DNA of 17,880 bases from an uncultured archaeon (lineage in GTDB: Archaea; Asgardarchaeota; Lokiarchaeia; Sigyniarchaeales; SOKP01), in assembly GCA_964447495.1 (NCBI GenBank), contig CAYUTF010000069.1, forward strand, positions 1 through 17,880. Direction: 5' to 3'. Of this stretch, positions 1-17,880 are shown in pieces. The translations under genes and the position numbers were made by a program. The first letter of the stretch is position 1, and every line of letters begins with the position of its first letter. Below the pieces are notes generated by a model. It ran no database searches. It was not told where the DNA came from and saw only the letters and a program-made list of their open reading frames with translations.

Positions 1-843
1 GCAATCGAGTCAAAGATTCGCGAATTTAAGGGAGAGGTTGAATATAATACAAAAGTAGAAAAAATACTTGTCGAAAATGGGAAGATAATTGGGATTCAAA
101 CACATAAAGGTGAAATCATCAACACTAATCATATCATTTGTAATGCATCTCCAACCTTAACTTATAATAAGCTCATTCATCCAAAAGCAGAAGTTCCTGA
201 AATTGCATATAAAGAAATCAATGCGCGAACTCATGGGGTTACAACAATCGTGGTATATATGGGATTAGATACAACTGCAGAGAAATTAGGACTTAAAGAT
301 TATAGCTATTTTATATGTGACACCATGGATACGGATTATCTTTATGATTCTCTAATTGAGTTAGATGTACCTAAAGTTCAAGCTACTATTTGTCTTAATA
401 ATGCGATTCCAGAATGCTCCCCTCCAGGAACGTGTATTATATCGATTACATCAGCGTTTCGACCAGGTGCTTGGGACAATGTTAAACCAGAGGATTATTT
501 TGATCTTAAAACAAAAATTGCTGATGGATTAATAGAAAACTTTGAAAAAGCTACAGGTGCTAAAATAAGAGAGCATATTGAGGAAATCGAAATTGCCACA
601 CCAGAAACATTTTCTAGATTCACTGGGACATATAATGGGGTAATTTATGGCTATGAATTAGACTCCTGGGATTCAGTAATACCAAGACTTCAAGCAATGA
701 ATGAAGAGAAGCATATAAAAGGATTAGAATTCTGCGGGGGGTTTGGAAAACGAGGCCATGGATATAGTAGTTCTTTGAAAGATGGCGAAACAGCAGCATT
801 GTTAACATTACAATCACTGATGGAGGAAGGAGTTTTAAAATGA
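1..843 (+). CDS. NAD(P)/FAD-dependent oxidoreductase, phytoene desaturase/retinol saturase family (COG1233); 5'-truncated by the window edge
   Basis: Frame 1 is open from base 1 (AIESKIREFKGEVEYNTKVEKILVENGKIIGI...), so the GTG at 250 is internal. Family-typical C-terminal motifs EIATPETFSRFTG..GVIYG and IKGLEFCGG..GHG. The stop overlaps the next ATG (ATGA 840-843). Confidence 0.85.
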   Translation, partial: AIESKIREFKGEVEYNTKVEKILVENGKIIGIQTHKGEIINTNHIICNASPTLTYNKLIHPKAEVPEIAYKEINARTHGVTTIVVYMGLDTTAEKLGLKDYSYFICDTMDTDYLYDSLIELDVPKVQATICLNNAIPECSPPGTCIISITSAFRPGAWDNVKPEDYFDLKTKIADGLIENFEKATGAKIREHIEEIEIATPETFSRFTGTYNGVIYGYELDSWDSVIPRLQAMNEEKHIKGLEFCGGFGKRGHGYSSSLKDGETAALLTLQSLMEEGVLK

Positions 844-2078
844 ACCAAAACAACGAAAAGAAATTAGATATCACCATTAAGAGCAATTCACGAGATTTAC
901 TCGCTTTTATGAAATTGTCTGCAAATAGAAAAAAGAGGATTTCAAAAGCTTCTAATGAGCCAATTAAATCTGATGCTATGAATGAACTAGCTTCTAAATT
1001 GCATCCGATACGGCAGTACTTAATTATTGATAGTATTAAAGATGAAACTAAAACATCTAAAACTATTAAATTAGTACCAAATAAAGATTTAGGCATAACG
1101 GAATTAGCTTACTTCAGACCGGGTCAATATCTCAGTCTTAAAGTAAATGTCAATGGTGTTGCTATTACCAGACCTTATTCAATTGCATCCTCTCCGAAGG
1201 ATGCTTTAGACGGTTTTTATGAGCTTACTATTAGAAAAGAAGAAAATGGATTTTTAACATCTTTCATATGGGAGAATTGGAAAGTTGGTACAAAGATTGA
1301 GAGTTCTGGACCAGAAGGTTTTTTCTATTTTGACCGATTAAGAGATTTAAAACAGCTTGTAGGTATAGCAGGTGGTTCGGGCATTACACCTTTCCGTTCA
1401 ATCGCAAAAGCGATAGTAGATAGCACAATTGATGCAAAATTAACCTTGTTATATGGAAGTAGCGAAGAAGATGATATAATATACTATAATGAGTTTAAGG
1501 ATTTAGAAAAGAAATTTCCCGAAAAATTTAAGGTTGTATATATTCTTAGTTGTGAAGAAGTATCCTTAGCAGGTTGTGAACAAGGTTTTATTACCTCTGA
1601 AATTATCCAAAAATATTGTGATGTTAAGAAGAGCTCATTTTTCTTGTGCGGTCCCCAAATTATGTATAATTTTGTTGAGAATGAAATGAAAAAGTATAAT
1701 CTGCCCCCGAAGCGTGTGAGGAGAGAAGCTTTTGGGGAAATAAAGGATGTTATTTCCTTTCCTGGGTTTCCACAAGAACTCGCGGAGAAAATTTTTAAAC
1801 TTACCGTTAGTATTGGAGGGTTGAGAAAGGAAATCCCTGCTTTAGCCAAGGAATCCTTAATTGTGGCTATGGAGAGAGCAAATTTAGCACCCCCTTCGAA
1901 ATGTCGTTCAGGGGAATGCGGATTTTGCCGGTCTTTATTAATTTCTGGTGATATATTCATAAATCCGATTTCTGATTGGAGAAGGGCAGCTGATAAAAAA
2001 TTCGGATATTTCCATCCTTGCAATTCATATCCACTTTCCGATCTTGAGATTAAAATCCCGCAAGATGTAATAAATTAA
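840..2078 (+). CDS. Ferredoxin-NADP reductase-like FAD/NAD(P)H oxidoreductase with C-terminal 2Fe-2S domain (PaaE/Hcr-like)
   Basis: FRPGQY, RPYSIASSP (flavin binding), AGGSGITPF and FLCGP (NAD binding), EAF, and 2Fe-2S ligands CRSGECGFC...C (FHPC). Confidence 0.9.
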   Translation: MNQNNEKKLDITIKSNSRDLLAFMKLSANRKKRISKASNEPIKSDAMNELASKLHPIRQYLIIDSIKDETKTSKTIKLVPNKDLGITELAYFRPGQYLSLKVNVNGVAITRPYSIASSPKDALDGFYELTIRKEENGFLTSFIWENWKVGTKIESSGPEGFFYFDRLRDLKQLVGIAGGSGITPFRSIAKAIVDSTIDAKLTLLYGSSEEDDIIYYNEFKDLEKKFPEKFKVVYILSCEEVSLAGCEQGFITSEIIQKYCDVKKSSFFLCGPQIMYNFVENEMKKYNLPPKRVRREAFGEIKDVISFPGFPQELAEKIFKLTVSIGGLRKEIPALAKESLIVAMERANLAPPSKCRSGECGFCRSLLISGDIFINPISDWRRAADKKFGYFHPCNSYPLSDLEIKIPQDVIN

Positions 2079-2203
2079 TTTTTTTCTTCATTTACAGAGA
2101 ACTTATGCTTTTTCAAGTTAGAAGATAATTTTAAACCAAATATTTATTTTTTCTTATATCTTTAGATTCTTTAACTAATTCTAGCTTGTTAGTTTCAAAT
2201 GAT

Positions 2204-3634
2204 ATGAATATCAAAGTAAAATTTGGATTTCTCGCATTAATAATAATTCTCATTCAATCATGCATAAAGTTTATAGGAGTACTGTTAACTGGTAGTCTTA
2301 GCTTCTTATCTGAGACTATTGACACGTTCACAGACATCTTTTTTGTGTCTTTAACAATATATGCCCTATTCCAAAGTCAGAAACCCCCTGATTATCACCA
2401 TATGTATGGTCATGCTAAAATTGATTCAATTGGGGCTATGATTCAAGGGATTGTACTAATTAATATTTACATTCTCTTGATCGTAAACGCAATAAACTCA
2501 ATTTTATCGCAATCTTATTATGTAGCTAATGCCGATATTGGATTTCTTCTAATAATCATATCTTTCTTTATTAATATTTTATTTTCAAGATATTTAATAC
2601 TCCAAGGTAAGAAAAGAGAAAGTTTAATACTAAAAATTCAAGGTTTAAATCTTTTTCAAGATGCTATAAGAGCAGTTATCGTTATCATAAATTTTTTATT
2701 AGTCTTATTTTTTAATTTTAAGATATTAGATCCATATTTCAGTATAGCATTATCGATTTGGATAATCATAAGTGCTTTACAATTAGCAAAAGAAGGTATT
2801 AAAAATGTAATCGATGAAAATCCAATAGATGTTCAACTCATAGAGAACATGAAACGGGAGATAATGACATTAGACCATGTTATATCTGTTGAAGATCTGA
2901 AAATTAGGGCAAGTGGTAAAAATCTCTTTTTAGAGCTAAATCTATCAGTTGAAGATCATATTTCCGTTGTACATGCAAATGAAATTAGTAAACTTGTTAG
3001 AGAAATGGGTAAGAATTACTTTCCATTATATAAAGCAGAAATTATTATTGAAATGAATCCCCTATCCAGTGAACCCTCCTTAAGTGATAGAATAATTAAT
3101 TTGCTATATTCCATGAAGAGTGAATTTCCAGTAATTAGTGAAGTCAAAGATTTAAATATCTTTAGAATTGAAGATAATTACTTTATTTCACTTTCTATTG
3201 TTGTAGATGATAAATTAAGCTTAGCAGAAGCACATAAAGTATGCCATGATTTTGAGTCCCAACTAAAAGAACAAGTGCCACTAATTTCAAGAATTATAAC
3301 ACATATAGAAGCAAAACCAGTTCCAAAGAAAATTCTGGAAGATCAGGTAATTTGTACCAGCATCGAACCCGAAGAATTGAATAAAATTCAAGAAAAAATT
3401 GGGGAAATACTACAAACTATTCCGGAAGTAAAAGAATATCATAAATTAGAGGTGTGGAATGCATTAAGCTCTTGTATTTTGGAATTACACATCTTGTTTG
3501 ATGGTCATCTTAACATAAGCACGGTTCATGATCTGATAACTAAGATCGAACAAAAGTTGAGAAATAACCTAGAAATAGATAACCTAAAAGAAATTATCAT
3601 TCATTCTGAACCATTAAATAATACAATTAATTGA
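2204..3634 (+). CDS. Cation diffusion facilitator (CDF) transporter with three tandem C-terminal ZT_dimer-like domains
   Basis: About six hydrophobic segments, TGSLSFLSE..D..TD, KPPDYHHMYGHAK, ILDP. Three repeats of the DL/KL..LEL.L.V...LS...H...IIH.EP pattern follow. ATG at 2204 preferred over TTG at 2186. Confidence 0.9.
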   Translation: MNIKVKFGFLALIIILIQSCIKFIGVLLTGSLSFLSETIDTFTDIFFVSLTIYALFQSQKPPDYHHMYGHAKIDSIGAMIQGIVLINIYILLIVNAINSILSQSYYVANADIGFLLIIISFFINILFSRYLILQGKKRESLILKIQGLNLFQDAIRAVIVIINFLLVLFFNFKILDPYFSIALSIWIIISALQLAKEGIKNVIDENPIDVQLIENMKREIMTLDHVISVEDLKIRASGKNLFLELNLSVEDHISVVHANEISKLVREMGKNYFPLYKAEIIIEMNPLSSEPSLSDRIINLLYSMKSEFPVISEVKDLNIFRIEDNYFISLSIVVDDKLSLAEAHKVCHDFESQLKEQVPLISRIITHIEAKPVPKKILEDQVICTSIEPEELNKIQEKIGEILQTIPEVKEYHKLEVWNALSSCILELHILFDGHLNISTVHDLITKIEQKLRNNLEIDNLKEIIIHSEPLNNTIN

Positions 3635-3648
3635 TATGTAAGAAAATT

Positions 3649-4752
3649 TTAAAAAGAAAATTCATACTTATTTAAACCAAGTTCTTGTTGCATTACTTTA
3701 ATATCATTTTGAAGGCTTTCATTTAGAGGAATGCCTTTTTCTTTTCGTTCTAATTCAACAATATATTCTTTTTCACCAGCAGTATAAATTCTTTTTGCTT
3801 CTGGATCTTTCTTTGCACTTCTAAGGCCTCTCATGATATCCCCCGCAGTCTTTTTAAATGAGTCCAATCCAGCAAAATTATCAGTATTTATTGCTAAGAA
3901 AAAATGACCAACTTTTAATCTTTTTTGACCATCTTCTGTAATTCCTAATGTGTCTCTTAAAAATATTCCTTCTTGTAAAGCAGCGGATAACAATTCAACC
4001 ACAGTTGCGTATCCATATCCTTTATAACCAGCAGTATCTTCCCCTTTACCCCCAAGTGGTAGTAAAGCCGCTTTTCTCTGAAGCATTAAATCCAAAATTT
4101 TATTTGGGTCTCGTATAATATTTCCTTGATCATCTATTACTGTATTTTCAGGCAGAGGTTTGTTAATTCGACTATTCAATTCAACCTTTCCCCTCTGGAT
4201 AATCGAAGTAGCTGCATCTATCAAGAAGGGAAAAGCTTCATCCGTAGGTGCACCGACGGTTAATGGATTAGTACCAAGCATAGGTTCAACTCCGAAGGTA
4301 GGCGGTATTGAGGGTCGAGCGTTCGTGACTGCTAAACCAATCATGCCTTCTTTAATTGCCATAAGGGAATAGAATCCTGCGATACCGAAATGTGTTGAGT
4401 TGCGAACTGCTACAGCTCCGAGTCCGTACTTCTTCGCTTTCTCGATTGCTGTTTTCATTGCTTTGTAGGCAATCACGTGCCCCATACCACTATTTCCATC
4501 CCATAGCGCAGTTGCATGATTATCTTTTATTATATCAATTTTTGTTTTAACTTCATAAATTCCTTGTTTTATCCTGTCATAATACATCTTGCAACGTTGA
4601 ATTCCGTGAGTATCAATTCCTCTCAAGTCTGAAGTTATTAGGACCTCTGCTATAATTTTTGCATCCTCTTCTGGAACCCCAAGTCCGATAAAAACGTCTT
4701 TCATAAAATTCTCAAGTATCTTGGCATCCAGATATACTATTTCGTCTTTCAT
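3649..4752 (-). CDS. Ldh_2 family oxidoreductase (malate/L-lactate/sulfolactate dehydrogenase, ComC/AllD-like)
   Basis: SDLRGIDTHG, RNSTHFG, LGTNPL and GYKGYG motifs. Substrate cannot be assigned from sequence. Confidence 0.9.
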   Translation of the reverse strand: MKDEIVYLDAKILENFMKDVFIGLGVPEEDAKIIAEVLITSDLRGIDTHGIQRCKMYYDRIKQGIYEVKTKIDIIKDNHATALWDGNSGMGHVIAYKAMKTAIEKAKKYGLGAVAVRNSTHFGIAGFYSLMAIKEGMIGLAVTNARPSIPPTFGVEPMLGTNPLTVGAPTDEAFPFLIDAATSIIQRGKVELNSRINKPLPENTVIDDQGNIIRDPNKILDLMLQRKAALLPLGGKGEDTAGYKGYGYATVVELLSAALQEGIFLRDTLGITEDGQKRLKVGHFFLAINTDNFAGLDSFKKTAGDIMRGLRSAKKDPEAKRIYTAGEKEYIVELERKEKGIPLNESLQNDIKVMQQELGLNKYEFSF

Positions 4753-4932
4753 TTTAGTAACTTCTTTTTTTTAATAATAAATGAATTCTTATATATCTAA
4801 ATTAGGATAAATTCAGATTTTACTTTAACCTTAATAAAATATAGAAAAAGAGTGAATTTTTAATTTTAAAGGGAGAAGATAATATTTCCATAACATGAGA
4901 TTTTTTGAGACCAAATTTCGATTTAATGAAAT

Positions 4933-5100
4933 ATGAAATATAATGATTTAAACACAAAGGTAGAAGGAAGATTTTATAAGGAGATTACCATAGATAATGA
5001 TGACGGCAATGTGACTTACATTTTCCCAGATACTAAAGAGTTCATTTCAATTCTTAAAAGGGATCTCAATAAGAAGTTAGTAAATAGTTTAAAAAAATAA
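4933..5100 (+). CDS. Small hypothetical protein, 55 aa (not in the ORF track)
   Basis: ATG 4933 to TAA 5098-5100: MKYNDLNTKVEGRFYKEITIDNDDGNVTYIFPDTKEFISILKRDLNKKLVNSLKK. Protein-like composition; fills an otherwise empty intergenic gap. Confidence 0.5.
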   Translation: MKYNDLNTKVEGRFYKEITIDNDDGNVTYIFPDTKEFISILKRDLNKKLVNSLKK

Positions 5101-5226
5101 ACAAAATAGAGCCCAAATCGGATTTCTTTTTAGAAGCTATTAGGAATGTAAATGTTGAGTTAATTAATATTAAGAGAATAGATTGTTTAATATTAGGAAG
5201 AGAATAAGAAAAAAACCTGATTCTCG

Positions 5227-5530
5227 TATTCAATCCTATTATTATACTCATTGATATCATACCCCTCCACGCCTGACACCACAAAGCGCGAACCACTAGC
5301 CTTACGGGTGCTCCATCCCTGGCCTGACCGGGTTTGACATTATGAGCTTATACCTTTCCTACAAAAGGTACTACTCTGCGACCCGCCTATGTAGCCGACG
5401 CTTCGACAGGATATAATAATGGATAATAATAACTCATGAAACCTTAAACCAGGCAATTTCCGCTATGAGCATTTTACGGTCCATCCAGCATGGGACTTGA
5501 GACATTGCCCAACTTGTCCGAGATTGAATA
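5227..5530 (-). ncRNA. ffs: Archaeal signal recognition particle RNA (7S/SRP RNA), about 304 nt
   Basis: Minus strand has helix 8 AAACC-CGG-UCAGG-CCA-GGGA-UGG-AGCAC-CCG (SRP54 site, + coords about 5300-5335) and helix 6 UACCUUUU-GUAG-GAAAGGUA (SRP19 site, 5351-5370). A long AU-rich helix 5 is present. The ends pair as archaeal helix 1 (tattcaatc 5227-5235 with gattgaata 5522-5530). A GGCAAU/AUUGCC loop-loop pairing is possible in the Alu domain. Exact ends are inferred from helix 1. Confidence 0.93.
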
Positions 5531-5589
5531 ATTACGCATGTAATTTAAAATTAATTATGAAATAGATAAGAAAAAGAAGTCTATTTTTT

Positions 5590-6042
5590 TTAATGAGAAT
5601 TATTTTTATTTGAAATCTTTAGGGTATAATTACAAATTCTGCCATTATCTGCTAAAATACATTTATTAATATTCGCGTTAAATTCATATTGGGGGAACAT
5701 TTTCATTAAAAAACTTTTAGTATAAGGATAGCATATATTATCTTGAATTATTGTTGCTTGGGAAGGATTAGTTTTTCCTCCAATAGGGCAGAATTTTTTT
5801 GAATGCTTTATAGAAACCTCATATGTAGATTCATCTATCTTTTTAACCGTGGGAGTAGCTCCTAATACTTTATAGCTTCTCTTTAATGCATTCTCAATAT
5901 CGGTATTAAAACCACGAATTTTGTATAATTCCCCTAATTTAGCGCCTAATTTGGTTGATACTGCTCTTGGGAGATTTTCACCCCCAACTTCAATCATTTC
6001 ATTGATATAAGCATGAAAAAATTTTAATGCGTCTTTATCCAT
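5590..6042 (-). CDS. Hypothetical protein, V4R/methanogen-output-domain-like with four Cys
   Basis: Helical N-terminus with a KLGAKLG motif, then FCPIGG, NICYPYT, KCIL and RICNY. This Cys spacing resembles V4R-fold ligand-binding domains. Confidence 0.55.
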   Translation of the reverse strand: MDKDALKFFHAYINEMIEVGGENLPRAVSTKLGAKLGELYKIRGFNTDIENALKRSYKVLGATPTVKKIDESTYEVSIKHSKKFCPIGGKTNPSQATIIQDNICYPYTKSFLMKMFPQYEFNANINKCILADNGRICNYTLKISNKNNSH

Positions 6043-6227
6043 ATTAACCAGCTTATAGATTATAAAAATTCCAATTACTAAATTTGTTTAATTAATTTAT
6101 CCGCTTAAAATACAAATGACAATTAATATAAATTGTATATAAATATAGTCATTTATGTTAAAAAGAAAAGTATGATCTACACAATAACAAGAGAATTTGT
6201 TATTCAATAAAACCATGAAATAAGTAC

Positions 6228-6824
6228 TTAGGTTTCAATCCAAAATCGCAACAATTTTTCTCGATCTTCTTCAGCATATTCAATTCCAATTCTTTTGCCT
6301 GTGAAAATATCTTGTTTATTCACTTTCTCTCCAATACTAAAGAAGAGCTTTGCTTTATTAGAGCATGAATCGACCCCATTAAACAGTTCTTTGGTGATAT
6401 CCATGGCCATACACAACTTACCCGGCCCATCCATAAGATTTTTAAAATTTTTTCCGATTTTTACCTTCCTTCTTTCTTTCATTATTTCTATTCCGTCAAT
6501 AGGATATAATTTTCGAATCAATACCGCACAAGGGATTCCTTCTTGTTCAGTAATCACATTTAAACAATAATACATTCCATATACTAAATATACATAAAGA
6601 GTACCGGGTTTCTCATACATAACCTTGGTTCTCTTAGATTTATGAAAATTATAACTATGCGATGCTTTATCATTTGGTCCAAGATAAGCTTCAACTTCAG
6701 TGATTTTACCAATCATTCTATAATCACTTTCAGCTCTAATGAGAAACTTGCCGATCAAATCTTTTGCGACTATTATTGTGTCACGAGAAAAGAAATCTCT
6801 CTGAAGCCTTGTGAACTCTGTCAT
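6228..6824 (-). CDS. mpg: DNA-3-methyladenine glycosylase (AAG/MPG family)
   Basis: VAKDLIG, ITEVEAYLG.DKASHS, LYVYLVYGMYYCLNV, AVLIR, GPGKLC, RIGI. Confidence 0.95.
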   Translation of the reverse strand: MTEFTRLQRDFFSRDTIIVAKDLIGKFLIRAESDYRMIGKITEVEAYLGPNDKASHSYNFHKSKRTKVMYEKPGTLYVYLVYGMYYCLNVITEQEGIPCAVLIRKLYPIDGIEIMKERRKVKIGKNFKNLMDGPGKLCMAMDITKELFNGVDSCSNKAKLFFSIGEKVNKQDIFTGKRIGIEYAEEDREKLLRFWIET

Positions 6825-6850
6825 CGCTCTATGAGAGTATAAGGTTAGTT

Positions 6851-7684
6851 TTATACCATTTCTTTATGAATTAATTGTTCCTTAAGAAAAGATTCCATTT
6901 GTGTATTACACGCAATAAATGGAAATCGCTGATTTATTGATAATTCTAAATCGATTTCATTTCCGTCAAAAGAGAATATATTTCCACCCGCTTCTTTTAA
7001 TATTAAATATCCGCCCGCAGTATCCACCAATCGATTGCTTTTTCTCATATTAATAAATGCTTCCATACTACCGCCAGCAACTTGGCATAATGTCAAAGCA
7101 GTACTACCTAATATCCTAATTCTGTAAAATTTTGAAATGATTGGGCTTAATACTTGTAGATTCTTATTGATATTTTTTGGTGAGATATTAATCTCAAAAA
7201 ATGGTTTATCTGAGATCCCTAAATCCGAAACGTGAATTCGCTGGTCATTCAGAAATGCCCCCTTTCCTTTTTCTGCCCAATATACATCCTTTGTATTTAA
7301 ATTAATGACAACAGATTTAATTATATCTCTCATATGGGAACCTTCAGCATACGCGATAGATACTGAACAGTACGGAATCCCTCTTACTGAATTATTTGAA
7401 CCATCAATAGGATCAACAATAAGCACATGTTTATTTTTAATAGCGTCATTTTGATTACCTATATATTTTTCTCCTACTTCTTCACTAATTAATAGGAGAT
7501 CAAGACCAAGATTTTCTAAGTTCTCTATTATTGTATTTTCTGCTAAAGTATCTATATACATGGTCATATCACCGCCTGCACCTCTATTCGATATTTGTGC
7601 TGCAACCTTTTTTCCTAATAGTGGATGGACATTTTCATATACATTTAAACCAATCTGTTTTAATGTATCTATTTCGAGATCCAT
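6851..7684 (-). CDS. suhB: Inositol monophosphatase / class IV fructose-1,6-bisphosphatase
   Basis: GAGGD...ID..AE, ISEE, DPIDGS, RILGS, D.AGGYLILKEAGG. ATG at 7684 preferred over GTG at 7693. Confidence 0.9.
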   Translation of the reverse strand: MDLEIDTLKQIGLNVYENVHPLLGKKVAAQISNRGAGGDMTMYIDTLAENTIIENLENLGLDLLLISEEVGEKYIGNQNDAIKNKHVLIVDPIDGSNNSVRGIPYCSVSIAYAEGSHMRDIIKSVVINLNTKDVYWAEKGKGAFLNDQRIHVSDLGISDKPFFEINISPKNINKNLQVLSPIISKFYRIRILGSTALTLCQVAGGSMEAFINMRKSNRLVDTAGGYLILKEAGGNIFSFDGNEIDLELSINQRFPFIACNTQMESFLKEQLIHKEMV

Positions 7685-7745
7685 ATTTATCACAAAAGAA
7701 GTCTTTATAATAAAAAAATTAGAATGTTAAATAATTTTTATTATA

Positions 7746-8990
7746 CTAAGGATTTTCTATCTCTTTTTTTATAATATCCCTTAATTTAATTGCCTTGGTG
7801 ATTATAATTTGGATAAAACTGTTTTCAAAAATTAAGTTTGGACCCATATTTAGTTCTTTTCTTAAATAAAGCTTATCTATTTTCTCAGAAGTTAACCAAT
7901 CAGCAATTAAAATGCCTTTTCTCTTCTCAAGGTTTCTAAATTTATTTGATATAATTGTATAATTTGAGAGAATCTCTTTTCCCTCATTAATAAAATCTAA
8001 TAGGGCAAAAAATGGAGCTTCACCAAAATGATCTGAGATTTGAGAATCCAAATCACTATTTTCAGCTATCGGAATTGCTATTTTAATAGATTGTTTTGTT
8101 GTTGCTTCAGTAATTATAATTATTTTAAAAATTTGGGGAAATCTTGATGTAATTTTACTTGATATAGCCGCTTTTAAATCTTCTATAACTTCCAGGTGGA
8201 GTTCTTTATTTAAGGTAATATTGACTTCTAAAAAGATATATCTGCCGTAAGAGCGTACTTCTAGTTTTTTAATTTCTTTAACTGTTGAAAACTTAGTAAT
8301 TAAATCGTATAGTTCCTTTCTATTTTCAAAATCAATTACAGCATCAAGTAAAGTTTTTACAGATTCGACTAATATATCGTATCCCCCTTTAATGATAAAT
8401 ATCGCAATGATTAAACCTATTATAGTATCAATGAGAAAGAGTCCAAACAAAGCTGAAATAAAACTAATAATAACTGAAATAGAGATAAAGTTGTCATATA
8501 ATTTTTCACTTGCTTGAGATTGAATTATTGGTGATTTGGTATTTATCCCAATATATCTTAAATATAAAGTTAATAGAATCGTGATGAATAGAGATACGAG
8601 CAAAAAAATGAACACTTCAAGTGTTATGTTCAACGACTTCATTGTACCATTAATGAATAATGAAATATCCGATATTGCTTGTAGAATAATATTATAGGCA
8701 GTATAAAATATGAGTAATGAAATAACTAGACTTATAATGTTTTCAATTTTATAATAGCCATAAGGAAATTTTTCGTTCGGTTTTTTATTTACGTATATTA
8801 ACCCTATTAAAGCTACGAGAGCCATAATTATGTCTGTTAAGGAATCAAAAGCATCAGCTTGAAGAGCTAAACTGTTAGTTATGATAGAAAAGATTATTTT
8901 GAAGATGAATAATCCTAAAGTAATAATTAAGAGGATTAGGTTTAAAAAGACCGGATTTTTAAACAGTCTTTCATTCTTGGATATAGTCAT
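7746..8990 (-). CDS. CDF transporter fused to a C-terminal NifB/NifX (Nitro_FeMo-Co) domain
   Basis: NSLALQADAFDSLTD, KKPNEKFPYGYYKIE, hydrophobic core and ZT_dimer domain, then KIAIP...ISDHFGEAPFF. Start uncertain (8990 or 9011); it overlaps the upstream gene's stop. Confidence 0.88.
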   Translation of the reverse strand: MTISKNERLFKNPVFLNLILLIITLGLFIFKIIFSIITNSLALQADAFDSLTDIIMALVALIGLIYVNKKPNEKFPYGYYKIENIISLVISLLIFYTAYNIILQAISDISLFINGTMKSLNITLEVFIFLLVSLFITILLTLYLRYIGINTKSPIIQSQASEKLYDNFISISVIISFISALFGLFLIDTIIGLIIAIFIIKGGYDILVESVKTLLDAVIDFENRKELYDLITKFSTVKEIKKLEVRSYGRYIFLEVNITLNKELHLEVIEDLKAAISSKITSRFPQIFKIIIITEATTKQSIKIAIPIAENSDLDSQISDHFGEAPFFALLDFINEGKEILSNYTIISNKFRNLEKRKGILIADWLTSEKIDKLYLRKELNMGPNLIFENSFIQIIITKAIKLRDIIKKEIENP

Positions 8991-9705
8991 TATTAATCTT
9001 ATTTTTTTCAATGATCCATTTATCTACTAATAATTTCTGTAATTTCTTCTTCTGACTTACATCATAAGTATTATGGATTGTACTTTTTGGGATCCAGAAT
9101 TCCGCTCCTGATTCAAAGGTTATTAAAAGTGCTTTTGGACTTTCAACTTTTATTTTTGCCGATATCTCCAAAGTATCAACAGATACTCCATATTCTGTAG
9201 TTTCAATTATTTGCAATCCATCTCTAGTTGTTATATGTTCTGAAAATACTCCATACTGACTTTCATCATCGGATTTTTCCTCTTCTTTTGCATCAAATGT
9301 ACCTGAAGTTGCAAATTCAATTTTTTCGCTTAAAATATGCTCAAGCATTAATATAAAGAGAGTTAAATTTGGAAACCGTAATTTTTTCACATAATCGCCA
9401 ATTTTAATTCTTATTGCTTCCCTCGCTTCAGATTCCCATCCAACATAAATTTCGGTTTTTCTTTCTTTAAATACATGAGACCCTCTCCAATTTGCACTTT
9501 TCTTTTTAAGGACTTCTAAAATGCAAATTATTTCTTCGATTGACAATCTCACTGTCTTACCTTCTTTTTTTGAAGGTTTTTCCCAACTCCCATCTTCTTT
9601 TCTATTAATGCAACTCAAGAAGATATAGGGTACTTTTTGTGCAGGACTCGTCAGAATGAGCCCCTTTTTCTGCCCAAAAAAAGTTTTAGTATGAAAATCT
9701 GCCAT
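8971..9705 (-). CDS. Hypothetical protein, possible PC4/Whirly-like nucleic-acid-binding N-terminal domain
   Basis: 244-aa ORF with ATG start and normal codon composition. The segment RKEDGSWEKPSKKEGKTVRLSIEE resembles the PC4 pattern. Acidic linker; C-terminal ESPKALLI...WIPKS domain. The gene is well supported; the function is speculative. Confidence 0.75.
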   Translation of the reverse strand: MADFHTKTFFGQKKGLILTSPAQKVPYIFLSCINRKEDGSWEKPSKKEGKTVRLSIEEIICILEVLKKKSANWRGSHVFKERKTEIYVGWESEAREAIRIKIGDYVKKLRFPNLTLFILMLEHILSEKIEFATSGTFDAKEEEKSDDESQYGVFSEHITTRDGLQIIETTEYGVSVDTLEISAKIKVESPKALLITFESGAEFWIPKSTIHNTYDVSQKKKLQKLLVDKWIIEKNKINNDYIQE

Positions 9706-9862
9706 GATTTCACAATTTTATTAAATTATTCAGAGAGAATCTAATTCCTTAAATGATAATTGCATTTTCTATGATTTAAATCTGATTAATAATTAACTAC
9801 TATTGCTGTTTTGTTATGTAAAAGAGTTTTGAAAATTTGAGTTAAAATGGAATTGGTTCACG

Positions 9863-10168
9863 TCACATTAATTCAATTTCAACAAGAACAGATTCAGGGA
9901 TTTGAATTTTCATTATAAGATGCATACTTCGTTCATTTGCGATAATCTCAAAAAGTCTTTTATGGATTCTCATCTCAAATTTTGCCCATGTATTTGTCCC
10001 TTGACCTGATGGTGCTTTTAGGGTAGGAACGCTTAATCGTTTAGTAGGGAGAGGGATTGGTCCATATTTTTTTATTCCTTGATTCTTACAGACACTTTCG
10101 ATTTGGTCGCATACATTTTGAAGTGAATCAAGCTGAACACTTGAAAGACGAATACGAGCGGCTTGCAA
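9863..10168 (-). CDS. rpsJ: 30S ribosomal protein uS10 (archaeal type)
   Basis: ARIRLSS, GPIPLPTKRL, G.GT.TW..FEMRIHKRL, IM.I.IP..V..EI. TTG start with AGGAG upstream. Confidence 0.96.
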   Translation of the reverse strand: MQAARIRLSSVQLDSLQNVCDQIESVCKNQGIKKYGPIPLPTKRLSVPTLKAPSGQGTNTWAKFEMRIHKRLFEIIANERSMHLIMKIQIPESVLVEIELM

Positions 10169-10179
10169 ACTATATATTT

Positions 10180-10184
10180 CTCCT
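10180..10184 (-). promoter_or_regulatory. Putative Shine-Dalgarno site for rpsJ
   Basis: Minus strand reads AAAAGGAG-AAATATATAGT-TTG. The spacing of about 11 nt is somewhat long. Confidence 0.5.
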
Positions 10185-10290
10185 TTTTATGATTCTCATT
10201 TATTAATAATCATTAATCGTAGGATGGATAATTATTATTAAAATAAATATTTTATTATCAAATCGCAAAAATCTAATAAATAATGGAGGA

Positions 10291-11439
10291 TCAAAACCTT
10301 AAAAGAAATTGATTCCCTAAATGTACATTGACTAAATATTTTTTTGCAATTTTAAAACAAGCTAATGCCTGATCTTTAGAAGTAATAGGTAAATCACGCA
10401 TCTGATAATCTGGATGGAAAATTAATAAACTATAAGGAATCTTATTATCAATTTCACTTATAAAATGAGCAATTAATTCCACTTCATCTTTATTAATATA
10501 TCCTGGAACTAATAAAGTACACGCACTCATTTCAGGTAAATTTTTACGCTTTCCAAAATATGCTTCAGCCAAGAACTTAAAATTTTCCAAGGTTCTCTTA
10601 TTACTCACACCACATAAAGCGTAATTTAATCGTTCATGATATGATTTTAGATCAAATTTAATGTTTCCTCCCGTTTTCAGAGCAATTTTCATACAATTCT
10701 CTACTAATTTTCTATTTCCACTGCCATTCCATTCCCAGCATACTCGAAACTTTCGATCCTGTTTATTATCGCTAATTTTATTTAATATCAATTCTGCTAG
10801 ATTAATAGAAAAAGGTAATTGGGGTTCGGGTGTACCTCCAAAATAACAAATACAGGTTATCTTTTTATTATTATATATCTCATTTGCCAGTACTTCAACA
10901 TCATACAAAGTTCTAGTTGAAATATATTTATGAGAAGAATTTTGGCAAAAAAGACAATTGAATGAGCACCCATATAGGAATGCCGCATAGGAATACGTTC
11001 CTAATTCAGGACCGTTATGATTTGAATACTCTGGATACCCATTAGACGTTCCAGCCGGACAAAACCATGCATTGCAACAGTTTGTAGGATTTGCATCAAT
11101 ATACCCATGAATGTATCCTTTTGATTTTGTTGGAAACGGTAATTCTCCCGTTTGATTTTTTTTAATATTTCTCAATCCGCAATAGCTAATATCAGAGGCA
11201 TTAAGACTACATTCATTCATACATAGATTACATTGTAATTCTATCTTATCTTTTGATGATTTAGGAGGCAACCCCGGTAAATCTGCGGTTTTTCTTACTT
11301 GTTTATGTATATTTAATAAATATGGTTTCACGACAGCCCAGTTTTGATCAAGGATGCAATTACGGCATATTTGAAGAATTTCCGAGATATTTCTAGAGGT
11401 TGTTCCACAAAATTTACACATACCCATAGTATCTCTCAT
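10291..11439 (-). CDS. Radical SAM protein (PflA/AmmeMemoRadiSam-like, COG1180) with Cys-rich N-terminal extension
   Basis: GCSFNCLFCQN (CxxxCxxC), FGGTPEP, WEWNGSG, KFDLK, LLVPGY, FHPDY. Extra CKFC, CRNC, CNLCMNEC..C and NCC...C clusters. ATGA overlap with the upstream methyltransferase. Confidence 0.9.
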   Translation of the reverse strand: MRDTMGMCKFCGTTSRNISEILQICRNCILDQNWAVVKPYLLNIHKQVRKTADLPGLPPKSSKDKIELQCNLCMNECSLNASDISYCGLRNIKKNQTGELPFPTKSKGYIHGYIDANPTNCCNAWFCPAGTSNGYPEYSNHNGPELGTYSYAAFLYGCSFNCLFCQNSSHKYISTRTLYDVEVLANEIYNNKKITCICYFGGTPEPQLPFSINLAELILNKISDNKQDRKFRVCWEWNGSGNRKLVENCMKIALKTGGNIKFDLKSYHERLNYALCGVSNKRTLENFKFLAEAYFGKRKNLPEMSACTLLVPGYINKDEVELIAHFISEIDNKIPYSLLIFHPDYQMRDLPITSKDQALACFKIAKKYLVNVHLGNQFLLRF

Positions 11440-12092
11440 GCTTTTTTTAATAATAGAAAAGTTTGACCCGATTTCTGGTTCGGGTTTTGTTTTATCATAA
11501 ATCCATTAAATCCATTGTTAATAAAAGAAGATTTAAACTGATTTAATTCTTCTTCATCATTTGGATAAAATTCCAGTACCATCCTGCTATTAGGTTTTAA
11601 AATTGTATTTAAGTATTGAGCTGTTTTTGTTAATAAAATATTTTTTTCTTTAGATGTTTGAAGCGTATTTATAATAAAATTATATGCTGAGATTGAAATG
11701 ATGTGGTCAATTGAATTACCTCTAAAAGGTAACTGATTAATGTCTGCCAAAATATATTCAAGAAATGATTTCTTATCATATCTTTTCATTCTATCTCTCG
11801 CTTTAAAAATCATGTCCTTCAAAATATCGATTCCAATTACTTTAAATCCATTTTCTAACAATGTTTCAGAAGAAAATCCCGTTCCACATCCTAAATCCAA
11901 AACTAAATAGGGTATATCTTGAAGAGAGTTGATGATATTTAACCTATCCAATTGATCATCAAACAAATATTGAATGCAGAGCAATGTGGTTTTTTTTTGA
12001 TTTCTCTGCATCCAAATTGATTCATCATATTCTTCTGCTTTTTCGCCAATGTATGAATTGGGAAATTTTGGTTTCTTCGTTTTTCGTGACAT
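11436..12092 (-). CDS. Class I SAM-dependent methyltransferase, Bud23/WBSCR22-like (putative SSU rRNA m7G methyltransferase)
   Basis: Motif I VLDLGCGTG plus Bud23-like blocks AEEY..S...Q...T, LPFR..S.D..ISISA, EFYPND and GFNG.....P...K....LLL. The methyltransferase call is firm; the Bud23 assignment comes from the recalled yeast sequence. Confidence 0.85.
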   Translation of the reverse strand: MSRKTKKPKFPNSYIGEKAEEYDESIWMQRNQKKTTLLCIQYLFDDQLDRLNIINSLQDIPYLVLDLGCGTGFSSETLLENGFKVIGIDILKDMIFKARDRMKRYDKKSFLEYILADINQLPFRGNSIDHIISISAYNFIINTLQTSKEKNILLTKTAQYLNTILKPNSRMVLEFYPNDEEELNQFKSSFINNGFNGFMIKQNPNQKSGQTFLLLKKA

Positions 12093-12223
12093 TGATGAGA
12101 AATTATTTGTGGTTCAAATAAACTATTAAATACGTAAATAAATATATTATAGTTAAAATAAATTCAAATGATTTATTTATTTTAAAACAAACGAACATAA
12201 AAAAGAATCAGTCGGGGTTGATT

Positions 12224-12607
12224 ATGCCAGAAAATAAGACAATATTAGTCGTTGATGATGAACCAGATATTGTTAATTTAACAGAAAAGATATTAAAGTT
12301 AGGAAAATTTAAAACTCTTACATGCAATAACGGGAAAGAAGCATTAAAGATTATTGAGGATAAATATTCCGAAATCTCGCTTGTTTTATTAGATCTAATG
12401 ATGCCAGGAGTGAGTGGAATGGAAGTATTGAGAACTATCAAGTCCAATGATATATTTAAACATATACAAGTGATTCTATTTACTGTAAAAAGTTTTAAAG
12501 AGGATATCCAAAAAGGAAAGGAGATGGGGGCTGATGGTTACATAACAAAACCATTTTCCGGTAAACAGCTCTTAGAATATATAAATAAAGTGTTTGAAAA
12601 AAGCTGA
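12224..12607 (+). CDS. Stand-alone response regulator receiver protein (CheY-like)
   Basis: ILVVDDE, LLDLMMPG (phospho-Asp), LFT, GADGYITKPF. ATG at 12224 preferred over TTG at 12218. Confidence 0.93.
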   Translation: MPENKTILVVDDEPDIVNLTEKILKLGKFKTLTCNNGKEALKIIEDKYSEISLVLLDLMMPGVSGMEVLRTIKSNDIFKHIQVILFTVKSFKEDIQKGKEMGADGYITKPFSGKQLLEYINKVFEKS

Positions 12608-12859
12608 ATTACCTTCCTAATCCCGTGAAGTAATCAATTTTTCCATAAAAAGAATCTAATTTCTAATTAATTTTCTCACATCGTTATATTTAATCTTTGC
12701 AGTATATCATTTTTAATAACAGGATCATTTGTTTTTTTCATGACATTATCGATCAAATATTTAAAATTCATAAATATTTAAAAAGTAGATAAAAGATACT
12801 ATTCATAGAATTCGATATATGCTAATATTACTATATTTTATTAAGTAGATGAATAAATT

Positions 12860-13252
12860 ATGAGCAAAGTGGCGGGTAAAATATTAATTGTTGATGATGA
12901 ACCCGATATCGTCAACTTAACTCAAAGTTTTCTACAACTCGAAAATTATAACACACTTACTTGCGGTGATGGGGAAGAAGCTCTTAAGATTATAGAAAAA
13001 CACCATGATGAAATAATGCTCGTGTTATTAGACATCATGATGCCAAAAGTGGATGGCTATAAGGTGTTAGAAAAAATAAAAACGAATGAAAAATATAAAA
13101 AAATACTTGTAATCTTATTTACTGTAAAAAATTTTAAATTTGACATAATTAAGGGAAAAGAACTAGGTGCAGACGGATATCTCTTAAAGGCGATATCTGG
13201 AAAAGCATTGCTTGATTATGTTAAAAAAATTCTCGAAAAGAAAGTATTGTAA
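12860..13252 (+). CDS. Stand-alone response regulator receiver protein (CheY-like), paralog of the preceding gene
   Basis: ILIVDDE, LLDIMMP, LFT, GADGYLLKAI. Shares DDEPDIVNLT, TLTC, EALKIIE, VILFTVK and KGKE.GADGY with the neighbour. Confidence 0.92.
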   Translation: MSKVAGKILIVDDEPDIVNLTQSFLQLENYNTLTCGDGEEALKIIEKHHDEIMLVLLDIMMPKVDGYKVLEKIKTNEKYKKILVILFTVKNFKFDIIKGKELGADGYLLKAISGKALLDYVKKILEKKVL

Positions 13253-13364
13253 TATTTTAGAAATTTACTTTAATTCAGAATTTTTTATTTGCACTTTTTC
13301 TTCCATTTTTTCTAATACTATTCCGACTATAACATTGATGATCTCTACTTATATCTAATTTTTT

Positions 13365-14573
13365 TTATGGAATTAAATTAGTTATTGACATTATTACAAT
13401 TGTAAATATTGGAATCAAAAGGGTAAAAATGCATAAAAATTTCCTTATTTTATGTGCGATATGAATTCTTGGTTTTCTGCCAATCCGATCTAATAGGACG
13501 GGATACAGATTATGATCATGGGGTTCAATTTGATACCAATATGCTGTTGATGACCAGTCATCACCACGATGATTATCGTGACCATGTTCAATGGAAACCG
13601 TTATTTTCTTATTGAAATATATTGGATCCTCAATATGATACCGATAATAGGTGATCTTTCCCCAAAAGTTAAAGCCACCCGGCAATATTGTCCCATGGTA
13701 TGGTGAAGAATGTTCTTTACTCGGTCCATATGCTTGATTTACATAATCCTCTGTTCCGGTACCGTATAACGTAGGGATCCCTTTGTCAACATCTTCATCG
13801 ATAAAGATCATGTCATCACCTTCACCGGGCCAATTGATACTCCATGGCATGAACGTTATATTGTCGATATCTAAATGACATCCGACATAATGACCCTTAC
13901 CTTTTGCTTCTAAGATTTTATAGTTATAGCTCATAGGTTCTGTATTTTTGCCACCTCTATAGTTAAATTCAATTGGATTTCGTGTTTTAAAATTTTTTCC
14001 TGTTTCCAAATCTTTTTTCTTGATTTTTGGCGGATTTTCTCTTCTCCATTGCGCATGAAATCTTCCATATCTATTCTTTAATTCGAATTTTTCTTCATAA
14101 GATTCATAATCTATATAATAATAGAATTGTAAAGGTTTTGGATTATCATTTTCTAAAGTAATTTTGAATTTAGTTGAGAATGGCATTGGCCACCAACAAT
14201 TAAAGCCTCTTCCTCCTCGAGGAGACATTTGAAAAGGAAGTGAGACAAAACTTTTCTTTTTGGCATGACCTAACCCAAAGAAATCGCCAATAGGGACTTC
14301 GATGCTAGGTTTATTAAGTTCCTCGCCATCCCAATACATCCGTAAAATAATATTTCGTAAATAGTATTTCGATTTACATCTCATGGTACACCATATATGG
14401 GTTATACATCCAGCAATACCCTCTACTTCTGCTAATGTGATCGATTCTCCAGATTGTATATCTATCCAATCATGATTTCCCCCTGTTTTATCATAACTTG
14501 ATATTCTCTTTCTTTTTATCGAGTCGGGACGTATTTTACCTATATTATTCAAACTAGAATTGCCACTTTTCAT
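13365..14573 (-). CDS. DUF2961 / glycoside hydrolase family 172 protein with C-terminal membrane anchor
   Basis: RISSYDKTGGNHD, LRMYWDGE, VPIGDFFG, FNCWWPMPF, FHAQWRRE, GEGDDMIFID, GTGTEDY, YRYHIEDPIYF, IEHGHDN, SSTAYWYQ; hydrophobic C-terminus. ATG at 14573 preferred over TTG at 14594. Confidence 0.9.
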   Translation of the reverse strand: MKSGNSSLNNIGKIRPDSIKRKRISSYDKTGGNHDWIDIQSGESITLAEVEGIAGCITHIWCTMRCKSKYYLRNIILRMYWDGEELNKPSIEVPIGDFFGLGHAKKKSFVSLPFQMSPRGGRGFNCWWPMPFSTKFKITLENDNPKPLQFYYYIDYESYEEKFELKNRYGRFHAQWRRENPPKIKKKDLETGKNFKTRNPIEFNYRGGKNTEPMSYNYKILEAKGKGHYVGCHLDIDNITFMPWSINWPGEGDDMIFIDEDVDKGIPTLYGTGTEDYVNQAYGPSKEHSSPYHGTILPGGFNFWGKITYYRYHIEDPIYFNKKITVSIEHGHDNHRGDDWSSTAYWYQIEPHDHNLYPVLLDRIGRKPRIHIAHKIRKFLCIFTLLIPIFTIVIMSITNLIP

Positions 14574-14647
14574 GTTACTATCTAAAAAAATCAATCTTTA
14601 AAAAAATCATTTATTTCGTGTTATCTCATAACCATACCTTACTTAAT

Positions 14648-15019
14648 TCAATCTCCCGTTGGTTTTACAGTAAAGTCTTCTATAACCAAAACCGATGTCC
14701 GAGTAGGAGCTCTGGTTCTATGCAATGTTCCTTTTGGAACCGTAAAACCTTGTTTTGGCTTTAATTCAATTGTTTTATTCTCCAAATCAATTAAAAGTAG
14801 CCCATCAAGTACAAAAAAGAATTCATCTTCTTTATTGTGCTTATGCCAATGAAATTCCCCTTCAATTACCGCTAATCTAATTACAGAATTATTCACGGTG
14901 CAAAGAGACATATTCTGCCATTTCTTAGTACTTTGATCTATTAATCTTGGAACGTCAATAATTTCCAAAGGCTTATACTTTACCTCAAGATCAATTGAAT
15001 ATTTAGTATTATTTTTCAT
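14648..15019 (-). CDS. Cupin domain protein
   Basis: GEFHWHKHNKEDEFFFVLDG...VPKGTLHRTRA metal-binding cupin motifs. ATG at 15019 (TTG at 15025 is the alternative). Confidence 0.92.
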   Translation of the reverse strand: MKNNTKYSIDLEVKYKPLEIIDVPRLIDQSTKKWQNMSLCTVNNSVIRLAVIEGEFHWHKHNKEDEFFFVLDGLLLIDLENKTIELKPKQGFTVPKGTLHRTRAPTRTSVLVIEDFTVKPTGD

Positions 15020-15288
15020 GTTCAATCTCTTAATTGGGTATTTTTTATCACATTTATTTTTATTACATTAACTAAGTATCTTAAAGGGGCTTGAATTCAA
15101 AATTCTTCGGGTAGAGTATGGATCATGGACTCTTCATAGTTAATTTAATTATTGGTTCCTTGTCTGCAATTATAAGTCGATTCCAAAGAATATTTAGCTA
15201 ACATTGATTTATTATGAAAACTCTTAAATAATATAAAAAATCAATTTATTTTATTAAAAACTCATAAAAATAAAAAAAGTGTTATGAA

Positions 15289-15975
15289 ATGGTATTGGAA
15301 GCAGAAAGTGATAAAATTCCTTTTATGAAACAATACTTTTCGGTTATTATCCTTGCGGCAAATATAATTGTGTTTATTTGGCAGTTGTTAGATCCAGCAG
15401 GACAAATGCATATCGAAGCGGCGTTTGTTCCAAACGAATTTTTCAAAGGGGAAAAACTATGGACGTTAATAACATCCATGTTTATGCACGGAGACATAGT
15501 CCATATCGTTATGAATATGTGGTTTTTCATAGTTGTTACAGATAACTGTGAACACGCTTTTGGTCATGGTCTATACCTCTTTACATACTTTATATGTGGA
15601 TTATCGGGCAGTTTACTTCATGCTTTAAGTACTATAATTATTCCAGTGTGGGGCCCTATTTTAGCAGATATACCCTCACTTGGGGCTTCGGGAGCAATTT
15701 TTGGGCTTATGGCTGTTTATGTCATTCTTTATTCCGGAAATAAATTTTATCTTCCTTCTTCAACGGGTATGTCAATGCGCAAGGTGAGTGCTGGTTATTT
15801 CATTGTGACATATTTTGTAGCTGAACTAACTTATGCGATTTATTCGCTTTATGATCCTTTCGGAATGGGGTCTACGGCACACTTCGCTCATGTTGGGGGT
15901 TTTATATCAGGAGCGATTATTGCGGGAATTTTTAAAGCTGTTAAAGGAACGAATTATAAGAAGAAGAAGCCATAG
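15289..15975 (+). CDS. Rhomboid family intramembrane serine protease
   Basis: WTLITSMFMHGD..HI..NM, GASGAIFG (catalytic Ser), AHFAHVGGF (catalytic His), multiple TM segments. Confidence 0.95.
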   Translation: MVLEAESDKIPFMKQYFSVIILAANIIVFIWQLLDPAGQMHIEAAFVPNEFFKGEKLWTLITSMFMHGDIVHIVMNMWFFIVVTDNCEHAFGHGLYLFTYFICGLSGSLLHALSTIIIPVWGPILADIPSLGASGAIFGLMAVYVILYSGNKFYLPSSTGMSMRKVSAGYFIVTYFVAELTYAIYSLYDPFGMGSTAHFAHVGGFISGAIIAGIFKAVKGTNYKKKKP

Positions 15976-15980
15976 ACAGG

Positions 15981-15993
15981 TTTTTTTTTTTTT
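15981..15993 (+). terminator. Oligo(T) archaeal-type terminator after the rhomboid gene
   Basis: A T13 run begins 6 nt after the TAG stop. Confidence 0.55.
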
Positions 15994-16079
15994 CTTTATT
16001 TATTATCATTCTAAACTTTTTTCAATCATGTGGGATTTTTTCTAATCACTGATAGATCTTATATATGAGAAAGGTTATT

Positions 16080-17447
16080 ATGAGTGAAACCGTTCATATT
16101 TGTGTCATAGGAATGGGTTATGTAGGCATACCTATGGCAGTTTTACTTGCTGACGTAGAAAATTTCTATGTTACTGGAATCCAACGAAAATCTCAAAGAT
16201 CTGGATGGAAAATTGATTGGCTCAACAATGGGAAAAATCCTTTTGAAGGTGTTGAACCCGGGTTAAATGAGATTATCAAAAGGGTGGTAGAAAATAAGAA
16301 ATTTCACGTAACTGATGATTTTAAGTCTTGTGAAAATGCAGACTATATATTAATTGACGTCCAAACCCCCGTAGATGATGAAAAGAATCCTCGATATGAA
16401 TCCCTTATTGAAGTATCCGAAAAAATTTCTAAGCATATGAAAAAAGGTGTAACAATCATTTTAGAATCAACAGTTGCCCCAGGAACTACAGAAAATATAG
16501 TTCAGCCCATAATAGAAGAAGGAAGCGGTTTAGTAAGAGGTAAGGATTTTTATTTGGTATTCTCATTTGAACGTGTTATGCCAGGTAAGCTATTGGAGTA
16601 TATAATTAATTTTCCTCGAGTAATTGGAGGTGGATGTAAAGAAGCAAATGTAAAAGCAATGTTTCTCTATGGAAAAGTTGTAAAAAAAGAACTCCAGATA
16701 ACAGATACTTTAACAGCAGAACTAACAAAATGTATAGAAAATGCTTATAGAGATGTAAATATTGCTTTTGCAAATGAGATGGCGCTCCTATGCGAAGATT
16801 TCAATCGAGACATATTTGAAATTATCACCCTCATAAATTATAGGCATGACAGAATGATGCATTCTCCAGGTAGTGGAGTAGGAGGACACTGTTTAACGAA
16901 GGACCCATGGCTTCTCATTTATGGTTTCGAGAAATATACAAACACAAGAAATAGAGATCACATTAAGTTAATTCCGGAATCGAGGAGTTTAAACGATTTT
17001 ATGCCTATCCATATGGTAGAACTTATGGAGGATGCTTTAAAAGAAGCGGGAAAAATAGTTGATAATCTCAAAATTACTATTTTTGGAGTATCATATAAAG
17101 CAAATACAGATGATACAAGAAATACTCCCACAGAACACATCTTAAGGATTTTAATGAAACGATATCATAGTCATAATATTAATTATATTGCTCATGACCC
17201 CTATGTGAAGGAAAAGGATTACCAAATGACCGAACTGACTAACAATTTTAGCGAAGCTATTATCAATTCTGATGTACTTATTTTTGTTACCAATCATAAA
17301 GAATATTATGATATTGATTTAAAAATGGTTAAAGAAAAGGTGAAAACTCCAATAATTATAGACGGTAGAAATATTTTTGACAAGAAAGTTGTAGAAAGCA
17401 ACGGTTTTATTTATAGAAAGATAGGGGAGGGTTCCAATAAACCATAG
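16080..17447 (+). CDS. Nucleotide-sugar dehydrogenase (UDP-glucose/GDP-mannose family; WecC/WbpA-like)
   Basis: IGMGYVG, DVQTP, ESTVAPGTT, ERVMPG, AELTK..ENAYRDVNIAFANE, GVGGHCLTKDP, YKANTDDTRNTP, IDGRN. Start at 16080 or 16065. Confidence 0.93.
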   Translation: MSETVHICVIGMGYVGIPMAVLLADVENFYVTGIQRKSQRSGWKIDWLNNGKNPFEGVEPGLNEIIKRVVENKKFHVTDDFKSCENADYILIDVQTPVDDEKNPRYESLIEVSEKISKHMKKGVTIILESTVAPGTTENIVQPIIEEGSGLVRGKDFYLVFSFERVMPGKLLEYIINFPRVIGGGCKEANVKAMFLYGKVVKKELQITDTLTAELTKCIENAYRDVNIAFANEMALLCEDFNRDIFEIITLINYRHDRMMHSPGSGVGGHCLTKDPWLLIYGFEKYTNTRNRDHIKLIPESRSLNDFMPIHMVELMEDALKEAGKIVDNLKITIFGVSYKANTDDTRNTPTEHILRILMKRYHSHNINYIAHDPYVKEKDYQMTELTNNFSEAIINSDVLIFVTNHKEYYDIDLKMVKEKVKTPIIIDGRNIFDKKVVESNGFIYRKIGEGSNKP

Positions 17448-17613
17448 TTATTATTCTTCACCATATTTAAATATAGTGTAATTTAAATGTGTTGGTTTTT
17501 GTTATAAATATAAAATAAAAAGAAGAATTATGTTTCTCTTCTCTTGTTCGAGCAGAACATTAAAATTAAATCCTAAGATTTTTCGATTTAATTCTTGAGA
17601 ATTTTACTATATT

Positions 17614-17751
17614 CTATTTATTTTTCTTTTCTTGACGTTTAATTTTTAAATCTCTTAAGCACTTTATCAGTCCATCAACCATAGCTCATCCCGTACAGGA
17701 GAGATTATCATCTGAGTTAGTGGTTGCAAATCTCCTTTTCCATTCAGACAT
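17614..17751 (-). CDS. Candidate 45-aa selenoprotein with C-x-x-U motif (in-frame TGA at 17686-17688); not in the ORF track
   Basis: ATG 17751 to TAG 17614-17616 reads MSEWKRRFATTNSDDNLSCTG(TGA)AMVDGLIKCLRDLKIKRQEKKNK. GC is locally raised. No canonical SECIS was identified. Confidence 0.4.
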
Positions 17752-17880
17752 TTTTTTATATCGTTTTATTTATTTCAATATTTTAGTAATATATTCGAAA
17801 AATAAATGTATTTCTGTTATAAATAATAATTTACTCGAATTAACAGTAAATTAGAAAAATCTATAAGAATTGGATTCTAT

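Follow-up and report, generated by a model that had tools for sequence, protein, structure and literature searches.

Bud23, in complex with Trm112, is the Trm112-dependent methyltransferase that makes m7G1575 in yeast 18S rRNA and a textbook factor of 40S biogenesis in eukaryotes, where it binds pre-40S particles and shows an interplay with Dhr1. Passages of two specialist reviews credit archaea with no Bud23 homolog and with no known modification of the corresponding rRNA base (PMC5372719, PMC6144793), in line with the remark in the initial annotation of the locus described here that Bud23 is usually treated as eukaryotic. Archaeal Trm112 is described, in part of one of them, as the partner of many different methyltransferases, and Hvo_0019 of Haloferax volcanii is described there as no relative of Bud23 (PMC6144793). 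A full-text literature search returned no paper joining Bud23 with Asgard archaea, Lokiarchaeota or DPANN. WBSCR22 occurs in the reference list only of two Asgard-related papers (PMC8339473, PMC9467602), and a term search found no "Bud23" in the body of either PMC8481954 or PMC8997704, whose supplements may list archaeal orthologs.

The window, which is the whole stretch of 17,880 nucleotides that was analysed, comes from an uncultured Asgard archaeon and carries a gene for a class I SAM methyltransferase (P0001, 11436-12092; all window features below lie, like this one, on the minus strand) whose product is a true member of the Bud23/WBSCR22 family. Like yeast Bud23 and human BUD23 (WBSCR22), the protein adopts the same fold including the N-terminal helices (target-normalised TM 0.88-0.91, rmsd 2.3-3.0 Å), shares the Y...Q helix, motif I and the SISA, FYP and GF.G blocks, is basic, and is predicted to form the β3/β4 zipper with Trm112. 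Unlike Bud23, to which it is about 27-28% identical, it lacks PF12589 and resides in an archaeal host without nucleolus or nuclear export. The analysis gives good support to a Bud23 family in archaea, with members in both Asgard and DPANN genomes and in ribosomal-protein neighbourhoods, and it also finds a derived paralog confined to Asgard archaea. This family is relevant to the question of how much of eukaryotic ribosome biogenesis is older than the eukaryotes themselves.

A Bud23-family methyltransferase in an Asgard archaeon

The ORF of 218 aa was confirmed, with its start at 12092 and its end at 11436. Pfam finds only generic methyltransferase domains in the protein (Methyltransf_25, 6e-15; Methyltransf_11, 8e-15) and, because no NCBIfam model reaches its cut-off on either this protein or its paralog on contig C24, both lack a curated name. 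The JGI name "UbiE" stands on 7 among the 120 homologs listed. The AF2 model (pLDDT 88, pTM 0.86) is a seven-strand, Rossmann-like fold. Motif I, the SAM-binding glycine loop, is LDLGCGTG (residues 65-72, 11877-11900). In a comparison of 127 sequences from the family and its near neighbours, D66 never varies and L65, G68, C69, G70 and G72 are each conserved to at least 90%, and the column table has the motif kept across all subfamilies. The SAM-binding positions D66, G68, G70, G72, D89 and D117 are all retained in the window protein. The family motif SISAYNF (residues 133-139, 11676-11696) follows strand β4, and EFYP (residues 174-177, 11562-11573) lies at the end of strand β5, which AF2 places at residues 165-175. 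The pI of the window protein is 9.0, and the family median is 9.2-9.45 versus 5.5 for outgroup methyltransferases.

Sequence comparison places the protein next to Bud23. With the window protein alone, phmmer against the PDB returns human WBSCR22 (2.4e-16) and then yeast Bud23 (1.1e-14) as best matches. With a profile built from 28 Asgard relatives, the E-values of Bud23 chains lie between 9.8e-37 and 6.8e-30 and that of the best other methyltransferase chain is 2.7e-16, so that Bud23 leads generic methyltransferases by 14 to 20 orders of magnitude. The match of this profile to yeast Bud23 (9.8e-37) covers profile positions 9-208 of 212, whereas the best non-Bud23 chain spans only positions 55-170. 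The aligned blocks comprise the N-terminal EA.KY...Q helix, LDiGCGsGlS, iPFRagsfDaaiSiSa, fYPk and GfsGglvvdDPeskk. On profile-profile comparison with hhalign, the N-type profile, named after the subfamily of the window protein, aligns with the eukaryotic Bud23 profile over 202 columns (E 1.1e-46).

The structural comparison gives the same order. Foldseek with the window model puts Bud23/WBSCR22 chains in all of the best 8 places (E 2.3e-19 to 2.8e-17; target-normalised TM 0.73-0.91), with the next match at 2.2e-13. The Hvo_0019-Trm112 complex of Haloferax volcanii resembles the window protein in being an archaeal class I methyltransferase that uses the same Trm112 surface, as predicted for the window protein, yet this and other archaeal holoenzymes are far weaker matches in sequence and structure than Bud23. 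PDB chain 6f5z_B is among the Foldseek matches of the window model (E 9.7e-13). The best non-Bud23 archaeal PDB chain is PH0226 (1ve3), an uncharacterised Pyrococcus methyltransferase (7e-12 by phmmer, 2.9e-16 by profile), which aligns over the SAM core only (profile positions 53-168; TM 0.61-0.63, rmsd 4.7 Å).

Trees were built on hand-picked subsets of 91 and 87 rows. In the 87-row maximum-likelihood tree, the Bud23 family separates from outgroup methyltransferases with a support of 96/97, where the outgroup was chosen from weak matches and one of its members with a very long branch, P0268, landed inside the family. The same tree recovers the N-type clade at 100/99 and the subclade of the window protein at 100/98.

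Much of what the initial annotation had read from the sequence is borne out by these results. It had seen similarity to Bud23 beyond the SAM motifs, and the alignment runs nearly the whole length of the protein; the Bud23 blocks that it listed reappear in the profile alignment; and a comparison of structures, a kind of check that it proposed, places Bud23 first. The absence of the eukaryotic basic tail, which it had also pointed out, is seen as well: PF12589, the eukaryotic C-terminal basic domain, is not detected in the window protein, which ends with the methyltransferase domain, and none of the archaeal groups fills the PF12589 columns of the tree alignment. The labelling set of 127 nearest sequences consisted of the window protein and 126 of the 150 listed representatives (those of at least 180 aa); 39 of the 127 carry this domain, and these 39 are eukaryotic Bud23.

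N-type and Q-type copies, their distribution and their neighbours

The genome holds a second family member. A eukaryotic Bud23 profile of 20 sequences, searched against the genome itself, scores a paralog on contig C24 highest (142.1 bits, 2.6e-41), the window ORF second (117.2 bits, 1.0e-33) and a third protein at 56.1 bits. This paralog, here termed Q-type, is 210 aa long (L089:4461-5093), belongs to the same family as the N-type window protein, is of the same length class, also lacks the basic tail, and is 31% identical to it over 208 residues. Searched as single sequences against solved Bud23 chains, the Q-type copy reaches 92-94 bits and the window protein 57-63 bits. The initial annotation overlooked that there are two family members; its claim of a Bud23 homolog in an archaeon holds for family membership and fails as a reciprocal best match within the genome, where the C24 copy scores higher. 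"Divergent paralog" fits the window gene better than the label of "the" archaeal Bud23.

The two types differ at a few hallmark residues. The C24 Q-type copy retains RPE, SISALQW, QFYP and KKRK, whereas the window protein carries the replacements Q138N, W139F, Q174E and KK209-210 to GQ, with P.K in place of the N-terminal RPE. Positions 138 and 139 are Q and W in 100% of eukaryotic, Asgard Q-type and DPANN sequences and N and F in 100% of both N-type groups; likewise, position 174 is Q in 100% of the former and E in 100% of the N-type groups. The KK pair, which stands before the last strand, is likewise invariant in eukaryotes, Asgard Q-type and DPANN. Across all 62 columns conserved to at least 90% in eukaryotic Bud23, the window protein matches 33 and the C24 paralog 36. 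Relatives of the Q-type also occur in DPANN, whereas the rows of the N-type clade come only from Asgard genomes or metagenome proteins.

Bud23-family genes are present in 4 of the 27 sampled families of the Asgard phylum and also in DPANN archaea, so the family is wider than Asgard. Of 25 further genomes in the family to which the window belongs, 18 hold two copies, as do 2/2 genomes of the sister family. The phylogeny separates the family from generic methyltransferases, and leaves two candidates for the sister of the eukaryotes. The deep nodes of the 87-row tree have 45-71% support and conflict between quick trees and the careful tree, and AU tests reject neither a clade of eukaryotes and N-type (p 0.312) nor a clade of eukaryotes and Asgard Q-type (p 0.242). 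A scheme with the Q-type as ortholog and the N-type as out-paralog was dropped, given that hhalign places the two profiles about equally near to eukaryotic Bud23 (308.9 for N-type, 311.7 for Q-type). Because the distribution is patchy and the tree ambiguous, vertical descent from an Asgard ancestor does not follow.

Both copies are linked to genes of ribosomal proteins. In the window, the N-type gene lies upstream of a radical SAM gene (10291-11439, 382 aa, PF04055), which is followed by the gene of ribosomal protein uS10 (9863-10168; PF00338, 91 bits). The ATG of the radical SAM gene overlaps the stop codon of the methyltransferase gene in ATGA at 11436-11439; its product has only weak NCBIfam matches, far under cut-off. 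Of 39 close loci, 35 carry a radical SAM gene on the downstream side of the N-type gene and 31 show uS10 linked to the N-type gene, and in four loci (L015, L047, L053, L054) uS10 follows without an intervening radical SAM gene. The Q-type gene adjoins eS25 in 19/19 loci of the family and 2/2 of the sister family. In related genomes, a tandem of Q-type then N-type is enclosed by two genes of ribosomal proteins, eS25 and uS10; this tandem is seen at L046, L047, L052, L053, L054/L111 and L110, where L054 and L111 share one ORF and are counted once. L046 is from Lokiarchaeum ossiferum, whereas the short locus L045 of Promethearchaeum showed the N-type gene only. As a clue to function, this synteny is guilt by association. 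Scans for tRNAs and Rfam families across the window returned no matches, and a search of sequencing runs listed none from RNA. A ThiI/THUMP tRNA enzyme gene is among the neighbours of the paralog cluster on C24.

Predicted pairing with Trm112

A gene for Trm112, which the initial annotation had proposed to look for, lies on contig C181 of the same genome (PF03966, 34.3 bits; cut-off 22). In the genome scan, the best raw Trm112 match before the protein-level check is a zinc-ribbon ORF on contig C89 (L001:1495-1725); it was rejected as Trm112 for its PF03966 score of 19.9 bits, below the cut-off, and for higher scores with TFIIB-type zinc ribbon models.

A complex model of the window protein with Trm112 scores 0.89, versus 0.01 for the best control; among 80 solved complexes 58 attain this mark, and among 110 mismatched pairs 2 do. 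Contacts are shared between model runs to at least 81%, with a partner pLDDT of at least 88. The predicted interface, formed by residues 111-116 and 166-173, is a canonical β-zipper: in the model, strand β3 of the methyltransferase (residues 111-116, 11745-11762; AF2 strand 111-115) pairs with the strand at the C-terminus of Trm112, and the contacts of lowest error join methyltransferase residues 112-116 with Trm112 residues 168-172. The β3/β4 zipper is described in section 2.5 of PMC5372719. The window protein is thus predicted to bind Trm112 through a β-zipper; because structures of Trm112 with methyltransferases have already been solved, the complex score may mirror likeness to these known complexes. 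Trm112 matches occur in all four Asgard families with Bud23-family genes; as 109 of the 151 genomes sampled from the phylum have Trm112, a general hub, its presence is permissive rather than specific.

Candidate function and rRNA target

We propose that the N-type enzyme is probably a Trm112-dependent methyltransferase of small-subunit rRNA, acting at a site that would differ from that of Bud23. The proposal draws on the computed family membership, fold, intact SAM motifs, Trm112 gene, predicted interface, uS10 synteny and basic charge, from which the RNA substrate, chemistry, target position and timing are extrapolated. Specifically, the enzyme would bind Trm112, a zinc-knuckle activator whose gene lies elsewhere in the genome, by pairing its own β3 with the C-terminal strand of Trm112; it would bind SAM through intact motifs I-III, and it would methylate small-subunit rRNA, most likely on a purine base, as the 30S head matures. 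Because the Q-type copy keeps the hallmark residues and the N-type copy carries clade-fixed replacements by β4 and β5, the Q-type appears the likelier enzyme for m7G at the G1575-equivalent position, with the N-type acting at a different site or in a different role. That the N-type site would differ is suggested by four to six fixed substitutions, and the substituted residues would lie at the substrate pocket, judging by the general architecture of class I methyltransferases. On the other hand, because the clade of eukaryotes and N-type survives the AU test, the N-type could yet prove to be a co-ortholog that shares the target site of Bud23. A 16S rRNA gene was not found in the assembly of the window's own genome; in the 16S gene of a genome of the same family the context GGAATCCCTAGTAATCG is present, which is presumed to be the equivalent of the yeast G1575 site. 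Because this site is universally conserved, its presence does not discriminate.

It seems unlikely that the window protein is, as the initial annotation read it, a direct functional ortholog of Bud23 that makes, with Trm112, m7G at the G1575-equivalent position of 16S rRNA. The strong family membership by PDB profile, Foldseek and hhalign, the Trm112 gene with its predicted binding, the survival of the clade with eukaryotes (p 0.312) and the GGAATCCCTAGTAATCG context in the same-family 16S gene, presumed equivalent, all agree with such a role, but the window ORF is only the second match of its genome to the eukaryotic profile, scores at most 63 bits against Bud23 chains where its paralog scores 92-94, and has the hallmark Q, W, Q and KK replaced, and the long-term retention of both copies argues against redundancy. 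The altered hallmarks would also suit an assembly factor without catalytic activity that attaches to pre-30S particles, much as Bud23 has a role independent of methylation in yeast and human; eukaryotic 40S biogenesis is described in PMC5372719 as needing the Bud23 protein and not its activity. We consider this very improbable here: D66, G68, G70, G72, D89 and D117 are kept and the N-type-specific residues are 100% fixed, which suggests a working pocket.

Instead of rRNA, the window protein as a Trm112-dependent methyltransferase may modify some other part of the translation machinery, for example a tRNA, a release factor or a ribosomal protein. The many methyltransferases that archaeal Trm112 serves, according to passages of PMC6144793, the residues near the active site that are unlike those of Bud23, and the ThiI/THUMP gene near the paralog cluster lend this some weight; against it, all characterised family members are rRNA enzymes and the conserved linkage is to genes of small-subunit ribosomal proteins, although a ribosomal protein substrate would fit that linkage, and on balance a target other than rRNA is quite doubtful for the window enzyme. 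We know of no Bud23-family member that acts on a ribosomal protein. Scarcely credible is a generic small-molecule methyltransferase of the UbiE, BioC or ArsM kind whose likeness to Bud23 reflects the shared SAM-binding fold only. The purely generic Pfam and NCBIfam families, none at NCBIfam cut-off, and the "UbiE" labels would permit it, but the Bud23 alignment includes N-terminal helices and C-terminal strands beyond the SAM core, exceeds generic methyltransferases by 14 to 20 orders of magnitude, and is matched by Bud23 ranking first by structure, by the 96/97 split in the tree and by the basic pI of 9.0.

Returning to the proposed N-type rRNA methyltransferase, we tentatively extend it to a Trm112-dependent two-enzyme Bud23 system in one Asgard group, a scenario that is possible rather than likely. 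A tandem duplication between eS25 and uS10 would have given rise to a Q-type enzyme that makes a eukaryote-like m7G in the 30S head, and to an N-type enzyme with a new pocket that makes a second, undescribed modification or serves as a dedicated assembly factor of the 30S head; Bud23-Trm112 would then predate eukaryotes, which would have inherited it from archaea or exchanged it with them. If true, the two-enzyme reading contradicts the published view of Bud23 as a eukaryotic invention. The cultured relative Lokiarchaeum ossiferum has both genes in tandem, which makes the prediction for its 16S rRNA, of m7G at the P-site ridge and of a second modification, directly testable.

Bud23-family membership and the predicted Trm112 partner

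The 218-aa ORF read from the window (12092 to 11436, minus strand) lies in AT-rich sequence, with about 30% G+C around it, on a contig (C69) that belongs to a 3.81-Mb assembly of 223 contigs with a completeness estimate of 98.4%. Pfam assigns its product only to the generic class I methyltransferase domains Methyltransf_25 (6e-15) and Methyltransf_11 (8e-15), and no NCBIfam model reached its cut-off on this protein. Searched against all PDB chain sequences, the protein matches human Bud23/WBSCR22 at 2.4e-16 and yeast Bud23 at 1.1e-14; each of the five best distinct sequences is either Bud23/WBSCR22 or 9xab, a "methyltransferase-like protein" without a name, and Pyrococcus PH0226 comes next at 7e-12. 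A profile of 28 Asgard relatives matches yeast Bud23 (9.8e-37), human WBSCR22 (2.4e-31) and 9xab (6.8e-30), with alignments to the Bud23 chains spanning profile positions 9–208 of 212; the next chain after Bud23, 3l8d (2.7e-16), matches in the SAM core only. The initial annotation had claimed a likeness to yeast Bud23 along the whole protein, and this is confirmed: the blocks it aligned reappear in the HMMER alignment to that protein. The confident AlphaFold2 model (pLDDT 88, pTM 0.86) finds Bud23/WBSCR22 chains as all of its eight best Foldseek matches in the PDB (E 2.3e-19 to 2.8e-17; target-normalised TM 0.73–0.91, rmsd 2.3–3.0 Å), followed by a ninth match at 2.2e-13.

In a careful maximum-likelihood tree of 87 rows, the branch dividing the Bud23 family from generic methyltransferases is supported at 96/97. 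The window protein is basic (pI 9.0), as is the Bud23 family (median pI 9.2–9.45), against a median of 5.5 for the acidic methyltransferases of the outgroup. An exhaustive HMMER scan of 1.84 billion representatives returned 3572 proteins at E ≤ 1e-3 and only 123 at E ≤ 1e-10; the Bud23-specific C-terminal domain PF12589 occurs in 39 of 127 proteins scanned, namely the query and the 126 proteins of at least 180 aa among the 150 matches listed. The window protein is thus a well-supported member of the broadly defined Bud23 family.

Trm112, the partner that the initial annotation had named as worth seeking, is encoded on another contig of the same genome (C181, L003:1477–2124, plus strand; 211–215 aa; PF03966 34.3 bits, cut-off 22). 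An insert of about 125 residues splits its zinc knuckle into two halves, after which comes a conserved C-terminal extension; a 207-aa form of this Trm112 is kept in the same Asgard lineages. Trm112 is a general hub: it was found in 109 of 151 genomes of the phylum, with full-length matches also in several other families. For the complex of the two proteins, predicted with alignments for both chains and taken as the median of three runs with three controls, the score was 0.89 versus 0.01 for the best control (contact agreement at least 81%, partner pLDDT at least 88). Of 80 solved complexes, 58 attained that level, as did 2 of 110 mismatched pairs. Because Trm112–methyltransferase complexes have already been solved, this pass shows likeness to them and is no proof of binding by this pair. 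The predicted interface joins strand β3 of the methyltransferase (residues 111–116) to Trm112 residues 166–173, the same β-zipper that PMC5372719 (section 2.5) describes for all Trm112–methyltransferase complexes.

Two paralogs with different putative substrate pockets

Run against the window's own genome, a profile built from 20 representatives of eukaryotic Bud23 ranks another gene above the window ORF. Specifically, its first match is on contig C24 (2.6e-41, 142.1 bits, profile positions 3–203) and its second is the window ORF (1.0e-33, 117.2 bits, positions 15–204), after which a gap precedes the third match at 5e-15. The C24 gene (L089:4461–5093, plus strand, TTG start) encodes 210 aa with only 31% identity to the window protein, and carries RPED near its N-terminus, SISALQW, QFYP and PKKRKIFL as in eukaryotic Bud23. 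Used alone as the query, this protein matches the solved Bud23/WBSCR22 chains nearly full length at 8.1e-26 to 8e-25 (91–94 bits), against 57–63 bits for the window protein. We named the two types after the residue that follows SISAx, Q-type for the C24 copy and N-type for the window copy. The feature is real, and the initial annotation assigned it to the right family; the window gene is best viewed as a derived paralog and not as a plain ortholog of Bud23.

A column comparison identified the N-type replacements Q138N, W139F and Q174E, all at columns that never vary among eukaryotic, Asgard Q-type and DPANN proteins; the replacement residues are 100% fixed within N-type groups, and a further change, KK209–210 to GQ, is present in 90% of the window's family. 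The SAM-binding positions are kept. In the model, residues 138 and 139 follow strand β4 and residue 174 stands at the end of β5, places that line the substrate pocket in class I methyltransferases, and in the N-type these three residues probably line it too. HMM-to-sequence scores point to the Q-type as the putative conservative copy, and so do the hallmark residues. Profile–profile scores against eukaryotes are equal for the two types, at 311.7 (E 1.2e-47) for Q-type and 308.9 (E 1.1e-46) for N-type, and the two types score 272 against each other.

A quick tree placed eukaryotes among Q-type sequences; the careful tree placed them outside all archaeal sequences, with 45–71% support at deep nodes. 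Three clades are firm: the N-type (100/99), the Asgard Q-type (100/98), and eukaryotes together with three tail-less relatives (100/98). AU tests rejected neither eukaryotes with N-type (p 0.312) nor eukaryotes with Asgard Q-type (p 0.242), and to call the N-type an out-paralog goes beyond what the data show. The three tail-less proteins (P0183, P0207 and P0219, about 274 aa) have N-terminal extensions and form their own group (99/88) inside the eukaryotic Bud23 clade.

Ribosomal-protein neighbourhood and proposed function

Across 39 loci with close N-type genes, a divergent response-regulator gene lies upstream in all 39, a radical SAM gene comes next in 35 (of the four exceptions, two are loci cut off right after the gene), and uS10 is present downstream in 31. 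The stop codon of the methyltransferase gene in the window overlaps the start codon (ATGA) of the radical SAM gene (10291–11439, minus strand), whose product has an N-terminal Cys-rich, zinc-ribbon-like segment and matches AmmeMemoRadiSam/glycyl-radical activase models weakly (46 bits, cut-off 220). This gene separates N-type from uS10 only in the window's family; uS10 directly follows the N-type gene in L015, L047, L053 and L054. A 244-aa ORF (8971–9705, minus strand), without a match in Pfam or NCBIfam, recurs beyond uS10, on its downstream side, in many of the related loci at 61–76% identity. On the other side lie two paralogous stand-alone response-regulator receiver genes (12218–12607, 129 aa, and 12860–13252, 130 aa, both plus strand). 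Two cation-efflux (CDF) transporter genes (7746–9011, minus strand; 2186–3634, plus strand) complete the features described here; both have unusual additions, one a fusion to a dinitrogenase FeMo-cofactor-binding-type domain (PF02579) and the other three matched ZT_dimer stretches.

The Q-type gene is divergent from an eS25 gene (L089:4013–4312, minus strand; PF03297 32.4 bits, cut-off 28.8), a pairing seen in 19 of 19 loci of the window's family and 2 of 2 of its sister family; no eS25 was found beside the Q-type gene in 24 DPANN loci or four single-copy loci (L112–L115). The paralogs stand in tandem in L046 (Lokiarchaeum ossiferum), L047, L052, L053, L054/L111 and L110: eS25 is divergent from the Q-type gene, the N-type gene follows the Q-type, and in three of these loci uS10 comes after it. 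The most economical account is that one gene was duplicated in tandem amid genes for small-subunit ribosomal proteins, that the pair was later split in the window's family, and that the radical SAM gene was inserted between N-type and uS10. Contig C24 also encodes a 310-aa Gtr1/RagA-like small GTPase (L089:1720–2652, plus strand; PF04670 3.5e-25), a eukaryote-like signature protein, with a ThiI/THUMP gene about 0.5 kb upstream of it; in several related loci, too, the GTPase gene is close to the Q-type gene.

Both eS25 and uS10 are small-subunit head proteins, and the Bud23 target also lies in the head. We propose that the N-type protein would be a SAM-dependent RNA methyltransferase, activated by Trm112, that modifies small-subunit rRNA while the head matures, and we consider this general reading rather probable. 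Under the canonical alternative, the N-type itself would make m7G at the G1575-equivalent position; the predicted Trm112 interface is compatible with it, the fixed replacements at otherwise invariant columns speak against it, and we consider it unlikely. The Q-type would keep the Bud23 pocket and the N-type would carry a fixed alternative; since both copies have been long retained and their pockets would differ, the N-type may modify a different nucleotide or have a specialised role. No archaeal SSU rRNA gene was found assembled in this genome despite its ~98% completeness, and rRNA-based checks were therefore run on a same-family relative (L120).

Previous description and distribution

According to the Trm112-field papers PMC5372719 and PMC6144793, archaea have no protein with significant Bud23 homology, and the archaeal rRNA base equivalent to the Bud23 target is not known to be modified. 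A full-text literature search found Bud23 never co-mentioned with Asgard, Lokiarchaeota or DPANN; in the co-mentions of WBSCR22 and Asgard examined, WBSCR22 was confined to reference lists, and "Bud23" does not occur in the main text of either of two systematic archaeal surveys for eukaryotic ribosome-biogenesis factors, whose supplements may list it. Some members already bear the Bud23 name in JGI automatic annotation. An archaeal Bud23 family is thus implicit in databases yet, within the reach of these searches, undescribed, and the N-type/Q-type split, tandem origin and ribosomal-protein linkage appear new.

A search of 5.8 billion proteins with the window protein gave 600 matches out of 857 candidates. 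Identity in the 120 listed is 56–100% over essentially the full length; the NCBI-named ones are from MAGs that bear the labels Lokiarchaeota, Promethearchaeota, Thor-, Odin-, Heimdall- and Hodarchaeota, and JGI pipeline names include "18S rRNA (guanine1575-N7)-methyltransferase" (6) and "UbiE" (7). A named-genome scan found N-type proteins at 51–62% identity in many Asgard MAGs, more divergent N-type proteins (30–39%) in Candidatus Lokiarchaeum ossiferum, Promethearchaeum sp. and Candidatus Harpocratesius repetitus, and Q-like proteins (27–38%) in DPANN MAGs (Micrarchaeota, Aenigmatarchaeota, Woesearchaeota, Nanoarchaeota, Iainarchaeum). The DPANN loci L055–L078, L084 and L087, Iainarchaeum/Diapherotrites included, hold Q-type Bud23-like genes with RPE, SISALQW, QFYP and KKRK.

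In an even sample of 151 phylum genomes, many incomplete, a family-wide profile (E ≤ 1e-20) matched 32 genomes: besides the window's own, 25 of 25 in its family (f1), 2 of 2 in the sister family (f2), 3 of 4 in f3 and 1 of 1 in f18. It was not found in the 119 sampled genomes of the other 23 families. Two copies occur in 18 of 25 f1 and 2 of 2 f2 genomes, with single-protein searches also used. Proteins 58–64% identical to the window's carry Heimdall-, Hod-, Thor- and Odinarchaeota labels at NCBI, which fit poorly with a distribution over 4 of 27 families; either the labels are loose or the phylum sample missed lineages. At one tandem locus, L111 (G089:C60:11147–11614), the N-type family-profile match contains one in-frame TGA, and the N-type open frame is unusually long at 304–311 aa.
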